Source of the DNA: an uncultured Bacteroidales bacterium | GTDB taxonomy: Bacteria; Bacteroidota; Bacteroidia; Bacteroidales; TTA-H9 | Assembly: GCA_964444785.1 (NCBI GenBank) | Contig: CAYUII010000008.1 | Location: forward strand, 44,776 to 108,775 | Direction of reading: 5' to 3' | DNA: 64,000 nucleotides | Made by a program: the position numbers and the translations under genes | Part shown: positions 1-64,000 of the stretch, one piece after another | Numbering within the stretch: position 1 is the first letter of the stretch | Layout of the letters: each line of letters starts with the position of its first letter | Notes under the pieces: model-generated | What the model was told of the DNA's origin: nothing | The model's input: the letters and a program-made list of their open reading frames with translations, nothing else | Databases searched by the model: none

Positions 1-1
1 G

Positions 2-349
2 AATCAGATTTCAACTGTCGAGACTCATGATTGTTTTACTATAGCAGGAGTGCTTGCTGTCGAAGCAATGGGTCTTGTTGGCCATGGGCAGGGGGCTGCA
101 TTTGTTGCCGAAGGTGCCACAGCTCGAGATGGTGTTATGCCTATTAATACAACTGGTGGCTTGATCGGATGGGGGCACCCAACGGGTGCTACTGGTGTGC
201 ATCAGGCTGTTACTGCTTGGGAGCAGCTAACGGGAAGAGCTGCCGCAGCTCAAATCGTTATCAATCCTGATAAACCATATGCCCTTAGTATTAATATGGG
301 TGGTGATGATGTTACCGTTGTCGCAATTGTGTATAAAAAAATCTACTAA
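2..349 (+). CDS. thiolase-family protein, C-terminal fragment (gene starts upstream of the window)
   Basis: The frame is open from nt 2 to TAA at 347-349. The translation ...VETHDCFTIAGVLAVEAMGL...TTGGLIGWGHPTGATGV... resembles the C-terminal catalytic region of thiolase / SCP-x-type acetyl-CoA acyltransferases. Confidence 0.75.
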   Translation, partial: NQISTVETHDCFTIAGVLAVEAMGLVGHGQGAAFVAEGATARDGVMPINTTGGLIGWGHPTGATGVHQAVTAWEQLTGRAAAAQIVINPDKPYALSINMGGDDVTVVAIVYKKIY

Positions 350-389
350 AAACTTGCATGTGGTAAATTTAATTACTTATATTTGTTGC

Positions 390-484
390 AGGCTGTTCCG
401 GATTTTTCGGATATGTACCCCAAGGCATATCTTTCATTTTTCCTCATAGACAATAGGTTAGAACAATTGGAACAGCCTTTTTTT
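390..484 (+). terminator. 10-bp stem (AGGCTGTTCC / GGAACAGCCT) enclosing about 69 nt, followed by a T7 run. Either a terminator or a small structured RNA 3' of the thiolase gene.
   Basis: nt 390-399 pair with 469-478, and TTTTTTT lies at 478-484. The interior contains a GATATG/CATATC sub-hairpin. Confidence 0.4.
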
Positions 485-537
485 GTGAAAAAGTGATTTT
501 ATACATAGGGCATTTTTACATTGATGCCAACCGATTT

Positions 538-583
538 AAAGCCATGAGAAAAGAAATTCTTCTGATCTCATGGCTTTTTTTTT
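538..583 (+). terminator. rho-independent terminator
   Basis: A 12-bp stem AAAGCCATGAGA / TCTCATGGCTTT has a 16-nt loop and a T9 run. Confidence 0.75.
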
Positions 584-779
584 CAACATATTCAGTGGTT
601 GTTGACACTGATTGGGGATCCGTTTCAAAAGTTTTAGGAAAGGAAGTGATTTACGAATTGGATATGACAGGCTGTTGTTTCTCTAACTAGGCCGTTTTTG
701 AAAGGATGAATACCTTTGTTGGTAGAAATTGAACAACTTCCTCATGGACTCCTTTCATGAGGTTAATAAAGCTCATGAT

Positions 780-1727
780 ATGATAAAGACATCGTTTACT
801 CAAGCTTTTGGTGTAGAGTATCCTGTGATTCAGGGTGGTATGGTTTGGTGCTCTGGATGGCGATTAGCCAGTGCTGTTTCAGAGGCAGGCGGATTGGGAA
901 TAATTGGCTCAGGTAGTATGTATCCTGATATATTAAGGGAACATATACAAAAGATTAGATTAGCCACCCAGAAGCCGTTTGGAGTGAATGTCCCTCTAAT
1001 GTATGCTCATGCCGATCAGCTCATAGATGTAATGATTGAGGAGAAGATTCCTGTTGTGATTACCTCGGCCGGCAGTCCCTCCAAATACACTTCGCGGTTT
1101 CATGAAGCCGGAATAAAAGTGATTCATGTGGTTTCTAACTTGAAGTTTGCACTTAAAAGCCAGGAAGCCGGGGTTGATGCAATAGTTTTTGAAGGATTTG
1201 AGGCGGGAGGTCATAATGGCAATGAGGAGACTTCGACGTTGGTTTTAATGCAATTACTTAGAAAGCACATTACCATTCCTCTTTTAGCTGCTGGTGGTAT
1301 TGGTTCTGGAGAGGCGATTTTGGGTCTATTGGCTATGGGAGCAGATGGGGTGCAGATTGGTTCTCTGTTTGCTGCTGCTTATGAGTCTTCTGCTCATGAT
1401 TCTTTTAAGTCACTTATTGTTGAAGCGGGGGATGGGTCAACCGATTTAGTTCTAAAAAAGATTGGGGCAACCCGTCTGTTGAAGAACAAGTTTTATACTC
1501 AGGTCAAAGAGTTGGAGTATAAGGGCGGCTCAGCTGAAGAGTTGAAGCTGTTACTGGGTAAGGGGAGAGCCAGAATGGGTATGTTTGAAGGAGATATTGA
1601 CGAGGGGGAGTTGGAAATAGGTCAGATTGCCGGATGTATCGATAAGGTTAAAACGGTAAATGAGATTTTTGAGGAGTTAAAACACTCCTTTCAGATGGCT
1701 CTTAATCGTATGAAATGTTTTGAATAG
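780..1727 (+). CDS. NAD(P)H-dependent flavin oxidoreductase (nitronate monooxygenase / FabK-like enoyl-ACP reductase II family)
   Basis: The N-terminus FGVEYPVIQGGMVWCSGWRLASAVSEAGGLGIIG, plus later EAGGH and AAGGIGSG segments, is typical of the NMO/FabK TIM-barrel FMN family. The track start at 729 is TTG, so I prefer ATG 780 (MIKTSF...). ATG 744 is also possible. Confidence 0.8.
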   Translation: MIKTSFTQAFGVEYPVIQGGMVWCSGWRLASAVSEAGGLGIIGSGSMYPDILREHIQKIRLATQKPFGVNVPLMYAHADQLIDVMIEEKIPVVITSAGSPSKYTSRFHEAGIKVIHVVSNLKFALKSQEAGVDAIVFEGFEAGGHNGNEETSTLVLMQLLRKHITIPLLAAGGIGSGEAILGLLAMGADGVQIGSLFAAAYESSAHDSFKSLIVEAGDGSTDLVLKKIGATRLLKNKFYTQVKELEYKGGSAEELKLLLGKGRARMGMFEGDIDEGELEIGQIAGCIDKVKTVNEIFEELKHSFQMALNRMKCFE

Positions 1728-1767
1728 TGTAATCGGCTCTTCGTATTATAATGTATAAGGTTAAAAG

Positions 1768-2565
1768 ATGAGTAAAATAAAGCTTGATGAGGGCAGTCAG
1801 GTCTTCTATCAGTGGTGGGGAAAACCATCAGTTGATTCGAATAAACCCATTATTGTTTTATTGCATGAGGGATTGGGGTGTACAGCTATGTGGCGGGAGT
1901 TTCCTGAAGCCTTGCATAAGTCCACTGATTGTCCGGTGTTGAGTTATGATCGCTTGGGGTATGGTAAGTCGAGTAAGACTAAATATGGCTTTAAGATGGA
2001 TTATATCCGATACGAGGCGGAGGTATTGTTACCACAGGTTATAGGTCAACTATGCCAAGAGAAAGACTTTATTCTTTTTGGACATAGTGATGGAGCGACC
2101 ATTGCTCTGTCGGCTGCATCTTGTATGGTGAAGAGGCCATTAGCGGTGGTTGCCGAGGCACCTCATGTGATTATAGAGGAGGTGACGGTTGAAGGGCTTA
2201 AACAGACGCGATCTTTGATGGAGACGGGAGATACTCTTTATAAGCTTTCGAAATACCATGGAGAAAGGACCCCTGATCTGGTATATGATTGGCTTGAATG
2301 CTGGCTTTCGGGAGAGATGAAACAGTGGCAGATGGATGATCTCTTAAGTGGTATTGATGTTCCTGCTTTGTTTATTCAGGGAGATGAGGATCATTTTGGT
2401 TCCATCGCTCAATATGAACACATGGTAGGTTTAATGAAAACAAAACCTGATTTATATTGGATTGAGAAGTGTGGTCACATCCCGCATATGCAATATAAAG
2501 CGGAAGTGATGAATCGATTTATCTTTTTTTTTGAAGAGATCTTAGCCCGAAGCAGGGCAGAATAA
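1768..2565 (+). CDS. alpha/beta-fold hydrolase
   Basis: It has HEGLG oxyanion-region-like sequence, the nucleophile elbow G-H-S-D-G (FGHSDGATIAL) and a C-terminal CGHIPH histidine region. Confidence 0.75.
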   Translation: MSKIKLDEGSQVFYQWWGKPSVDSNKPIIVLLHEGLGCTAMWREFPEALHKSTDCPVLSYDRLGYGKSSKTKYGFKMDYIRYEAEVLLPQVIGQLCQEKDFILFGHSDGATIALSAASCMVKRPLAVVAEAPHVIIEEVTVEGLKQTRSLMETGDTLYKLSKYHGERTPDLVYDWLECWLSGEMKQWQMDDLLSGIDVPALFIQGDEDHFGSIAQYEHMVGLMKTKPDLYWIEKCGHIPHMQYKAEVMNRFIFFFEEILARSRAE

Positions 2566-2594
2566 ACATTTTTTGTCGTTTATCAAACAAGGGA

Positions 2595-2635
2595 GCCTGT
2601 GTGATTGTTAAATGACTATCACACGGGCCTTTTTG
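2595..2635 (+). terminator. rho-independent terminator after the alpha/beta hydrolase gene
   Basis: An 11-bp stem GCCTGTGTGAT / ATCACACGGGC (one G:U) has a 12-nt loop and a TTTTT tail. Confidence 0.7.
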
Positions 2636-2695
2636 TATTGGTTGATAGAGAGTACCGGTTGTGAGCAAAACGAACCTAACCTAAAAACATTAGTT

Positions 2696-3850
2696 ATGGA
2701 ATTCTCTTTTTCTGAAGAGCAGTTAATGATCAGGCAGGCTGCCCGTGACTATGCTCAGCGCGAGCTCTTTCTAGATGTCATTGAGCGTGATGAAAAGTCA
2801 ATTTACCCTGAAAAGCATGTTAAAGCATTGGCCGAGCTGGGATTTATGGGTATGATGGTTGACCCTAAGTATGATGGTGGTGGAATGGACGCTGTCTCCT
2901 ATGTACTGGCGATGGAGGAGATTTCAAAGGTTGATTCATCGGTTGCTGTGATCATGTCAGTAAATAATAGTCTGGTTTGTTGGGGGCTTGAGACTTTTGG
3001 GAACGAGCAACAGAAGGAGAAATACCTTAAACCACTTGCCCGTGGTGAGAAGATTGGAGCGTTTCTACTTTCTGAGCCAGAAGCTGGGTCTGATGCAACT
3101 TCTCAGCGTACCACAGCAGAAGATCATGGGGATTATTATCTGCTTAATGGTACAAAGAATTGGATAACGAATGGTAATACTGCGTCAACTTATCTGGTTA
3201 TTGCCCAAACTGATGTTGCTGCAGGTCACAAAGGGATTAATGCGTTTATTGTTGAGCGACATTCTCCTGGAATCAGCGTTGGACCTCATGAAAATAAGAT
3301 GGGAATGCGTTCAAGTGATACTCATTCTGTGATGTTCACCGATGTTAAAGTGCCAAAAGAGAATCGTATTGGAGAGAATGGTTTTGGGTTTAAGTTTGCT
3401 ATGCAGACACTTGATGGTGGACGGATTGGAATTGCTGCTCAGGCCTTGGGGATAGCCTCCGGTGCTTATGAGTTGGCGGTTAAATATGCTAAACAGAGGA
3501 AAGCATTTGGAACCGAAATCATTAACCATCAAGCCGTAGCTTTTAAACTGTCAGATATGGTTGTAAAGATTGAAACAGCCAGATTACTCGTACTTAAAGC
3601 AGCATGGCTTAAAGACCAACATAAACCATATGGCATTGCAAGTGCTATGGCTAAGCAGTATTGTGCCGATATGGCGATGGAGGTGACTACTGAGGCTGTT
3701 CAAATTCATGGTGGATATGGGTATGTTAAAGAGTATCATGTGGAGCGCTTGATGCGCGAGGCTAAATTGACCCAGATCTACGAAGGGACCTCTGAAATTC
3801 AAAAAGTGGTGATATCGAGAGCTATCTCTCGAAATGAAATGAACTTCTAA
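2696..3850 (+). CDS. acyl-CoA dehydrogenase (short/butyryl-CoA type)
   Basis: MEFSFSEEQLMIRQAARDYA... and the C-terminal ...IYEGTSEIQKVVISR are classic ACAD ends. The track start at 2612 lies inside the upstream terminator hairpin (2595-2635), so ATG 2696 is preferred. Confidence 0.9.
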   Translation: MEFSFSEEQLMIRQAARDYAQRELFLDVIERDEKSIYPEKHVKALAELGFMGMMVDPKYDGGGMDAVSYVLAMEEISKVDSSVAVIMSVNNSLVCWGLETFGNEQQKEKYLKPLARGEKIGAFLLSEPEAGSDATSQRTTAEDHGDYYLLNGTKNWITNGNTASTYLVIAQTDVAAGHKGINAFIVERHSPGISVGPHENKMGMRSSDTHSVMFTDVKVPKENRIGENGFGFKFAMQTLDGGRIGIAAQALGIASGAYELAVKYAKQRKAFGTEIINHQAVAFKLSDMVVKIETARLLVLKAAWLKDQHKPYGIASAMAKQYCADMAMEVTTEAVQIHGGYGYVKEYHVERLMREAKLTQIYEGTSEIQKVVISRAISRNEMNF

Positions 3851-3868
3851 CAACTAAACAATTGTTAT

Positions 3869-4621
3869 ATGATGAAGATTGCAGTATGCTTGTCTCAGGT
3901 ACCAGATACTACAACCCCAATAAAGATTGCAGCAGATAATTGTTCAATCGAAACTCAGGGTATACAATGGGTAATTAATCCGTGGGATGAATTAACACTA
4001 ACCCGGGCCATTGAACTTCGCGAATCTGCGGATAGCCAAGTAACAGAGCTGGTTGTTGTTCATGCCGGTGGTGTAGATGCAGAACCGGTGATTAGAAAAG
4101 CGCTTGCTATGGGAGCCGATCGTGCCGTTAGAATTGATACCAAACCCCAGGATGCTTCTTCGGCAGCCTTGGCTCTGGCCGACTATTTTAAGCGTGAGTC
4201 TTATGATTTAATCCTTACCGGATTGGAGTCGGCTGATTTTAATGGTGGGATAACAGGGGTTCTTCTTGCCTCAAAGTTAGGCCTTGATGTTATTAATAAT
4301 GTAAGCTCTTTAGAGATCATTGCAGGTAAAGTCTCTTTGAAACGAGAGTCTAATCAAGGTACACAATCTCTTAATCTTAATAGTCCTGTAGTCATTGTAA
4401 CCCAAAAAGGAATTGCTATCGTGCCAAGAATCCCTTCCATGCGTGGGGTCATGTCGGCACGAACAAAGCCGTTGCAAATAGTGGCAGCCTCAACAGGGGG
4501 AATCGATTCTGGTCTGAGGGGCTATCAGTATCCTCCCAAACGTCAGACCTGTAAGTTTGTGCCGGCTGATGAGGCAGGTAAACTTATAGATTTACTTAGA
4601 AATGAGGCAAGGGTAATTTAA
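3869..4621 (+). CDS. etfB: electron transfer flavoprotein beta subunit
   Basis: MKIAVCLSQVPDTTT...INPWDELTLTRAIELRE is the typical EtfB N-terminus. It lies directly between an ACAD gene and etfA. Confidence 0.85.
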   Translation: MMKIAVCLSQVPDTTTPIKIAADNCSIETQGIQWVINPWDELTLTRAIELRESADSQVTELVVVHAGGVDAEPVIRKALAMGADRAVRIDTKPQDASSAALALADYFKRESYDLILTGLESADFNGGITGVLLASKLGLDVINNVSSLEIIAGKVSLKRESNQGTQSLNLNSPVVIVTQKGIAIVPRIPSMRGVMSARTKPLQIVAASTGGIDSGLRGYQYPPKRQTCKFVPADEAGKLIDLLRNEARVI

Positions 4622-4635
4622 CCAATAAATGAGAG

Positions 4636-5589
4636 ATGATTATGGCAGTACTATGTTATATTGAAACAAGAAACGGAGAGGTTACCCAAGGGGCTCTATT
4701 GGCTGTTGGGTATGCACAGAAAATTGCTTTACAGCAGGGGCTTCCTTTATCACTGGCTATTGCGGGTGCTAACCAGGAAAGGTTACCAAATTATCAAAAT
4801 ATGGGAGTGGATAACATAATTCTGATAGATGAAGCTTTTCCTCCGGATTATCAGATTGCGGGACGAGCAGCCTGGGTATTGCAGCTTATTACTGATAAAG
4901 GAATCACTCTTTTTATCACAGATTCCTCACCTGAGAATAGTGTCGTTGCATCTTATACAGCAGGGTTAATGGATGCTCCAATCTTTACAGGAGTAACCGA
5001 GGGTTTTGGCTCTGATGAGTCTGCTCTTAAGCGAAATATCTATTCGGGGAAGTTGAAGGGCAGCTATGTTTTTGACGGACAGGTTCGGTTTTTGGTTTTA
5101 GCACCCGGTGTGGGACAGCTTTCTGAACCTAAGGCTTGTAATAAGGTTGACTCTTTCTTGTTTACAGGTTCTCTTTCATCGGCTATTCAATTAGTAGAGT
5201 TGACTACGACTGGTGAAGTGCTCCCTTTGACTGAGGCTCGTCGGATTGTTTCAGGCGGAAGAGGTATGAGAGGTCCGGAGAACTGGGGTGCACTTGAAGA
5301 GTTAGCAAAGAGGCTTGGTGCTGCGACGGCCTGCAGTAGGCCTGTAAGTGACGAAGGGTGGCGTCCGCATCATGAACATGTTGGTCAAACAGGGAAGATT
5401 GTTGCTCCGGAGCTTTATGTCGCTCTTGGAATCAGCGGAGCTATCCAACATCTGGCAGGCATAAGTGGTTCTAAGGTGATTGTAGCAATAAACAAGGATC
5501 CGGAGGCTCCGATTTTTGAGGCTGCTGACTATGGCATTATCGGGGATCTCCAACAGGTTCTTCCTAAGCTTATAGATGCCTTGGCTTAG
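4636..5589 (+). CDS. etfA: electron transfer flavoprotein alpha subunit
   Basis: The C-terminal FAD-binding signature [48 protein letters not shown] is present. Confidence 0.85.
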
Positions 5590-5622
5590 TAAGAAGCTAA
5601 TGGTATAGTTGAGAGGGAATAC

Positions 5623-5705
5623 AAATCTCTCTTCACCTCCCAGAAATAATTTCTCATTCTATACTTCGATGAGAAAAGGATGGTGAAGAGAGATTTATTT
5701 TTTTG
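5623..5705. terminator. large hairpin between convergent etfA and feoAB (probable bidirectional terminator)
   Basis: A perfect 15-bp stem AAATCTCTCTTCACC / GGTGAAGAGAGATTT encloses a 44-nt interior with its own TCTCAT/ATGAGA hairpin. A T-run follows on the + strand. Confidence 0.7.
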
Positions 5706-5715
5706 GGAGAGCGAT

Positions 5716-8298
5716 TTAAAATCCTAGAAGTGATCCAATCTGAAAGAATAAAAGACTGACTACATAGGCTAGTCCGGAAGTATAAAGGATGGTGAAGGCG
5801 CCCCATTTCCAGCTTCCAGATTCTCGGCTAATGACAGCTATTGTTCCTAGGCAAGGGAAGTAAAGTAAAACAAAGATCATGAAAGAGAGGGCAGAAAGGG
5901 GGGTATATACCAACTGACCTAATCGTTCTCCGCTTTTATGCCTTTCGTTTCTTAATCGATCAACCAGATTTTGTTCAGAGTCATCGGCTGGGCTAATTAA
6001 GACGGCCAAGGTGCTAACAACAATCTCCTTGCCAGGAACACCGGCAAGTATACTCACCCCCATCTTCCAATCAAAACCCAAGGGAGCTATTACAGGTTCA
6101 ATAAATTTCCCCATCTGGCCAATATAAGAGTTCTCTTGGTGGTGCATCTGGATGTTACCTTCAATGGCTTTGATGAGGCTATCTCTTTCAATAATTAGGT
6201 GCTTCGTTTCAATCGGATCAATAGTATTTGACACTCTTAGGTTGTAAGCATCATGGGTTTCAGCGATCTGCTTTTGATAGACTTTGTTCTCGTCATGGCC
6301 TAAAGGGAAGTAACCTAGAGCCCAGACAATAATTGAAGCTACTAAAATAATACCTCCGATTTTTTTAAGGTATTGAACTCCCTTATCCCACATATGAGTT
6401 AGAATTGCTTTTCTGGTTGGGATTCTATAGGGTGGAAGCTCCATTACAAAAGGAACCGTTTCAATTTTGAAGAGCGTTTTCTTTAAGATCAATGCGATAG
6501 CTACAGCTGTTAAAATACCGATGGCATAAATCAGAAATAGAACCGTTCCTGGGTTTTCGGGGAAGAATGCACTAATAAACAGAACATATACCGGTAGTCT
6601 GGCGCTGCATGACATGAACGGGTTGATAAGCATAGTGATCATCCTGTCGTTTCTGTTTTCCAAAGTTCTTGTGGCCATGATGGCTGGTACAGTACAGCCA
6701 AACCCCATGAGCAAAGGAATAAATGACTTTCCGTGCAGGCCAATACGATGCATTATCTTATCCATTATAAATACGGCTCTTGCCATATAGCCGGTATCTT
6801 CCATTAATGAGATAAAAAAGAAGAGCAGGAGGATGTTGGGAAGGAAGACAATTACGCCTCCGATGCCTCCAATAATGCCATCTTTGATAAGATCTTTGAG
6901 CATTCCGGTCGCCATATGGTTCTCTACTAAATCAGAGAGGAAGCTGACGCCGGTTTCAATCCAGGCAACAGGGTAGTTGCCTAAAGTGAAGGTGGCTTGA
7001 AACATCAGCCACATTAAGGCTAAAAAGATAGGGATCCCAAAGAGTTTATGGGTAAAAAAGGCATCAATGATCTCGGTAGTTTGTCGTTGAGCGACTTCGC
7101 CCGGTTTTAGGGTCTCTTTAATGGCTCCATTAATAAAGCCATATTTCGCATCAGTAATCAGGGTCTCTATGGTATCGCCGGCAAAGTCTTCTACTTTCTT
7201 TCGTTCATAGGCGGCGGCACTTAGGATCTCCTTTTTATTTGCGAGTTGTTCTATCCGATCAGTTTCATATTGGTCGTTCTCAAGAAGTTTTATGGCCAGA
7301 TAGCGAGAACTGATTAGATCTGTAAGTGGTCTGTTCTCCGGTTTTTTTAACTTTTCTTGAACGGCATGTATGGCTTTTTCCAGCCTATCACCATAATTAA
7401 TGTGGATATGACGGAAGTCTGGATCTGCGTCGGTGAAGACCTCAATGATTTTATCGAGTAGCTCTTTTATACCTTTTCCTTTTGATCCTACGGTTGGAAC
7501 AGCGGGAATACCGAGTAGTCTTGCTAAGGTTCCATAGTCGAGTTGATCACCCCGGTTTTCAAGTTCATCGAACATGTTTAGAGCCATAACGACCTTCAAA
7601 TCCATGTCGATGAGCTGGGTCGTTAAAAAGAGGTTTCTTTCGAGGTTAGAGGCATCTACCACGTTTAAAACAATGTCAGGGATCTTGGTGAGAAGGTTAT
7701 TCCTAACATAGACCTCCTCGGGGGTATAGGCACTCACCGAATAAGTACCAGGCAGATCAATTAAAACTATCTTAAAACCGTTATGGTGAATTTCAGCCTC
7801 TTTAGCATCAACAGTAACCCCGCTATAGTTTCCAACCCTTTCATGTGAGCCGGATGCATAATTAAAAAGAGTGGTTTTTCCTGCATTTGGATTACCGACT
7901 ACTGCTACTAAAATCTCCGTTCCGGGAATGTGAGAATGAGATCCGTCACCATGGTGCTCATGACGACAATCAGCTTTCCCACATCCACAATGGTTCCTCT
8001 TATGTCGGGCGTGTCTTCTCTCTCCATGACCCCAGTGGCACTCCCTTAACTCATTCTCATCAAAAAAAGTATGAGCCATGTCAATCTCTATCAGTGAGGC
8101 CTCGGTATTTCTTAAGGATACGTTATATCCCATAATATTATACTCTACCGGATCTTGCAGTGGTGCTTTTCTTATTACAGTTACCCTTTTTCCGGCGATA
8201 AAACCCATTTCCATGATTCTCCGCCGAAATGCACCACGTCCTCTTACTTTTACAATTAACGCGGTCTCTCCTTGTTTTAGATCAGAAAGAGTGGACAT
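5716..8298 (-). CDS. feoB: fused FeoA-FeoB ferrous iron transporter with a His/Cys-rich linker
   Basis: The N-terminal 75 aa form a FeoA-like SH3 domain (LSDLKQGETALIVKV...). G-domain motifs VGNPNAGKTTLFN and DLPGTYS follow, then a polytopic membrane domain. Residues 87-123 are a His/Cys-rich insert. Confidence 0.9.
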   Translation of the reverse strand: MSTLSDLKQGETALIVKVRGRGAFRRRIMEMGFIAGKRVTVIRKAPLQDPVEYNIMGYNVSLRNTEASLIEIDMAHTFFDENELRECHWGHGERRHARHKRNHCGCGKADCRHEHHGDGSHSHIPGTEILVAVVGNPNAGKTTLFNYASGSHERVGNYSGVTVDAKEAEIHHNGFKIVLIDLPGTYSVSAYTPEEVYVRNNLLTKIPDIVLNVVDASNLERNLFLTTQLIDMDLKVVMALNMFDELENRGDQLDYGTLARLLGIPAVPTVGSKGKGIKELLDKIIEVFTDADPDFRHIHINYGDRLEKAIHAVQEKLKKPENRPLTDLISSRYLAIKLLENDQYETDRIEQLANKKEILSAAAYERKKVEDFAGDTIETLITDAKYGFINGAIKETLKPGEVAQRQTTEIIDAFFTHKLFGIPIFLALMWLMFQATFTLGNYPVAWIETGVSFLSDLVENHMATGMLKDLIKDGIIGGIGGVIVFLPNILLLFFFISLMEDTGYMARAVFIMDKIMHRIGLHGKSFIPLLMGFGCTVPAIMATRTLENRNDRMITMLINPFMSCSARLPVYVLFISAFFPENPGTVLFLIYAIGILTAVAIALILKKTLFKIETVPFVMELPPYRIPTRKAILTHMWDKGVQYLKKIGGIILVASIIVWALGYFPLGHDENKVYQKQIAETHDAYNLRVSNTIDPIETKHLIIERDSLIKAIEGNIQMHHQENSYIGQMGKFIEPVIAPLGFDWKMGVSILAGVPGKEIVVSTLAVLISPADDSEQNLVDRLRNERHKSGERLGQLVYTPLSALSFMIFVLLYFPCLGTIAVISRESGSWKWGAFTILYTSGLAYVVSLLFFQIGSLLGF

Positions 8299-8329
8299 TA
8301 TTTAGATTAATTTTAAATTACAAAAGTAC

Positions 8330-8337
8330 AATTTCAT
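8330..8337 (-). promoter_or_regulatory. candidate Bacteroidota -7 promoter box for feoAB
   Basis: The minus strand reads TACTTTTG, which matches TAnnTTTG, 31 nt upstream of the feoAB ATG. Confidence 0.35.
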
Positions 8338-8411
8338 CACGGAATAAAAAGCCTTGGGTAAGAAAAGAGTTCTTCCTACTCCGGAATAATGTCACATGTA
8401 AAGAAAAAGGG

Positions 8412-9059
8412 TTAAAATAGTTGTTCTAAAGGAAGGGTGAGTTGAGTGTAATCATCAATAAAGAGGTCGGCTTCTGGCAGTTGTTCTCTTGAGAAGGTTG
8501 TTATTAAGGAGATGACTTTCATATGGGCTGCTTTAGCGGCCATGATACCGAGAGGGGCATCTTCGAAGACGAGACAGTTTTCAGGAGGGATAGAAAGGTT
8601 TTTAGCGGTAAGAAGAAAGATTTCGGGGTCGGGTTTTCCTTTAGACACGGAGGAGGCATCGGTGATGATATCGAATTGACCCGTTAGGTTTGATTCATTG
8701 AGGATAAACGTTACATTTTCGGTTGGTGCGCTAGTTGCCAGACCTGTTTTAATTCCATTTGCTTTGAGCAGACCTAGGAAGTTAACTAATCCTTTAATCG
8801 GTTTTACAAAGCCTTTATAATTTTTTCTATAGAGGATTTCTTTTCGGTCGGCCCAGTGTTTTAGCTCTTGGGCAGAAAGGTGATAGCCTAGGAGTGCAAA
8901 GAAGGTCTCAGCGTTTGTTTTTCCAAAAAGACTGAGTATCTCGGCTTCTGTTTTATGAAGGCCTAATTCTGTACAGACGTGAAGCCAGGCATTGACATGG
9001 TACAGATGATTATGGATGATCGTTCCATCCATATCGAAAATAACTCCTTTTATATTCAT
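8412..9059 (-). CDS. HAD-superfamily hydrolase (beta-phosphoglucomutase-like subfamily IA)
   Basis: It has motif I VIFDMDGTII, motif-III-like KGKPDPEIF and motif IV FEDAPLGI. Confidence 0.8.
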   Translation of the reverse strand: MNIKGVIFDMDGTIIHNHLYHVNAWLHVCTELGLHKTEAEILSLFGKTNAETFFALLGYHLSAQELKHWADRKEILYRKNYKGFVKPIKGLVNFLGLLKANGIKTGLATSAPTENVTFILNESNLTGQFDIITDASSVSKGKPDPEIFLLTAKNLSIPPENCLVFEDAPLGIMAAKAAHMKVISLITTFSREQLPEADLFIDDYTQLTLPLEQLF

Positions 9060-9068
9060 TTTGTATAG

Positions 9069-11099
9069 TTAGATATAATGAAGCACTTTGGGTACCGATG
9101 GTCTGAAAATCGGTAGACGAAGCATGCTTATTCCTTTAAATTCAAATAAAATACCTTTTCTTTGTTCGGGTAGCTCAGGATAAAAACCTATTCTAAATTT
9201 GATGGTCTGAAGCACCAGATTTTCGTTTCTGATTAAAAAGCCAAATCCGAAGCCACTGTTAAAGACATTCTCGCTTAAAGGGGAGATCCGACCTCCAATC
9301 CAGGCTCCATGAGCATAGGTGAACCCAGCTACTCTAAATCCATAGAAATATAATGGGGTATATACTACACTTGCGAAGTTCACAGCAAGTCGGGTATCTC
9401 CGGCGAAATAGACCGTATCAGAGACGTTAATGCCACTTACTTCTAGCCAGTTAACGGAGTTAATCTTTTCTCCGGCTAATCGATTAAGCCCTTTTGTGAA
9501 ATCGATGTTTAGAAAATGACGAATAAAGAATGGTCCTCTTCTTTGCAATGGAGAGAAGTAGCCACCTTGAACTTGTAACATGCCCTGTTCTGTAGCTCCT
9601 TCGTTCCAGTAGGTGTCACAAGTTGCAGATAGGGTGAAATAGCCTGATCTTTCAGTCATGAATCCATAACGAATACCTGCTTGAGTATATTTTCTGGAGT
9701 TAAACTCTGATTGCTCTTTTCCTGCGAGCAAACGGACACTGTACCCAATGTTAACATCCTCGGTTGACCCAAACTGATACACAAATCGATCGGTTACATA
9801 TCTGCTTTTCCAGAGATCAATGGCCATTAATAACATGTTTCTGTTTTTATAGAGCGAGTTGATCGCCGTGGTGTAGGGTCTTACTGTGTAGATGCGATTA
9901 TTAATTGCCCCGGTAAGCGCTACTTTAACGATGACATCCTGAATGTTTAGATCTACCGATCGTCCTAACCAAATCGATTGTGTGTTGTATTCCAGATCGA
10001 CACTTGATACTTCTGTCTGATAATTATTCTGGGTAATAACATAATGGCCAAATTCAACCCCTCCAATGGTGTTTTTAGTTGTGTTCGTAAAGTCACGAGC
10101 CGCTGAAAGGGTATAGGAAGATTGATAAATGTCACGATCGAGCTGTGCATCTAAGTCAATAAAAGTACCTCCTATGTTTTTTATTTGATAGTGAGCTGAC
10201 CCAAGGGTAACTGGCGTACCCTGGTCAAAATTCATTCGTGCACTGACTTCAAGATTATGGCCATATCCTAGAAAATTTCGATTGAAGATTCCAAGATCGA
10301 ACTTTGTGGGTTTGTAAATTTTGATGTCAATACCAAAAGAGAATAGATCTTTTGTAATGATCATAAGATCGGCATAGCCAACTAGGTCTTCAGTAGGCAA
10401 GACAAGAATCTCAACATCTTTAAAATAGGGTAGATCTCTGATTAATGCGGCTTGCGTTTCCAATACCTCTGGTTCAATCTTTTCCCCTTTTTTGATGAAT
10501 AGGTTTTTGCTGATCAGCTGTTCCCTTGAGACGCGATGGAGTTTATTGCCAAATGCCCCTAGTGATGATTCGGGTTGTAATGTAGGATTGCCAATTTCAG
10601 GGCCAAAAGCCTCAAGACGATAGAAGTATATATCTCTAATGATATAACCTTTATACTCTTTATACTGACTCTCTCCATATCTCGGTTTCTGATATACTCC
10701 TCCATTTTGAAGTGAATCGGTATTCCCACTTCTAATTAATAAATCAAAAAACTTACCCGTCCACTTCCCTTGTCGGTAAGCTTTGGCTCTGATCGTATCA
10801 TAGAGCGAGGTTCGTTGTTTGATTGGATCTGAGATGATACGTACCTCTTTTGTTTTTTCCCCCGTGATAAGGGAGTCTCTCATTAGGAGGATCCGTTGCC
10901 CATTAAGATCGACAACGGTGCCTTTGCATAATCTTAAAGTATCTTTCTCGAGTATATTACATGGATGTTGACTCAGTACCTCAATAGGGGAGAACAGTAA
11001 TCCTAGCAGGATAAGAGAAACCTGAAGTAGACGTCTTCTAACTTTAATGACACTGATTTGGTCGATTCTCAAGGATTGATTTTTGTTTTGATTAATCAA
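9069..11099 (-). CDS. putative Omp85/BamA-family outer-membrane beta-barrel protein (single POTRA-like module)
   Basis: A signal-like N-terminus is followed by a POTRA-like segment (YKGYIIRDIYFYRLEAFGP...LIRDLPYFKDVEILVLP) and then NRNFLGYGHNLEV with long alternating beta-strand sequence. The only available start is TTG. This is a family-level guess only. Confidence 0.5.
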   Translation of the reverse strand: MINQNKNQSLRIDQISVIKVRRRLLQVSLILLGLLFSPIEVLSQHPCNILEKDTLRLCKGTVVDLNGQRILLMRDSLITGEKTKEVRIISDPIKQRTSLYDTIRAKAYRQGKWTGKFFDLLIRSGNTDSLQNGGVYQKPRYGESQYKEYKGYIIRDIYFYRLEAFGPEIGNPTLQPESSLGAFGNKLHRVSREQLISKNLFIKKGEKIEPEVLETQAALIRDLPYFKDVEILVLPTEDLVGYADLMIITKDLFSFGIDIKIYKPTKFDLGIFNRNFLGYGHNLEVSARMNFDQGTPVTLGSAHYQIKNIGGTFIDLDAQLDRDIYQSSYTLSAARDFTNTTKNTIGGVEFGHYVITQNNYQTEVSSVDLEYNTQSIWLGRSVDLNIQDVIVKVALTGAINNRIYTVRPYTTAINSLYKNRNMLLMAIDLWKSRYVTDRFVYQFGSTEDVNIGYSVRLLAGKEQSEFNSRKYTQAGIRYGFMTERSGYFTLSATCDTYWNEGATEQGMLQVQGGYFSPLQRRGPFFIRHFLNIDFTKGLNRLAGEKINSVNWLEVSGINVSDTVYFAGDTRLAVNFASVVYTPLYFYGFRVAGFTYAHGAWIGGRISPLSENVFNSGFGFGFLIRNENLVLQTIKFRIGFYPELPEQRKGILFEFKGISMLRLPIFRPSVPKVLHYI

Positions 11100-11195
11100 T
11101 TTACTAATTCATTAATACATTAAACCATTAATCAGCGAGATTCGTTCAAATCAGCGTCATTTGTGCGAATATATTGTGGAATGGGTGGAGCCCAT

Positions 11196-12929
11196 TTACA
11201 CAAGGTTCATCTCTTTTTTGATCGCTTCAATTTGTTGTAAAGCTTTATCGGTAGAGTTTTTAACACTTCCATCGATGGGTACCTTTACTCCAAAGTAAAA
11301 TTTGATTTTTGGTTCAGTACCAGAGGGTCTGACGGTAACTTTGGTGCCTGCCTGAGTAAAGAACTGAATGACATCAGATACCGGTTGGTTTACGGTTGAG
11401 ATGGTGTTTGACACGATGTCAAGGTTCTTTTGTGATTTATAATCGATGATTCGAATGACTTTCGAGCCATTGATGGTTGTGGGCGGATTTTGTCTATATC
11501 CCGCCATCATTGCCGTAATCTCTTCGGCGCCGGTTTTTCCTGGTCGGGTAATGGAGAGCAGGCCTTCGATATAGAGTCCAAATTTCTGATAAATCTCTTC
11601 AAGGAGGTTCAGCATACTCTGTCCTCTTGAAGCGGCCCAAGCTGCGGTTTCAGCTATCATACAACAGGCCGATACGGCATCTTTATCTCTGACGAAGTCA
11701 CCGAAGAGGTAACCATAGCTCTCTTCTCCTCCGAAAAGATAGGTGTGTTCTTTTTCTCTTTCTCTGATAAGCCCTGCTATATATTTGAACCCGGTAAGAA
11801 CATCGAAGCAAGGAATTGCTGCATCTTTCGCCATATCGGCCAACAATTCTGTGGTTACAATGGTCTTAATGATATAACTGTTTTTTGGTAGTTGGCCAAT
11901 CTCTTTATATCTGTTTAGGATGTAATAGAGGAGGAGGGAGGCTGTTTGGTTTCCGTTTAGTAAGACAAATTCTCCTGATTCATTCGGAACGGCGATTCCA
12001 ACGCGGTCGGCATCTGGGTCGGTGGCCATGACAAGAGCTGCTTTTTTTTCTTTTGCCAGGTTAATCGCCATTGCAAGGGCAGCCGGTTCTTCAGGGTTAG
12101 GAGAGTGTACTGTTGGGAAGTTTCCATCAGGGATCATTTGAGCCTCGACAGGAATGATGTTTTTAAAGCCAAAGGAGGCAAGGGCTAAAGGGGTCAGTTT
12201 GGTACCTGTTCCATGGATAGCGGTATATACAATCTTCATATCGGCCTGTGCTCTTACTGCTTCAGGACTTAAGGATAGTTTGTTGATCTCAGCAAGGTAT
12301 GCTTTGTCAACCTCCTCCCCAAAATAGGTGATTAAGCTGGGGTTGGAGTTGAATTTAACCTCGTTGACTGAACTAATCTTCCTCACTTCATCAATGATTC
12401 CTTCATCGTGAGGTGGAATGACCTGAGCTCCATCTTCCCAATAAACCTTATAACCATTATACTCTTTAGGATTATGAGAGGCGGTAATCATGATACCACT
12501 TTCACAGCCTAGGTGACGTATAGCAAATGAAAGTTCAGGAGTAGGCCTTAATGCGTCTGATAAGAATACTCTGATGTTGTTTCCTGTTAGAACAGAGGCT
12601 ACAGTATCTGCAAAAACAGTATTATTATTGCGTGAGTCATAACTAATAGCTACACTAATCTGAGGACGGTCGCTAAAATTCTTTTTTAAGTAGTTTGCAA
12701 GCCCTTGAGTAGCCATTCCGACGGTATATCTATTCATTCGGTTTGTGCCAGGACCCATGATTCCACGAAGGCCGCCGGTACCAAACTCAAGGTCACGATA
12801 GAAAGCATCGGTAACGGCTGTTGGATTGTTTTGAATTAGATTGGCTACTTCATTTCGGGTCTCTTGATCGAAGGGCTCTTGGGTCCACTCTTTTGCTTTG
12901 ATCAAGATCTCTTCAGTAATTATATTCAT
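11196..12929 (-). CDS. phosphoglucomutase/phosphomannomutase-family phospho-sugar mutase
   Basis: It has the active-site phosphoserine loop TASHNPKEYNGYKVY, the metal loop DPDADR and the sugar loop GGEESYG. Confidence 0.85.
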   Translation of the reverse strand: MNIITEEILIKAKEWTQEPFDQETRNEVANLIQNNPTAVTDAFYRDLEFGTGGLRGIMGPGTNRMNRYTVGMATQGLANYLKKNFSDRPQISVAISYDSRNNNTVFADTVASVLTGNNIRVFLSDALRPTPELSFAIRHLGCESGIMITASHNPKEYNGYKVYWEDGAQVIPPHDEGIIDEVRKISSVNEVKFNSNPSLITYFGEEVDKAYLAEINKLSLSPEAVRAQADMKIVYTAIHGTGTKLTPLALASFGFKNIIPVEAQMIPDGNFPTVHSPNPEEPAALAMAINLAKEKKAALVMATDPDADRVGIAVPNESGEFVLLNGNQTASLLLYYILNRYKEIGQLPKNSYIIKTIVTTELLADMAKDAAIPCFDVLTGFKYIAGLIREREKEHTYLFGGEESYGYLFGDFVRDKDAVSACCMIAETAAWAASRGQSMLNLLEEIYQKFGLYIEGLLSITRPGKTGAEEITAMMAGYRQNPPTTINGSKVIRIIDYKSQKNLDIVSNTISTVNQPVSDVIQFFTQAGTKVTVRPSGTEPKIKFYFGVKVPIDGSVKNSTDKALQQIEAIKKEMNLV

Positions 12930-13040
12930 GTGATAATAATTTGTTTTTATCTGACCTATGAAATAGGCCTGGACTATTACTTCCTCTTAACCGGTGAGAA
13001 ATAGCAGCAGGCCATTTCATGTTCATCGCTATATTGTTTA

Positions 13041-13919
13041 CTAAGGAAGCGGAGTTTTTTCTTGTATATCGAGCAGTTCAATACATTTAATTAAACTTGA
13101 TCTCCAGTGAGGTATTTCAAGTTGAAGTTCCTCAGATATCTTTTCTTTATTAAAGACGCTAAAGCAGGGTCGAGGAGCTGGCAGGGGGTATTTATCGGTG
13201 GTTATTGGGACAACTTTACAATCAATCATCGATAGTTCAATGATGGCTTGAGCAAAGTCATACCATGAACAGACACCTTGGTTTGAGAAGTGATAGACTC
13301 CAGGAGTAATATTTTTTTTAACAGCCTGGATTATCGCTTCGGCTAAGTCGGCCGCCCAGGTTGGAGAGCCGACTTGATCAAACACTACCCTGAGCATTCC
13401 CCTTTCTGCTCCATATTTCCGCATTGTCTTTACAAAGTTATGACCAAACTGTGAATAAAGCCATGCGGTTCTAATAATTACGGTGTTAGGGTTTTCTTCT
13501 AAGGCCAACGACTCACCGCCGAGTTTTGATCTGCCATAGTATGAGGCAGGTTGAACAGGATCGGTTTCTCGATAAGGGAGCCAAGCATGGCCATTAAAGA
13601 CATAGTCGGTGCTTATATGAATGAACCTTGCATTAAATTTTGCAGAAACTTTGGCTAGGTTTTTTGGTCCAACTGCATTAATTTGCCATGCTTTTTCTTG
13701 TTCCTCTTCTGCTTTATCAACCGAGGTATAAGCTGCACAATTGACAACCCAATCAATTTTGTGGGATTCAAAGAAGGCCTCTAAGGCGTTGTAATCAGTG
13801 ATATTAAGATCTAAATCTTTGAATAGAAAGACCAGATCAAGATTATCTTTGGCCAACAATTGCAGCTCGTTACCTAGCTGGCCATTGCTCCCTGTGACTA
13901 AAATTGATTGTTTTGTCAT
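13041..13919 (-). CDS. rfbD: dTDP-4-dehydrorhamnose reductase-like SDR (RmlD family)
   Basis: It has the Rossmann motif [11 protein letters not shown], the catalytic YGRSK (YxxxK) and RmlD-like length. There is a 4-nt ATGA overlap with the upstream gene. Confidence 0.75.
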
Positions 13920-14854
13920 TTTACGATGGTCTTGAAATAGTTGATGGTTTTAACCAAGCCTTCTTCGAGGGGGATGTGTGGTTCCCAGTCTAGTTTTTGT
14001 TTAGCCAGAGAGATATCGGGTTTTCGTTGGAGGGGATCATCAGCGGGTAGAGGCATATGGATAATTTTAGAGGAAGATCCTGTAAGCTTAAGTACTTTTT
14101 CTGCCAGTTCAAGCATGGTAAATTCGCCGGGGTTTCCAATATTAACCGGGCCGATGAAATCGTCTCCTGTGGCCATTAGTCGAATAGCTCCTTCAACCAA
14201 GTCATCAACATATTGAAAGCTTCGGGTCTGTGTTCCATCGCCATAGATTGTGATGTCTTTGCCTTGAAGAGCTTGGACAATAAAGTTAGAGACCACCCGC
14301 CCATCATTAGGATGCATACGAGGACCATAGGTATTAAAGATGCGCATGATCTTTACTCTAACATTGTTTTGTTGGTGGTAACTAACAAAAAGAGTTTCTG
14401 CACATCGTTTTCCTTCATCGTAACAGGCACGTGGCCCAATGGGGTTGACATTACCCCAATAGGATTCCGGTTGTGGATGAATTTTTGGATCCCCATATAC
14501 TTCACTGGTACTAGCTTGAAGAATCTTAGCTTTAATACGTTTGGCAAGGCCTAACATATTTACGGCTCCCATTACAGAAGTCTTAATGGTTTTGATAGAG
14601 TTGTATTGATAATGAATCGGACTGGCAGGGCATGCCATGTTGTAAATTTCATCAACTTCGATGAAAAAGGGCATAGTAACGTCATGTCTGATTAACTCAA
14701 AGTAGGGATTTTTTAGAAGGTGAACGATGTTCTCTTTTTGGCCAGTAAAATAATTATCTAGGCAGACTACTTCGTTTCCTTCATTGAGAAGCCGCTCACA
14801 CAGGTGAGAACCAATGAACCCGGCACCACCGGTAACTAAGATCTTTTTCTTCAT
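13916..14854 (-). CDS. UDP-glucuronate decarboxylase (UDP-xylose synthase)
   Basis: [25 protein letters not shown] and YDEGKR (YxxxK) are present, with overall UXS-like sequence. Confidence 0.85.
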
Positions 14855-14918
14855 TTTATTTTTGTTTAATGATTTGACCCGTTAGATGGCCGGGTTATAC
14901 CTGTTCATAGTGCAAGCA

Positions 14919-14949
14919 CTGCCGGACCACCCTAAAGGTGAGCCGGCAG
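14919..14949 (-). terminator. GC-rich hairpin downstream of ugd (no U-tract)
   Basis: CTGCCGG / CCGGCAG is the outer stem and CACC / GGTG the inner stem. Confidence 0.35.
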
Positions 14950-14977
14950 GACTAACATGGATTACAACATAGTAAGA

Positions 14978-16303
14978 CTATTTCTGGGTATCTACGCCAA
15001 TACAATAATAATTGATATCCAGTTGTTTCATCTCTGCGATGTCATAAATATTTCGTCCGTCAAAAATAACCGGCTTATGCATAAGCTTTTTGACAACGTT
15101 AAAGTTAGGGAATTTAAACTCTGACCATTCAGTCACGACCATTAAGCCGTCTGCATCGATGAGTGCTTCATATTGATCCATAGCATAGGTGATGGATTCA
15201 CCAAGGATGCGTTTTGCTTCATGCATAGCGACGGGGTCATAAGCTTTAACCGTTACTCCGGCTTCGAGTAGGTTGTTGACGATAACTACTGAAGGAGCCT
15301 CGCGCATATCGTCGGTTTGCGGTTTAAAGGATAGCCCCCAAAGAGCGATGGTTTTTCCTTTAAGATCACCAAAATGCTTTAAAGCCTTGTTAAAGAGAAC
15401 CGATTTCTGATCTTCGTTGACCTCTTCCACCGCTTTTAAAACACGCATAGAGTACCCATATTCATCGGCAGTTTTAATTAAAGCCTTGACATCTTTTGGG
15501 AAGCAACTCCCACCGTAGCCAATACCGGGATAGATGAATTTTGTTCCAATACGTGAGTCTGTTCCAATCCCTCTTCTCACTTTATTAACATCTGCTCCAA
15601 CTCTTTCGCAAAGGTTAGCAACATCATTCATAAAGCTAATCTTAGTGGCAAGCATCGAGTTTGCAGCGTACTTTGTCATCTCGGCTGAAGGGATATCCAT
15701 GAATATCACGGGATGTCCATTGAGTGTAAAGGGCTTGTATAGGCGAGAGAAGAGCTCTTGGGCTCTCTCGGTGTCTACTCCACAAACAATACGGTCGGGC
15801 TTGAGGAAATCGTTTAATGCGTCTCCTTCCTTTAAGAACTCGGGGTTTGAAGCTACATCGAATGGAACTTTTGCTCCTCTCTTATCTAACTCCTCTTGAA
15901 CGGCTTTTCTTACCTTTTCTGCAGTACCTACAGGCACAGTGCTCTTTGTAACGATCAGAACATAATCGTTTATGCAGCTTCCTACTGTACGAGCAACGTC
16001 AAGAACATATTTTAGATCTGCACTGCCATCCTCATCAGGAGGGGTACCTACTGCTGAAAAGATAACCTCTGTTCCCTCTTCAATGGTCGCTTTTAAGTCG
16101 GTCGAAAAATGTAATCGACCCTTTTCAACATTTCTAACTACCATCGTTTCCAATCCTGGCTCGTAAATTGGAATGATGCCTTTCTTTAAGTTTTCTATCT
16201 TTTTTACATCGATATCGACACAAGTAACTTCAATGCCCACTTCTGCGAAGCATGTCCCAGTTACTAGTCCTACATAACCTGTACCAACGATCGTAATTTT
16301 CAT
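14978..16303 (-). CDS. ugd: UDP-glucose 6-dehydrogenase
   Basis: [16 protein letters not shown] is a Rossmann start and [11 protein letters not shown] is the catalytic Cys motif. The track start at 16372 adds 23 unlikely residues. A TATATTTG -7 box at 16346-16353 supports ATG 16303. Confidence 0.9.
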
Positions 16304-16345
16304 GTTCTTGATGTTTGAGGTTTTTAGATGGTTGTGTTTCCTAAA

Positions 16346-16353
16346 CAAATATA
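16346..16353 (-). promoter_or_regulatory. candidate -7 promoter box for ugd
   Basis: The minus strand reads TATATTTG (TAnnTTTG), about 42 nt upstream of ATG 16303. Confidence 0.4.
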
Positions 16354-16480
16354 TAAAACCAGATATAGCCAAACAATCTATTTACCTTAATATTTTGGTT
16401 CATCACCCCATTTTTTTTAATAATCTTACGTAATTCATTATATGCCTCCCTTAAGCGTACTTTTTATTCTATGTTGATTT

Positions 16481-16520
16481 TTTTATAGCTAAGGTTTTTC
16501 GTTTTATAGCTAAGGTTTTT
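16481..16520. repeat. two identical 19-bp direct repeats (TTTTATAGCTAAGGTTTTT) with a 21-bp period
   Basis: The copies lie at 16481-16499 and 16502-16520, immediately 5' of the 16524-16614 hairpin in the ugd / acyl-CoA synthetase divergent intergenic region. Confidence 0.85.
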
Positions 16521-16523
16521 TTT

Positions 16524-16614
16524 ACCTCTTCGCTTCCCCTTCGCTTCCTCTCCCTATTTGCCCGTTTAAACAGCGAGCAGAAGCGAAGAAGAAGCGAAGG
16601 GGAAGCGGGGAGGT
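16524..16614 (+). repeat. inverted-repeat element copy 1 (24-bp stem, 43-nt interior) built from 11-bp-phased CTTCGCT / AGCGAAG units
   Basis: ACCTCTTCGCTTCCCCTTCGCTTC (16524-16547) pairs with GAAGCGAAGGGGAAGCGGGGAGGT (16591-16614) as 22 Watson-Crick plus 2 T:G pairs. CTTCGCT lies at 16528 and 16539. AGCGAAG lies at 16582 and 16593, with AGCGGGG at 16604. Confidence 0.85.
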
Positions 16615-16837
16615 GATTGAAATGGCCAATGAAAGAGGCTATTAGAATGACTTTGATAGGTGAAAGGCAAATAATTACGATGAGATCTCAATCGATTAGA
16701 GATTTTTTTTTAATTTGCGCCGCTCATTTTGTGACATTTAACCAAGTGGTTAATATACCTTTATAGAGATCAACTTGATTTGTCTGCTCGACACTGATAT
16801 ATAAGCACGTAAAGAATAAATAACATAAAAGAAGCTG

Positions 16838-18733
16838 ATGGAGGTAACACGGACCTTCGATTTGTTGGAGCGTTATAGCCGACAATTCGTAAAACCAGAT
16901 GTATTGGCGGGGAAGAAGGATGGCGAATGGATTAGATATAGCTCTAATGACTATCAGGATTATGCCATGAATTTCGCTTGTGGGTTGGTAGTCATGGGTT
17001 ATAGTAAGGGCGATAAGATTGTGACTGTTTCGACTAACCGACCGGAGTGGAATTTTGTTGACATGGGGATGGCTATGGTAGGTGTTATCCATGTTCCAGT
17101 TTATCCAACGATAGGGCCGGAGGAGTATCGGTATATTTTAAATCATTGCGATGCTAAGACAATTTTGATTTCAGATCGATTACTTCTGAATAAGATTAAG
17201 CCAGTATTGGATGATGTTCCAGCTATTACTAAGGTATATACTTTTAATCAGTTAGATGATGAGTTAAACTGGATTGAGATTATAGAGCTTGGAAAGTCGA
17301 AACGAATGGAGTTGCAGGGGGAGGTGAATAAAATTGCCGCCGCGATCAGCCCGAATGATACGGTTACCCTTATCTATACATCAGGAACTACCGGAACACC
17401 AAAAGGGGTTATGTTAACTCATGAGAATTTGGTTTCCAACTTTGTAGCTACTTCAAAGGTTCAACCGTTGAATCATACGCATAGGGTTCTGAGTTTTTTA
17501 CCTTTATGTCATGTATATGAGAGGATGATGAATTATCATTTTCAATATCTTGGCATTAGCATTTACTATGCTGAGAACATGGGGACTATACCTCAAAATT
17601 TAAAAGAGATAAAGGCGGATGGGTTTAATTCGGTTCCTCGATTACTTGAGAAGATATTTGACAAACTGGTAACCACTGGTAAGGATCTTTCAGGCATAAA
17701 GAAGACGATCTTTTTCTGGGCGATGAATCTGGCATTGAATTATAAGTTATCGGGTAGAAGTTGGTGGTATGATTTGCAACATCGGCTGGCTGATAAGCTC
17801 ATCTATTCCAAATGGAGGGATGCTTTAGGTGGTGAGGTGAAGATCATTGTTTCTGGAGGAAGTGCGTTACAGCCTCGCTTAGCGCGATTGTTTTGGGCTG
17901 CCGGAATGAAGGTGATGGAGGGCTATGGGTTGACAGAGACGGCTCCTGTTATTGCTGTCAGTCATGCGGAATATCCTAATTTGAAATTTGGGACTGTTGG
18001 TCCTATTTTGGAGGGGGTACAGGTTACTTTTGATGACGATGGTGAGATCCTTGTGAAGGGGCCTAATGTAATGAAGGGTTATTATAAAGATCCTGAATCT
18101 ACCGCTTTGGTCATTGATGAGCAAGGGTGGTTCCATACGGGTGATGTCGGGGTTCTTGAGGATGGTAAGTTCCTTAGAATCACCGATAGGAAGAAAGAGA
18201 TGTTTAAGCTTTCTGCAGGAAAGTATATTGCCCCACAAGGCATTGAGAATCGATTTAAAGAGTCAATTTTTATAGAGCAGATCATGGTAATTGGCGAAAA
18301 TGAAAAGTTCGCCTCGGCACTAATCTCTCCGAACTTTAACCAACTACATTTTTGGGCTTCTAAGCATAAGATTCATTTTAGAGATAACGAAGAGCTTGTT
18401 AATCATCCCGATGTCATGAAGCGTTATTCCCTCGAGGTGGAAAAGGTGAATAAAAGCCTTGGCGCTCATGAGAACATTAAGCGTTTTAGGTTAGTTTGTG
18501 AGGAGTGGTCTCCTCAGACCGGTGAACTCAGTCCAACCCTTAAGCTTAAAAGAAGTGTAATCATGCGGAAATACGCCGATATCGTTGAGGAGATCTATGG
18601 TCGTGGAAAGGGTAATGATAACCGATCGGCTGGTAAAGGGTTTATGAATATTAATCTCAACCTCAACCTTAAAAAGATCAAGGAGAATATTGAGCATCTG
18701 GTTGATAATAAACCTCGAAGAGATGAAAAATAA
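16838..18733 (+). CDS. long-chain fatty acid-CoA ligase (AMP-forming)
   Basis: It has the AMP-binding signature IYTSGTTGTPKGVMLTHENL, then GYGLTET and the late GWFHTGDVG...ITDRKKEMFKLSAGKYIAP. Confidence 0.85.
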   Translation: MEVTRTFDLLERYSRQFVKPDVLAGKKDGEWIRYSSNDYQDYAMNFACGLVVMGYSKGDKIVTVSTNRPEWNFVDMGMAMVGVIHVPVYPTIGPEEYRYILNHCDAKTILISDRLLLNKIKPVLDDVPAITKVYTFNQLDDELNWIEIIELGKSKRMELQGEVNKIAAAISPNDTVTLIYTSGTTGTPKGVMLTHENLVSNFVATSKVQPLNHTHRVLSFLPLCHVYERMMNYHFQYLGISIYYAENMGTIPQNLKEIKADGFNSVPRLLEKIFDKLVTTGKDLSGIKKTIFFWAMNLALNYKLSGRSWWYDLQHRLADKLIYSKWRDALGGEVKIIVSGGSALQPRLARLFWAAGMKVMEGYGLTETAPVIAVSHAEYPNLKFGTVGPILEGVQVTFDDDGEILVKGPNVMKGYYKDPESTALVIDEQGWFHTGDVGVLEDGKFLRITDRKKEMFKLSAGKYIAPQGIENRFKESIFIEQIMVIGENEKFASALISPNFNQLHFWASKHKIHFRDNEELVNHPDVMKRYSLEVEKVNKSLGAHENIKRFRLVCEEWSPQTGELSPTLKLKRSVIMRKYADIVEEIYGRGKGNDNRSAGKGFMNINLNLNLKKIKENIEHLVDNKPRRDEK

Positions 18734-18736
18734 GAA

Positions 18737-18780
18737 AGCGCTGATTACTCAACTCTAAGAGTAATCAGCGCTTCTTTTAT
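18737..18780. terminator. bidirectional terminator between the acyl-CoA synthetase and tlpA-like genes
   Basis: A perfect 14-bp stem AGCGCTGATTACTC / GAGTAATCAGCGCT has an 8-nt loop and T/A-rich flanks on both sides. Confidence 0.8.
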
Positions 18781-18806
18781 TGCTATTTATAATCGTTGCC
18801 TTCCAA

Positions 18807-19901
18807 CTATTTAATTAGCTCAGCCAGTTTCTTGCCAAGATCTTCTCCTCTTAGGTTTTTATCAACGATAACACCATTAGGATCGATAAGAACATTGGAA
18901 GGAATTGACATTACGCCATATAGTTTAGCAGGAGCACAATTCCACCCTTTCAGATCAGAGGCATGGAACCAAGTCATATTGTCTTTCTGAATAGCTTCAA
19001 GCCAAGGCTCACGTTTTGCATCTAAAGAGACTCCAAAGATGGTGAAGCCTTTGTCTTTGTATTGGGCATAGTTTGCGACTAAGTTGGGGTTCTCCATTCG
19101 GCAAGGACCGCACCATGAAGCCCAGAAATCAAGAAGAACATATTTGCCTTTGAAAGAGGACAAAGAGATCATGTTACCCGCAGAGTCAGCAACGCTAAAA
19201 TCAGGTGCTGGTTGTCCTTTGGCTACTTTTTTTAATAGCTCACTTCTTTTAACCAAGAACTGAGTGTATCCATTCTCTTTTATGTCGTTTCCAAAGATCG
19301 CAAGAACCGAGTCTAGTTGTTTCTCATCCATGGTATAGATCAGGTCTCTGCGAACCAGATAAGGTGCAATGGGCGAGTTGTTGTTCTTTTTTATAAACTC
19401 TTTAGTATACTCAGTTGAACGTTTTTCGAGCTCATTTAACTTTTCTTCCAGCTGTTTACCGGTGACAGAGTCTCCACTTTCGGCAGCCATTGTGTATTGT
19501 TGATAGAGCGATTCACCTTCGTCTCTGAAGGTTTTATATCCGGTGCGATACTCTACAAAGAGATCCTGTAGAGCTGATCCGGTCATCTTGGCTTCTGATA
19601 TGTTTGAAGCATCACCGGTCAATGTAAAGTTTGAATTATCGAGGAAAAAGGGAACAACGCCTTCGGTTTCTTTGAAGCTAATATTTGCCATAATAGCATC
19701 GTTACGCTCACCCTTGAACTCGAACTTACCACCCTCTGATTTAACAGAGTCAAGTATTACCATGCCGGTATCTGTTGATATCTGAAGAATTACCATTTGA
19801 TCGGGTAGATTCTTGAGATCACCTTTGATGGTAAATGAAGATGATTTACCACACGCAGCAACTATGGCTGTTAGAAGTAGAAAATAGAATACTCTTTTCA
19901 T
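18807..19901 (-). CDS. TlpA-family thiol:disulfide oxidoreductase lipoprotein (N-terminal DUF4369-like domain)
   Basis: It has a lipoprotein signal (LLTAIVAACG) and a thioredoxin-fold C-terminus with DFWASWCGPCRMENP. Confidence 0.8.
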   Translation of the reverse strand: MKRVFYFLLLTAIVAACGKSSSFTIKGDLKNLPDQMVILQISTDTGMVILDSVKSEGGKFEFKGERNDAIMANISFKETEGVVPFFLDNSNFTLTGDASNISEAKMTGSALQDLFVEYRTGYKTFRDEGESLYQQYTMAAESGDSVTGKQLEEKLNELEKRSTEYTKEFIKKNNNSPIAPYLVRRDLIYTMDEKQLDSVLAIFGNDIKENGYTQFLVKRSELLKKVAKGQPAPDFSVADSAGNMISLSSFKGKYVLLDFWASWCGPCRMENPNLVANYAQYKDKGFTIFGVSLDAKREPWLEAIQKDNMTWFHASDLKGWNCAPAKLYGVMSIPSNVLIDPNGVIVDKNLRGEDLGKKLAELIK

Positions 19902-19976
19902 TGTTTATGGTTTGGATGTACAAAGAAAATAATAATTACAATACAAAGTAAAACGAAGAGTGGAATATGGATCTAT

Positions 19977-20630
19977 TTATTCTGGCCTGTTCCAAGGGAT
20001 ATCCGAATCATCATCATCTGATTCGTCTTGGAAATAGGATACTGATTGTGGCCCTGCCGATTTAAAAGCAAAGGCCATTAACGTGCCCGACATGAACCCT
20101 CCGAGATGAGATTCCCATGAGATATTTTCATTAGGGAAGAACTGAGGGAAGATACCCCAAACCAAACCTCCATAAAGGAAGATAATGAGCAAGGAGAGGG
20201 TCATGAGGCGAGGGTTCTTTTTTATGATTCCACTGGTAAAGTGAAATGCAGCCAAAGAGTAAACGATGCCACTGGCTCCAATATGAACGCTATCTCTACC
20301 CATTAACCAGGTTAGTGCACCTGTCAATAGCCAGTTGGCGATCAGAATCTTCAGTGCTTCCCCTTTGTAGAGCTCAAAAAGAATCCATGTAAGAAAGAAT
20401 AGGGGAGCGGTGTTTGAGAAGAGGTGCTTAAAATCGGAGTGTACGAAGGGGGTCGTTACTATTCCTAATAATCCTGGGATGGTTAGAGGTCTTATTCCTA
20501 GAAATGTGAGGTCAAGTTGAAATGAAATCTCGAGGAGTTTGGTTAACCAGACTAGAAAAACTAAAGAAAAGGCAATGAATAACGATCTTTTTATCTGCTT
20601 CGCTTCGGGTTGATTCTCCAATTTTGTCAT
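19977..20630 (-). CDS. rhomboid-family intramembrane serine protease
   Basis: It is a multi-pass membrane protein with the catalytic GASGIVYSL (GxSG) and a downstream SHLGGF histidine motif. Confidence 0.8.
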   Translation of the reverse strand: MTKLENQPEAKQIKRSLFIAFSLVFLVWLTKLLEISFQLDLTFLGIRPLTIPGLLGIVTTPFVHSDFKHLFSNTAPLFFLTWILFELYKGEALKILIANWLLTGALTWLMGRDSVHIGASGIVYSLAAFHFTSGIIKKNPRLMTLSLLIIFLYGGLVWGIFPQFFPNENISWESHLGGFMSGTLMAFAFKSAGPQSVSYFQDESDDDDSDIPWNRPE

Positions 20631-20720
20631 GCGATATCAATTTTTTTATCTACTACACGGAGTGTGCCAGATCAATACTAATATCACTTTGTGTTTTAAT
20701 GCTACCAAATTCAGAAGATG

Positions 20721-22178
20721 TTACGGTTCTGTGACTTTTTTAGTTGTTACGAATTTATCATAGAGCAGTAGTGAAAGAAAGGCAACTATTCCAATCCCGG
20801 CAAAGATGAGCCCTATCCTCCATGGTTTCTCTTCCTGCCATAAAAGGTGTGTCAATTGGTCAGGTGTTAATGACATTTTTTCCGCAACTTTATTAAAATC
20901 AGCGGTACTATTGGTTGAGAAGGAGGCTCCTTGTAGTATTTCAGTGTGTCGGTCTAAGTAGTTTTTCAGTAGAGTCGTTTTATCTGCGATGCGCTCAAAA
21001 AGCGATCCTGAAAGAAATCCTGCCACAAGATTACCTATGGCGAGGGGTAGATAAGAACAGCCCATGTAAAGGGCTACTCTTCCATCAGGGGCTATCCGAC
21101 CAATATACTCACTTACTTTTGGCGAGGTACTCATCTCTCCAATTCCAAAGAGAAGGATTGAGAAAAAGAGAAACATCGGATTTTTAAAAGCAAACATGAA
21201 GAAAATGCCTATGGTCATAATCAATATCCCACTTGTCATGGTTTTTAAAGGTTTAAAGCGCATGACAAATCCTGAGATCATAACTTGAAAAAGTATAATG
21301 TAGAAGGCATCAATATTGGTTAAGACTTCCGGATTAATGGTGCCTTCAGTGGTTCCAATGGACTGAGCCAAGGAGGGGGATAGGTTTTCTAAGGAGCGAT
21401 AGACTATGGAGGTATCCATCCATTGGTCAATAAACACGGGTAAACTGTAAAAAAGTTGAAAGTATACCGACCAGAACCCAGCGATTATTAGCAGAAATAG
21501 GGCAAAGCGCCAGTCTTTAATAACAGAGATAATATTCAGGCCAATGGACTTTAACTCAGAAAAAAGACGTTCCCCTTTAGTATAGGTTGTGGGCTCCTTA
21601 AAGAAAAGAATAAGAAGTAATGTATTAAAGGCTATGATAACACTTGAAACAATAAAGACATAGTCCCAGTCTAGTGCTCTCATTTTAGCGGCAACCAAAG
21701 GACCAATGAAAGCCCCTATGTTAACAATCATATAGAAGAGCCCAAAGCCTATACTAGAAGTCTCTTCATCGGTTGTTTTGGCAATGGTGGCTCCAATAAC
21801 CGGTTTGAACATCGATCCACCTACTGCGATAAGTAAGTATACAAGGAAGACACCAGTAAAACTAGTTACTTGGGTAAGTAACAGATACCCGGTCATCAGG
21901 ATGATGAAAGAGATGAGTAAAACCTTTTTATACCCATATCGATCGGCTAATGCCCCTGTAATAACGGGTAATAAATAAAGAAGAAAGGTACCCGTTCCCA
22001 TGATGATGCCTTTCTCTGTCTGTGAAAAGCCTAAAGCACCCGAGGCTTTGTCATGGGTTAGATAGAGTGCTAAGACCGCAAAGATACCGTACCAAGCCCA
22101 ACGTTCGAATAGCTCCATGGTATTGGCAGTCCAGAATGTTCTTGGAAACTTCTTGAATACTTTGATAAATCGGTTCAT
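20721..22178 (-). CDS. proton-dependent oligopeptide transporter (POT/PTR2, MFS)
   Basis: It has the N-terminal motif TMELFERWAWYGIFAVLALYL (ExxERF-type) and a 12+ TM profile. Confidence 0.8.
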   Translation of the reverse strand: MNRFIKVFKKFPRTFWTANTMELFERWAWYGIFAVLALYLTHDKASGALGFSQTEKGIIMGTGTFLLYLLPVITGALADRYGYKKVLLISFIILMTGYLLLTQVTSFTGVFLVYLLIAVGGSMFKPVIGATIAKTTDEETSSIGFGLFYMIVNIGAFIGPLVAAKMRALDWDYVFIVSSVIIAFNTLLLILFFKEPTTYTKGERLFSELKSIGLNIISVIKDWRFALFLLIIAGFWSVYFQLFYSLPVFIDQWMDTSIVYRSLENLSPSLAQSIGTTEGTINPEVLTNIDAFYIILFQVMISGFVMRFKPLKTMTSGILIMTIGIFFMFAFKNPMFLFFSILLFGIGEMSTSPKVSEYIGRIAPDGRVALYMGCSYLPLAIGNLVAGFLSGSLFERIADKTTLLKNYLDRHTEILQGASFSTNSTADFNKVAEKMSLTPDQLTHLLWQEEKPWRIGLIFAGIGIVAFLSLLLYDKFVTTKKVTEP

Positions 22179-22256
22179 ATAGGGTAATTGAGTTCAGCGT
22201 GAGGCTTTGTGGTATTAAGGAAAATGGAGCTACAAGGAACCGGTTGATAAAAAAAA

Positions 22257-22291
22257 GCCACAGAATTAACCAATTCTGTGGCAAAGATCTT
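22257..22291 (-). terminator. rho-independent terminator of the 22304-22711 lipoprotein gene
   Basis: A perfect 11-bp stem GCCACAGAATT / AATTCTGTGGC has a 4-nt loop. An A9 run on the + strand is a U-run on the - strand. Confidence 0.8.
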
Positions 22292-22303
22292 AGTTAATGT
22301 CTT

Positions 22304-22711
22304 TTACGGCAAGACATATTTGACTGCGACGAAGTTGGTGTCGCAGAGTAAAGGAGTAGGACAACTATCTATGGCAGAAACAACTGCCTCATCATCTACG
22401 ATGATTGAGATTAACATGTTTGCACTATCTGACTTAGTCATTGCAGATAGGTACAAATCATTAAAGGTGGTTCCGTTAAACTCAAAAGACCATTGACTAA
22501 TGGTGTCAAAATATTCAGTCACCAAGTTCGAATACTTTGGGTTTCTATATGTAATATAGAAATTTGATTTTTGTCTCATCAAACTGGTAACTACATATTT
22601 TACCTTATAAGACTTTTGAGGTCTTGTTACATCATCTGTACTGCATGCCCAAAAAAAGGAGAGAGAAACGGCTATAACCAGTACTAAATATGGAAGTTTC
22701 TTTAGGTTCAT
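22304..22711 (-). CDS. hypothetical lipoprotein
   Basis: MNLKKLPYLVLVIAVSLSFFWAC is a lipobox-type signal. No recognisable domain. It is followed by a strong intrinsic terminator at 22257-22291. Confidence 0.5.
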   Translation of the reverse strand: MNLKKLPYLVLVIAVSLSFFWACSTDDVTRPQKSYKVKYVVTSLMRQKSNFYITYRNPKYSNLVTEYFDTISQWSFEFNGTTFNDLYLSAMTKSDSANMLISIIVDDEAVVSAIDSCPTPLLCDTNFVAVKYVLP

Positions 22712-22990
22712 GATAAGTGGCTGATTAGAACTTAGCAAACTTACTTTATTTTTGAATTGTTTCAACATTTTTGTATGATTGATGAAAAAAAAATGATGGT
22801 CATTTATATGGATACACTCTGGGAAAATGGTTTTTTTATTATGTAACTAGTTTTATATTAGTTAATTGGTTGGCAAAATGAGGCTTAATCAAAAATGGCG
22901 GAGTTTCTGTTTGATCGAAGCAAAAAGAGAGGATGGGGAGGGATTCACTTCAAAGAACAGCGGTCTAGGGTGAGAATGGAGAAGGGACGA

Positions 22991-24364
22991 TTATTTTCTT
23001 TTCTGAAATCTATTGAAATGGAGGAGCCAGTATAGTAGGGCAGAAAGAAGAGCAAAGCTAATGAAGAAGATCATTAGTTTAAAAGATTTCGCGGAGTGTT
23101 CATCTAACAATTTTGCTTTCTTGGCAAAAGATTTAGCGTTTTGAACATAGAGATTAAAGTTAGAGTCTACGATTGTTGCTTTCTGGTTATATTTTTCAAG
23201 GGTGTCGAGCATGGCGTTAAACTTCTTTAGATAGAGAGCAGAACTATCCTGTTGATCTGTTTTTAAGTAGGTGGTATATAGGGCTCTGTATGCATCAGTA
23301 AGGGTTTTAGTCATACCTGCTTTTTTTGCATAGAAGACAGATTCTCTATAAGAGACAATAGCCTCATTGAAGTTTTTGAAATCATATTGGGCATTCCCGA
23401 TCTGAAGCATGATTGGCCCCATTTGCCTATAGTTTTCACCTATTAGCGTAAGCGACCGAGCACGAGCAAGATGTTGTCGGGCTTTTGGAATTGAATCGAG
23501 AGCAGCGAGGATAAGTCCTTTCTGGAGATGAGCATTAGCAGATATCTCCTGAATGTTTAATGCATTTTTAGTTTTTAAGACCTGATCGCAGAGATGGAGC
23601 GATTTTAGGAACTCCTTCTTTTTATAGGCAACTTCAGAAAGATTGAGTTTAATGATGAGTTTATCTTCCGGAAGATTTAGGGAGTCGGCCAGAGAAGATG
23701 CTTTAAGAAAAAGGGATTCAGCACGAAGAAGAGCTCCGGTTTTAATGAAATAGACGCCTTTGTTTATATAATAGTCAAGTCTACCAGCTGGAGAGTGGTA
23801 TAGTCTTGATTCAATGAGTAAGGAATCTAACATAAGTGTTGCCTTGGCGAACTGTTCCATGTCTATGTAAAGGGTTGCCAAAGCATTTCGGGTTATAAGC
23901 ATCCCACGTATATCGGAATGGCTTTTGTCATTCTCCATGGAAAATCTATACAGCTTTAGGGCATTTAGGTAATGGCCATTATCGTGTTCAATAAGTGCAA
24001 TGTTATGTAGAATTGAACTTATTCCAGTCTTATCATTGAGATTAGAATAAAGAATGAGGGCTTTGATATAGTTTTTTCGAGCTTCTACCCGCTCGCCAAG
24101 GTAGTAGGAGGCAGTAGCATAAGTCTCAATCGCCCAGGCAAGCATTTGTGGATCAAAATTTTCCTCCCCGAGACTAAGAGCCTCTCTTGCCTTTGCTTGT
24201 GACTCTTTCGGATTAACGATTAAATATCTATCTGAAAGGTCTATTAATGAATCAATCGCTTTGAGGTCACGCCGCTGAGGTGACTGACCACTTACCTGCA
24301 TTATTGCGCATAAAAACCAGATTAATAGTAGATGCTTGTAAATCGTAGTGTTCATCGAAGTCAA
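22991..24364 (-). CDS. tetratricopeptide-repeat protein with a C-terminal membrane anchor
   Basis: It has a signal peptide, repeated TPR-like A/Y/L-patterned helices throughout and a C-terminal TM segment (LMIFFISFALLSALLYWLL). Confidence 0.6.
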   Translation of the reverse strand: MTSMNTTIYKHLLLIWFLCAIMQVSGQSPQRRDLKAIDSLIDLSDRYLIVNPKESQAKAREALSLGEENFDPQMLAWAIETYATASYYLGERVEARKNYIKALILYSNLNDKTGISSILHNIALIEHDNGHYLNALKLYRFSMENDKSHSDIRGMLITRNALATLYIDMEQFAKATLMLDSLLIESRLYHSPAGRLDYYINKGVYFIKTGALLRAESLFLKASSLADSLNLPEDKLIIKLNLSEVAYKKKEFLKSLHLCDQVLKTKNALNIQEISANAHLQKGLILAALDSIPKARQHLARARSLTLIGENYRQMGPIMLQIGNAQYDFKNFNEAIVSYRESVFYAKKAGMTKTLTDAYRALYTTYLKTDQQDSSALYLKKFNAMLDTLEKYNQKATIVDSNFNLYVQNAKSFAKKAKLLDEHSAKSFKLMIFFISFALLSALLYWLLHFNRFQKRK

Positions 24365-24371
24365 TTAGATA

Positions 24372-25286
24372 TCATTCTACCGATATGTATGGTTTGAGTT
24401 TTTGATATAATTCCGGATACATTCCATCTAGTTGCTCTAGTTCTTCAATTTGACTAAACCCATGATAACGATCCCGGTATTTTACAATTGCTTTAACAAT
24501 ATAGTATGGAAGGTAGGGATGCTTTAGTAGAGTTTTAAAATCAGCCTGATTTATCGCAATTTTTCTTATCTGTAGGGTATCAATGAATAATCTTGCAGCC
24601 AAGTTAGAAAATTTTGCACTATCTACTCCAAATACCTCTAAAAGTTGTTCTATTTTATAGAATCCTCCTAACCTATTCCTGTAATTAACTATTCTTCTGG
24701 CGAATACTGATCCTATTCCTCTTACTCTTGTTAACATTGCTGAGTCGGCATTATTAAGTTCAATTATTTCATCCGTTTTGTTTGATGTGTACCGAGGTGG
24801 ATATTTCTTATCTAAAGGAGGAGCCGAATCCGGAAGCAGAATATAGGGCTCCAATCGTTTATAGGTTTCATCATCTACTACATATAGTTTACTTAGATCC
24901 TTCTTTATTCTGAACTTCCCACCACTTTGTTTGTATTTGAGTATCGAGGCTGCCTGTCTCTTACTAAATCCTAATTTTACCCATCCTACTGAATCTAATG
25001 CGTTGGGATCAAATGGAAATGGATCTGATCTTCTTATTCTGTCATGGGTGCCTGATCGCAAATCATTCTTTGTTCTCTCTTTTTGATACGTTTTTTGCTT
25101 TTTACTAATTAACTTATCCAGATCTTCCTTTATTCCGGTGTCTTTTAATGGAATTTTATTAACCTCACGGTCAAATTTTAAGAAGAAAGTTATTGCTGTA
25201 CCGATGAGTATAAGTATCAGTAATACAGTGATTCCACGAATCTCACCTGGTGTAAATCCTGAAAAAAATGGCCCTTTACTTCGCAT
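24372..25286 (-). CDS. helix-hairpin-helix (ComEA-like) DNA-binding domain protein, membrane anchored
   Basis: It has an N-terminal TM segment. HhH-like repeats include LTRVRGIGSVFARRIVNYR and GWVKLGFSKRQAASILKY. It sits 8 bp downstream of the TPR gene, so the two are probably co-transcribed. Confidence 0.6.
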   Translation of the reverse strand: MRSKGPFFSGFTPGEIRGITVLLILILIGTAITFFLKFDREVNKIPLKDTGIKEDLDKLISKKQKTYQKERTKNDLRSGTHDRIRRSDPFPFDPNALDSVGWVKLGFSKRQAASILKYKQSGGKFRIKKDLSKLYVVDDETYKRLEPYILLPDSAPPLDKKYPPRYTSNKTDEIIELNNADSAMLTRVRGIGSVFARRIVNYRNRLGGFYKIEQLLEVFGVDSAKFSNLAARLFIDTLQIRKIAINQADFKTLLKHPYLPYYIVKAIVKYRDRYHGFSQIEELEQLDGMYPELYQKLKPYISVE

Positions 25287-25426
25287 AAAATTTGAACTTT
25301 AACTACAAGTTACTAAATTTGGCTCCTTAAAAAAATCTGACCAATTGGTTAATAATTTTTAAAGAAAGAAGGGTATCTATAGAACATTTGCATTTAAAAT
25401 CTGTTGTTAACAACCAAATAACCAGC

Positions 25427-25882
25427 ATGAGTAAAAAAATTCAATTATTAGTTCTGGCACTCACCATGGTAGTGATGCTTCCAGTAAGTGCGCAAAAGAG
25501 GGCTTCTGATATTGTTGGATTCTGGCTGAGTCAGGAAGGCAATGCTAAAGTTGAGATTTATAAAAGCGGAGATAAGTATTATGGTAAGATTGTCTGGCTC
25601 AAGACGCCGATAGATCCGGTAACTAAAAAAGAGAAAGTTGATTCTAAGAATCCGGATAACTCATTAAAGCATCGTCCAATTGTGAATCTTGAGATATTAA
25701 AACATTTCACTTTTAATGGTAAAGATGAGTGGAATGATGGTGCTTTATATGATCCAAAGAGTGGAAAGACTTATAGCTGTCTCATAAGGTTTGAGGAGGC
25801 AGACAAACTAAAGATTAGAGGCTACATTGGTGTAAGCCTGATTGGCAAAACAACCTACTGGACACGTACCACTAAGCCATAA
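25427..25882 (+). CDS. DUF2147-family periplasmic protein
   Basis: A signal peptide is followed by GFWLSQEGNAKVEIYKSGDKYYGKIVWL...DGALYDPKSGKTYSCLI...LKIRGYIG, the typical DUF2147 pattern. The track start at 25388 is TTG, so ATG 25427 is preferred. Confidence 0.65.
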   Translation: MSKKIQLLVLALTMVVMLPVSAQKRASDIVGFWLSQEGNAKVEIYKSGDKYYGKIVWLKTPIDPVTKKEKVDSKNPDNSLKHRPIVNLEILKHFTFNGKDEWNDGALYDPKSGKTYSCLIRFEEADKLKIRGYIGVSLIGKTTYWTRTTKP

Positions 25883-25984
25883 ATGCTTAAGTGAATTCTA
25901 ACAATGGAGATGGAATCATCCTTCCTATAAAATTGTACCTAGCCGTTATTTGCGGTCATTCATTAATTTAAATTTGATCTTTCT

Positions 25985-27199
25985 ATGCGGAAGACTCTTC
26001 TACTTGTAACCTGTCTGCTCATAGTTGCCGGTGATATTTTTGCCGGAGGCTATCAAGTAAGACTTCAAGGCTCACGCCAAATAGGCATGGGGCTAACCGG
26101 CACTGCGCTCAACGGGGGTGCATCTAACATCTTTTATAACCCGGGCGGAATGGGTTTCTTTAAAAACCGCTATGACTTCACTCTCGGAGCAAGCGCTGTC
26201 TTCTCCAAAATTTCTTATCAATCAATAGAATCTGACTATTCTGCAAAAACGGATAACCCGGTAAGTCCCCCGTTCTTCTTCTATGGAATGGCTAAAATTA
26301 CTGATAAACTGACAGCTGGCCTTGGTGTCTATACTCCCTACGGAAGTCGCACAGAATGGCCTTCTGACTGGAAAGGAAGAAACCTTATTCAGAATATCGG
26401 TCTGCGGGCATACTTTATTCAACCTACTTTAAATTATATGCTTACAGATAATTTAGGCATAGGAGCTGGTTTTGTCTTTGTCACTGGCAAAGTAGAGATT
26501 GATAAGGGGCTTAACTATAATGGCACTTCTTCAGCGAATCTTAAAGGGACTACTTCTGCTATGGGATTTAATGTAGGGGTAACCTATCAGCCCATCTCTG
26601 AATTGACACTTGGGCTAAGTTATCGCTCAAAAGTTTCAATGGAGTTAACCGATGGGGATGCTACTTTTAATTTGCCTCAATCGGTAACTGCCTTAGTTCC
26701 TGCCACCAACAGTTTTGATGCAACGCTTCCTTTACCTGCAAATCTGGATTTTGGTGTTGCATGGCAGGTCAATAGTAAATTACTCCTTACTGCTGAATTG
26801 AACTATGTTTTTTGGAGTACCTATGATACGCTATCTTTTTCTTTTAAAGAGTCAGGTGAGTTGCTAAACTCTGATAACCCAAGAATGTATTCTGACAGAA
26901 TAATACCAAGAATCGGTGCTGAATATGTGGTTAATGATAAGTTCACTGTTCGTGCAGGGGTCTATTATGATTCAACCCCAACCGATGAAGAGTATTTTAA
27001 TCCGGAGACAGTCAGTTTAAATACCATTGGCTTAACGCTTGGACTTTCCTATAAGCCTATCGAGAAGCTTACCATTGATCTGAGCTATTTACAGTTGCAT
27101 GGCCTAGAGAGTGAGCGTTCGTATAAACCTGCTAATTTCACAGGTAAGTATAAGTCGTTATCAATGATTCCCGGTATCGGTATTCATTACAGTTTCTAA
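25985..27199 (+). CDS. outer-membrane transport protein, OMPP1/FadL/TodX family
   Basis: It has a signal peptide, an N-terminal GGYQVRLQGSRQIGMGLTGTA hatch-like segment, beta-barrel periodicity and a terminal aromatic residue (..GIHYSF). Confidence 0.7.
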   Translation: MRKTLLLVTCLLIVAGDIFAGGYQVRLQGSRQIGMGLTGTALNGGASNIFYNPGGMGFFKNRYDFTLGASAVFSKISYQSIESDYSAKTDNPVSPPFFFYGMAKITDKLTAGLGVYTPYGSRTEWPSDWKGRNLIQNIGLRAYFIQPTLNYMLTDNLGIGAGFVFVTGKVEIDKGLNYNGTSSANLKGTTSAMGFNVGVTYQPISELTLGLSYRSKVSMELTDGDATFNLPQSVTALVPATNSFDATLPLPANLDFGVAWQVNSKLLLTAELNYVFWSTYDTLSFSFKESGELLNSDNPRMYSDRIIPRIGAEYVVNDKFTVRAGVYYDSTPTDEEYFNPETVSLNTIGLTLGLSYKPIEKLTIDLSYLQLHGLESERSYKPANFTGKYKSLSMIPGIGIHYSF

Positions 27200-27217
27200 T
27201 AATTGGAGAATTACATC

Positions 27218-28612
27218 ATGAGAAAAATATTACTTTTAATACCCGCCGCTCTAATTCTCTTCGCCGGGTGTGATAACAAAATCGATGAGTTTGAAGCTTC
27301 TGCCGGAACGGCGGATTTCACAAAATATGTTTCTTTAGGAAACTCGCTTACCGCTGGATATGCCGATGGAGCTCTTTATCATTCAGCTCAACAGAATGCC
27401 TATCCTGTGATTATGGCTGCTCAATTTGCAAAAGTTGGAGGGGGGGCTTTTACCATCCCTGTAGTTAATAGCGAAGAGGGTGTTCTTCCCGGCAAACGGG
27501 TTCTTGGCTATTCCATAGGTTGTGATAATGTAACGTCATTAGCACCGGTTCTTTCTAACGGTACTACTTTCGATGGCATTACACCGGTTGGATATAGTGT
27601 TAATAACTTCGGTGTTCCGGGTGCTAAATCATTTCACTTAGTGGTTCCTAATTATGGTAACCCCTTAGGATTACTTACTAATCCGATCACAGCAAATCCA
27701 TATTTTGTTCGTTTTGCCTCTTCTCCTACAACCAGTGTGATTCAAGATGCCGTAGCTGCTAATGCCACGTTCTTCTCACTCTGGATAGGCAACAACGATG
27801 TTCTGGGTTATGCTACCTCAGGGGGCGATGAGGGTTCAGAAGCGATCACTGGCGATGCTTTATTCAGCGCTTCTATCAATGCGATTCTAGGTCAAATGAC
27901 TCAAAATGGAGCTAAGGGTGTGGTTGCTAATCTCCCCGATGTCATTGCTGTACCCTTCTTTAATACGGTTCCTTATAATGGATTGGTGTTAACCGAAGCG
28001 CAAGCTGCCCAATTAGATGGTGCTTACCGTTTGGTGGAAGCGGGTATCTCACAGATGATCGGAGCCCCATTCACCTTAGATGTTCATTTTAAAGCAGGTG
28101 CCAATGGCTTTGTGATCCAGGATCCTTCTGTTTCTGCTTTACCTATCCCTTCTTATTATAAGGTTCGTCAACTAAAGGAGGGTGAATTGGTTCTCTTGAC
28201 CGTACCCCAAGATTCTTTGAAATGCTATGGTATGGGTAGCTTCGATGTATCAGCGAGTCGCCCTTATGGCATTCCTGGTAAATTCATTCTTGATGCGTCA
28301 GAAATCGCGAAGATTCAGACGGCTACAACTTCATTTAATACGATCCTGCAAACCATGGCTAATCAGTATAACTTAGCCTTTGCCGATGTTAATGGCCTAA
28401 TGAAGCGTGCTCAGAGTGGTCTGGTTTATGATGGGGTTACCATGACAGCAAAATTCGTTACTGGTGGAATCTTCTCCCTTGATGGTGTTCACCTTAACGG
28501 ACAAGGAAATGCGGTAGTTGCGAATACTTTTATTGATGCAATCAACAAAAAGTACAATGCAGCTATTCCTAAAGCAAGTATTACTGAGTTCCCTGGGGTT
28601 AAGTTCCCGTAA
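27218..28612 (+). CDS. SGNH/GDSL-like hydrolase lipoprotein
   Basis: It has the lipobox LILFAGC, a block I-like VSLGNSLTAGY, a block III-like WIGNNDV and block V DGVHLN (DxxH). It lies 3 bp after the FadL-like gene. Confidence 0.65.
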   Translation: MRKILLLIPAALILFAGCDNKIDEFEASAGTADFTKYVSLGNSLTAGYADGALYHSAQQNAYPVIMAAQFAKVGGGAFTIPVVNSEEGVLPGKRVLGYSIGCDNVTSLAPVLSNGTTFDGITPVGYSVNNFGVPGAKSFHLVVPNYGNPLGLLTNPITANPYFVRFASSPTTSVIQDAVAANATFFSLWIGNNDVLGYATSGGDEGSEAITGDALFSASINAILGQMTQNGAKGVVANLPDVIAVPFFNTVPYNGLVLTEAQAAQLDGAYRLVEAGISQMIGAPFTLDVHFKAGANGFVIQDPSVSALPIPSYYKVRQLKEGELVLLTVPQDSLKCYGMGSFDVSASRPYGIPGKFILDASEIAKIQTATTSFNTILQTMANQYNLAFADVNGLMKRAQSGLVYDGVTMTAKFVTGGIFSLDGVHLNGQGNAVVANTFIDAINKKYNAAIPKASITEFPGVKFP

Positions 28613-28632
28613 ATTTAAAACCTAAAACGCAT

Positions 28633-28678
28633 AAGCGATGGTAGAGGTACTGTTTGACAGACACCTCTACCATCGCTT
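28633..28678. terminator. hairpin between the convergent SGNH-hydrolase and aconitase genes
   Basis: A perfect 16-bp stem AAGCGATGGTAGAGGT / ACCTCTACCATCGCTT has a 14-nt loop. Confidence 0.75.
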
Positions 28679-28699
28679 GTTTATGGAGATATTCTCGGT

Positions 28700-30964
28700 T
28701 TACTTGTCTTGTTTACCTATTAGATTCAAAGCGCTACCGGCTTTAAACCATTCTATCTGATTTTCATTATAGGTGTGATTTACAAGGAAACGATCTGTTG
28801 TTCCATTGGTGTGGTGTAGAACCATGGTTAAGGCTACTCCTGGTTTCATCTCCATTAAACCGAGGATATCAATGAGGTCGTCTTCTTTGATCTTATTGTA
28901 ATCGTCTTTATTAGCGAAGGTTAGAGCCAACATGCCTTGTTTTTTCAAATTGGTTTCGTGAATTCTGGCAAATGATCTTACTAAGACTACCTTAACGCCA
29001 AGAAATCTTGGCTCCATCGCAGCATGCTCACGAGAGCTTCCTTCGCCGTAATTCTCGTCTCCAACAATGAGGGTATCAAACCCATTTTGCTTGTAAATTC
29101 GAGCGCTTTCTGGAACCGGGAAATATTCCCCTTTAATCAGGTTCATGACAGCGTTTGTTTTCTGATTAAAGGCATTAGTAGCACCGATGAGGAGGTTGTT
29201 GGAGATGTTTTCAAGATGGCCTCTGTATCTTAACCAGGGACCAGCCATTGAGATATGGTCGGTTGTACATTTGCCGGCTGCTTTTATTAGTAGGCGTAAT
29301 CCTATGAGATCACCACCTGACCAGGGTTTGAAGGGTTCTAGAAGTTGCAGTCTTTCAGAAGCAGGGTCGACCATTACCTTGATTGCGGAGCCATCTTCTG
29401 CGGGGGCTTGGTAGCCTCTGTCTTCCACCTCGAATCCTTTTTGAGGAAGTTGTGGTCCGGTGGGTTCGGGCAATTTAACCTGTTCCCCATTCGCACCGGT
29501 TAGGGTATCGGTGATCGGGTTAAAGGTCAGGCTGCCTGCAATAGAGAAGGCGGTTACAATTTCGGGAGAGGCTACAAAGCCGTGAGTGTTGGGGTTGCCA
29601 TCGTTTCTTTTGGCGAAGTTTCTGTTAAAGGAGGTCATAATGCTATTAGGTTCTTGCTTTTCTGCACCATGCCTTGCCCATTGTCCGATGCATGGTCCGC
29701 AAGCATTAGCCAAAACCACCCCTCCAACTTTATCGAAGATCTCCAATAAGCCATCTCGTTCTACCGTATATCTTACTAACTCACTTCCAGGAGTTATGGT
29801 TAGTTCTGATTTTGCCTTTAATCCGACTTCAAGTGCGGCTTTTGCCACCGAGGCGGCACGACTGATATCCTCATAAGAGGAGTTGGTACATGAACCAATG
29901 AGTCCGGCGCTTAACACTGCTGGCCATTTGTTTTTCTTAACCTCTTCGGCAAATTTTGAGAGAGGGGTAGCTAAGTCAGGAGTAAATGGGCCATTGATGT
30001 GAGGTTCGAGCTCGGAGAGGTTAATCTCGATGAGTTGATCGAAATATTTCTCTGGATCTGCATAAACTTCATCGTCACCTGTGAGATGGATACTGATCTG
30101 ATTGGCTAGCTCGGCAACTTCGGCACGATTAGTTGTTTTCAGATATTCAGCCATACTGTTGTCATAGCCAAAGAGGGAGGTCGTAGCACCTATCTCAGCA
30201 CCCATGTTACAGATGGTTCCTTTTCCGGTAGCTGATAGTGATTTGGCTCCTTCACCAAAGTATTCTAGAATAGCGCCGGTTCCTCCTTTTACGGTTAAGA
30301 TACCAGCAACCTTGAGAATCACATCTTTTGCGGAAGTCCATCCGTTAAGTCGCCCGGTTAGCTTTACGCCGATAAGTTTGGGGAACTTAAGCTCCCAAGG
30401 CATTCCGGCCATAACATCTACCGCATCAGCTCCTCCAACCCCAATAGCGACCATTCCGAGTCCACCCGCATTGACAGTATGGCTATCTGTCCCGATCATC
30501 ATCCCACCAGGGAAAGCATAGTTCTCAAGTATAACCTGGTGAATAATCCCAGCACCCGGTTTCCAGAAACCGATACCATATTTATTAGATACTGAAGAGA
30601 GAAAGTCATAGACCTCTCGGTTGGTGTCGAAGGCCGTTTTTAAATCTTCTGAAGCCCCAACTTTAGCCTGAATAAGGTGGTCGCAGTGAACGGTTGAGGG
30701 AACAGCAACTCTTTTCTTTCCCGCACTCATAAATTGTAGTAGCGCCATCTGAGCTGTTGCATCTTGCATAGCTACTCTGTCGGGTCTGAAATCAACATAG
30801 TCTACTCCTTTTGCAAATGACTTTAATGGCATCTCAGGATCAAGATGTGCATAAAGGATTTTTTCTGTTAGAGTAAGAGGTTTCCCGGTTACTTCTCTAG
30901 CTTGTTTGATTTTTTCAGGTAAGCTCCGGTAAATATTCCGGATCATCTCAATATCGAAGATCAT
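28700..30964 (-). CDS. aconitate hydratase (about 750-aa, mitochondrial-type aconitase)
   Basis: The Fe-S ligand motifs IGTDSHT, GSCTNSS and [11 protein letters not shown] are present, with a swivel domain at the C-terminus. Confidence 0.92.
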
Positions 30965-31093
30965 ATGTGTTGTTTATTTGTTTCCTGACCAACTCCCGGC
31001 CAATCGGGTGACATTTAATGCTTAAAACAAATGAATGGCAAAGTTGTTTAGCTCCTCTTTTAAGAATAACCTGAATATCTCTTTTGTAGCATA

Positions 31094-31247
31094 CCTCTTC
31101 GCTCCCTCTCCATATCTTCTTCGCTTCTTCTCTATACTATTGTTAGAATGTAAATATGAAATCAATGAGTAACAACATGGCTTCATCTCTTTTCGAGGTC
31201 ATTTTTTCGTTCAAATAGGGACCATGTATGGAGAGGAAGCGAAGAGG
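31094..31247 (+). repeat. inverted-repeat element copy 2 (22-nt terminal arms enclosing 110 bp)
   Basis: CCTCTTCGCTCCCTCTCCATAT (31094-31115) faces GTATGGAGAGGAAGCGAAGAGG (31226-31247), giving 20 WC pairs, 1 T:G and 1 mismatch. CTTCGCT lies at 31097 and 31119 (22-bp spacing). Confidence 0.85.
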
Positions 31248-31250
31248 ATG

Positions 31251-31358
31251 GGTTTTTGGCGGCTAGCGGTTAGCTTCTGGCTTTTGGCGGCTAGCTTCTG
31301 GCCAGCTGCCAGCCGCCAGAAGCCAGAAGCCAGAAGCCAGTAGCCAGAAGCCAGAAGC
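31251..31358. repeat. about 100-nt GC-rich hairpin whose 3' arm is a (GCCAGAA)6 heptamer tandem repeat, directly 3' of the PKD-like lipoprotein gene
   Basis: nt 31273-31292 pair with 31311-31330 (20 bp, one T:G) around an 18-nt loop containing CAGCTG. Imperfect pairing extends to about 31251/31352. The six heptamer units span 31315-31356, with one GCCAGTA variant. TTTTGGCGGCTAGC is duplicated at 31254 and 31282. Confidence 0.85.
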
Positions 31359-31360
31359 TT

Positions 31361-31744
31361 TTACTTTCCCAGTGCTGGAATCTGAATAGTCTGGCTAGTG
31401 TAATTATCCTTCTTAGAGGCAGTGTCAGTAGCCTTCAGGTTTATGAGATAGGATGCGGGTTGAGAAAGCTTGGGGTAATAAAATGTGGGGTTGACCTCTT
31501 GGCTTTGACTGTTATTGTATCCAAATTTCCAGAGGTATTTTTGGGCTCTTAGACTTGTGTTGGTAAAGACCACTTTCACCTGATTATTCATGTTAATAGC
31601 TTGGTAAGAAAAACCCGCAATGGGGTCGAAAAGGGTCTCAAGATTTTTGTTCCCTTCATCTTTATCTTTAGAGCAGGAGAAAAAGGGAGAAATGAGCAGT
31701 AAAGCTAGGAGAAGAATAATTGGTTTTTGAATTAACTTATTCAT
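31361..31744 (-). CDS. small PKD-domain-like lipoprotein
   Basis: MNKLIQKPIILLLALLLISPFFSC is a lipobox signal. The body has a PKD-like pattern (VVFTNTSLRAQKYLWKFGYNNSQSQEVNPTFYY...YLINLKATD). The track start at 31834 is unlikely. Confidence 0.55.
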   Translation of the reverse strand: MNKLIQKPIILLLALLLISPFFSCSKDKDEGNKNLETLFDPIAGFSYQAINMNNQVKVVFTNTSLRAQKYLWKFGYNNSQSQEVNPTFYYPKLSQPASYLINLKATDTASKKDNYTSQTIQIPALGK

Positions 31745-31818
31745 GGATATTATAATTAGAAAGATAATGCGATATAGCCGCCGTTTCGGCAAAAATAGAT
31801 AAATTGGGAGAATAGCAT

Positions 31819-31826
31819 TACCTTTG
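31819..31826 (+). promoter_or_regulatory. candidate -7 promoter box for the uvrD/pcrA-like helicase gene
   Basis: TACCTTTG matches TAnnTTTG, 24 nt upstream of GTG 31850. Confidence 0.35.
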
Positions 31827-31849
31827 TTTAGCATATATTTATAGAGTAA

Positions 31850-34180
31850 GTGAAAGAAATTCTTGATCAGTTGAATCCGGTACAGCGGCAGGCGGTATTG
31901 GAAACAGAGGGGCCGGTAATGGTAATAGCAGGAGCAGGGTCAGGCAAGACGCGGGTGCTGACTTATAGAGTAGCTCATTTGCTGAACAAGGGGGTTGATC
32001 CGTTCAATATCCTGGCTTTGACTTTTACCAATAAAGCCGCACGTGAGATGCGTGAACGTATTGTTACACTGGTTGGAAGTCGTGAGGCGGCCAATGTCTC
32101 TATGGGTACCTTCCATAGTATATTTGCTCGCGTATTGAGGGTGGAGTGTCATAGAATGGGTTTCCCCAATAACTTTACCATTTATGATACCGATGACTCT
32201 AAGCGCTTGATTAAACAGATCGTTCAGGAGAAGAATCTCGACCCTAAACTTTATGCGCCAAATATTGTACTAGGGAGAATCTCATCGGCCAAATCAAATC
32301 TTATCTCGGCGGCTGAATATAATAATAATGCTGAGTTTACCGGAAATGACCGGCAATTTAATCGCCCTGAGATCGGCAATATCTATACAGCCTATCAAAT
32401 GAGACTCCTTACAGCTCAGAGCATGGATTTCGATGATATCCTGTTTTATATGAGTATCCTATTGCGCGACTTTCCGGAAGCCTTGATAAAATACCAGCAT
32501 CGGTTTAAATATATCATGGTAGATGAGTATCAAGATACCAACCATGCTCAATATTGGATTATCAAAAAGTTGGCTGCCAATAATGAAAATCTATGTGTAG
32601 TGGGCGATGATGCTCAGAGTATTTATGCTTTCCGTGGAGCCAATATTCACAATATTTTGAATTTTAAGCGAGATTACCCTGACTATAAGTTGATTAAACT
32701 TGAACAGAACTATCGTTCGACTCAAGTTATAGTCAATGCAGCTAATAGTATCATCGCCAAGAATAAGGAGCAGATCCATAAGAATGTCTGGACCTCAAAT
32801 GAGGATGGGGAGAAGATAGTTGTCTTAAGGGCACCTACCGATAATGAAGAGGGGATGATGGTGGCACGATCGATATTTGAGTTAAAGATGTCGTTCCAAC
32901 TTCCTGCAAAAGATTTTGCCATACTCTATAGAACCAATGCACAGTCGCGAGCTTTGGAGGAGGCATTACGAAAGCTAAATATCCCTTATCGGATTTATGG
33001 GGGGCTCTCTTTTTATCGTCGCAAGGAGATAAAAGATATTCTGGCTTATTTCAGGTTGGTCATTAATAACTATGATGAGGATGCCCTTCGCAGGTGTATT
33101 AACTATCCGGCAAGAGGAATAGGAGATAGCTCTATAGAAAAAGCTATTGTTAAGGCCGCAGAACTCGGGGTTCCGTTATGGGAAGTCATCGCTAGTCCGG
33201 TAGCAGCCGGATTGGATATTAGAAGTAATATCGCCACCACGATGATGAATTTTGCCTATATGATTAAATCATATTCGGTTCAATTGGATAAGGCGGATGC
33301 CTATGAACTTGCTAGGCAGATCACCAATTCATCTGGAATACAGCGAGATCTTCAGGAGGATCAGACCCCTGAGGGTGTTAGCCGATTAGAGAACATCGAG
33401 GAGTTGTTAAATGCTATTAAAGATTTTACGGAGCGTGAGGTTCCATTAACCGGGGTAGAGACAGAGGGTGACAAGCAGCGGACGTTAGATGTTTTTCTTC
33501 AGGACATTGTTTTATTGACCGATGCAGATGAGGATGAAGACGATAAGGAGGCTGATAAAGTGACTATGATGACCATCCATGCCGCTAAAGGATTGGAGTT
33601 TCCGATTGTTTATATTGTTGGTATGGAAGAGAATCTATTCCCAAATATTCAGGCTCTCAATTCAAGAGCAGATCTGGAGGAGGAGCGAAGGCTGTTTTAT
33701 GTTGCGCTAACTCGCGCAGAGAAGCGGGCTTTTCTTACCTTTGCAGAGACCAGATACCGACATGGCACTCCAAGTTTTAGTGAGCAGAGTCGATTTATCT
33801 CAGATATAGATGAGAATTATCTGGAGATTCCACATCAAAGAAAACGTTTTGCAAACCCACACGGGTTTGACTCACCGGAGCTAAAAAGTACGACTCGTCA
33901 ACTGACTAGTTTCGTTTATAAAGAGAAACCTACTCCTAAGAAACTCGAGCAAAAGGCTCCTCCTTCGCCTCCTCCTCCAAAACAGGAGGCCTTCTCTGTC
34001 GGTACAGAGATTGATTTTTTACAGTTGAAGGAGGGGTTTAAGGTGGTGCATGAACGATTCGGGTTTGGAATGATACTGAAAATTGAAGGTGTTGGCCCTA
34101 ATATGAAAGCAACTGTTGACTTTGAAAATCATGGACATAAACAACTTTTGCTTAAGTTTGCTAAACTGAAGTTAGGTTAG
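31850..34180 (+). CDS. ATP-dependent DNA helicase, UvrD/PcrA/Rep family
   Basis: It has Walker A AGAGSGKTRVLT, motif II MVDEYQDTN, VGDDAQSIYAFRGA and late TIHAAKGLEF / YVALTRA motifs. The start codon is GTG. Confidence 0.9.
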   Translation: MKEILDQLNPVQRQAVLETEGPVMVIAGAGSGKTRVLTYRVAHLLNKGVDPFNILALTFTNKAAREMRERIVTLVGSREAANVSMGTFHSIFARVLRVECHRMGFPNNFTIYDTDDSKRLIKQIVQEKNLDPKLYAPNIVLGRISSAKSNLISAAEYNNNAEFTGNDRQFNRPEIGNIYTAYQMRLLTAQSMDFDDILFYMSILLRDFPEALIKYQHRFKYIMVDEYQDTNHAQYWIIKKLAANNENLCVVGDDAQSIYAFRGANIHNILNFKRDYPDYKLIKLEQNYRSTQVIVNAANSIIAKNKEQIHKNVWTSNEDGEKIVVLRAPTDNEEGMMVARSIFELKMSFQLPAKDFAILYRTNAQSRALEEALRKLNIPYRIYGGLSFYRRKEIKDILAYFRLVINNYDEDALRRCINYPARGIGDSSIEKAIVKAAELGVPLWEVIASPVAAGLDIRSNIATTMMNFAYMIKSYSVQLDKADAYELARQITNSSGIQRDLQEDQTPEGVSRLENIEELLNAIKDFTEREVPLTGVETEGDKQRTLDVFLQDIVLLTDADEDEDDKEADKVTMMTIHAAKGLEFPIVYIVGMEENLFPNIQALNSRADLEEERRLFYVALTRAEKRAFLTFAETRYRHGTPSFSEQSRFISDIDENYLEIPHQRKRFANPHGFDSPELKSTTRQLTSFVYKEKPTPKKLEQKAPPSPPPPKQEAFSVGTEIDFLQLKEGFKVVHERFGFGMILKIEGVGPNMKATVDFENHGHKQLLLKFAKLKLG

Positions 34181-34229
34181 TTGCATTTAGGAACAAAGAA
34201 TATATAAATAGAATCATAATACTATAATC

Positions 34230-34850
34230 ATGGATTATAATACTACCCGAGAGCCATTGGTGCTTCCTGAATATGGAAGAATAATGCAGGCAATGGTTGA
34301 TCAGATATGTGAGATCGAGGACAGAGAGTTTCGCACAAAGGCAGCTAAGAGCTTGGTAAATGTGATGTCAATGATGAACCCTTCGCAGAAGGATTTTTCA
34401 GATTTTAAGCGCAAACTCTGGGATCATCTTTATATCATTTCAGATTTCAAGTTAGATGTGGATGCTCCGTATCCTGCTCCCTCAATGGATATTGTAAAGC
34501 CTAAACCCGGTCCTGTTAGTTATGCTGGTCATTATATCAGGTATCGCCACTATGGCAAACTCATTCAAGATATGGTTCTAAAGATTGCGGAAATGGAAGA
34601 GGGTGCTGAAAGAGATGAATTGATCTTCCTTGTCTCTAACTATATGAAGGCCTCGTATCTAGCATGGAATCGGGATACCGTAAGTGATGATTTGATCATG
34701 GGACAGTTAGATGACCTCTCTATGGGAAAGGTTCAGTTGCCTGAGGATATGCAATTGTTAGACTCTGGTGATCTGCTTTTACCTAAACCACAGACCCAGC
34801 GCCAAAATAACCAGGGAAAGAAAAAGAATAATAAGCGTCGTCGTAAATAG
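34230..34850 (+). CDS. DUF4290-family protein
   Basis: MDYNTTREPLVLPEYGR... with a basic C-terminal tail. Its position immediately upstream of murA is the usual Bacteroidota arrangement for this family, as far as I recall. Confidence 0.6.
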   Translation: MDYNTTREPLVLPEYGRIMQAMVDQICEIEDREFRTKAAKSLVNVMSMMNPSQKDFSDFKRKLWDHLYIISDFKLDVDAPYPAPSMDIVKPKPGPVSYAGHYIRYRHYGKLIQDMVLKIAEMEEGAERDELIFLVSNYMKASYLAWNRDTVSDDLIMGQLDDLSMGKVQLPEDMQLLDSGDLLLPKPQTQRQNNQGKKKNNKRRRK

Positions 34851-34858
34851 GAACCGTT

Positions 34859-36166
34859 ATGGCTTCATTCAGGATTATTGGTGGAAAGGAGCTGAGAGGA
34901 GAGATTACACCTCAAGGGGCAAAAAATGAGGCCCTTCAGGTGCTTTCAGCTGTATTGTTAACTGAAGAGACTGTTGTAATCGAGAACTTACCTGATATTC
35001 GTGACGTAAACAGGCTCATTGAGGTTTTGCAAGGCTTGGGCGTTAGTGCGGTCAATCAGGGCAATGGTACCTGGGCCTTCAATGCTGCCAGTGTGACTCC
35101 TGATGCCATGCGCAGTGACTCTTTTAAAGAAAAATCGGCTACCATTCGTGGCTCTATCATGTTGTTAGGACCCATGTTAGCACGTTTCGGCAAAGGGTAC
35201 CTTCCTCGCCCCGGTGGCGATAAGATTGGTAGAAGAAGACTAGATACCCATGTTATCGGACTGCAGGCATTAGGAGCCTCTTTTGATGAAGAGGAGACTA
35301 AAGATGGGGTTTATAAGGTGATGGCTGATGAGTTGAAGGGTTGTTATATGCTTCTTGATGAGGCTTCTGTTACCGGAACAGCGAACATCTTAATGGCTGC
35401 TGTCTTGGCAAAAGGAAAGACAACAATATTCAACGCTGCTTGTGAGCCTTACTTAAAACAGCTCTGTCAGATGCTGGTCAAGATGGGGGCGAAAATTGAT
35501 GGTATTGGTTCGAATCTCCTACAAATTGAAGGTGTTGATAGATTAACCGGCTGTTCTCATCGATTATTGCCCGATATGATTGAGGTTGGTAGTTTTATCG
35601 GTATGGCAGCTATGACCGCCTCTGAAATCACTATCAAGAATACAGGCTACGATGATCTGGGAATGATACCTCTAGTGTTTAAACGCTTGGGTATTCCAAT
35701 TGAACGTAAAGGAGATGATATCTTTGTTCCTGCTTGTTCAAACTATATGGTAGAGACCTATATGGATGGAGGTATTCTTACCATTGCCGATGCTCCTTGG
35801 CCAGGTTTTACTCCTGACTTAATAAGTATTGCCTTAGTGACCGCTATTCAGGCTAAGGGTAGTGTCTTAATTCATCAAAAGATGTTTGAAAGCAGACTAT
35901 TCTTCGTTGATAAGTTAATTGATATGGGGGCTCGTATTATCCTGTGTGATCCCCATAGGGCTACCGTAATTGGTATGAACAGGCAAAATAGGTTGAGGGG
36001 TATTAGAATGAGCTCTCCAGATATTAGAGCCGGAGTAGCCTTGCTTATTGCTGCTCTATCTGCAGATGGAGTGAGTATCATTGATAATATTGAACAGATT
36101 GACCGAGGCTATCAAAATATTGATGTGCGGTTACGTCAGTTAGGGGCTTCCATAGAGCGTATCTAA
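34859..36166 (+). CDS. murA: UDP-N-acetylglucosamine 1-carboxyvinyltransferase
   Basis: GAKNEALQVLSA is near the N-terminus. The active-site loop is LPRPGGDKIGRRRLDTH, with Asp where E. coli has Cys115. The C-terminus is IDRGYQNIDVRLRQLGA. Confidence 0.92.
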   Translation: MASFRIIGGKELRGEITPQGAKNEALQVLSAVLLTEETVVIENLPDIRDVNRLIEVLQGLGVSAVNQGNGTWAFNAASVTPDAMRSDSFKEKSATIRGSIMLLGPMLARFGKGYLPRPGGDKIGRRRLDTHVIGLQALGASFDEEETKDGVYKVMADELKGCYMLLDEASVTGTANILMAAVLAKGKTTIFNAACEPYLKQLCQMLVKMGAKIDGIGSNLLQIEGVDRLTGCSHRLLPDMIEVGSFIGMAAMTASEITIKNTGYDDLGMIPLVFKRLGIPIERKGDDIFVPACSNYMVETYMDGGILTIADAPWPGFTPDLISIALVTAIQAKGSVLIHQKMFESRLFFVDKLIDMGARIILCDPHRATVIGMNRQNRLRGIRMSSPDIRAGVALLIAALSADGVSIIDNIEQIDRGYQNIDVRLRQLGASIERI

Positions 36167-36268
36167 GGTCCTTATATAAGAGGATTAACGGCAATAAGTC
36201 TTTGATTTATTGGCTTAGATACCTCGACCTGACTTATATCCTTTGTTTTACGTTAATCGTTAAAAAAC

Positions 36269-36316
36269 TGACAGATTGTCGCAATGATGTCTGTGGCAAA
36301 GTTTTTGCCTATGACA
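36269..36316 (+). promoter_or_regulatory. TGACA/TGTC palindromic motifs upstream of grpE-dnaJ (candidate operator)
   Basis: TGACAGATTGTC lies at 36269-36280. The imperfect palindrome TGTCTGTGGCAAA-GTT-TTTGCCTATGACA lies at 36288-36316. TTGTCGCAATGAT resembles TTGTCAAAATGAC upstream of clpB. Confidence 0.3.
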
Positions 36317-36384
36317 GGAATAATTTTTATAAGTTAGAAAAAAAAGCTGTTTAACTTTTATAAGAGATTGATATACTGAGAAAA

Positions 36385-37104
36385 ATGGAAAATAACGAAG
36401 GAAAGATCAATAGTACTAGTGAGGAGAATGTTGATTTGTCAGCAAATGCTAACAGCTCAGAAGGGTCTGCTGATGTAAATGTGTCAGCAGAGGATGAGCC
36501 AAAAGAAGAGACTATTGAGGGGTCTGACTCGAATGAAGCTGCAAAAGATGGCTCCAATGCTAATGGAAGCCCCAAAAAGAAGAAGGGGTTTTTTAGTAGC
36601 ATGATGGGTGATAAAGGATCATCAACAGCAGGTACTGAAGATGCTAAGATCAGAGAAGAGATGGAGGCTCTACAGTCTAAGTTAGCTGAATCACAGGATA
36701 AATATATTCGTCTTTTTTCAGAATTCGATAACTATAAAAAACGCACTTCTCGTGAGAGAGTAGAGTTGATAAAGACTGCTGCATCTGATGTTGTATCAGA
36801 GTTATTGCCGGTAGTTGATGATTTTGAGCGTGCTTTAGCCTCTTTCCCAGCTGATCAGGAACCTGATGCAATAAGGTTAGGTGTAGAATTGGTTTACACA
36901 AAGTTAAAAGGGATACTTGAAAAACAGGGATTGAAGGAGATTGAAGCAATGGGCGCTCCTTTTGATACGGATTACCATGAAGCATTAACCAATATCCCTT
37001 CGCCTGATGAGAGTATGAAGGGTAAGGTTTTAGATGTTATTCAGAAAGGTTACATGTTAAATGATAAGGTTATTCGTTTTGCCCGTGTAGTAGTGGGAAA
37101 CTAA
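36385..37104 (+). CDS. grpE: nucleotide exchange factor GrpE (with about 90-aa low-complexity acidic N-terminal extension)
   Basis: YIRLFSEFDNYKKRTSRE...LPVVDDFERAL...VIQKGYMLNDKVIRFARVVV is present. The gene lies upstream of dnaJ. Confidence 0.9.
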   Translation: MENNEGKINSTSEENVDLSANANSSEGSADVNVSAEDEPKEETIEGSDSNEAAKDGSNANGSPKKKKGFFSSMMGDKGSSTAGTEDAKIREEMEALQSKLAESQDKYIRLFSEFDNYKKRTSRERVELIKTAASDVVSELLPVVDDFERALASFPADQEPDAIRLGVELVYTKLKGILEKQGLKEIEAMGAPFDTDYHEALTNIPSPDESMKGKVLDVIQKGYMLNDKVIRFARVVVGN

Positions 37105-37134
37105 TGAACCTTTGAAATTTAGAAAAGCTTAAAA

Positions 37135-38286
37135 ATGGCTAAAAGAGATTATTATGAAGTTCTTGAGGTTTCACGCAATGCCAGTGATACCGAAATAAAG
37201 AAGGCCTACCGTCAAAAGGCTATCCAGTTTCATCCTGATAAAAATCCGGGCGATCATACTGCGGAAGAGAAGTTCAAAGAGGCTGCAGAGGCGTATGAGG
37301 TCTTAAGTGATCCGGAAAAACGTAAAAGATATGATCAGTTTGGTCATGCCGGGGTGAATGGCCAAGGTGGAGGAGGCTTTGGTGGCGGAATGTCCATGGA
37401 GGATATCTTCTCTAACTTCGGTGATATTTTCGGCTCTGCCTTTGGTGGAGCTTTCGGTGGTTTTGGTGGGCAATCGAGTGGCGGTCGTAGAGTAAATAAA
37501 GGCTCTAACCTGAGAATAAAGGTCAGTCTTACTCTTGAAGATATCGCAAAAGGAACTCATAAGAAAATCAAGGTAACTAAATATGTGCCTTGCGATAGCT
37601 GTGGTGGAACCGGAGCGAAAAATAGTTCTTCTTACCATACTTGTAGTACTTGCAACGGCCAAGGTCAGGTTCGTCGGGTAACTAATACCTTCCTTGGTCA
37701 AATGCAGACTACCACCACTTGCCCAACTTGTGGCGGAGAGGGCAAAATAATCACAGAGAAGTGTACCGCATGCCATGGCGATGGAATCCTTAAAGGCGAG
37801 GAAATCGTTGATATTAACATCCCGGCCGGTGTAACAGAAGGAATGGTTATGACCATGTCGGGTAAAGGAAATGCTGCCGCACGCGGTGGCATCCCTGGTG
37901 ATCTTCTAATTCAGGTTGATGAGATCCCTCATCCTGACCTGCAACGTGACGGTATTAACTTACTCTATGAGCATTATATAAGCTTACCTGAGGCTGCTCT
38001 CGGGACCACTATTGAGATACCCACCGTGGAGGGTAAAGCAAAGGTTAAAATCGAGCCCGGAACACAAGGAGGAAAGGTTCTTCGCCTAAGAGGGAAAGGG
38101 CTACCTGAGGTTAATGGCTACAATAAAGGCGACTTACTGGTAAATGTTAACGTATGGACCCCACGAAGCCTCACTTCTGAAGAGAAAAAGATTCTCGAGA
38201 AACTGGCCGAGTCACCTAACTTCAAACCCAGTCCGACGAAACGTGATAAGTCTTTCTTTGATAGAATGAAAGAATATTTCGGATAG
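37135..38286 (+). CDS. dnaJ: molecular chaperone DnaJ
   Basis: It has a J-domain with HPDKNPGD, a G/F-rich region and four CxxCxGxG zinc motifs. Confidence 0.95.
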
Positions 38287-38293
38287 AAAGTTT

Positions 38294-38324
38294 AATCCCT
38301 GGTGGTCATCAGGGATTTGTTTTG
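38294..38324 (+). terminator. terminator after dnaJ
   Basis: An 8-bp stem AATCCCTG / CAGGGATT has an 8-nt loop and a TGTTTTG tail. Confidence 0.65.
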
Positions 38325-38342
38325 TAATCAAAGCTAGCAACT

Positions 38343-39266
38343 ATGTATTTTCTTGAGGCACGTAATATAGTCAAACGGTATACTGGTCATACTGCACTCA
38401 ATGATGTCTCTATTGGGGTTCCTGAAGGAACTGTTTTTGGCCTTTTAGGTCCTAATGGAGCAGGTAAAACCACATTGATTAGGATCTTAAATCAGATCAC
38501 AGGCCCCGATGAAGGGCAACTCTTGTTTAATGGTTCCCCTTTACAGCCTCATGATGTGGCCGATTTCGGCTATCTTCCCGAGGAGAGAGGCCTCTATAAG
38601 AAGATGAAAGTGGGAGAGCAGGCGCTCTATCTTGCTATGCTTAAAGGGATGCATCAGAAAGAGGCTATGGCCGAACTGAAACGCTGGTTTGTTAAGTTTG
38701 GCATTGAGACCTGGTGGAATAAAAAGGTTGAAGAGCTCTCTAAAGGAATGCAACAGAAGGTGCAGTTTATTGTAACAGTTGTACATAATCCTAGCCTTTT
38801 AATCTTTGATGAACCCTTCTCTGGTTTCGACCCTATCAATGCAAACCTGATGAAGGAGGAGATTCTTGAATTGAAAAGGAAGGGTGCAACGATCATTCTT
38901 TCGACGCATAATATGAACTCGGTGGAAGAGCTGTGCGATAATATCGCATTGATCAATCGTTCGCAAAAGATACTAGGAGGATCAGTCTCTGAGATTAGAA
39001 AGAGCTACAGTAAACAACTATTTGAAGTTACTACCAATAACCAGGCCCTTACCTCAGAAAAACTCCCTGATGGTTTTTACATTGAAAGTCAGATCAAGGA
39101 GGGGCCTTTTGATCGATCAACCATTTCTGTAAAGAATAATATGGATACACCAGGGGTTCTTCGTCAGTTGGTAATGTTAACCGATCTCTTCACTTTTAAA
39201 GAGATCTTACCTACAATGGACGAGATCTTTGTTGATGCAGTAAGAAATAGTAATACTCAACAGTGA
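38343..39266 (+). CDS. ABC transporter ATP-binding protein (ABC-2 exporter type)
   Basis: It has Walker A GPNGAGKTT, the signature LSKGMQQK and Walker B LLIFDEP. Confidence 0.85.
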   Translation: MYFLEARNIVKRYTGHTALNDVSIGVPEGTVFGLLGPNGAGKTTLIRILNQITGPDEGQLLFNGSPLQPHDVADFGYLPEERGLYKKMKVGEQALYLAMLKGMHQKEAMAELKRWFVKFGIETWWNKKVEELSKGMQQKVQFIVTVVHNPSLLIFDEPFSGFDPINANLMKEEILELKRKGATIILSTHNMNSVEELCDNIALINRSQKILGGSVSEIRKSYSKQLFEVTTNNQALTSEKLPDGFYIESQIKEGPFDRSTISVKNNMDTPGVLRQLVMLTDLFTFKEILPTMDEIFVDAVRNSNTQQ

Positions 39267-40639
39267 TGAAACGAAAACTATCAGCTTGGTCGAAGACCGC
39301 CATAATAATACGTCGGGAGTATTTGATAAGGGTGAGGAAGAAATCGTTTATTGTGATGACTATTCTTGGTCCGCTTTTGATTGCTGCTCTGTATGCTATT
39401 CCTATCATGATAGCAACGATGACAGAAGGTAAGCGGGATATTGAGATCTATGATGAGACAGGCCTATATGTTGACAGTTTTAAGTCGGGCACTGAGTTTA
39501 TTTATTACCCGGTAGCTGGTAATTTAGATACCGTAAAGCAGCGGTTTTTGCGATCGGGGCGATATGCTTTGGTTCACATACCAGCTACAGAGTTTAATGT
39601 TCCTGTCACAGCCATCATTTATTCTCAGAGTCAGCCGGGGATGAATATAAAGGGTGAAGTAAAGCGGGTAATGGGGAAAGTGGCTGAGGCGTTGAAGTTG
39701 AAGGCTAAAGGCTATGACCCTGAAGTACTTAATTCGATAAAAACCCGGATAGTCGTTAACACTGTAAAGGTCAATGAAGATGGAAGTGAGAAGAGGGGAA
39801 ACTCTGAGGTAGCTACAGGATTGGGGTTGGCTGCCGGGTTAATCATTTACTTTATGCTTTTCATGTTTGGGGGGCAGGTAATGCGCAGTGTTATTGAAGA
39901 GAAGACAAATAGGATAGTAGAGGTTATTATATCGAGTGTCAGACCTGTTCAGTTGATGTTTGGGAAGATAATAGGAGTAGGTCTTGTAAGTTTGACGCAA
40001 GTGGCCTTATGGGTTTTATTGACGTTGGCTCTCACAACAGGCGTAAGTCTGGTGATGGGAGAAAAGATGCAGAAACGAATGGTAGAGAAGCCAGCCATCA
40101 CGAGTATTGGAAGTGGTGTAGGTGCTTCAGCCATGAGTTCAGCGGTGGCAGATGCGGCTGAACAAGAAGATAATGCCGGAAAGTTTCAGATGGTTATGGA
40201 TGGATTGAAGAGTATCGATTATTACACGATGCTTAGTGCCTTCTTTTTCTTTTTTATTGGAGGGTATATCCTCTATTCAAGTCTATTTGCGGCGGTAGGA
40301 GGTATGGTTGACAGTGAGCAGGATACGCAGCAATTTATCCTACCAGTAACGTTACCCCTGATCATTGCATTTATGAGTGTGGGCTATGTGCTAAATTATC
40401 CGGATGGAGCCTTTAGCATTTGGTTATCAATGATTCCATTGACATCTCCAGTGGTGATGATGATGAGGTTGCCCTTTGGTGTTCCTATGTGGCAAATGGT
40501 GTTAAGTTTGCTTCTTTTATATGGGTTCACCTTTTTTACCACATGGCTTGGCGCTGTGATATATCGAACCGGAATACTTATCTATGGAAAGAAGCCATCT
40601 TGGAAGGAACTTTGGAGGTGGGTTCGCTACAAAAGCTAA
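39266..40639 (+). CDS. ABC-2 family transporter permease (NatB-like)
   Basis: It is translationally coupled to the ATPase gene (stop TGA 39264-39266 overlaps ATG 39266). The profile is an N-terminal TM segment, a large extracytoplasmic loop and a C-terminal 5-6 TM bundle. Confidence 0.7.
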   Translation: MKRKLSAWSKTAIIIRREYLIRVRKKSFIVMTILGPLLIAALYAIPIMIATMTEGKRDIEIYDETGLYVDSFKSGTEFIYYPVAGNLDTVKQRFLRSGRYALVHIPATEFNVPVTAIIYSQSQPGMNIKGEVKRVMGKVAEALKLKAKGYDPEVLNSIKTRIVVNTVKVNEDGSEKRGNSEVATGLGLAAGLIIYFMLFMFGGQVMRSVIEEKTNRIVEVIISSVRPVQLMFGKIIGVGLVSLTQVALWVLLTLALTTGVSLVMGEKMQKRMVEKPAITSIGSGVGASAMSSAVADAAEQEDNAGKFQMVMDGLKSIDYYTMLSAFFFFFIGGYILYSSLFAAVGGMVDSEQDTQQFILPVTLPLIIAFMSVGYVLNYPDGAFSIWLSMIPLTSPVVMMMRLPFGVPMWQMVLSLLLLYGFTFFTTWLGAVIYRTGILIYGKKPSWKELWRWVRYKS

Positions 40640-40686
40640 TAAAATATAATAATTTAGAATAAGGTGAGCTAAAGGTGACTCAATTC

Positions 40687-40717
40687 TTTGTCAATTTTAA
40701 ACTTTATTCTATTTTTG
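40687..40717 (+). promoter_or_regulatory. candidate secDF promoter (TTTG-N19-TATTTTTG)
   Basis: A -33-like TTTG (40687-40690) and a -7 box TATTTTTG (40710-40717) have 19-nt spacing, about 40 nt upstream of the ATG. Confidence 0.45.
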
Positions 40718-40758
40718 CAAACTCGAAAAAAACCAACAACTCAAAAATTTGACGACCC

Positions 40759-43700
40759 ATGCAACATAAGGGAGTTATCAAGTTCTTTGCAGTTCTCTTT
40801 GCACTTGTATGTCTCTTCTCGTTATCGTTTACTCTGGTAACGAAAAATGTAGAGAGTAAAGCCAGGGAATATGCAACTAATTCTACAGCAAGAAACCTTG
40901 CTGTCAAAATGGCCGCTGGGGATAAGCTAAAAGAGGCTATCCTTTTTGATTCAATTTCACGTGCTCGTGAAAGGTTCTTTTTTGATTCAATCGCTAGCGA
41001 ACCAGTTTACAATATCCTTGTCAAGAAGTACACTTACTCTGACGTAAAGGCTCGTGAGATTAATCTTGGTCTCGACCTTAAGGGTGGTATGAACGTTGTT
41101 ATGGAGGTGTCAGTAGCTGATATTATTAAGGCTCTATCAAACTATAATCCCGATTCTACCTTTAATAAAGCGGTAAAACTTGCTAAAGAGAAACAGAAAA
41201 ACAGCAATGCTGATTTTGTGACTCTTTTTGGTGAATCTTTCAATCAGATTGATCCTAACGCAAGGTTGGCTGCTATCTTTAGTACTGTTGAACTTAAGGA
41301 TAAGGTGAAGTTTAACTCTACCAATGAAGAGGTTCTTAAGGTGATAAGAACGGAGACTGAAGGCGCAATCGATCGTACTTTCAACATCCTTCGCACTCGT
41401 ATAGACCGTTTTGGTGTTGCCCAGCCTAACATTCAAAAGCTTCAAACCGCTGGTAGAATCTTAATTGAGCTTCCAGGTATCAAGGATCCAGAACGTGTTC
41501 GCAAACTCTTACAGGGTAGTGCTAAACTGGAGTTCTGGGAAACATATAAGTTCAGTGAGATCTATCAGTATTTTACTGATGCTAACAAGAAATTGGCTGC
41601 AGTAGCCAATGGAACAGCTGTTGACTCTACAAAAGTAATTGCTGATACCACCAAGGTTAAGACGGATGTGGCTGCAAAACCCACCGAGACTAAGGCTGCT
41701 GATACCACTAAGGTTGCAGAAACAACAGATAGTACTCTTTTAAAGAAGTTAGCTGATTCGACAGGTAGCAAAAAGGATAAAGGGGATGCTTCTTTCGAAG
41801 AGTATGCTAAAGAGAACCCTCTCTTTGCTTATCTTTCACCTGCCTTTGGAAAGAACGAAGCTGGTCAGATGGCTGCCTCTCAAGGAGCTCGCGTAGGTTC
41901 GTCTTTCATTAAAGATACCGCTCGTGTTAATAGTCTATTAAAGAAGGTTCGTAGCAGTTTTCCTGCTAACTTAAAACTTTTCTGGACTGTTAAGCCTGAG
42001 CCGGGTCGTAAGGATGTATTAGACCTAGTTGCTATTAAGGTTAAATCACGGGATGGAAAAGCTCCTTTAGGAGGTGATGTTATCGTTGACGCTCGTCAGG
42101 ATGTTAACCCAAGCAATGGTGGCGTTGAGGTTTCAATGGCGATGAATGGTGAAGGAGCCCACACCTGGAAAAACCTTACCGGAGATAATGTAGGCCGTCA
42201 GATCGCAATTGTTCTTGATGATTATGTCTACTCTTATCCAAATGTAAACCAAGAGATCTCTGGTGGTAGAAGTTCTATCTCAGGTGGCGGTATGACTATT
42301 GAAGAAGCTCAAGACTTAGCTAATATTCTTAAAGCTGGTAAACTACCTGCTCCTGCTCACATTGTTCAGGAAGCGGTTGTTGGTCCCTCTTTAGGTCAAG
42401 AAGCAATCGATGCCGGTATGAACTCCTTCATCGTGGCCTTTATCATGGTTCTTCTTTACATGGCTCTCTACTATAACCGTGCTGGTATGGTAGCTGATAT
42501 CGCCTTGTTCACCAATATCTTCTTTATCTTCGGTGTATTAGCTTCTTTCGGAGCTACACTGACTCTTCCCGGTATTGCCGGTATCGTTCTGACTCTCGGT
42601 ATGGCAGTAGATGCCAACGTAATTATCTATGAACGTATTCTTGAAGAACAGAGGGCAGGAAAGGGCTTAAGGTTGGCCATTGAAGATGGGTTTAAAAATG
42701 CTTACTCTGCGATTATCGACGGTAACGTAACTACATTAATTACGGCTATTATCCTCTTTATCTTCGGTAGTGGTCCTATTCAAGGTTTCGCAACTACTCT
42801 TATCATCGGTCTTGTATCTTCCTTGTTTACTGCAATCCTGATCTCAAGATTGATCTTTAACTGGATGTTGGATACCAACCGTAAGATTAATTTCGATAAT
42901 AAATTCACTCGTAATGTTCTTGCTAATGCTAACTTTGACTTTATTGGTCTTAGAAAGTATGCTTATATCTTCTCGATCGTGCTTTTTGTTATCGCTCTTG
43001 CAACATTAGGGTTACGTGGTTTAAATTATGGCGTTGACTTTACCGGTGGTAGAACCTATATCGTTAGGTTTGATCAAGATGTTAAGGTTAATGATGTTCG
43101 TCTGGCTCTGGGAAAAACTCTTGGAGAGACTCCTGAAGTAAAAACTTTTGGACCTTCTAACCAGGTAAAGATCACTACTAAATACATGGTAGATAATGAA
43201 GGTGCTGCTACTGATAGCATTGTTGAAACCAAGGTTTACGAAGCTTTGGCTCCAATGTATAGCACGCCGATAGATATGAATACTTTTAGAGCTACTAATA
43301 GTAATGAAAGCAAGTTAATTGGTGTTCTGACTTCTCAAAAAGTTGGACCTACCGTGGCTTATGATATTAAGAGAAATGCTTTCTTAGCTGTTTTATTCGC
43401 TCTGATCGGTATATTTGTCTATATCGCATTTAGGTTTAAAAAATGGCAATTTGGTTTGGGTGGCGTTGTTTCTCTTTTCCATGATACCATCATCATTATT
43501 GGTCTCTTCTCATTGTTCCATGGAATTCTACCATTCAACCTTGAAGTCGACCAAAGCTTTATTGCTGCTATCCTGACCATCATCGGTTACTCAATCAATG
43601 ATACCGTTATTATCTTCGACCGTATTCGTGAATATAACTTCCTGCACCCAAAACGTGCCTTGAAGGATAATATGAATGCTGCTATTAACTCTACTTTGTC

Positions 43701-43911
43701 TCGTACAATGAACACTGCTGGTACCACTATCATCACCTTGATCGTTATCTTTATCATGGGCGGTGAAATTATCCGTGGATTTACCTTCGCTCTTCTAATG
43801 GGTATCTTATTCGGTACTTATTCTTCTGTGTTCAACGCTTCTCCCGTGGCTTATGATACAATCATGTTCCAACGTAAGAGAGCTGCGAAAAAAGCTGAGC
43901 TTAAAAAGTAA
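40759..43911 (+). CDS. secDF: fused protein-export membrane protein SecDF
   Basis: This about 1050-aa protein has SecD periplasmic P1-like sequence (LGLDLKGGMNVVMEV) and two RND-like 6-TM halves (..PSLGQEAIDAG.., ..VGPTVAYDIK..). Confidence 0.9.
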   Translation: MQHKGVIKFFAVLFALVCLFSLSFTLVTKNVESKAREYATNSTARNLAVKMAAGDKLKEAILFDSISRARERFFFDSIASEPVYNILVKKYTYSDVKAREINLGLDLKGGMNVVMEVSVADIIKALSNYNPDSTFNKAVKLAKEKQKNSNADFVTLFGESFNQIDPNARLAAIFSTVELKDKVKFNSTNEEVLKVIRTETEGAIDRTFNILRTRIDRFGVAQPNIQKLQTAGRILIELPGIKDPERVRKLLQGSAKLEFWETYKFSEIYQYFTDANKKLAAVANGTAVDSTKVIADTTKVKTDVAAKPTETKAADTTKVAETTDSTLLKKLADSTGSKKDKGDASFEEYAKENPLFAYLSPAFGKNEAGQMAASQGARVGSSFIKDTARVNSLLKKVRSSFPANLKLFWTVKPEPGRKDVLDLVAIKVKSRDGKAPLGGDVIVDARQDVNPSNGGVEVSMAMNGEGAHTWKNLTGDNVGRQIAIVLDDYVYSYPNVNQEISGGRSSISGGGMTIEEAQDLANILKAGKLPAPAHIVQEAVVGPSLGQEAIDAGMNSFIVAFIMVLLYMALYYNRAGMVADIALFTNIFFIFGVLASFGATLTLPGIAGIVLTLGMAVDANVIIYERILEEQRAGKGLRLAIEDGFKNAYSAIIDGNVTTLITAIILFIFGSGPIQGFATTLIIGLVSSLFTAILISRLIFNWMLDTNRKINFDNKFTRNVLANANFDFIGLRKYAYIFSIVLFVIALATLGLRGLNYGVDFTGGRTYIVRFDQDVKVNDVRLALGKTLGETPEVKTFGPSNQVKITTKYMVDNEGAATDSIVETKVYEALAPMYSTPIDMNTFRATNSNESKLIGVLTSQKVGPTVAYDIKRNAFLAVLFALIGIFVYIAFRFKKWQFGLGGVVSLFHDTIIIIGLFSLFHGILPFNLEVDQSFIAAILTIIGYSINDTVIIFDRIREYNFLHPKRALKDNMNAAINSTLSRTMNTAGTTIITLIVIFIMGGEIIRGFTFALLMGILFGTYSSVFNASPVAYDTIMFQRKRAAKKAELKK

Positions 43912-43932
43912 CTCTTTGAAACAATCATAGAA

Positions 43933-43963
43933 AAGTCCCGGACAAAGTCCGGGACTTTTTTTT
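43933..43963 (+). terminator. rho-independent terminator after secDF
   Basis: An 11-bp stem AAGTCCCGGAC / GTCCGGGACTT has a 3-nt loop and a T-run. Confidence 0.8.
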
Positions 43964-43993
43964 ATTTTTGTTTAATATAACATATCTGGTAAA

Positions 43994-44344
43994 ATGCCCC
44001 TATTGTTTTTAGATTTGAGTACCGGTGAATTATTGCTGATTGTAATGGCAGTTATGATTCTATTTGGCCCGAAGCGGATCCCTGAGATTGCGCGTACTGT
44101 CGGCCAGACGGTTGGCAAATTACGTGCAGCTTCTGATCAAATAAAAAAAGAGATCCTCAGCGAAGCTCGTACGATGGAGGAGGGGGCCAACAAGATTACA
44201 AATCCAGTGTCAACAATTGTTGATGAAGTGAATAATAATCTTTCAACAACGGTGTTATCTAATAATAGTAGCAACCAAGAGGCAATTCATTCAAAAACGG
44301 ATACTGATAGGGAGAAGGGTTCTTCCGAAACAGTCAGCTCTTAA
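43994..44344 (+). CDS. tatA: twin-arginine translocase TatA/TatE-family subunit
   Basis: The N-terminal TM segment plus amphipathic helix is GELLLIVMAVMILFGPKRIPEIARTVGQTVGKLR. Confidence 0.8.
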   Translation: MPLLFLDLSTGELLLIVMAVMILFGPKRIPEIARTVGQTVGKLRAASDQIKKEILSEARTMEEGANKITNPVSTIVDEVNNNLSTTVLSNNSSNQEAIHSKTDTDREKGSSETVSS

Positions 44345-44367
44345 TTTAATCTCGGAGAGAAAATATC

Positions 44368-46851
44368 ATGAAGAGAAGCAACATTCTTTTTTTTACAATC
44401 ATAATTAATATCCTATTGTTCTCCAACGTTTCGTTGGGTCAGAATAAGAGAACAATACTTGCCGATGAAGCTTTTAAAGGGTATCAGTTTACCACTGCCA
44501 TCAAGCTCTATAAAAAAGGATATTCTCGGGAACGGAATAAAGAGGAGAAAAACCGCATCATCTTTCAGATTGCCGAGTGCTTCAGACTTATGAATAATTA
44601 TCAAATGGCTGAAACCAACTATAAAAGATTGATCTCAGCTAAATATGATGTTGTAAAACCAGAGATCTATCTGCATCTGGGTAACATCATGAAAGTTACC
44701 GGTCGTCTAAAGGAAGCCAGGGAGGCTTATGAAAAATATCTCTTAGCGAAACCTGATGATAAAGTAGGGCTCTTTGCTCTGAGGGGCTTAAATGCTTATG
44801 ATTCTATAATGAATAACCCTTCGCGACATAAAATAGAGCTCGTGGGTGATTTATCCGGGCAGTTTAACGATTTTGGTGCAGTTTACAGTAACCCGGCTTT
44901 TAATGAAGTGGTATTTGCTTCTGACAGACCTACTGTTAAAGGGAAAAAGGCTCGTAAAATGCGAAAAGATGAGTGGACTGGAAAGAGTTTTTCGGATCTT
45001 TTCGGAAGTAAAGAACAATCGAATGGGAAATATGCTGTTCCCCAATCCATTGATGTGAACGAAGCAGTAAATACTACTGCTAATGAAGGCACTCCTTTCT
45101 TTAATAATCGTTTTAACTCAATGTACTTTACCCGTTGTACTACGGAAGAGAAGAAGCTAAATGGATGTAAAGTTATGGTTAGTCGTAGAGCCGGACAAAG
45201 TTGGGGTGAGGCTCAACTGGTAGATCTTGGCGGTGATAGTACTACCATCATAGGACATCCGACTTTAACCGATGATGAATTAACAATATATTTCTCGGCC
45301 GACCTACCCGGAGGCAAGGGGGGAAAAGATATCTGGGTTGCAACAAGAACCGGACGAACAGCTAAATTTGGTAAACCACGTAATCTGGGTGAGCCGGTTA
45401 ATACCCCTGGAAATGAATTGTTCCCTTTTATCAGGTATGACTCTATTCTCTATTTCTCTTCCGATGGTCATTTAGGATTAGGAGGCTTAGACATTTATAA
45501 GAGTGTAAAATTATCAGGTGATGGTAAAGTAGGTTGGGGTATACCCGTGAATTTGGGCCCTCCTATAAACTCTACCTATGATGACTTTAATATGACATTC
45601 CATCCTGAAGCCATGGAGCAGGGCTTTTTTGCCTCAAATAGACCAAAGGGTAGAGGCGGGGATGATATCTACAGCTTCTTGATTCAACCGCTTGAATTTA
45701 CTCTGCGTGGTATCGTAAAAGATGATAGGACACTTCAGCCACTGGCTGGTGTCTTAGTGCAATTGAAAGGATCTGATGGTTTTGAAGCAAAATCGACAAC
45801 GAGTGAGAAAGGGGAGTATTCCTTCAATAAGAACCAGATTAAGGTTAATGTTAAATACCATCTGACCGTTTCAAAGGATGGCTATTTTACTGTTGAGGGA
45901 GATGAAAGTACCATTGGATATGAGAATTCAAAAGACCTCGTTCATGATTTTGTACTAGTGCCTGTTCCTAAAAAACCGGTTGTGTTACCTGAAATACTTT
46001 ATGATCTGGGTAGGTGGGAACTCAAACCTCAATATGCGGATTCATTGCAAGGCCTTATCAAGGTTTTAGAGGCTAATCCTAATATAATAGTTGAACTAGG
46101 TGCGCATACCGATGCCAGAGATACCGAGGAAAGAAATGATATCCTATCTCAAAAACGTGCTCAAAGTGTCGTTGACTATTTAATTGTTAGAGGAATTGAG
46201 GCGGATCGATTGGTGGCTAAAGGATATGGCGAACGGACTCCACGTGTTTTACAGAGAGATTTTGTTAGAGCCGGCTATACCTTTAAAAATGGAGTTAAAT
46301 TGACCGAGTCATTTATAGATTCGCTCCCTTCACGTGAAGTTAAAGAGGCTGCTCATCAACTGAATCGTAGAACGGAATTTATGATTATTGGTACCAACTT
46401 TAAATCTTCCGGGAAAAAGGAGACGACTTCATCTCAAGTAAAATTAGTTACAGGTCCTGAAAGAAATGCTGTTCCTTTCAAATATGAAGGGAAATTAAAT
46501 AACTTGGTGATTCAAGGTAATTTCAACAACTTTACCCTTGACTTTGTCTATGAACCTAACTTAACAGATGCATCCATGTCGGGCGAAATGGCTGTTCAGA
46601 TGTTGCGCGATGGGGCTATAGGGAAAGAGGACTTCCAGAACGGTGCTGATGATTTTAATGAAGATGGTACCTTAAAGAAGGGAGCCGTTCTTACTATTTC
46701 ACAGTTCCGGATTGGAAAGAATGTTATTTATGATATTGAGGTGATCATAGATCCAAAACAAAAGGTGCCGCTTTATTTGAATAATAAAATCATGACCCGA
46801 TTCGGAGCATTTACTATTGATGAGGCAAATAAAGAAATCGTATTTGAATAG
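44368..46851 (+). CDS. OmpA-family protein with N-terminal TPR, TolB-like beta-propeller repeats and a CarboxypepD_reg-like domain
   Basis: It has a signal peptide and TPR-like helices. Repeated PD40-like NT..NE..PF segments follow. The OmpA C-terminal-like peptidoglycan-binding motif is GAHTDARDTEERNDILSQKRAQSVVDYL...NRRTEF. Confidence 0.75.
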   Translation: MKRSNILFFTIIINILLFSNVSLGQNKRTILADEAFKGYQFTTAIKLYKKGYSRERNKEEKNRIIFQIAECFRLMNNYQMAETNYKRLISAKYDVVKPEIYLHLGNIMKVTGRLKEAREAYEKYLLAKPDDKVGLFALRGLNAYDSIMNNPSRHKIELVGDLSGQFNDFGAVYSNPAFNEVVFASDRPTVKGKKARKMRKDEWTGKSFSDLFGSKEQSNGKYAVPQSIDVNEAVNTTANEGTPFFNNRFNSMYFTRCTTEEKKLNGCKVMVSRRAGQSWGEAQLVDLGGDSTTIIGHPTLTDDELTIYFSADLPGGKGGKDIWVATRTGRTAKFGKPRNLGEPVNTPGNELFPFIRYDSILYFSSDGHLGLGGLDIYKSVKLSGDGKVGWGIPVNLGPPINSTYDDFNMTFHPEAMEQGFFASNRPKGRGGDDIYSFLIQPLEFTLRGIVKDDRTLQPLAGVLVQLKGSDGFEAKSTTSEKGEYSFNKNQIKVNVKYHLTVSKDGYFTVEGDESTIGYENSKDLVHDFVLVPVPKKPVVLPEILYDLGRWELKPQYADSLQGLIKVLEANPNIIVELGAHTDARDTEERNDILSQKRAQSVVDYLIVRGIEADRLVAKGYGERTPRVLQRDFVRAGYTFKNGVKLTESFIDSLPSREVKEAAHQLNRRTEFMIIGTNFKSSGKKETTSSQVKLVTGPERNAVPFKYEGKLNNLVIQGNFNNFTLDFVYEPNLTDASMSGEMAVQMLRDGAIGKEDFQNGADDFNEDGTLKKGAVLTISQFRIGKNVIYDIEVIIDPKQKVPLYLNNKIMTRFGAFTIDEANKEIVFE

Positions 46852-46857
46852 TAACTT

Positions 46858-48030
46858 ATGATTGAAGATATTTCACGATACGCCGGGCGTGGCGTCTCCT
46901 CAGGAAAGGAGGATGTTCACGCTGCAATTAAAAAGAGCGATAAAGGCATCTTTCCATTAGCATTCTGTAAAGTCATTCCCGATATTCTTGGTGATGATCC
47001 TGACTGGTGTAATGTTATGCATGCCGATGGAGCTGGCACTAAGTCCTCTTTGGCTTATATCTATTGGCGTGAAACGGGAGATCTTTCTGTTTGGAAGGAT
47101 ATAGCACAAGATGCTATCGTAATGAATACTGATGATCTGCTCTGCGTTGGGATATACGATAAGATGCTGCTGAGTTCAACCATCGGAAGAAACAAAATAT
47201 TGATTCCTGGTGAGGTGATTTCTGCAATCATTGAGGGTACTGAAGAATTTCTGGCTCAATTACGAGACATGGGGGTTGGTATTCACCTAACTGGTGGTGA
47301 GACCGCCGATGTAGGCGATTTGGTAAGAACGATTATTGTGGACAGTACGGTGACTGCGAGGGTTCCTAGAAGTCAAATTATCAGCAACCATACCATTGCA
47401 GCTGGTGATGTTATTGTTGGATTAGCTTCATTTGGTCAAGCCTCCTACGAACACCGTTATAATGGAGGTATGGGGAGTAATGGACTCACTTCCGCAAGAC
47501 ATGATGTCTTTAGTCATAATCTGGCTATGCTGTATCCTGAGAGTTATGACTCGGCTATCTCACCTGAATTGATATATAGTGGAGGAAGATCTCTTCTTGA
47601 GCCTAGTCCGATTGAAGGGGTTGATATGGGTAAGTTGGTCCTTTCTCCAACGCGAACCTATGCTCCGATTGTGAGAGACATTGTTAGAACAATGAGATCG
47701 AAGATTCATGGGATGGTGCACTGTAGTGGTGGGGGCCAAACTAAGGTGCTTCATTTTGCCGGTAAGGTTAGAATTATCAAAGATAATCTCTTTGATGTCC
47801 CTCCTCTGTTTAGCATTATCCAGGCAGAATCGAACACTCCTTGGCATGAGATGTATAAAGTGTTTAATATGGGACATCGGATGGAGTTATATGTTCCTGA
47901 AGAATGTGCATCGGAGATCATTGCTATCTCTTCTGCTTATGGAGTTGATGCAAAAATCATCGGCCATGTTGAACCCTCGGACAAAAAGGAGTTAATTATT
48001 AAGGATAAACAAGGGGTTTACACCTATTAA
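46858..48030 (+). CDS. purM: AIR synthase-related protein (PurM-like phosphoribosylformylglycinamidine cyclo-ligase)
   Basis: PurM-like blocks are HADGAGTKS, MNTDDLLCVG, LTGGETAD, GSNGLTSARH, LSPTRTYAP, HCSGGGQTK and EMYKVFNMGHRME. Confidence 0.7.
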   Translation: MIEDISRYAGRGVSSGKEDVHAAIKKSDKGIFPLAFCKVIPDILGDDPDWCNVMHADGAGTKSSLAYIYWRETGDLSVWKDIAQDAIVMNTDDLLCVGIYDKMLLSSTIGRNKILIPGEVISAIIEGTEEFLAQLRDMGVGIHLTGGETADVGDLVRTIIVDSTVTARVPRSQIISNHTIAAGDVIVGLASFGQASYEHRYNGGMGSNGLTSARHDVFSHNLAMLYPESYDSAISPELIYSGGRSLLEPSPIEGVDMGKLVLSPTRTYAPIVRDIVRTMRSKIHGMVHCSGGGQTKVLHFAGKVRIIKDNLFDVPPLFSIIQAESNTPWHEMYKVFNMGHRMELYVPEECASEIIAISSAYGVDAKIIGHVEPSDKKELIIKDKQGVYTY

Positions 48031-48031
48031 T

Positions 48032-48069
48032 AAAAAAGGGAGGTCTCAAAAATAAGACCTCCCTTTTTT
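48032..48069. terminator. bidirectional rho-independent terminator (purM / lipoprotein gene)
   Basis: The stem GGGAGGTCT / AGACCTCCC is flanked by A6 and T6 runs. Confidence 0.85.
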
Positions 48070-48099
48070 GATAGCTAAGGGTCTTCGCTTGTAAATAGC

Positions 48100-48612
48100 T
48101 TAATGTCCTTTTTTATTCTTTAAATTATTGATTGAGTCGGCATAAGCTGTTGCCTTCTTGAGTTCGAGTAGATATTGTCCGATTGAAACCAGCGGTTTGA
48201 TTTCCACATCAGAGACATCGTTTAGCGGGCAATTTCGGAGGTAATTGTGGAGGGTACTATTATTATCGGCTTGAATAATAAAGGTACAACCTGAATGCAC
48301 CGCAAAAACCCCACCCACGATTGGGATTCCTGCTCCTCTGAGGCTATCTATGTAAGCGAACCCCGGGAGATAGTTCTTTTTAATAAGTTCGATTGATTCG
48401 GCAGACTTTCCAGGCTTGGCTTTTATTTTGAAGTTATAAGAGACAAGAAAGAAGTTCTGAGGAACCAGATAGAGGGTAGAATCGGTGTTTTTGCTTTTAG
48501 AGTCAAGGACTCTAAGCCCCGATGGAACTTGTTTTAGATCGGATTCAGAACAGCTAAATAAAAGAATAGTTAGGGCTATTAGCGGAAGTATTTTAAGTAA
48601 TCTGGTTTGCAT
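48100..48612 (-). CDS. hypothetical lipoprotein
   Basis: MQTRLLKILPLIALTILLFSC is a lipobox signal. No recognisable domain. Starting at 48612 removes the overlap with the upstream ferritin-like gene. Confidence 0.45.
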   Translation of the reverse strand: MQTRLLKILPLIALTILLFSCSESDLKQVPSGLRVLDSKSKNTDSTLYLVPQNFFLVSYNFKIKAKPGKSAESIELIKKNYLPGFAYIDSLRGAGIPIVGGVFAVHSGCTFIIQADNNSTLHNYLRNCPLNDVSDVEIKPLVSIGQYLLELKKATAYADSINNLKNKKGH

Positions 48613-48619
48613 TTTAATT

Positions 48620-49081
48620 TTAGTTTTCACGCAAAACGTGTTCATCATACTCTAGTTCAAATCTTAGTTTATGCTTACTCTCTTCAACGGCTAAGTTCAG
48701 AAAAAGGTTACGTATCTCAGGTCTGGAGGCAATAGACGATAGGTCTGTATAGAGTTTAAATGCAGCCTCCTCCTTCTTCATTGCAAGAACTAATGCATCA
48801 CGATAATCCATCTTTTCATTTGGAACCACCTCTGTAAGGTATTCTGAGATCCTGAGATTTTGGGTTAGATGATTTACTTCTAGATTGGCAAAGTAACCCT
48901 CTTGTTTGACAAGAATTAATTTCTTTTTATGACCAGCTTCTTCGGCTGCATACAAAGTAAAGACTTTTTTAATGGCTTCGGATGAACTCCCTTCAGCTAA
49001 TTTCGTATAGAAATCGACAGCTTCTTGCTCGGCTTCAATCGCAAAGTCGATAATCTGGTCAACAGTGGTGAAAGTAATCAT
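48620..49081 (-). CDS. ferritin-like / rubrerythrin-family diiron protein
   Basis: It has a four-helix pattern with two E...ExxH pairs (EQEAVDFY...AAEEAGHKK and KKEEAAFKLY...AVEESKHKL). Confidence 0.65.
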   Translation of the reverse strand: MITFTTVDQIIDFAIEAEQEAVDFYTKLAEGSSSEAIKKVFTLYAAEEAGHKKKLILVKQEGYFANLEVNHLTQNLRISEYLTEVVPNEKMDYRDALVLAMKKEEAAFKLYTDLSSIASRPEIRNLFLNLAVEESKHKLRFELEYDEHVLREN

Positions 49082-49185
49082 GTTTTGAAGAATTGATTAT
49101 TACAAACATACATCATTTCTTTCGAGTTTCCATTTCCTCTAAATGAAAAAATATTTTATTATCCAATATTTTGAGGTGGCAATCT

Positions 49186-49210
49186 TTGCTGTCTATCCCT
49201 TGTGTCTCTT
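49186..49210 (-). promoter_or_regulatory. weak candidate CarH-type operator (two ACA-containing 11-bp direct repeats)
   Basis: The minus strand AAGAGACACAA GGGATAGACAG has ACA at an 11-bp spacing. Each repeat matches nAnnTnnACAn only partially. It lies between the divergent ferritin-like and carH-like genes. Confidence 0.2.
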
Positions 49211-49300
49211 AAAATCTTCGGGAAAATCCGAACTTTTTCGTAATTTTCGTGTTATTTATTTGATACTTTTTGATTTATTAATCTAGCGGACACTAAACTC

Positions 49301-50182
49301 ATGTCGACTTATTCAATAAAGGACATTGAAAAGTTTACTGGCATAAAAGCTCATACCATCAGAATCTGGGAAAAGCGTTATAGGGTCATCGATCCTGAGC
49401 GCACGGATACCAATATTCGCTACTACTCTGATGCTGATCTAAAGAAACTTCTCAATATTTCAATTTTAAACCGTAATGGGTTTAAAATAAGCGATATTGT
49501 ATGGATGGGTGAAGACGAGTTAAGCGAGAAGGTGTTGCAGGTAACCCAGCGTATTTATGATGCTGATACGCAATTGGAAGGTTTGGTTGTTGCAATGATA
49601 GAATTGGATGAGTTAAAGTTTGATAAGTTGCTCTCTTCTTCCATTATAAAATTTGGCTTCGAGCAGGCAGTCCTGCAAGTTATTTATCCTTTCTTTGAGC
49701 GAGTTGGTTTATTGTGGCAAGTTGGCAGTATTTCCCCTGCACAAGAACATTTTATGTCGAATTTAATAAGACAGAAGCTCATTGTAGCTATTGATGGCCT
49801 TGCAATGGGAATAGCCAATGATTCGAAAACTTTTCTTCTGTTCTTACCGGAAGGGGAGTGGCATGAGATTGGTCTTCTTTTCTCTTGTTATATCCTAAGA
49901 AAAAGGGGCTATAAAGTGGTTTACCTGGGGCAATCGGTACCCTATGATAATCTTAAGGAGGTTGTTAATCTTCGAAACTGTAATGTCTTGCTGACCCAAT
50001 TTATATCTGCGATCACCGATGAGGGGCTTCAAGACTATATTAATAGGCTCTCTTTTGACTTTCCTGAAATGTCAATATTTATGGGAGGGTATCAATTCCT
50101 TGATCGGGAGCTTGACATCCCTAAAAATGTCTCTGTCTATAACGATATGACAGAGTTTAAGGAAATGGTTTTTAAATCATAA
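49301..50182 (+). CDS. CarH/LitR-type MerR-family regulator with an adenosylcobalamin-binding photosensory domain
   Basis: The N-terminal MerR HTH is YSIKDIEKFTGIKAHTIRIWEKRY. The W-x9-E-H motif (LLWQVGSISPAQEHF, aa 139-150) and the B12 lower-ligand motif E-x-H-x-x-G (EWHEIG, His188) are present, followed by SVP and MGG motifs. Confidence 0.8.
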   Translation: MSTYSIKDIEKFTGIKAHTIRIWEKRYRVIDPERTDTNIRYYSDADLKKLLNISILNRNGFKISDIVWMGEDELSEKVLQVTQRIYDADTQLEGLVVAMIELDELKFDKLLSSSIIKFGFEQAVLQVIYPFFERVGLLWQVGSISPAQEHFMSNLIRQKLIVAIDGLAMGIANDSKTFLLFLPEGEWHEIGLLFSCYILRKRGYKVVYLGQSVPYDNLKEVVNLRNCNVLLTQFISAITDEGLQDYINRLSFDFPEMSIFMGGYQFLDRELDIPKNVSVYNDMTEFKEMVFKS

Positions 50183-50209
50183 ACAATATAAACAGCGGAA
50201 TAAATTAAT

Positions 50210-50247
50210 GCCTCCTTACGTTGTTTTCTGAAGGAGGCTTTTCTTTG
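50210..50247 (+). terminator. terminator after the CarH-like gene
   Basis: An 8-bp stem GCCTCCTT / AAGGAGGC has a 13-nt loop and a TTTTCTTTG tail. Confidence 0.65.
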
Positions 50248-50438
50248 TCGTGTCTTCGCCTCTTCTATCCCTATGTTAAATGGATAGCAAACTGATTTGA
50301 TTCTTTTATCTCCCTTTAATAGCAAAGAGAAATTCCTTATTTATTATGGGTTATAGCTTCGTTAATGTTTATTCCTTCTTAGGTTTTAGGCATTCGAAAG
50401 ATCTTGTTCTATATTCTAAACGATGTTGTTTAAGAAAT

Positions 50439-50608
50439 GAAATGTTAAGTTAAACATAATAAATGTTAAAAATTATGACAATCAATAATGTAAATATATT
50501 GATAAACAATGTATTAACATTTGGTGTTTAAAATAGATCTAAATAATATTGGTTTACCTATTGACAAAGGGGGTATTAATGTTTAACTTAGCGGTATAAA
50601 TGTTAAAC
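50439..50608. repeat. cluster of AAATGTTAAA-like motifs in the AT-rich region upstream of the ECF sigma gene
   Basis: An identical 11-mer TAAATGTTAAA lies at 50460-50470 and 50597-50607. Variants are GAAATGTTAAG (50439-50449), TAATGTTTAAC (50577-50587) and AATGT-N4-ACATT (50508-50521). Another ATGTTAAA lies at 50273. Confidence 0.6.
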
Positions 50609-50648
50609 AAACTAGACACGATCAAAATAACCCCTAAAAAATACGATC

Positions 50649-51155
50649 ATGACTGCCATTGAATTTAACCGCAAGCTCCTAGGTTTACAAGACAACCTGA
50701 AAAACTTTGCTTACGCCTTAACTTCTGATTCTGATGACGCCAATGATTTGGTTCAGGATACATTTTTAAAGGCAATCACCTATCGTGAAAAGTTCAATCC
50801 GGATACTAATTTAAAGGCTTGGGCTTACACAATAATGAAGAATACTTTTATAAATAATTACAGGAAGAATATCCGTGAGAATGCATTTGTTGATACTACA
50901 GACGACCTGTATTATTTAAATATTAAGACAAAGTCCAGTACTGCTGCCCCCGATAGTTCATTAAGGTCAAAAGAGATTATACGTACCATTGAGAATCTTG
51001 AAGATGAGCATAGAATTCCATTTGTAATGTACACTCAAGGATATAAGTATAAGGAGATAGCTGAGAAGATGAACTTAAGCATCGGTACGGTCAAGAGTCG
51101 TATTTTCTTTAGTAGAAAGAAATTAATGAACTCTTTAAAAGATTATCAGAACTAG
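50649..51155 (+). CDS. ECF-type RNA polymerase sigma-70 factor
   Basis: Region 2 is DANDLVQDTFLKAITYREKF...WAYTIMKNTFINNYRK. The region 4 HTH is YKEIAEKMNLSIGTVKSRIFFSRKKL. No anti-sigma gene is adjacent. Confidence 0.8.
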   Translation: MTAIEFNRKLLGLQDNLKNFAYALTSDSDDANDLVQDTFLKAITYREKFNPDTNLKAWAYTIMKNTFINNYRKNIRENAFVDTTDDLYYLNIKTKSSTAAPDSSLRSKEIIRTIENLEDEHRIPFVMYTQGYKYKEIAEKMNLSIGTVKSRIFFSRKKLMNSLKDYQN

Positions 51156-51208
51156 TTTTCGTTTGATTTTAGGTGATTGGTTGATTTTGTTGGATTTTCA
51201 TTTGGTTT

Positions 51209-51246
51209 GATTACGGTTCGCCGGGAGGCGAACCGTAATCTTTTTT
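51209..51246 (+). terminator. rho-independent terminator after the ECF sigma gene
   Basis: A perfect 14-bp stem GATTACGGTTCGCC / GGCGAACCGTAATC has a GGGA loop and a T6 run. Confidence 0.85.
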
Positions 51247-51475
51247 AGGCTGATCTACTCTGATAGTTAATATTGTTTTATAGTATTAGTTCTATTTTGA
51301 AGCGTATTTTTACTTGCAACTATTAAGCTGGTTCTAAGTAAGTAGTTTTGCATTTTGTGACAAAAGAGTGATTTCCGTAGGAGAATTACCCCTTAAATAA
51401 AATAAAATTTGCATCTTTGACCCATTAACAGATCTGATCTGTCTTTTAACCTATTTACAAACCAAAATTAATCTG

Positions 51476-53575
51476 ATGAAACATCTATTTTTACCCGTTT
51501 TGTTTCTTGTGCTATGTATAACCGGTACAGCACAAACTCTGGTTACCACAGAGGTAACTAAAAAACATGCGATCCTTGAGGAATTTACTGGTATCCATTG
51601 CGGCTACTGTCCCGATGGCCATAAAATCGCAGCTGAAATTCTCGAAGAAAATCCTGGAAAAGCGGTTGTCATTGCTATTCACCAAGGGTCATATGCGACA
51701 CCTAGTGCTGGTGAACCTGATTACAGAACGGAGTTTGGCGATGCAATTGCCGGACAAACCGGTCTAACGGGTTACCCCTCTGGCACCGTTAATCGTCATG
51801 TCTTCACTGGATCTAATACAGCTCTGTCAAGAAGTGCTTGGAAATCGAGCTGTAAACAGATTATGGCAGAAGATTCCCCTGTTAATGTTGGGATTATGAG
51901 TTCTTATGATGCAGGTACTCGTCAGTTAACCATTGACGTGGAGTTGTATTATACTGCTGATGGTCCTGCAGGAACCAATTATATTAATGTGGCTCTTCTA
52001 CAAGACAGCATCTATGGCCCACAAACTAGTGGTGGAGCAGGAAATAACTATCGCCATATGCACATGCTTAGGTATTTAATTACCGGTCAGTGGGGCGAAG
52101 CGGTAACTCCAGTTACGGCTGGTACCTTGATTACTAAACAGTATACCTATGTTGTTCCTGATAATTACAGAAATATTCCTGCTCTTGTTGAGGATATGCA
52201 GGTTGCTGTTTTTGTTACTAAAGATCACCAAGAGATTCTCTCTGGAGATGTTGTTAATGCAATAGGTGGTACTAATCTTTATATTGGTAACATTGAAAAT
52301 AGTGCTGCTAAAGTAATGCGCAGCATCGCTACTGTTCCTGTAACCTTCAATACAAATCTCAATAGCAATATAGCAGGATCTTCTTCTTTTGAAATTACTT
52401 TAACCTCAAATAATTCTCCTGCTGATTGGAATGCATCATTTGTAATTGATGGTACTACCTATTCAGGCTCAGCTACTATCAATGTTGAAAAAGGAACCCC
52501 TAAACCTATGGCAATTATCGTAACTCCTGGCTCTTCAGCTGCTTTCCCCGAGTATACGATTACTATGAAATCTTTGAGTAATCCCAATGCTCCGCTTCAA
52601 TACAGTAAGGTTTATGTAGTGAGTGGTGTTACCGACTTAGTGGTTAACGGTACCGGTGGACCCGAGACTACTCTTTGGCAGGATACCTATCTTAATGGTT
52701 TAGGTGCTTCCGGAATCACCTCTTATGCTGTTACGAATGCGAATGTCTTTACTGACATGGTTAATGATGTTGCTTTTAAGGATGTCTTTAATGTTTATAT
52801 GAACATTGCTTGGACTTTCCCCGCATTGACCGATGACCAGGCTACGGCATTAATGGCATTCATGGATGCAGGTCATAACGTTCTTATTGCCGGTCAAGAT
52901 ATAGGCTGGGATATTATGAGTGGTGCTGATGGATCAAATGGTACCGCAATTACCCGCAATTTCTATTCAAACTATTTGTTAACTGATTTTGTTGATGATG
53001 GCAGCTCAACTAATAACAAACTAACGGCTAATACCGCAGATCCTGTTTTTGGTGAAGTACCTCAATCAACTATAGTTGACCGTTATTCAGGCAATATGTA
53101 CCCCGATGTTATCAAACCGAAAACCGGTGCTGATTATGTATTCCATTATGTAAATGATACCAAAAAGTCAGTAACCAAATGTCAAACGGATAAGTATCGT
53201 GCTATCTATTTTGGTGTTGGCTTAGAGATGTTAAGCGATGAGACTATTAGAAATCAGATCATCACCATCAGTCGTATTTGGCTTACCGGCGATATGGTAG
53301 GTATTGATTTTAACGAAGCAGCTAACTCTATCCTTACAGGCAATTGCTATCCTAATCCAGCTTCTTCCTTTACTTTCTTACCCATCGCTGGGGAGACTCG
53401 TGAAGCAGTGGTTGAGGTGCTCAATGCTAATGGAAGTGTCGTTGCTACCCAAAGCGTTAATGGCCAAGCCGTGCTGAAATTAGATGTATCAAATTTATCT
53501 TCAGGTATCTATTTCTGGAGAGTTAAATCTAATGGGCAAGTTACTAAAGGTCGTCAATTACAAGTTGTACGCTAA
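51476..53575 (+). CDS. secreted multidomain protein with an N-terminal thioredoxin-fold-like CxxC module and a T9SS C-terminal sorting domain
   Basis: It has a signal peptide and EEFTGIHCGYCPDGH near the N-terminus. The C-terminal about 80 aa (CYPNPASSFTFL...LSSGIYFWRVKSNGQVTKGRQLQVVR) match the type-A Por/T9SS sorting-domain pattern. Confidence 0.65.
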   Translation: MKHLFLPVLFLVLCITGTAQTLVTTEVTKKHAILEEFTGIHCGYCPDGHKIAAEILEENPGKAVVIAIHQGSYATPSAGEPDYRTEFGDAIAGQTGLTGYPSGTVNRHVFTGSNTALSRSAWKSSCKQIMAEDSPVNVGIMSSYDAGTRQLTIDVELYYTADGPAGTNYINVALLQDSIYGPQTSGGAGNNYRHMHMLRYLITGQWGEAVTPVTAGTLITKQYTYVVPDNYRNIPALVEDMQVAVFVTKDHQEILSGDVVNAIGGTNLYIGNIENSAAKVMRSIATVPVTFNTNLNSNIAGSSSFEITLTSNNSPADWNASFVIDGTTYSGSATINVEKGTPKPMAIIVTPGSSAAFPEYTITMKSLSNPNAPLQYSKVYVVSGVTDLVVNGTGGPETTLWQDTYLNGLGASGITSYAVTNANVFTDMVNDVAFKDVFNVYMNIAWTFPALTDDQATALMAFMDAGHNVLIAGQDIGWDIMSGADGSNGTAITRNFYSNYLLTDFVDDGSSTNNKLTANTADPVFGEVPQSTIVDRYSGNMYPDVIKPKTGADYVFHYVNDTKKSVTKCQTDKYRAIYFGVGLEMLSDETIRNQIITISRIWLTGDMVGIDFNEAANSILTGNCYPNPASSFTFLPIAGETREAVVEVLNANGSVVATQSVNGQAVLKLDVSNLSSGIYFWRVKSNGQVTKGRQLQVVR

Positions 53576-53595
53576 TTGACCTTTTGATATTAAAT

Positions 53596-53631
53596 AAAAT
53601 GCCGCCCCATCAAGATGGGGCGGCATTTTTT
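53596..53631. terminator. bidirectional terminator between the T9SS cargo gene and GH92
   Basis: A 16-bp palindrome AAAATGCCGCCCCATC / GATGGGGCGGCATTTT has A/T runs on both sides. Confidence 0.85.
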
Positions 53632-53646
53632 ATTCACTGTGATTGG

Positions 53647-56646
53647 TTATTCAACAATAAATTCATCAGCCATTATCCAGGTTTTACCTCCTTTACCGGG
53701 ATGCCAATCAGGACAAACACCTCCGTTTTTAGCTTTGAAGGATATAAATCGAGCCTTGATGTTTTGTGGGGCAATGGCGAAATCAAAGATCATTACACCA
53801 TCAGCATCACGAGGAGCCGGTGCTTTAACTACCCCCAACTGAGTGAAGTTCTTCCCATCAGACGAGGCATAAAAAACCACTTCCGTTGGATAAAAGACCC
53901 ATGCTCCCTGATCTTGTAAAAACCCAACGGAAACTCTATTTATCGCTTTAATGGTTTGAAGATCCATGATTGCTTCAACATCGGTGCCTTCAAACCCCTG
54001 CCATCTGCCCGTCTTAAAGTTTTTGCCGCCTTTTAATCCGTCAGCTAATGCTGAGTCCCCTCCGGCTGCATATTGAGGCTGATATTGCGTTTTAAGCGTA
54101 AGAAGATTGTTGTGTGGAATTAAGTTAAATTGTGATTCCATAATTCCACTTGCAGTACCTTCTGAACTATAAGCAATCGCTTTAACAGTGGTGGTTTTAT
54201 TAATGGTAAAAGGTTTTGAATATTTAATTGATGCGGCGGATGGTAAGGATCCATCAAGTGTATAGTATATCGCCTTCGGTGTACCCGGAGAACTGATCTC
54301 TATGGTAGTAGATCCTCTAAAAGCACCTTTTCCTTTGGTTACTACTGGAATGGGTTCAATTTGAAGATCCCAGATTTTTGAAGGCTGGCAGTCATTTTCA
54401 GCAGTACCCCATTTGCTCCCTTTATCAGAACTCATTGTAAGTACTAATTCTCCATCTTCAATGAGCGTTTGGTGATTTAACCAGTTTCTGGTGTAATCAT
54501 CGCCATTAAGTTTGGCTGAAGCTATATAGACGTTTTGCTTGCTCCAGTTTTCGGCCTTGATGATGAATTTCTTTCCTGTTGGAAAATTGAGAGTAATCTT
54601 AGGAAACCAAGGGGATCCTAGGACCCAGGCGTTCGTTCCAGGTAAGACAGGATAAAACCCCATAGCACTGGCAACCAGCCATGCCGACATCTGTCCGCAA
54701 TCTTCATTGCCGATTAATCCATCTGGATAGATTGTATAGAATTCATCCATTATTTTCCTTACCAGAGCCTGGGTTTTCTGAGGTTTCCCTACGAAGTTGT
54801 ACAGGTAAGCCATATGATGACTTGGCTCATTTCCGTGAGCATACTGTCCGATGAGTCCCGTAATATCTGCTTGTTCACGGCCAGACATCTTTGAGTCGGT
54901 GGTAAAGAGTCTATCCAACATCTTCTCGAAGTTTTCGGCTCCGCCATGCATCTTAATAAGCGTTTCAAGATCGAAGGGGACGGCCATGGAGTATTGCCAG
55001 GCATTGGCTTCTGTATAGTTAAAGTTTACTTCAGAGGGATCAAAGGGTGAGAACCATTGGTTGTTTACCCGTGCCCGGAAGAACCCGGTTGATGGGTCAA
55101 AGAGATTTTTGTAGCTCTGAGCCCTTTTGATAAAACGAGCATAAGTCTCATTGTCGTCACGAGCTAGTGCAAACCGTGCTATGCACCAGTCATCATAAGC
55201 GTATTCTAAGGTCTTTGAGACTGATTCTCCCTCTTCATCAGCAGGTATAAATCCATATCTCTTATAAGCGTCTAACCCAAAACCGTCCATATCTGCACTT
55301 TTAATCATGGCCTCCATTGCCAGTTTTTGGTCAAACTCAACATAGTCTTTGGCCCATGCATCGATGATAACCGGAATAGAATGGTTTCCAATCATGCAAT
55401 TGGTCTCGTTTGCGGCTAACTCCCAAACCGGTAATCTTCCACCCTCTTTGTATTGACGAAGGAAGGTATTAATAAAAGCATAGGTGCGTTTGGGTTGGAA
55501 TAGGGTATAAAGTGGATGAGCAGCTCTATAGGTGTCCCATAATGAAAAGACGGTATACTGTTCATTGCTATCCGCTTTATGGATGGCATTATCCATCCCT
55601 CTATAGCGACCATCTGCATCACTCCAGAGGTTAGGCGCAATATACGTGTGATAAAGGGCAGTGTAAAAGACAATGTTCTGTTCAGTTGTTCCTCCTTCTG
55701 TTTTAATACATGAGAGTTCTTTTTCCCATTCCTGATCAGCCGCCTTTCTTATCTGGATAAAGGTCATGTTGGCTGTCTCTTTAATAAGATTGCCTCGTGC
55801 CCCTTCAATATCGGTTCCCGAAATACCCACTTTAATTATTAAACTATCTCCTGGTAGTTCTTTAAATCTTACCAGAGCATGGAGGTTAAGTCCATCTGCT
55901 TCAAGAAGGTCTTTTTCTGATAGTAGGGTGTCGTTTTTATATATTTCGATTGATTCAATAGGAGCAGAAAACTGAGCTACAAAGTAGGTGTGTTGATCGG
56001 TAGCCCAAGCCCTTGATCGTCTGAAACCTGAGATTTCATTGGAACCGGTTTGTTTAATTGAAGAAGCTAAGACTTCATCCCGGTGTTTAAGGTCGATCAA
56101 TACGCCACTGTTTTCGACTGAGGAGTAGGTGTATTTATGGACCCCAACTCTAGCTGTTGTGGTTAATTCGGCGGTTATTCCTCTATCTTTCAGATCAACC
56201 TTATAGTATCCGGGTCTAGCCAGTTCATCCTGATGCTTTAATGGAGCAGCGAAGCTATAGGCTTGGTTAATATTACTTTTTACGGTTTTACTAAATGGCA
56301 TAAAAAGGATATCTCCGTAATCAAGGCATCCGGTACCACTAAGGTGGGTGTGGGAGAATCCATATAATAATGAGTCAGAATAGTGGTAGCCTGAGCAACC
56401 ATCCCATCCGTCTAGTCGGGTGTCTGGGCTTAATTGAACCATTCCAAAGGGGCAAGTAGCACCAGGATAGGTATGGCCGTGCCCTCCGGTACCAATGAAA
56501 GGATCAACGTAGTCGGTAAGTGTTTTGTACTCTTTAGGCCTTTGATGCAGGATAGCCATCTCCTTTTTGGGTTTTTCGGCACAGGAGTAAAGAATAATAA
56601 AAGCCAGAAATAAGAGATTCGTTGATTTGACAAGAACTTTTCTCAT
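53647..56646 (-). CDS. glycoside hydrolase family 92 alpha-mannosidase with C-terminal chitobiase-C-like and F5/8 type C (discoidin)-like domains
   Basis: It has a lipoprotein signal and the GH92 hallmark DPFIGTGGHGHTYPGATCPFGMVQLSPDT. The C-terminal about 250 aa carry ...AIYYTLDGSLP... and a discoidin-like segment. Confidence 0.88.
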   Translation of the reverse strand: MRKVLVKSTNLLFLAFIILYSCAEKPKKEMAILHQRPKEYKTLTDYVDPFIGTGGHGHTYPGATCPFGMVQLSPDTRLDGWDGCSGYHYSDSLLYGFSHTHLSGTGCLDYGDILFMPFSKTVKSNINQAYSFAAPLKHQDELARPGYYKVDLKDRGITAELTTTARVGVHKYTYSSVENSGVLIDLKHRDEVLASSIKQTGSNEISGFRRSRAWATDQHTYFVAQFSAPIESIEIYKNDTLLSEKDLLEADGLNLHALVRFKELPGDSLIIKVGISGTDIEGARGNLIKETANMTFIQIRKAADQEWEKELSCIKTEGGTTEQNIVFYTALYHTYIAPNLWSDADGRYRGMDNAIHKADSNEQYTVFSLWDTYRAAHPLYTLFQPKRTYAFINTFLRQYKEGGRLPVWELAANETNCMIGNHSIPVIIDAWAKDYVEFDQKLAMEAMIKSADMDGFGLDAYKRYGFIPADEEGESVSKTLEYAYDDWCIARFALARDDNETYARFIKRAQSYKNLFDPSTGFFRARVNNQWFSPFDPSEVNFNYTEANAWQYSMAVPFDLETLIKMHGGAENFEKMLDRLFTTDSKMSGREQADITGLIGQYAHGNEPSHHMAYLYNFVGKPQKTQALVRKIMDEFYTIYPDGLIGNEDCGQMSAWLVASAMGFYPVLPGTNAWVLGSPWFPKITLNFPTGKKFIIKAENWSKQNVYIASAKLNGDDYTRNWLNHQTLIEDGELVLTMSSDKGSKWGTAENDCQPSKIWDLQIEPIPVVTKGKGAFRGSTTIEISSPGTPKAIYYTLDGSLPSAASIKYSKPFTINKTTTVKAIAYSSEGTASGIMESQFNLIPHNNLLTLKTQYQPQYAAGGDSALADGLKGGKNFKTGRWQGFEGTDVEAIMDLQTIKAINRVSVGFLQDQGAWVFYPTEVVFYASSDGKNFTQLGVVKAPAPRDADGVMIFDFAIAPQNIKARFISFKAKNGGVCPDWHPGKGGKTWIMADEFIVE

Positions 56647-56652
56647 GGTTGG

Positions 56653-58152
56653 TTACTTTTTTAATGATTTCAATGATTCTAAGGAGGATGCAGCTGATTT
56701 CTCTATTCCTTCAATACTGTATTCTGTAAGTCTCTTTCGAGCCGCATCGCGGTCTCTGACCCAAAGAGCGAGTGTCTCTAATTCAAATTTTTCTTGTCGT
56801 TTTATATAATTTCTAAACAGGTTGTCTTTTTCGACCACCCTTTTTCGCAATGCATTGATATAGGAGATGGAGTCACCATAGGCGGTTAGGTCGAAAAAGT
56901 CATAGTAAATATGATTTGGTGCGATAACCCGCATGGATTCGATTTCGTCAAAGTGGTGTTTAATGGCATCCTGATAGTTATACATAGAAAACCGTTCGGG
57001 GAAGGAGTTAATTCCTGCATAGAGAGGGGTAAAGGGATGCAGACAGGGGCGTCGGGGTGCGATCCACCATAGACAACCAACATCAGTGGGCATCCAGTTA
57101 CGAAGTTGAGCTATAAAACCATATTGGTTATGGGTTGCACAGATGGTTGAAGGGTCATTTTCATGGGGGTTCCCGTTTTGATATCCGTTTGTATGGTCAA
57201 AGGGGGTATTCTCGTAGTGATTGGCCAGGAGTAATGAGAGTTTCTCAACGCTAACAAGGTCAGAAGGCTTGAATGACCAAGGGAATGATTCATTCGGTGA
57301 AAATTGTCTTGTTTGTAGTGAATTAACCCCCATCCACATACGCATTATGTTCTCAGGATGGTTTAGTGCTTCGGGGTTCCCGTAGGCTTCTCTAAAGTTA
57401 AATTTGCCCTGGCTTGGGTTGTACCATCCTCTGTTTTGAGCATAGGTGATAAGGTCGGGAGAGGCAATACAATTTGTTGTATCAGATAGATTGACTTCAG
57501 TTATGGTATAATAATTAGGGATAACCGCAACATGGTCATCAGGGATTCGAAGTGCTACGAAGTGTTTTCCATTGACAACGGATAGCATCCACGCTTCATT
57601 AGCATCTGCAATGCTGTAAGTTCGACCCGAGGCGGCATAACCCAACTCAGAGATCAGTCTTGACGCTATCTTTACAGCATGACGGGCACTTTTTGCGCGC
57701 TGGGCCATTAACTGGCGAAGCTCCCAGGTAATTCCACCAGAGGTAAGTGCAGGGGCATCTTCACGAGAGGGACAGCTATTGGATACTATGGTCACTCCGT
57801 TTTCATTCATATAACTATCAGAGAATGCCATTCCAGGCATATCAAGCCAAAGGTACCTATAGGTAGTATCAGCCTGAGCAATGAGTGCTCCTTGTAATGT
57901 TTCGAATTTATCGTGTTTACTATGGGTGAGCCTGGGTACTATAATCCAATTAAAGAGCTGATCCCCAAAATCATCCTCGTTATGTGCTAATAGCACTGAG
58001 CCATCTACTGAGGCTCCTCTCCCGACTAAAACAGAATAACAGTTTTGTTCAATGGGCTTCGCTACCGACTGCCCATAACCTGAAAAAATAGATCCGAGTA
58101 CAAACAAGGCAATCATTGCCATCGCTCGGCTACTTATTGTTAGAAACTTCAT
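56653..58152 (-). CDS. peptidase family C69 dipeptidase (secreted)
   Basis: A signal peptide is followed by the N-terminal nucleophile context NCYSVLVGRGASVDGSVLLAHNEDD typical of C69. Its stop is 6 bp from the GH92 start, so an operon is likely. Confidence 0.75.
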   Translation of the reverse strand: MKFLTISSRAMAMIALFVLGSIFSGYGQSVAKPIEQNCYSVLVGRGASVDGSVLLAHNEDDFGDQLFNWIIVPRLTHSKHDKFETLQGALIAQADTTYRYLWLDMPGMAFSDSYMNENGVTIVSNSCPSREDAPALTSGGITWELRQLMAQRAKSARHAVKIASRLISELGYAASGRTYSIADANEAWMLSVVNGKHFVALRIPDDHVAVIPNYYTITEVNLSDTTNCIASPDLITYAQNRGWYNPSQGKFNFREAYGNPEALNHPENIMRMWMGVNSLQTRQFSPNESFPWSFKPSDLVSVEKLSLLLANHYENTPFDHTNGYQNGNPHENDPSTICATHNQYGFIAQLRNWMPTDVGCLWWIAPRRPCLHPFTPLYAGINSFPERFSMYNYQDAIKHHFDEIESMRVIAPNHIYYDFFDLTAYGDSISYINALRKRVVEKDNLFRNYIKRQEKFELETLALWVRDRDAARKRLTEYSIEGIEKSAASSLESLKSLKK

Positions 58153-58302
58153 TGGTTTAAAGAATTATTTGGTCGTATAGTATTTTCGGGTTTATTGTCC
58201 CGATTTTTCAATAACTAACAAATGTAGCGAAAAGGTAAATAAGAATTACTGAACAATTATCATCAGTATCTGTTTATAGAACAATCATTTAAAATATAAA
58301 TC

Positions 58303-59031
58303 ATGACAAAGTGTATAAAATTCGGTGGATTATTATCCATCATTCTCATTTTGGTAAGTTGTGGCCCTGCTGGAGAGAAGGCTAATTCGTCTAACCCAGA
58401 GTCAGTATTAAATGCTGCCGGGATTGTTTACAACGCCGATATCTCAAAATCTGTGATCAATTGGGAAGGTACCAAGCCCGGCGGAAGCCATGTAGGAACC
58501 ATTTCAGTTCAGACTGGAACGGTTAACATTGATAAAGGTCAAGTTGTAGGTGGCTCATTTCTTATTGATATGAAAAGCATAAAGAACACCGATTTGACAG
58601 ATGCTGAATACAATAAGAAATTGGTGGGGCACTTAATGTCACCCGATTTTTTCGCAGTGGATTCATTCCCTACGGCAAAATTTGAAATAACAAAAGTTGA
58701 GGCCTTGGCTCAGGCTGAGAGTATTGAAGGCGTAAATGTTAATTCATTGGTATCTGGTAATCTTACCATCAAGAATATTTCCAGAGCTATTCAGTTTAAG
58801 GCAAATATTTCTGTAAATGAGGATGCGGGAACCGTCACTGCCACCTCCGTCAAGTTTGTCATTGATCGCTCAGAATGGAAGATTAAATATGGCAGTCGGA
58901 AGTTCTTTGATAACTTAAAGGATAAGTTTATTAACGATGAGATCGGTCTGAAAGTCATGATTATGGCAACGAAGGCAAGTGTCTCAGCTAATTACACTAT
59001 TCCAACCAGGATGAATAATCCTGAATGTTAA
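58303..59031 (+). CDS. YceI-family lipoprotein
   Basis: It has the lipobox ILILVSCG and a YceI-like core (INWEGTKPGGSHVGTISVQTGTVNIDKGQVVGGSFLIDMKSI...). Confidence 0.75.
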   Translation: MTKCIKFGGLLSIILILVSCGPAGEKANSSNPESVLNAAGIVYNADISKSVINWEGTKPGGSHVGTISVQTGTVNIDKGQVVGGSFLIDMKSIKNTDLTDAEYNKKLVGHLMSPDFFAVDSFPTAKFEITKVEALAQAESIEGVNVNSLVSGNLTIKNISRAIQFKANISVNEDAGTVTATSVKFVIDRSEWKIKYGSRKFFDNLKDKFINDEIGLKVMIMATKASVSANYTIPTRMNNPEC

Positions 59032-61148
59032 TTTGTATCTATCTTCTTTAAGTATCTAGCTAATATTGCCTCTGAGGGTTCTCCATTGGAGTCTTTGATT
59101 TCGGTGAATGGGACTTTGAATGTACATCCTTCACGCCATTGGCTACAACCATAAGCTTCTCTGCCCTTAATCAAATTTCCTTTTTTACAAGATGGGCAAA
59201 TGAGTGAGGGAGGTGTCTTAGGGGAAGAAGTTTTAGTATTCTTCTCTTTAGGTGTCTCTCCCTCTTTTTTAGTCTCTTTTTTCTTTTTGTTTGATTGGGA
59301 AGGGGCTTCTTTTGGGGGTGTGTTCTCAATCTCAATTGAAGAGCGATGATAATCTGTTACTACCTCTTGAACAAGACTAAAGACCATCTTTTTCATCTCT
59401 TCAATAAATTCGGAGGCTTCGTAAATTCCTCTTTCTATTTCTCTTAACTTTTTCTCCCATTGCCCGGTAAGTTCTACAGATTTAAGTAGTTCATTGCCGA
59501 TTGTTTCAATCAGTTGAATACCGGTGACGGTTGGTTCGAGGTTTTTGCGTACTCGGCGTATATAATTTCTTTTAAAGAGGGTTTCAATGATAGCGGCTCT
59601 TGTGGAGGGTCGTCCGATTCCATTGTCTTTTAGGGCGTCACGAAGTTCATCATCATCGACCTGTTTTCCGGCAGTCTCCATCGCTCTGAGGAGGGTTGCT
59701 TCGGTGTATGGTTTTGGTGGTTGTGTCTGTTTCTGTTGGATACCTGGTTCATGTGGGCCTGACTCTCCCTTTTCAAAGGCCGGCATGATCTGTTCTGCCT
59801 CCTCTTTATCCTGTTCGTCGACACCATCGTTATTTGTGCCCTCAGGATCTTGTTTTGCCTGCTTTTTATAGAGTATACGCCAGCCATCCTCCAGAATCTG
59901 TTTTCCGGTCGCTTTGAAGGGTATCGCTGCTGCTTCCCCTAGAACGGTTGTGTTCGATACAATACAATCGGGATAGAAGGCAGCAATAAACCGACGGGCG
60001 ACGATATCAAATACCTTCTTTTCGTTAGAGGTCATTACACTTCCATTAAATTCACCTGTCGGAATAATGGCGTGGTGGTCAGTAACTTTTGAATCATCAA
60101 AGACCTTTTTGCTCTTTTTGATTTTTGTTTCAAGAAGAGGCTCTGTAAACTCTTTGTAGGGAGTTAGCGAGGTTAATATCGCAGGTATTTTTGGGTAAAT
60201 ATCGGAAGGGAGGTAGGTGGTGTCAACTCTGGGATAGGTTACTTGTTTTTTCTCGTATAGCTGTTGAACCAGATTGAGGGTTTGTTCGGCGGTGAACCCA
60301 AACTTTTTATTACATTCAACTTGTAAGGAGGTTAAGTCAAAGAGTCTGGGGGGTGCTTCGTTTCCTTTCTTCTTCTCGAAAGATGTTATTATGAAAAGGG
60401 AATCCTTGATTTTGCTTAGCGCTTGATTTGCTTCGTCAACGGAGTTAAATCGACCCGATACCGCTGAGAAGGTTACATCGCGGTAGACCGTCTTTAAGTC
60501 CCAATAATCTTCCGGAACAAAACGAGTGATCTCTTGATGTCGTTTGACAATCAGGGCAAGCGTGGGAGTCTGGACTCTTCCCACAGAGAGCACTCCCCGT
60601 CCTTGGCTATATTTGACTGTATACAATCGCGTTGCATTAATTCCTAAAAGCCAATCACCTACAGCACGTGTATGTCCAGCATAGAATAATCGATCAAAGG
60701 ATGCCCCCTCTTTTAAATGACTGAATCCTTCTTGAATAGCTTGGGAAGTCAAAGACGAGATCCATAACCGTTTAACAGGTAATCTGTTCTTCGCTAGCAA
60801 TAATACCCATCTCTGAATCAGTTCCCCTTCCTGGCCTGCATCACCGCAATTAATGACCTCTTGGCTGCGCTCAAGCAAGTGTACTATCGTTCGAAATTGT
60901 CGCGAAACGCCTTCGTTTTCGATTAACTTAACCTGAAATTTCTGAGGGATGATAGGCAAAGTGCTCAACCTCCATTGTTTTAATTCAGGAAGATAGTCTT
61001 CGGGTAACTTGAGCGTGCAGAGGTGCCCAAAGGTCCAACTGACAAGGTAACCATTCCCTTCATAATATCCATCACGACGCTGTGAAGCTCCTAAGATTTG
61101 AGCCAATTCTTTCGCAACACTTGGTTTTTCAGCTATACAGAGTTTCAC
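59028..61148 (-). CDS. topB: DNA topoisomerase III (type IA)
   Basis: It has the Toprim start MKLCIAEKPSVAKELA, then SVGRVQTPTLALIV and the active-site Tyr context VTYPRVDTTYL. The C-terminal Cys-rich zinc-ribbon-like tail is CPSCKKG...CSQWREGC. Confidence 0.9.
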   Translation of the reverse strand: MKLCIAEKPSVAKELAQILGASQRRDGYYEGNGYLVSWTFGHLCTLKLPEDYLPELKQWRLSTLPIIPQKFQVKLIENEGVSRQFRTIVHLLERSQEVINCGDAGQEGELIQRWVLLLAKNRLPVKRLWISSLTSQAIQEGFSHLKEGASFDRLFYAGHTRAVGDWLLGINATRLYTVKYSQGRGVLSVGRVQTPTLALIVKRHQEITRFVPEDYWDLKTVYRDVTFSAVSGRFNSVDEANQALSKIKDSLFIITSFEKKKGNEAPPRLFDLTSLQVECNKKFGFTAEQTLNLVQQLYEKKQVTYPRVDTTYLPSDIYPKIPAILTSLTPYKEFTEPLLETKIKKSKKVFDDSKVTDHHAIIPTGEFNGSVMTSNEKKVFDIVARRFIAAFYPDCIVSNTTVLGEAAAIPFKATGKQILEDGWRILYKKQAKQDPEGTNNDGVDEQDKEEAEQIMPAFEKGESGPHEPGIQQKQTQPPKPYTEATLLRAMETAGKQVDDDELRDALKDNGIGRPSTRAAIIETLFKRNYIRRVRKNLEPTVTGIQLIETIGNELLKSVELTGQWEKKLREIERGIYEASEFIEEMKKMVFSLVQEVVTDYHRSSIEIENTPPKEAPSQSNKKKKETKKEGETPKEKNTKTSSPKTPPSLICPSCKKGNLIKGREAYGCSQWREGCTFKVPFTEIKDSNGEPSEAILARYLKKIDTN

Positions 61149-61212
61149 GGTGCTTTCTTCTTCTTTTGCAGCACAAAAGTAAAAAATCTGGACTAAAGTA
61201 GATTTTTGTTTG

Positions 61213-61470
61213 CTTGCTCTTCGCTTGCTCTCCCATTCCTCTCCATATAATGAACGGTTAAAGGTGGACTTAATAGGTTGAGATTAGGTGGTATACCTTG
61301 AGGGATAATGCAATTGCATTGATCAAAATTGGTTTTATAAAAACTTACGGAATGGTTGAGTTCCATTTTTTTGGTAACCCAAAGAGATCTTCTCTTCCTT
61401 GATTTAATCAGGATGTTTTTGTATTTATATAGAGAACGAGCGAAGGGCGAGCGAAGGGCGAGCGAAGAGG
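61213..61470 (+). repeat. inverted-repeat element copy 3 (imperfect about 35-nt arms enclosing about 175 bp)
   Basis: The left arm is CTTGCTCTTCGCTTGCTCTCCCATTCCTCTCCATATA. The right arm TATATAGAGAACGAGCGAAGGGCGAGCGAAGGGCGAGCGAAGAGG has AGCGAAG at 61439, 61450 and 61461, an exact 11-bp period. The interior holds a 14-bp perfect palindrome AATGCAATTGCATT (61307-61320) and a small hairpin plus T7 run (about 61349-61373). Confidence 0.8.
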
Positions 61471-61504
61471 TGAGGTTAGATTAGGAGGAAAAAGGATTTT
61501 TGAA

Positions 61505-61562
61505 GGTTGTCAAAATGACAGTTTTTAGAGTTGATTTTTTGTTTGGTTGTGTCAAAATGTCT
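61505..61562 (+). promoter_or_regulatory. repeated GGTTGTCAAAATG motif upstream of clpB, including a perfect TGTCA-N3-TGACA palindrome (candidate operator)
   Basis: TGTCAAAATGACA lies at 61508-61520. A direct-repeat copy GGTTGTGTCAAAATGTC lies at 61545-61561. Confidence 0.3.
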
Positions 61563-61587
61563 TATTGTATAGGGAAAAAAGCGATTC

Positions 61588-61684
61588 GGATCAGTTTTTG
61601 ATCCATGATGGTAAATCATCAAAATAGGAGGGCAAAAGGATTGAGATCCTCCTAAAGAGAGATGGTGTTGAAAGGAGAGATAAT
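61588..61684 (+). promoter_or_regulatory. structured clpB leader with an AGGAGG / CCTCCT / AGGAGA arrangement
   Basis: There are three hairpins: GGATCA/TGATCC (61588-61604), TGATG/CATCA (61606-61621) and AGGAGG/CCTCCT (61626-61653). An SD-like AGGAGA at 61673-61678 lies 6 nt before the ATG. Confidence 0.3.
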
Positions 61685-64000
61685 ATGAATTTAAATCAAT
61701 TTACAATTAAAAGTCGTGAAGCTTTAGAATTAGCTACACAGATGGCTGTTAATGGAGGAAATGGGCAGATAGATACCGCCCATTTGTTGTTGGCCTTACA
61801 TAAGGTTGATGATAACGTAATTCCATTTATGGTAGCAAAGCTTGGGGTTAATATTCAGATGATTATTAAACAGGCTGAGGCTATCGTGACGGGTTATCCT
61901 AAGGTGACAGGTGGGGAGGTTTATGCGAGTCGTGATTTGCAACAGGTATTAAATAATGCTGTGCGACTTTTAAGCAAGGGCAACGATGAGTATGTTACTA
62001 CTGGTCATCTGTTTATTGCACTTTCGGAGGGGGATGATTCGACGGGAAAGATGCTAAGAAATAGTGGGGTTCTGAGAAAGGATCTGGAGAAGGCGATGGC
62101 TGAGATAAATCAAGGTGAATCAGTAAAGAGTGCGACTGCCGAGGAGACCTATAATGCGTTAAACAGGTATGCCAGGAATCTGAATGAGTTAGCTTTGAAC
62201 GGGAAACTTGATCCTGTGATAGGTCGGGATGAAGAGATAAGAAGGGTTTTACAGATATTGACGAGAAGGACTAAGAATAACCCGATATTGATTGGTGAAC
62301 CGGGTGTAGGTAAGACGGCAATTGCTGAGGGGATTGCTCATAGAATAGTGAATGGTGATGTTCCAGATAATCTTAAATCGAAGTTGATTTTCTCGCTTGA
62401 TATGGGTTCTTTGGTTGCAGGGGCGAAGTATAAGGGAGAATTTGAAGAGCGGTTAAAGAGTGTAGTAAAAGAGGTGATCTCATCGGATGGAGCCGTAGTC
62501 TTGTTTATTGATGAGATCCATACCCTTGTAGGTGCTGGAGGGGGAGAAGGTGCAATGGATGCGGCCAACATACTTAAACCTGCGCTGGCAAGAGGTGAGC
62601 TTAGAGCAATAGGAGCTACTACCTTGAAGGAGTACCAAAAATTTTTTGAGAAGGACAAGGCATTAGAAAGAAGGTTTCAGATTGTAATGGTAGATGAACC
62701 TGATACCCTTTCAGCTATATCCATATTAAGGGGCTTAAAAGATAGATATGAGGCGCATCATCGGATAAGAATTAGAGATGAAGCAATTGTTGCTGCTGTT
62801 GAGTTATCGCAACGTTACATCACCGATCGATTTCTTCCTGATAAAGCCATCGACTTGGTGGATGAAGCTGCTGCGCGGCTTAGGTTAGAGATGAATAGTC
62901 TGCCTGAAGAGCTCGAGACGATAGAAAGGAAAATTAAACAGTTGGAAATTGAACGAGAGGCCATGATGCGTGAAGGCGACTCTGATCGAATTGGTTTTTT
63001 AAAACATGAATTGGCTAATTTACAGGAGGAGCGTACCAACTTACGTGCTAAATGGCAATCAGAGAAGGAGATTGTTGATAAGATTCAGGTGACGAAAGCG
63101 GCCATTGAGCAAGATAAGTTGAGAGCTGACCAAGCTGAGCGCAATGGTGATTATGGCTTAGTTGCCGAGCTGAGATATGGTAAGATTCGGGCTTCCGAAC
63201 AGAGTCTTATTGTTCTTAAGGAGGAGCTTCTCAAAAGACAGGGAGATTCTCCGATGATTAATGAGGAGATCGGAGCCGAAGAGATTGCAGGGATTGTTTC
63301 AAAGTGGACTGGAATACCGGTTACACGAATGCTTCAGAGTGAGCGAGAGAAGTTATTAAACTTGGAAGCAGAACTTCACAAGCGTGTTGTAGGCCAAGAT
63401 GATGCCATCGTCGCCGTTTCAGATGCGATACGTCGGTCAAGAGCCGGATTGCAGGATGCTAAGAGGCCTATTGGATCGTTCATTTTCTTAGGTAGTACCG
63501 GTGTTGGTAAGACAGAGTTGGCTAAGGCGCTGGCTAGCTTCCTATTTAATGATGAAAATAGCATGGTGAGAATTGACATGTCTGAGTTTCAGGAGCGTCA
63601 TAGCGTTTCAAGACTTATTGGAGCACCTCCGGGTTATGTGGGTTATGATGAGAGTGGTCAGTTAACAGAGGCCGTTCGTAGAAAACCTTATTCTGTGGTC
63701 TTGCTGGATGAAATAGAGAAGGCTCATCCTGATGTCTTTAATATTCTTCTTCAGGTGCTGGATGATGGTCGTTTAACGGATAATAAAGGCCGAGTAGCTG
63801 ATTTTAAGAATACAATAATTATTATGACCTCAAACCTCGGATCGCAGTTGATCCAAGAAAACCTGAGTGTAGATAAAACGCAGTTGGCATCCGTTACGTT
63901 TGAACAGACTCGAAATGAAGTGATGCTCTTATTGAAGAGAACCATGAGGCCTGAGTTCTTAAATCGAATAGATGAGATCATTATGTTTACACCTCTGTCA
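61685..64000 (+). CDS. clpB: ATP-dependent chaperone ClpB, truncated by the window end (first 772 codons)
   Basis: It is absent from the ORF track because there is no stop in the window. My hand translation from ATG 61685 gives [38 protein letters not shown]... NBD1 Walker A is [16 protein letters not shown] coiled-coil M-domain and NBD2 Walker [16 protein letters not shown] follow. The frame stays open to nt 64000. Confidence 0.93.

Follow-up and report, generated by a model that had tools for sequence, protein, structure and literature searches.

Intergenic inverted-array elements on a continuous 11-bp lattice: a dispersed, species-specific family in an uncultured Bacteroidota lineage

Dispersed repeats in bacteria are usually placed into one of a few bins—REP/REPIN sequences, MITEs, or simple tandem repeats—and the CTTCGCT family described here fits none of them. 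MITEs, Correia elements, and REPINs have interiors that are shared among copies, come with target-site duplications (MITEs and Correia elements) or with a RAYT partner (REPINs), and carry arms that are not tandem arrays. Tandem arms are instead known from the Foldback (FB) transposons of Drosophila and other eukaryotes, in which the arms consist of tandem short units, arm length is variable, the middle is unrelated between copies, and the copies are dispersed. Phased arrays with known binders form another point of reference; they include the 11-nt units of the PHO box, the 11-bp iterons of R1 parC, and the opposed, 11-bp-spaced DnaA arrays of E. coli oriC. Two described repeats also touch on the phylum: the BrickBuilt MITE of Porphyromonas gingivalis is strictly intergenic and species-restricted, with 19 copies that include a tandem minisatellite of variable unit number (PMC4596501), and TAACTGA heptamer repeats, intergenic and with a patchy phylogenetic spread, are found in Beggiatoaceae, Cyanobacteria, and a few Bacteroidetes (PMC4679880).

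Here we describe an element found in three copies in the window, by which we mean the whole 64-kb stretch of DNA that was analysed. The first of these, copy 1, is one member of a family of such intergenic inverted-array elements, which is dispersed and species-specific and follows a continuous 11-bp lattice. We know of no described bacterial repeat family built like these inverted 11-bp-grid arrays, and literature searches on the heptamer found nothing useful. We agree with the preliminary description of copy 1, in which it was taken for an unrecognised repeat family that is neither CRISPR, attC, nor a known RNA family; Rfam holds no family for it.

Architecture of the elements and their lattice

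The coordinates of the three copies and of their parts are collected in Table 1. In copy 1, ACCTCTTCGCTTCCCCTTCGCTTC (16524-16547) and GAAGCGAAGGGGAAGCGGGGAGGT (16591-16614) form a stem that contains two T:G positions and encloses 43 nt; CTTCGCT stands at 16528 and 16539, and the 11-nt period holds in both arms. Reading the sequence thus bore out the 24-bp stem, the 43-nt interior, the two T:G positions, and the 11-bp phased units that had been reported earlier, but the pairing extends further than stated: arms of 41 nt are 78% complementary, with 9 nt between them. The heptamer CTTCGCT itself is over-represented, with 21 matches in the 64-kb window against 5.7 expected (0 of 100 shuffles reach 21), and 11 of these 21 matches fall inside the three elements.

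Table 1. Positions of the three elements, of their parts, and of the adjoining array in the window
Feature	Positions	Strand	Description
Element copy 1	16524..16614	.	91 bp = 8 x 11 + 3; most compact member among the loci found
Copy 1 left arm	16524..16556	+	Three lattice cells: ACCT-CTTCGCT, TCCC-CTTCGCT, TCCT-CTCCCTA
Copy 1 subterminal motif	16552..16570	-	Minus-strand reading TTTAAACGGGC-AAATAGGG; part of the right-hand end
Copy 1 right arm	16579..16614	+	AGCGAAG at 16582 and 16593; AGCGGGG at 16604; terminal AGGT
Element copy 2	31093..31248	.	156 bp
Copy 2 left arm	31093-31136		Four cells, CTTCGCT alternating with CTCCATA/CTCTATA
Copy 2 motif	31203-31220		
Copy 2 right arm	31227-31248		
Neighbouring hairpin	31251..31359	.	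7-nt GCCAGAA/TTCTGGC units; separate array family adjoining copy 2
Element copy 3	61204..61471	.	Core 61215-61471 (257 bp) plus one degenerate outer cell
Copy 3 left arm	61204-61247		
Copy 3 motif	61250-61267		
Copy 3 right arm	61428-61471		Three CGAGCGAAGGG cells

Copies 2 and 3 had been placed at 31094-31247 and 61213-61470; both exist, with the bounds corrected to those of Table 1. All three copies run pyrimidine arm first and have the inner cell, in line with the CT-rich-arm-first orientation and the CTCTCC(A/C)TAT inner boundary noted before, and the flanking minus-strand genes are, as named there, UDP-glucose dehydrogenase (ugd), aconitase, and topoisomerase III (topB). The aconitase has its nearest named relatives, about 77% identical, in Cytophagales genera. 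Copies 1 and 3 lie in divergent intergenic regions, with a plus-strand acyl-CoA synthetase gene starting at 16838 and plus-strand clpB at 61685. The GCCAGAA hairpin beside copy 2 is outside the element and is an object of like kind, in which both copy number and sequence vary between strains.

Element ends are organized in rows of 11: ACCT-CTTCGCT is usually outermost, followed by one to four YSYY-CTTCGCT cells and then usually by YCCT-CTCCATA. Each cell joins a 4-nt pyrimidine spacer to the 7-nt core CTTCGCT, and an arm holds 1-5 cells. Inverted ACCT-CTTCGCT terminal cells occur in 17 of 17 aligned elements; the first four bases often deviate from ACCT at one of the two ends. These are inverted arms of tandem subrepeats with variable arm length, as looked for in a foldback-type element. 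At one end per element, a weaker cell ending in TCGCT or similar is followed, in phase, by a subterminal motif of the form TTTnAnYGGaT-AAAwnGG, which starts 22, 33, 44, 55, or 66 nt from the terminus and always at a multiple of 11. The end sequence with the CTCCATA cell and this motif, about 33-60 nt in all, recurs at 21 unrelated loci. Because the motif is present at one end only, the elements are polar; the motif end bears no fixed relation to the adjacent genes.

Two ideas about the motif end were considered and rejected. The element might be read from the motif end toward a downstream gene, which fits the three window copies and fails at locus L138 and at convergent loci. The motif might also be a DnaA box or a Bacteroidota promoter; GGATAAA is found in only 6 of 13 motifs, however, and there is no TAnnTTTG at the right spacing.

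The 11-nt register does not stop at the arms. Across 21 loci the elements measure 91-433 bp, with a single 11-nt lattice throughout: the offset between the purine (R) unit and the pyrimidine (Y) unit, taken modulo 11, has the value 10 at 14 loci, 0 at six, and 9 at the last of the 21, a pattern with a chance probability of about (3/11)^21 = 1e-12. The unique DNA between the inverted arms, 25 bp in copy 1 and 25-367 bp overall, follows the same lattice in its composition, with an A+T content of 0.74-0.76 at lattice positions 0-3 versus 0.45-0.55 at positions 6-7 (chi-square p = 1.9e-14, and p = 3e-6 after a 44-nt trim on each side). Modulus 11 stands far above the others—modulus 12 is weak (p 0.0002-0.01, in the less-trimmed sets) and no other falls below 0.01—and when the lattice offset of each element was randomised, the observed chi-square was never reached (p <= 2e-4). 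In 12 of 13 elements the G/C peak falls within lattice positions 5.4-8.2, matching the central CG of the arm unit, and runs of AAA and TTT tend to begin at positions 0-2 and 10. Autocorrelation of the interiors at lag 11 is weak. The ordinary intergenic DNA of the window lacks the 11-nt compositional signal.

Apart from this shared composition, the interiors have little to do with one another. An all-against-all comparison found only the subterminal motif, about 20-30 nt, in common; interiors match just their own orthologues, where the copies of a MITE would share theirs. Nor do the interiors have secondary structure beyond that of shuffled controls, with z-scores near 0. The interior cells resemble the subterminal cell in degenerate form, as interior cells 1-4 of copy 3 illustrate. 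An onion model, in which the interior consists of decayed arm units, pyrimidine on the left and purine on the right, was rejected since neither the purine profile nor the lattice composition fits it: spacer positions are C/G-rich in the arms and the most A+T-rich positions in the interiors, and the left half is not pyrimidine-rich.

Census, strain variation, and a sibling species

Same-species DNA, matched by exact proteins, was available from the 560-kb JGI metagenome contig 3300048598 Ga0498939_000054, from Logan assemblies, and from NCBI assembly GCA_013573125.1. A metagenome scan with CCTCTTCGCTYSYYCTTCGCT gave 57 loci; the high-GC matches are chance single arrays, and the low-GC matches (GC 0.37-0.44), which originate in several samples and in further contigs of GCA_013573125.1, carry the copy 1-type element. 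After orthologues were merged there were 17 independent elements, including the three window copies, and four more were read separately to give 21 loci. The preliminary description had proposed counting further copies as a check on the family, and the scan supplied them: the family comprises at least 21 loci, the three of the window included. The 21 independent loci are from the same or closely related strains. Each fetched locus held one element only, and a rough guess is that a genome carries a few tens of copies. Outside this species, a scan of a genome collection with CTTCGCTYSYYCTTCGCT used too loose a pattern, so that its hits (at least 117 loci) are mostly due to chance; arrays resembling the family were seen in Chitinophagaceae, Chitinophaga, and Anaerorudis. 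A viral scan found only a direct 12-unit AGCGAAGCACA array on one phage contig.

Both neighbouring genes could be called at 13 loci, of which five are convergent, five tandem, and three divergent, and the convergent-context elements (5/13) lie within 3-31 nt of stop codons. Because elements are found between convergent, tandem, and divergent genes alike, a position 5' of a gene is not family-wide; the earlier observation that the copies sit 5' of minus-strand gene starts holds for the window and fails for the family. The genes beside the elements have no common function.

Strains that are about 98-99% identical overall have unchanged arm cores and differ in spacers and interiors. Between strains the elements differ by 1.2-6.4%, compared with 0.7-1.9% for the surrounding DNA or whole contigs, and the changes avoid the cores. 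Copy 1 has orthologues in strains L153 and L162. Copy 2 is identical in five same-species contigs and has one interior substitution in a sixth. Copy 3, whose unit number differs in strains L164 and L177, provides the sole length change seen, in which one complete 11-nt unit was gained or lost; there were no small indels among about 70 substitutions, a shortfall that is not significant. Contigs of further strain variants end inside arms.

Two stronger interpretations of strain variation were set aside. Interiors diverge 2-7 times as much as the contig average, which would suggest hypermutability; that average is mostly coding, however, and at several loci segments elsewhere have diverged just as much, so the interior is now read as unconstrained in sequence rather than hypermutated. 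Homology between L139 and L171 breaks at the ACCT terminus, as might result from transposase action, but recombination or mis-assembly in the identical 33-nt arm is an equally good explanation.

A sibling species, with aconitase 94%, synthetase about 90%, and topoisomerase III 85% identical, has kept the gene order. All three window copies are missing at its orthologous sites, while the promoter-proximal 85-150 nt beside the genes are conserved; the family thus shows presence/absence polymorphism at orthologous sites, as MITEs do. A search for empty sites, also proposed in the preliminary description, produced no clean one in the sibling because the intergenic cores are not alignable between the two species. 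A profile of the CTTCGCT ends had no match in 78 kb of sibling DNA.

The sibling has other arrays of its own, further 11-nt-lattice families among them. At its aconitase site there is a one-armed array of 8-nt units, present in different copy numbers in different strains; its ugd/synthetase site is either plain (411 bp) or filled with about 1 kb of nested arrays, the units of which are ATAGGGAGAGG (11 nt), a 22-nt unit, CATAAGAGAA, and GCCAGAT/GCCAGAA 7-mers; and its topB/clpB site has a 109-codon ORF in the element's place. The ATAGGGAGAGG element likewise has a continuous 11-nt lattice that runs from a pyrimidine arm through a loop to a purine arm, and it is found at a second locus with the same loop and is present or absent between strains. 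The TAGGGAGAGGA array family belongs to the sibling.

Interpretation and rival explanations

The preliminary description had offered three readings, and the first of these, a MITE-like element with variable cargo, survives in part: the shared termini, the absence from the sibling, and the variable arms agree with it, whereas a target-site duplication and a shared interior are missing and no autonomous partner was seen in the related DNA covered. Target-site duplications were sought in the flanks of 28 element instances (a set of 29 rows, one of which is a chance pair in coding DNA), and no direct repeat adjoins ACCT/AGGT; the edge that lacks ACCT is fuzzy, and a 2-nt duplication is possible there. 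In about 250 kb of related DNA there is neither an array pair 0.5-5 kb apart, as looked for in an autonomous copy, nor a visible transposase. Transposase-mediated mobility with target duplication, as in foldback elements, was accordingly not observed, and the non-homologous interiors are unlike those of ordinary MITEs.

We tentatively favour, at somewhat less than an even chance, a fast-turning-over, putatively mobile foldback/MITE-like element that acts as duplex DNA with phased putative protein-binding cells. The element would function as double-stranded DNA, its cells serving as sites one helical turn apart for a putative sequence-specific protein, and the strong, opposed end sites with weak phased sites between them could support a wrapped or synapsed nucleoprotein complex. 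The family would persist as a selfish, non-autonomous repeat of the foldback/MITE type that comes and goes between sibling species and whose arms lengthen or shorten through slippage of whole 11-bp units; hairpins in RNA or single-stranded DNA would be a by-product of the inverted arrays. Among the three earlier readings, that of phased protein-binding arrays is the best supported, judging from sequence, and has to be widened, for the 11-bp register spans the whole element and not the arms alone. Goryshin, Kil and Reznikoff (1994) reportedly saw the transposition frequency of short transposons oscillate with length at about the helical repeat, and by analogy such a length dependence would fit a synapsis requirement here. 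Several points tell against the favoured explanation. The chief one is that no protein partner, transposase, or autonomous copy turned up in the same 250 kb or so of related DNA and that neither a target duplication nor a clean empty site was seen; in addition, the register is exact even at 433 bp, which is beyond the demands of helical phasing, and the lattice may partly be a relic of 11-nt growth; and the many unit sequences of the sibling make one dedicated binding protein per family hard to picture.

The main rival, which we regard as doubtful, dispenses with a dedicated protein. The elements would be self-generated satellites that grow in place by slippage in 11-nt steps, with template switching making the inverted partner, inner units decaying, and the lattice remaining as a historical trace. 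The exact 11-nt steps in which units are gained or lost between strains agree with this, as do the many unrelated unit types (7, 8, 11, and 22 nt) at shared intergenic hot spots in the lineage, the weak lag-11 autocorrelation of the interiors, and the failure to see a target-site duplication or a transposase. The same ends of about 33-60 nt at 21 unrelated loci would, however, need inter-site copying or strong convergence; the interior cells are not decayed arm units and are phase-locked nevertheless; and neutral decay that erased identity should have scrambled the register too, via small indels. Host operators come to mind from the anatomy of the unit, for the direct-repeat PHO-box units at the sites of Streptomyces PhoP and Bacillus PhoP have the same 7 + 4, 11-bp build. 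Arrays of 2-5 units with seven conserved and four variable positions, conserved cores beside variable spacers and interiors, and window copies upstream of genes could all serve an OmpR/PhoB-type regulator or similar winged-helix factor in controlling neighbour genes. We nonetheless hold this to be improbable: 5 of the 13 classifiable loci are convergent and close to stop codons, the elements are missing upstream of the sibling's ugd, aconitase, and topB/clpB orthologues though the promoter-proximal DNA is conserved, and the neighbour genes, sharing no function, form no coherent, conserved regulon.

A structured RNA, the second of the earlier readings, would work through pairing of the arms as a small RNA, a 5'-UTR element, a bidirectional terminator, or an RNase III target. 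The hairpin of copy 1 is very stable (-62.2 kcal/mol, z = -9.7) and its mismatches are T:G on the plus strand, from which a plus-strand transcript with G:U pairs had been argued; the minus strand, at -61.0 kcal/mol, folds nearly as well, so this argument is without force, and the mismatches vary between strains. A comparison of the two arms for co-variation came out against RNA. Identity between a left arm and the reverse-complemented right arm of its element is 0.63 in the spacer and 0.81 in the core, and with the right arms of other elements it is 0.60 and 0.82; since own arms match no better than foreign ones, the arms do not co-vary and pairing is a by-product of the shared unit. Other expectations of an RNA fare no better: the T-run of copy 1 precedes the stem on the plus strand and becomes an A-run after the stem on the minus strand, so that neither strand has the T-run after the stem of an intrinsic terminator; gene-relative orientation and gene context are mixed; and the 11-nt compositional lattice of the unpaired interior has no RNA rationale. 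Rfam has no match at gathering score in the window or three related loci, only sub-threshold, generic miRNA-hairpin matches (best 39 bits against a threshold of 74). With arms that do not co-vary, unstructured interiors, no Rfam family, and strands that fold alike, the RNA reading is unsupported, and we think it very improbable. Invertible promoters, in which a recombinase would flip the interior between the arms and so switch neighbour genes, deserve hardly any credence. Inverted repeats do enclose unique DNA upstream of some genes, including the polysaccharide gene ugd, but copies between convergent genes are numerous, copy 1 has an interior of just 25 bp, and interior orientation is constant at six loci with 2-6 independent assemblies, each of which shows the majority state only. 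Two further classes differ in build: CRISPR arrays do not match units that are contiguous 11-mers in two inverted arrays without similar-sized unique spacers, and REP/REPIN sequences are short imperfect palindromes, whereas the arms repeat a non-palindromic 11-mer in direct orientation.

A bolder form of the protein-binding idea, which we consider rather unlikely, is that the elements are landing pads for a putative DNA-binding protein that would polymerise on or wrap DNA in 11-bp steps, a new protein-DNA architecture. The two ends would carry strong, opposed anchor arrays, and the interior would be filled with weak phased sites. If true, the landing pads would be a dispersed, fast-evolving counterpart of the DnaA arrays of oriC or of plasmid centromeres, with possible roles in nucleoid architecture, in segregation, or in the synapsis step of a new type of mobile element, and the sibling families with other units would be parallel protein-DNA pairs. 

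Under the favoured explanation, the exact 11-bp register, together with a once-per-turn G/C pulse, is probably the sequence signature of a protein that reads one face of the DNA over 90-430 bp, rather than of an RNA, and it offers a handle on the candidate protein: a defined probe, for example (AGCGAAGNNNN)3, and a predicted phase dependence of function. Whatever their function, short-read assemblies break at the CTTCGCT elements and at the related 7-, 8-, 11-, and 22-nt arrays, all of them hot spots of strain variation in this uncultured Bacteroidota lineage.

Comparison with known systems

In anatomy, FB transposons come closest to the CTTCGCT elements, which likewise have inverted arms of tandem units, variable arm length, an unrelated middle, and dispersed copies. 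FB transposons are, however, eukaryotic and kilobase-scale, with target-site duplications and a known transposase, whereas the CTTCGCT elements measure 91-433 bp and show no duplication. To our knowledge, a lattice rule for the whole element has not been described for FB transposons. Bacterial MITEs, Correia elements, and REPINs resemble the family in being short, non-coding, dispersed, and intergenic, with inverted ends and a presence that varies among relatives.

The phased operator and centromere arrays are alike in their 7+4 or 9+2 unit, 11-bp period, and 2-5 sites, and oriC is alike in having two facing arrays with strong outer and weak phased inner sites. These arrays are single conserved loci, however, while the CTTCGCT family has at least 20 copies and another core and is not kept in the sibling; the comparisons with OmpR/PhoB sites, oriC DnaA arrays, and R1 parC are analogies, not memberships.

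BrickBuilt is the closest described element in the phylum and shares with the family a Bacteroidota host, an intergenic site, species restriction, and variable tandem units, but its repeats are direct, 23 nt long, and internal, with a unique leader on one side, a unique tail on the other, and inverted ends that are small (PMC4596501). In the CTTCGCT elements it is the arms, in inverted orientation, that are made of tandem units, repeated with a period of 11 nt around a unique interior. Cyanobacterial STRR and TAACTGA arrays resemble the neighbouring GCCAGAA hairpin; they consist of 7-nt direct repeats that follow one another without a gap, mostly a short way ahead of start codons, rather than of inverted 11-nt arrays that enclose a phased interior (PMC4679880). 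Inverted 11-nt arrays that enclose a unique, phase-locked interior are seen in none of the families compared here; in kind, the CTTCGCT family belongs with the dispersed inverted-repeat elements.

Repeats adjoining the window copies

The loop-free GCCAGAA/TTCTGGC hairpin that adjoins copy 2 (the CTTCGCT element at 31093-31248) is the stretch that varies most among contigs of the same species—the differences comprise an additional 14 nt, or two units, together with point changes within units. Unlike this hairpin, copy 2 itself is nearly constant among the same contigs. The hairpin is directly preceded by the stop codon of a 157-codon ORF (31361-31834). Arrays of GCCAGAT/GCTAGAA resembling it are present in the sibling species, which has the same gene order as the window (L127, 9530-9650), and a similar array adjoins another CTTCGCT element, in L178. 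Beside copy 1 (16524-16614) lies a 19-nt perfect direct repeat; in strain L153, which carries an orthologous copy 1, two identical changes are found in both copies of the repeat, giving TTTTTAGCTATGG.

Repeats and arrays beside the CTTCGCT elements and at other loci
Feature	Locus and positions	Source or setting
19-nt perfect direct repeat TTTTATAGCTAAGGTTTTT, two copies, 21-nt spacing	window 16481-16520	directly left of copy 1
GCCAGAA/TTCTGGC hairpin, 7-nt units, no loop	window 31251-31359	adjoins copy 2
Nested arrays, ~1 kb in total	L127 8900-9660; L121 12480-13000	sibling species
One-armed 8-nt array GCTTCCCC/GCCTCCCC	L121 9810-9850; L123 9750-9850	sibling, site of copy 2
Short hairpin ..TTCGCT(A/T)(T/C)CTATCGAAGCGG(T/G)AGCGAAG..	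L132 1390-1460; L151 3545-3615	different organism, GC 0.44
Dispersed repeat GTCATTCTGAGTGAGCC..AGCCCTGAGCG.AGCGAAGGGGAAGCGAAGAATC, paired with its own complement	L059, L084, L110, L113	one Planctomycetota MAG
11-nt-phased CTTCGCT array	L086 7054-7160	Anaerorudis cellulosivorans
11-nt-phased CTTCGCT array	L009 3099-3162	Chitinophagaceae
11-nt-phased CTTCGCT array	L013 2971-3030	Chitinophaga
12 contiguous direct copies of AGCGAAGCACA	L194 6095-6222	phage contig, IMG/VR, 95 kb

Sibling arrays and contig breaks

The nested arrays of the sibling run from pyrimidine to purine arrays. Within them CCTCAACATCT/ATAGGGAGAGG occurs eight times and a 22-nt unit three times, alongside CATAAGAGAA and 7-mers. 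This composite is polymorphic between sibling strains, being present in one and missing from another (L126); downstream of aconitase in L121 the element recurs with an identical loop, at a point where that assembly has a run of N. The 8-nt array at the copy 2 site differs in copy number between two sibling strains.

Arrays of this kind break assemblies, since several independent short-read contigs end inside them: four sibling contigs (L128-L131) have their position 1 inside the GCCAGAT array, 394 bp 5' of the synthetase gene, and a contig outside this group (L247, also at position 1) begins inside the right arm of copy 1. L139 (2700) and L171 (181) match each other over an entire element of 433 bp and for more than 8 kb to its right; their left flanks are unrelated, and homology stops precisely at the ACCT terminus of the element. 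Possible explanations for this break are that the sequence was rearranged at this end of the element, that identical arms recombined, or that the contigs were mis-assembled.

Similar arrays in other organisms and a phage

CTTCGCT arrays with 11-nt phasing are also found in further Bacteroidota. Anaerorudis has 4 pyrimidine units opposite 5 AGCGAA(G/C) units, with an offset between the arms of 10 mod 11, as in the window family; in the Chitinophagaceae contig a loop of only 6 nt separates the two arms of a tight hairpin, which makes the offset 2. The short hairpin of L132 and L151, which is followed by three phased AGCGAAG units, may represent a related compact family. The Planctomycetota dispersed repeat is unrelated to the CTTCGCT family, and was matched in the scan only because two AGCGAAG units lie within it. 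The phage array is identical to the window element in its 7-nt core and 11-nt period; however, it consists of direct copies without an inverted partner.

Follow-up and report, generated by a model that had tools for sequence, protein, structure and literature searches.

A modular inverted repeat upstream of aconitase in an uncultured Bacteroidales bacterium

An inverted repeat between aconitase and its upstream gene

The 64-kb window, by which we mean the whole stretch of DNA analysed here, comes from an uncultured Bacteroidales bacterium and carries an aconitase open reading frame (ORF) on the minus strand at positions 28700–30964 (Pfam Aconitase, E = 1e-146). The ORF upstream of it, at 31361–31834 on the same strand, has no Pfam match. 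An inverted repeat occupies positions 31094–31247 in the space between these two genes, and its distance from the aconitase start is 130 nt, as given in a preliminary description of this DNA. Arms of 22 nt, read directly from the sequence, lie at 31094–31115 (CCTCTTCGCTCCCTCTCCATAT) and 31226–31247 (GTATGGAGAGGAAGCGAAGAGG) and enclose an interior of 110 nt, exactly where they had been placed. The left arm and the reverse complement of the right arm (CCTCTTCGCTTCCTCTCCATAC) mismatch at positions 11 and 22. Strict Watson–Crick pairing therefore accounts for 20 of the 22 positions, and the earlier figure of 21 of 22 is right only if a T:G wobble pair is counted. The stem is prolonged past a bulged A (A31093) by the pairing of CAT at 31090–31092 with ATG at 31248–31250.

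The left side of the element is more elaborate than a single arm. A second CTTCGCT had been noticed 22 nt after the first, and is indeed present at position 31119, the first being at 31097; it is no isolated motif but part of a complete repeat of the 22-nt module (31116–31137). Two such modules in tandem make up the left arm, each composed of an 11-mer of type A followed by an 11-mer of type B. Module 1 (31094–31115) consists of the A unit CCTCTTCGCTC and the B unit CCTCTCCATAT, and module 2 of the A unit CTTCTTCGCTT and a B′ unit, CTTCTCTATAC. The right arm is one inverted A+B module, which gives the best match to a hidden Markov model (HMM) of the module (E = 0.0009), with module 1 matching at 31095–31115 (E = 0.002). 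Module 2 can also pair with the right arm (88% over 24 nt) and is thus an alternative partner for it; if module 2 is counted as arm, the A/T-rich interior shrinks to 88 nt (31138–31225). On the minus strand this interior begins with ATGGTCCCTATTTGAACGAAAAAAT, similar to the interior start of a related element on metagenome contig L217. A 20-codon ORF within it (31159–31221, MKSMSNNMASSLFEVIFSFK) is not conserved in the homologous L217 interior and is probably due to chance.

The inverted repeat upstream of aconitase is real and lies far beyond chance expectation. A scan of the window for inverted repeats with 22-nt arms, 20 or more matching positions and a spacer no longer than 300 nt returned only three places: the aconitase element, one further member of its family (copy 1, below) and a neighbouring hairpin of heptamers. 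The same scan found no such arms in 12 composition-preserving shuffles, and 100 shuffles gave an expectation of 0 matches for the 22-mer arm. Folding z-scores for the element are −3.8 (DNA, plus strand) and −5.5 (RNA, minus strand). Searches for promoter signals within 31094–31247 found neither a TTTG-N17-23-TAnnTTTG site nor a sigma-70-like site, and the number of terminator-like sites in 30900–31450 was 0.

The neighbouring heptamer palindrome is a separate structure at 31251–31359, in which GCTTCTG faces GCCAGAA (DNA fold z = −4.3), and it begins 1 nt past the stop codon of the hypothetical gene at 31361–31834. Its stop-proximal arm varies among strains that are 99% identical, with 2 to 5 extra units of the forms GCTTCTG, GCTACTG and GCTGCTG; the other arm is almost fixed.

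Three palindromes in the window are built from 11-nt units

The aconitase element is the second of three palindromes of one family in the 64-kb window, located at 16524–16614 (copy 1), 31094–31247 (copy 2) and 61206–61476 (copy 3); the two further copies that had been reported earlier do exist. Two kinds of 11-nt unit, strung together, make up their arms. The A unit comprises a CTTCGCT core and four variable bases, and the B unit occurs as the variants CTCTCCATAT, CTCTCCCTAT and TTCTCTATAT. An A+B module usually forms the inner end of an arm, and ACCTC usually its outer end. Six significant matches to a profile of the 22-nt A+B module occur in the 64 kb, all at the inner arm ends of the three palindromes, with nothing comparable elsewhere in the window. 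All three palindromes fold far better than shuffled sequences.

Copy 1 has a pyrimidine-rich arm of A, A and B units (16524–16564) separated by only 9 nt from its purine-rich arm (16574–16614; DNA fold z = −5.9), and lies between divergent genes for UDP-glucose dehydrogenase and an AMP-binding enzyme. Copy 3, also between divergent genes, has its pyrimidine-rich arm (61206–61248) 58 nt upstream of the topoisomerase III start and its purine-rich arm (61428–61476), made of three A units and a B′ unit, about 78 nt upstream of the ClpB start. Interior length ranges from the 9 nt of copy 1 through 88 nt in copy 2 to 179 nt in copy 3.

Three further elements, on metagenome contigs L208, L217 and L220, bring the number examined to six. 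They have identical A and B unit types, ACCTC outer ends and the same polarity, and they sit beside unrelated genes (2-oxoacid:ferredoxin oxidoreductase, a universal stress protein and chorismate synthase/Rrf2). In all six elements, either strand reads from a pyrimidine-rich arm through an A/T-rich interior to a purine-rich arm. Two of the six lie between divergent genes, three between tandem genes and one between convergent genes, which is the distribution expected for intergenic regions generally.

Several smaller features were observed around these copies. Copy 1 is abutted by a 21-nt direct repeat, TTTTATAGCTAAGGTTTTTCG, present in 1.9 copies (window 16481–16520) and including the palindrome TAGCTA; a third, partial copy of this repeat (GATAGCTAAGGGTCTTCGCTT) is found at 48064–48090, after a terminator-like hairpin at 48037–48068. 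Copy 1 has at its right end GGAGGTGAT, a perfect Shine–Dalgarno complement, followed by a 7-codon ORF (window 16606–16646) that probably arose by chance. Short-read contigs of the source species begin or end in or beside members of the family: L251, L252 and L256 have starts of this kind, inside the right arm of copy 3 and inside copy 1. Such breaks are what multi-copy repeats would be expected to cause, and the repeats therefore fragment assemblies of this lineage.

Arms at different loci share ancestry

Whole arms of 38–44 nt recur at other loci, variable spacer bases included. Between the left arm of copy 2 and the right arm of L217, 35 of 38 positions are identical, with the unit order A-B-A-B′ of the 44-nt double module preserved; the left arm of L217 in turn agrees with the right arm of copy 3 at 37 of 39; and the left arm of copy 1 matches that of L208 at 30 of 33, although the low complexity of the units somewhat inflates the apparent similarity in such comparisons. 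Arm identity is higher between elements than between the two arms of one element, which points to descent from shared copies rather than to local inverted duplication.

The interiors tell a similar story in one case. The copy 2 interior can be aligned with that of L217 over about 40 nt (z = 5.6; 0 of 200 shuffles), and copies 1–3 of the window resemble one another in their arms only. The proposed pattern of conserved ends around variable cargo holds in that the arm modules are conserved. It fails in that the arms are variable mosaics of the two units and some 40 nt of interior are common to copy 2 and L217; this shared stretch indicates a dispersed mosaic family in which the interior is not arbitrary cargo. 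Judged from these alignments, the arms are apparently inherited modules that recombine into mosaics. The broader proposal, that several copies of a non-coding inverted repeat with conserved arm modules are dispersed through intergenic DNA as one family, is borne out by the arm pairing, the module profile and the arms shared across elements.

The element is present in eight assemblies of one species and absent from a sister species

Eight assemblies of the uncultured Bacteroidales bacterium, from different samples, carry an aconitase gene that is exactly or 99% identical to that of the window. All eight contain the element, in one orientation and with 0–1 substitutions. The single arm substitution among strains (L253 and L254) adds a mismatch and restores no pair. 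In a sister species (L004–L006; aconitase 94% identical), the orthologous site upstream of aconitase has neither the element nor the heptamer hairpin, and the region upstream of aconitase is therefore not the same in all relatives. What the sister species carries at this site is a pyrimidine array with a single arm, built of 8-nt units (GCTTCCCC) and terminating in CATAC as the arm in the window does; one strain has about 4 units and another about 11.

The locus of copy 3 corresponds in the sister species to an unrelated 566-nt spacer with a 109-codon ORF, and no alignable empty site was found in the sister-species loci for copy 3 or L217. Intergenic DNA of the sister species is too diverged, which is why a clean empty site is lacking and movement has never been observed.

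In the sister species a different palindrome, about 500 nt long and composed of several 11-mer arrays (CTCTTATATCT, ATCCTCTCAAT and TAGGGAGAGGA; L004 12480–13010, L006 12480–12779), lies downstream of aconitase, where the window has just 86 nt. The TAGGGAGAGGA units are of B type. The family thus occurs in both species, at different sites. This insertion is bordered by imperfect direct repeats of about 35 nt (GAGAACTATGTAAAGAATAGAGACATTG and ATAGAACTGCGTAAAGAGTAGAGACATTG), and sister-species assemblies are gapped or end at the palindrome.

The near-invariance of the element among strains was also considered as a sign of constraint, given 1 difference in 154 nt versus the divergence of the adjacent 43-nt spacer (Fisher p = 0.002). 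We rejected this in favour of a recombination block boundary, because the upstream gene is equally near-identical (1/474) in the comparison with L253, in which aconitase differs at 70 of 2265 positions. The upstream gene and element together differ from L253 at 2 of 628 nt, and 63 of the 70 aconitase differences fall at third codon positions. The boundary lies at about 31050–31093, between the element and the aconitase leader, placing a breakpoint beside the palindrome.

The probable aconitase promoter region is retained without the element

The 91 nt next to the aconitase start codon (30965–31055) are nearly identical in the sister species, which lacks the element, and this conserved block opens at the −7-box-like sequence CAACTTTG. 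The block remains near-identical though coding DNA of the sister species is about 15–20% diverged. It holds a possible hairpin (CCGATTGGCCGGGAGTTGG) and has no Rfam match. It probably represents a conserved promoter together with a regulated leader. Because the sister species keeps these promoter-proximal 91 nt without the element, the comparison indicates that the core aconitase promoter is probably independent of it. The preliminary description had proposed that the element could affect this promoter; an essential role is unlikely, given what the element-less species retains.

CTTCGCT arrays occur more widely

In metagenomes, at least 120 contigs matched a pattern of three CTTCGCT units with an 11-nt period. 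Most are plain direct arrays in other Bacteroidales-like genomes, and few of the matches listed have an inverted partner. A scan of a genome collection with the 15-mer CTTCGCTYCCTCTCC returned only chance single matches in unrelated phyla, this pattern being too unspecific. An inner array end of the form CCTATA(G/T)TGTTC(T/C)TAT is common to the sister-species element (L004 12660) and contigs L236, L240, L189, L195 and L210, which derive from unrelated metagenomes, and this shared sequence hints at a wider family with a conserved centre. The existence of wider CTTCGCT arrays with a TATA-type terminal unit and sometimes a shared centre is suggestive, and is in part an artefact of the search design.

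In other Bacteroidales-like genomes (L146, L182, L203, L215, L222, L247 and others; contig BNJS01003939.1 and others), intergenic DNA holds mosaics that combine CCTTCGCT(Y)A(W)C arrays with two further pieces, a 40-nt module that recurs (CCTTCGTCACATACTCGGCTGCGCCAGCTCGCCGACTTTC) and a small hairpin (GTGCGAGCCGCACAGGCTTTT). These mosaics usually lie 55–110 nt upstream of a TAnnTTTG promoter box, and at least nine occur on one 2.7-Mb contig.

We regard as speculative, and rather improbable, the idea that CTTCGCT 11-bp arrays with a TATA-type end and the centre CCTATAGTGTTCTTAT form a Bacteroidales-wide system, serving either as a factor-binding platform or as the substrate of an undescribed, duplication-free mobilization. 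If it were true, the platform's DNA- or RNA-binding factor would organize promoter-upstream DNA, and the aconitase element would be one palindromic member of a Bacteroidales-wide system.

Alternative explanations

The palindromes might have formed in place, slippage expanding pyrimidine-rich repeats and template switching making the inverted partner, in which case the likeness among them would reflect a low-complexity vocabulary. The hypervariable unit number is consistent with such an origin, as are the one-armed arrays, the absence of target-site duplications and the several unit types and periods (7, 8 and 11 nt) found in one lineage, sometimes side by side. However, arms resemble those of other elements more closely than their own partner, copy 2 and L217 agree at 35 of 38 positions in the order and variants of four successive units (A-B-A-B′), and the interiors of these two elements align as well; all six elements, moreover, share one polarity and mostly an ACCTC outer end. 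We therefore consider formation in place possible but unlikely. The identity of spacer bases across loci, which indicates descent and not convergence, also bears on whether the A and B units could be host cis-regulatory arrays, that is, protein-binding sites one helical turn apart, with inverted arrays bracketing DNA upstream of core promoters as an activator, repressor or insulator platform. An 11-bp period, a conserved 7-nt core and variable 4-nt spacers are features that such sites could have, and arms end about 45–100 nt upstream of −7-box-like motifs at aconitase (CAACTTTG) and topoisomerase III (TACTTTTG). The metagenome arrays (at least 120 contigs with the 11-nt period, many 55–110 nt upstream of TAnnTTTG boxes) add to this argument, and a terminal unit ending in TATA is commoner after an array than before one (16 versus 3 of 111, p = 0.003). 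Conservation of the core is nevertheless ascertainment-biased because the metagenome search itself demanded core and period. The neighbouring genes have no common function, one element lies between convergent gene ends, and the aconitase leader is conserved without the element. In addition, the 8-nt period of the array at the sister-species site and the 7-nt period of the neighbouring hairpin show that 11-bp phasing is not essential. A regulatory origin has, in our estimate, a low probability, equal to that of formation in place, and these two are the chief competitors of the reading that we favour.

Comparison with a classical MITE, a deletion derivative of a DDE-type insertion sequence moved in trans via its terminal inverted repeats, is invited by the small size, terminal inverted repeats, non-coding content, intergenic position and several copies of these elements. 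The absence of a visible target-site duplication at the aconitase element, already reported, is confirmed, and direct reading of the flanks of copies 1–3, L208, L217 and L220 revealed none at any of the six; a TAGATT that occurs close to each end of copy 3 does not keep register with the repeat ends and was discarded as a candidate. The 64-kb window encodes no transposase, integrase or recombinase, and no matching insertion sequence end or transposase was found there or in plasmid, phage and viral collections, in which nothing similar to the elements was found. Arm length and unit order also vary. The earlier label 'MITE-like' is apt for the terminal inverted repeats and the dispersed non-coding copies, but not for target-site duplication or transposase, both lacking in the 64 kb; given also the want of a clean filled/empty allele, mobility is only putative and the elements are not canonical MITEs. 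The reading as a classical MITE is accordingly quite unlikely. We attach still less weight to a structured RNA acting as a terminator or insulator hairpin for the upstream gene, as a 5′ leader structure or as a small RNA, which we think very unlikely. The RNA hairpin is strong (z = −5.5) and lies downstream of one gene and upstream of the next, but there is no U-tract or terminator-like site, copies 1 and 3 lie between divergent genes where termination is not needed, the arm substitution among strains is non-compensatory and the 20-codon ORF of the interior is not conserved in L217. Rfam likewise gave no matches in related loci and 0 in the window at the gathering score, with only sub-threshold microRNA-hairpin noise at E ≤ 10. 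An invertible promoter switch (inverton), flipped by a site-specific recombinase acting on the arms, might be imagined from 22-nt arms around a segment of about 100 nt upstream of a gene and from arm sequences common to several loci, as in Bacteroides invertons. It is highly improbable: the eight assemblies agree in orientation, neither a TAnnTTTG nor a sigma-70-type promoter lies in the interior, the arms of copy 1 are just 9 nt apart and the window has no recombinase gene.

Comparison with known repeat elements

Several known systems resemble the aconitase family in build. BOX elements of Streptococcus pneumoniae consist of boxA, a variable number of boxB and boxC, with modules of 45–59 nt and the variable module internal. 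They share with the aconitase family a modular organization, partly complementary ends that produce a long hairpin, a dispersed intergenic distribution and the lack of a known transposase; their modules are long in comparison with the 11-nt units described here, and phylum and sequence are unrelated. Correia (NEMIS) elements of Neisseria measure about 100–155 bp; their inverted repeats are about 26 bp long, their interior is conserved and their target duplication is TA. Size, inverted repeats, frequent location beside promoters and hairpins in transcripts are points of likeness, whereas the conserved interior and the TA duplication are absent from the aconitase family. In Bacteroides invertons, short inverted repeats common to several loci surround a 100–200 bp segment upstream of genes. 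The aconitase family has comparable short inverted repeats common to loci and a comparable segment upstream of genes, but differs in having no inner promoter, one observed orientation, arms of tandem units and, in one case, an interior of 9 nt.

REPIN/BIME elements are doublets of REP sequences mobilized by RAYT transposases, and like the aconitase family they combine two inverted units with a spacer, cause no target-site duplication, form mosaic variants and persist within a lineage (PMC3116915, PMC3337134, PMC3733652). A REP unit, however, is an imperfect palindrome of 20–40 nt with a GTAG or CGTC tag; arms of the aconitase family are 85–95% pyrimidine on one strand, cannot self-pair and are untagged, with ACCTC or TCCTC outer ends beyond which bases are not conserved. 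No RAYT gene is present in the 64-kb window.

The BrickBuilt MITE of Porphyromonas gingivalis belongs to the same order. It has a moderate copy number, 19 in one genome, and consists of tandem 23-nt units flanked by unique leader and tail pieces, which bear small inverted repeats (Klein et al. 2015, PMC4596501). Both families are small, non-coding and strictly intergenic, with inverted-repeat ends and a variable number of tandem units. BrickBuilt has its 23-nt repeats in the interior, whereas in the aconitase family the 11-nt repeats are the arms and the interior is unique; the two are likened by build and not by sequence. Of the two, only BrickBuilt has shown promoter activity.

Searches of the literature by sequence and by topic found no description of the present repeats; a paper on dCas12f and sigma-E is unrelated to them. 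The family is a further form of a known kind of repeat element, and its unusual point is that 11-nt units build the arms and not the interior.

Discussion

We favour, with moderate confidence, the view that the aconitase element belongs to a family of small palindromic repeats that are modular, non-coding and restricted to one lineage, a view that draws on its demonstrated anatomy, dispersal over unrelated intergenic sites, cross-locus arm homology, change in unit number and turnover between species. Copies in such a family may arise by copy-and-paste or by gene conversion, without target-site duplication. Arms would then grow, shrink and reshuffle through slippage or unequal exchange, in steps of 11 and 22 nt. 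If the element is active at all, it could serve as a spacer that forms a hairpin or cruciform immediately upstream of core promoters. The aconitase promoter can presumably do without it, and the element may well be neutral for aconitase expression.

Small dispersed repeats are poorly charted in Bacteroidota beyond a few cultured species, and at present the family is a descriptive addition to the catalogue. Should its units prove to be protein-binding sites or substrates of a new route of mobilization, it would be of wider interest. For the genomes that carry them, family elements break short-read assemblies (three contigs here), mark fast intergenic turnover and adjoin the promoters of housekeeping genes.

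Follow-up and report, generated by a model that had tools for sequence, protein, structure and literature searches.

The spacer between the divergent starts of topB and clpB in an uncultured Bacteroidales bacterium contains two converging arms of 11-bp units that enclose unique DNA (copy 3 in Table 1), and this locus raises the question of whether such a segment is a dispersed repeat acting at the DNA level, a structured RNA, an array of regulatory sites or an invertible promoter. All coordinates given here refer to the window, i.e., the whole stretch of 64,000 nucleotides that was analysed. We favor the interpretation, with a probability of roughly 0.55, that the segment from 61205 to 61471 is a partly decayed copy of a foldback-type family of intergenic repeats that operates at the DNA level and is selfish or structurally neutral.

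Structure of the element between topB and clpB

Copy 3 is located 61-65 bp from the start of topB (GTG at 61148, minus strand) and 216 bp from the start of clpB (ATG at 61686). All sequence features that a preliminary description of this DNA had listed for copy 3 were found where it had placed them. The right arm contains an array of 2.8 repeats of CGAGCGAAGGG (61437-61467/9), with AGCGAAG at 61439, 61450 and 61461, and closes with the family terminus AGAGGT (61466-61471). The outer terminus of the left arm, on the other hand, is decayed and does not have the ACCTCT of the family, and the arm HMM scored this left arm at 13.3 bits in the window as compared to 22.3 bits in strains L052 and L053. 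Complementarity between the two arms (61209-61250 and 61425-61466) is 71% over 42 nt, with one 15-nt block showing 87%; as the arms are just 71% complementary, copy 3 may no longer form any structure.

Table 1. Positions of copy 3 and its parts, of neighboring motifs and of the other two family members in the window
Feature	Position	Strand	Sequence or remarks
Copy 1	16524-16614		compact foldback, three 11-bp units per arm
Copy 2	31094-31247		21-nt arms, 95% complementary, 112 nt apart
Copy 3	61205-61471		two converging arms of 11-bp units with approx. 175 bp of unique DNA between them
Copy 3, left arm	61205-61250		pyrimidine-rich on the plus strand; degenerate 11-bp units
Copy 3, left-arm units	61209-61219; 61220-61230		TTTGCTTGCTC; TTCGCTTGCTC; then TCCCATTCCTC
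Copy 3, inner boundary of left arm	61238-61249		CCTCTCCATATA
Copy 3, interior	61251-61424		locus-specific, approx. 175 bp, 67% A+T
Copy 3, right arm	61425-61471		purine-rich on the plus strand; TTATATAGAGAA, then three units
Copy 3, right-arm units	61437-61469		CGAGCGAAGGG, CGAGCGAAGGG, CGAGCGAAGAG
Perfect 14-bp palindrome	61307-61320		AATGCAATTGCATT; in copy 3 interior
Weak hairpin followed by T7	61349-61373	+	AATGG-N7-CCATT, then T7; not convincing as a terminator
GATTAGG motif pair	61281-61291; 61478-61488		AGATTAGGTGG; AGATTAGGAGG
Match to -7 consensus TAnnTTTG	61174-61181	-	TACTTTTG; 26-33 nt upstream of topB GTG; outside copy 3
Two TGTCAAAATG boxes	61508-61517; 61550-61559 (within 61506-61561)	+	TGTCA-N3-TGACA; between copy 3 and clpB, outside the element

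The arm units clearly exceeded chance expectation in the window. The 19-mer array was matched 3 times (0.00 expected), AGCGAAG-N4-AGCGAAG was matched 6 times (0.26 expected), and CCTCTTCGCT with at most one mismatch was matched 15 times (3.1 expected), with the matches grouped at three intergenic sites; the periodicity of CTTCGCT was likewise far above chance. The boundary sequence CCTCTCCATATA by itself, with 2 mismatches allowed, was found at chance level (6 matches versus 6.2 expected) and is meaningful solely beside CTTCGCT units.

Three features in and around the interior had been proposed as functional, i.e., the palindrome, the hairpin with T7 as a terminator and the GATTAGG pair; these did not rise above chance level, and the interiors of other family members are unrelated. 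The window contains 5 perfect 14-bp palindromes as compared to 4.6 in shuffled sequences, and the palindrome AATGCAATTGCATT folds with -5.8 kcal/mol (z = -1.8). The hairpin with T7 folds with -6.8 kcal/mol (z = -0.22; 74 of 200 shuffles were as good), and a terminator scan made no call at 61349-61373. The GATTAGGWGG pair is a 10/11 match that was chosen post hoc, and approx. 0.65 such pairs per 400 bp are estimated to occur by chance. An intrinsic terminator as an explanation for the element was rejected on the basis of the loop lengths (9-210 nt), the placement of copies 1 and 3 between divergent gene starts and the z-score of the hairpin with T7.

Sigma-A promoters of Bacteroidetes have the -7 consensus TAnnTTTG. 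Judged by its fit to this consensus, TACTTTTG (61174-61181, minus strand) is likely to function as the topB promoter. On the clpB side, the TGTCAAAATG boxes (61506-61519 and 61548-61561 in their extended form) are related to TGACAGATTGTC (36269-36280) upstream of grpE-dnaJ; the TGTCAAAATG motif was not enriched across the window, and the TGTCAAAATG and TGACAGATTGTC boxes may have a role in heat shock in this lineage, as an operator or promoter element.

Family members in the window and in metagenome contigs

Searches with the arm HMM found exactly three family members in the window (Table 1), all of them intergenic, and in each the pyrimidine-rich arm precedes the purine-rich one, whichever strand is read. 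Copy 1, which lies between a UDP-glucose dehydrogenase gene and a divergent gene for an AMP-binding enzyme, has 41-nt arms with 9 nt between them in the repeat search and shows a fold z-score of -9; a perfect 21-bp tandem duplication (TTTTATAGCTAAGGTTTTTCG x 1.9; 16481-16520) was observed within 4 bp of its left terminus. Copy 2 is located upstream of the aconitase gene. Next to copy 2, a long hairpin of GCCAGAA/CTTCTGG heptamers (31251-31358) directly follows the stop codon of a 157-aa ORF (31361-31834, minus strand).

We used the 21-mer CCTCTTCGCTNCCTCTCCATA from copy 2 as a query for metagenome contigs and obtained 36 matching loci, 19 of which (those with N = C or T) represent true members, as compared to approx. 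1 expected by chance; 14 distinct sites were analysed among these 19 loci. The sources of the 19 loci were JACCEE01, an assembly that also contains the window's species, as well as JGI Ga0209066 (ten loci), Ga0066604, Ga0075012 and Ga0209467. In the true loci a plus-strand chain of 11-bp units is followed, 100-250 bp later, by a minus-strand chain, with the exceptions of L048, where the copy is cut by the contig end, and L034, where the copy was shortened by a deletion; the partner arm is degenerate in three true loci. Locus L034 had also been considered as a cassette consisting of a left arm followed by an Abi-like ORF. This candidate was rejected, as comparison to L033 revealed a 330-bp deletion between CCTTTTTTAA direct repeats, and the solo arm of L034 is thus only apparent.

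The other 17 of the 36 matches (N = A) were rejected as members and as a hint of a tRNA origin of the arms, as they all correspond to a tRNA gene 5' end in low-GC contigs and count as a single coincidence. In these loci (L014-L016, L019, L022, L023 and others) the 21-mer CCTCTTCGCTACCTCTCCATA is the reverse complement of the tRNA 5' end and differs from the arm at the N position alone. A stricter pattern, CCTCTTCGCTNNCCCTTCGCT, yielded only 3 chance matches in 185,579 species genomes (Streptomyces, Acidovorax and Kofleriaceae), a scan of viral contigs with CCTCTTCGCTNCCTCTCCATA yielded zero matches, and literature searches for a foldback family with 11-bp units found no description. One further contig from the window's species (Logan contig L004) stops inside the right arm of copy 3, at window position 61468. 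Overall, the family is lineage-specific and dispersed, and the earlier proposal of a multi-copy inverted-repeat family is borne out by the three copies in the window and by many more in metagenome contigs.

Family anatomy and genomic context

Family anatomy and arm statistics were obtained from 17 independent elements from at least two related genomes, which represents a small sample. These elements have a total length of 89-276 bp and 2-4 units per arm, with a conserved core CCTCT-C at an 11-bp period. The AGCGAAG unit highlighted in the preliminary description is present, but is merely one variant on this family-wide core. In most cases CCTCTTCGCTY forms the outer unit and CCTCTCCATAT the inner one; CCTCTGCGTAT, CTTCTTCGCTT and GCCCTTCGCTC are among the local variants, and adjacent units are often identical. 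Termini of the form YACCTCT...AGAGGTR were present in 14-15 of the 17 ends per side. Between the arms, members contain 9-210 nt of unique DNA, which is 64-74% A+T in most copies. With regard to gene context, elements were found between convergent (5), divergent (4) and tandem (4) genes, in some cases with flanking genes just 16-24 bp away.

Terminal inverted repeats whose outer terminus is conserved, a size below 300 bp, strictly intergenic placement and the presence of many copies would agree with a classical cut-and-paste MITE, i.e., a non-autonomous deletion derivative of an insertion sequence whose terminal inverted repeats are acted on in trans by the transposase of that insertion sequence; under this reading, YACCTCTTCGCT is the sequence expected at the ends of the parent element. 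However, no direct repeat that would represent a target-site duplication was found in the flanks of the 17 elements, and blastn comparisons among all interiors yielded matches between orthologous loci only, whereas MITE copies share their interiors. In addition, unit number and arm length vary both between and within elements, and no insertion sequence or transposase was found in the 64-kb window or in approx. 0.3 Mb of loci. These data make an origin of the family as a MITE unlikely.

The window codes entirely for housekeeping functions and provides no candidate protein partner. No Pfam domain of a Y1 transposase was found among the ORFs of the 64 kb, which also bears on the proposal of a REP/BIME or REPIN-type family whose spread would depend on hairpin recognition in single-stranded DNA by a RAYT (Y1/HUH) transposase. 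Such an element would account for an intergenic palindromic repeat with no target-site duplication, with arms that always form inverted pairs and with occurrence in all intergenic contexts. A single arm of the family is not a palindrome, though, and carries neither the GTAG nor the CGTC tag, the spacers are unique and range from 9 to 210 nt rather than being short and conserved, and arms of tandem 11-bp units are foreign to REP sequences; we thus regard this explanation as very unlikely.

The interiors were also compared in view of a possible inverton, i.e., a promoter segment flipped by a site-specific recombinase that acts on the inverted repeats. Common inverted repeats around locus-specific interiors of 100-250 bp in Bacteroidota, some of them upstream of genes, would fit such a system, but the orientation of the interior was identical in every comparison of orthologous assemblies, five members are located between convergent genes, copy 1 has just 9-23 nt between its arms and no recombinase gene was found nearby. 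No common motif was found in the interiors, and the -7 box TAnnTTTG occurred 6 times in them as compared to 2.9 times expected, which we judged not to represent an enrichment. Overall, these observations already weakly refute an inverton, which we consider extremely improbable.

Variation between strains and species

Orthologous copies from closely related strains differed mainly in the arms. Copy 3 was identical in two JGI contigs, and strains with 98-99% identical topB carry GCTCTTCGCTT in the left arm as compared to GCTCTCCCATT in the window, a difference of five changes in 12 nt that affects the third left-arm unit. Strain L053 also shows GAAC for GGGC in the first unit of the right arm, while the 175-nt interior of copy 3 shows 1-2 differences between strains. 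The arms of copy 3 match at 34 of 43 positions in L052 and L053 as compared to 31 of 44 positions in the window; as the L052 and L053 alleles pair better and have a higher arm HMM score, the window allele is the more decayed one. Locus L026 has 3 units and L043 has 4, a difference of exactly one unit. Copy 2 was near-invariant in four strains, with identical arms and a single interior substitution (in L012). Sequence comparisons show that arms are remodelled by whole units, through gain, loss or conversion, with interiors remaining nearly constant.

Two neighboring segments showed a different pattern of variation. Although the strains are near-identical, the heptamer hairpin beside copy 2 is hypervariable among them and shows many substitutions as well as 14 additional nt in L012; the adjoining copy 2 is near-invariant. 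Similarly, the 5' region of clpB (61536-61680) shows many differences between L052 and the window next to the almost invariant interior of copy 3; this divergence suggests recombination import or relaxed constraint.

Comparison of L017 to L049 and L038 revealed that synteny breaks inside an arm (L017:3045-3080). Homology between these loci covers the left flank and the interior as well as most of the right arm and stops exactly after GAGCGAAGAGG; as judged from these alignments, a rearrangement breakpoint is located inside the element arm at L017. At close evolutionary range, we found no site that was filled in one genome and empty in another with exactly defined boundaries; no autonomous copy was detected, and differences in presence or absence were seen between species only; mobility of the family is thus inferred rather than demonstrated.

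A sister species (85% and 94% amino-acid identity to the window for topB and aconitase, respectively; approx. 76% nucleotide identity between genes) provided the comparison at greater distance. The preliminary description had called for a check of presence and absence in relatives, which revealed the same arrangement of topB and clpB, lacking the element, in the sister species and remodelled arms in close strains. In the sister species the -7 box of topB is kept as TACCTTTG and both TGTCAAAATG boxes upstream of clpB are kept, while the middle of the spacer is occupied by a 109-aa ORF (L001:2104-2433) instead of the element. Copy 3 thus lies between conserved promoter-proximal motifs, in a segment with other contents in the sister species, which makes it unlikely that the element specifically regulates topB or clpB. 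The 109-aa ORF has a HEMIH (HExxH-like) motif and showed no Pfam match; the possibility that the window spacer is a remnant site of this ORF was rejected, as tblastn found no trace of it there.

The site of copy 2 contains no more than a degenerate CT-rich tract in the sister species, where the spacer measures 200 nt as compared to 396 nt in the window. Conversely, where the window has 88 nt downstream of aconitase, the sister species contains a large foldback in which at least 13 units (CTCTTATGTCT x 6.6 and ATCCTCTCAAT x 3.6) make up the left arm, followed by a 22-nt loop and a right arm that consists of ATAGGGAGAGG x 3.5, an assembly gap of approx. 215 N and GAGGGGAACAG x 3.2. The arms of the family are thus able to expand greatly, and copy 3, which had been described as the largest copy, is the largest within the window but is greatly exceeded in size by that of the related species. 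The segment with the large foldback is enclosed by a 36-nt direct repeat (81% identity; L054:12374-12409 and 13113-13148, at a distance of 739 bp), which could represent a long target duplication or a local duplication. As members occupy different sites in the two species, the family is older than the species split and turns over between sites. Distant relatives with 70% topB identity (L008-L010) showed no synteny with clpB; in one of these, several kb of 304-bp tandem repeats with tiny ORFs that have no Pfam match are located upstream of topB (L008:979-4253).

One possible explanation for the phased units could be operator arrays for a DNA-binding regulator or nucleoid protein, with paired arrays that loop or insulate the enclosed DNA. 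The strict 11-bp period, which approximates one helical turn, the conserved 6-7-nt core with variable spacer positions, the similarity of the phasing to that of Pho boxes and ParR-type iterons, and the location of copies 1 and 3 between divergent promoters are consistent with this explanation. On the other hand, convergent and tandem gaps contain elements just as often, at 16-24 bp from stop codons, the flanking genes are unrelated housekeeping genes with no common regulon, the elements have no common position relative to promoters, and unit sequence and number drift freely between strains. As topB and clpB of the sister species lack the element though their promoter motifs are kept, we consider operator arrays to be rather improbable, and copy 3 probably has no specific regulatory role for topB or clpB.

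Arm co-variation and tests for an RNA

To count pairing between the two arms of an element, we aligned their outer 33 nt in all 17 elements. Paired cells represented 83.1% of the observed data as compared to 78.4% in shuffles (0 of 500 shuffles as high), and cells changed on both sides numbered 50 as compared to 29.1 in shuffles (0 of 500); in slid registers, only 48-59% of cells were paired. The type of the second-rank unit co-varies between the arms of an element, and arm identity was 0.761 within elements versus 0.684 between elements (0 of 10,000 permutations). Loci L029 and L046 have perfect arms of 26-31 bp that include their idiosyncratic third units. These data show that the arms of one element are kept matched, i.e., that they co-evolve.

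Co-variation of the arms would also fit selection on an RNA helix. We assessed the possibility of a structured RNA in which a long helix closes a variable interior and serves as a processing stem for RNase III, as a 5'-UTR structure or as an sRNA precursor that is co-transcribed with adjacent genes. The plus-strand fold of copy 3 has a continuous 23-bp stem with G.U pairs (-84.9 kcal/mol, z = -3.4) and the minus-strand fold is weaker (-65.7 kcal/mol); furthermore, some copies, such as L036, fill gaps between co-directional genes and must thus be transcribed. Mismatches of the G.U type, though, were balanced between strands (37 on the plus strand versus 36 on the minus strand, i.e., T.G versus C.A mismatches), and for the four copies in tandem context the transcribed strand showed 5 wobbles versus 10 C.A mismatches. 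No Rfam family scored above its gathering threshold in the whole window (best scores of 14-19 bits versus thresholds of 40-230), copies are also found between divergent promoters, the interiors have nothing in common, and sister strains have a stronger copy 3 helix than the window. Arm complementarity therefore comes without an RNA signature, and we hold a structured RNA to be improbable. Neither the Rfam search nor the strand distribution of G.U-compatible mismatches lent support to the plus-strand RNA of 120-250 nt that had been proposed for this interval, and nothing suggests that copy 3 makes an RNA or controls its neighbor genes.

Comparison with known repeat families

Drosophila FB elements have long inverted arms of short tandem units. 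Foldback-like elements (FB, Galileo and Tetris) resemble the family described here in these inverted arms of short tandem units, the number of which is unequal between elements and between arms, in their heterogeneous middles and in their association with rearrangement breakpoints. The tandem arm repeats of Galileo provide multiple binding sites for the transposase (PMC3688188). Unlike these elements, which are eukaryotic, the family described here is prokaryotic, is 10-100 times smaller and has 11-bp units, and no target-site duplication or transposase was found for it. In its design, the eukaryotic Foldback type is the closest architectural match; the resemblance is architectural only, with no sequence relationship.

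The REP/BIME and REPIN sequences of Proteobacteria (background is given, in part, in PMC3333891 and PMC3116915) are also dispersed, extragenic and hairpin-forming, occur as inverted pairs with no target-site duplication and are tolerated in transcription units as well as between convergent genes. A REP unit, however, is an imperfect palindrome of 20-40 bp with a GTAG or CGTC tag and short conserved linkers, whereas the arms of the family are arrays of non-palindromic polypyrimidine 11-mers with unique spacers, and no RAYT was seen. Bacterial MITEs (Correia/NEMIS, ERIC, RUP and BOX) share small size, non-coding character, intergenic location and terminal inverted repeats with the family. BOX and the MITE of P. 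gingivalis, which contains an internal minisatellite (PMC4596501), also resemble it in having modules in variable number; MITEs differ from it in their shared interior, in their target-site duplications and in variable modules that are internal rather than in inverted arms.

Arrays of heptamers (STRR, TAACTGA repeats) have been described in Cyanobacteria, Beggiatoaceae and some Bacteroidetes (PMC4679880). Like the family, these are lineage-restricted intergenic arrays of short units that differ in copy number between strains; they are direct 7-mer arrays, often just upstream of start codons, whereas the family has 11-bp units that always form inverted pairs. The GCCAGAA hairpin beside copy 2 belongs to the same kind as the STRR-type arrays. 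Overall, the family is best read as a previously undescribed, REP/MITE-like variant within the known class of dispersed intergenic hairpin repeats.

Preferred interpretation and significance

If copy 3 is a partly decayed member of a foldback-type family, as we favor, the arms would act at the DNA level, either as iterated sites to which a transposase, a recombinase or another trans-acting protein binds, or as DNA that forms hairpins or cruciforms. Slippage and template switching between the arms could keep these complementary, dispersal would depend on a trans-acting protein that recognizes the phased 11-bp unit, and copy 3 would occupy a dispensable gap between the topB promoter and the upstream boxes of clpB. 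One observation that argues against a mobile element at the DNA level is that interiors differ between all non-orthologous loci; elements that are copied whole usually have theirs in common.

A bolder version of this interpretation, which we put forward as speculative, is that the family represents the first prokaryotic counterpart of Foldback elements, in which 11-bp sites for a transposase, recombinase or architectural protein, together with template switching, would produce complementary arms that could expand to hundreds of bp and would promote chromosomal rearrangements.

Copy 3 is an ordinary, somewhat decayed member, and it is the design of the family rather than this locus that carries the interest. 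REP, REPIN and MITE sequences shape genome structure, mRNA stability and assembly quality in bacteria, and dispersed hairpin repeats are poorly catalogued outside Proteobacteria and Firmicutes. The family described here shows an unusual design, in which arms of phased 11-bp units co-evolve and turn over by whole units between strains around unique interiors; it breaks metagenome assemblies and marks one synteny breakpoint. Its cognate protein, if one exists, would point to a new mobilization or DNA-organizing system in Bacteroidota.
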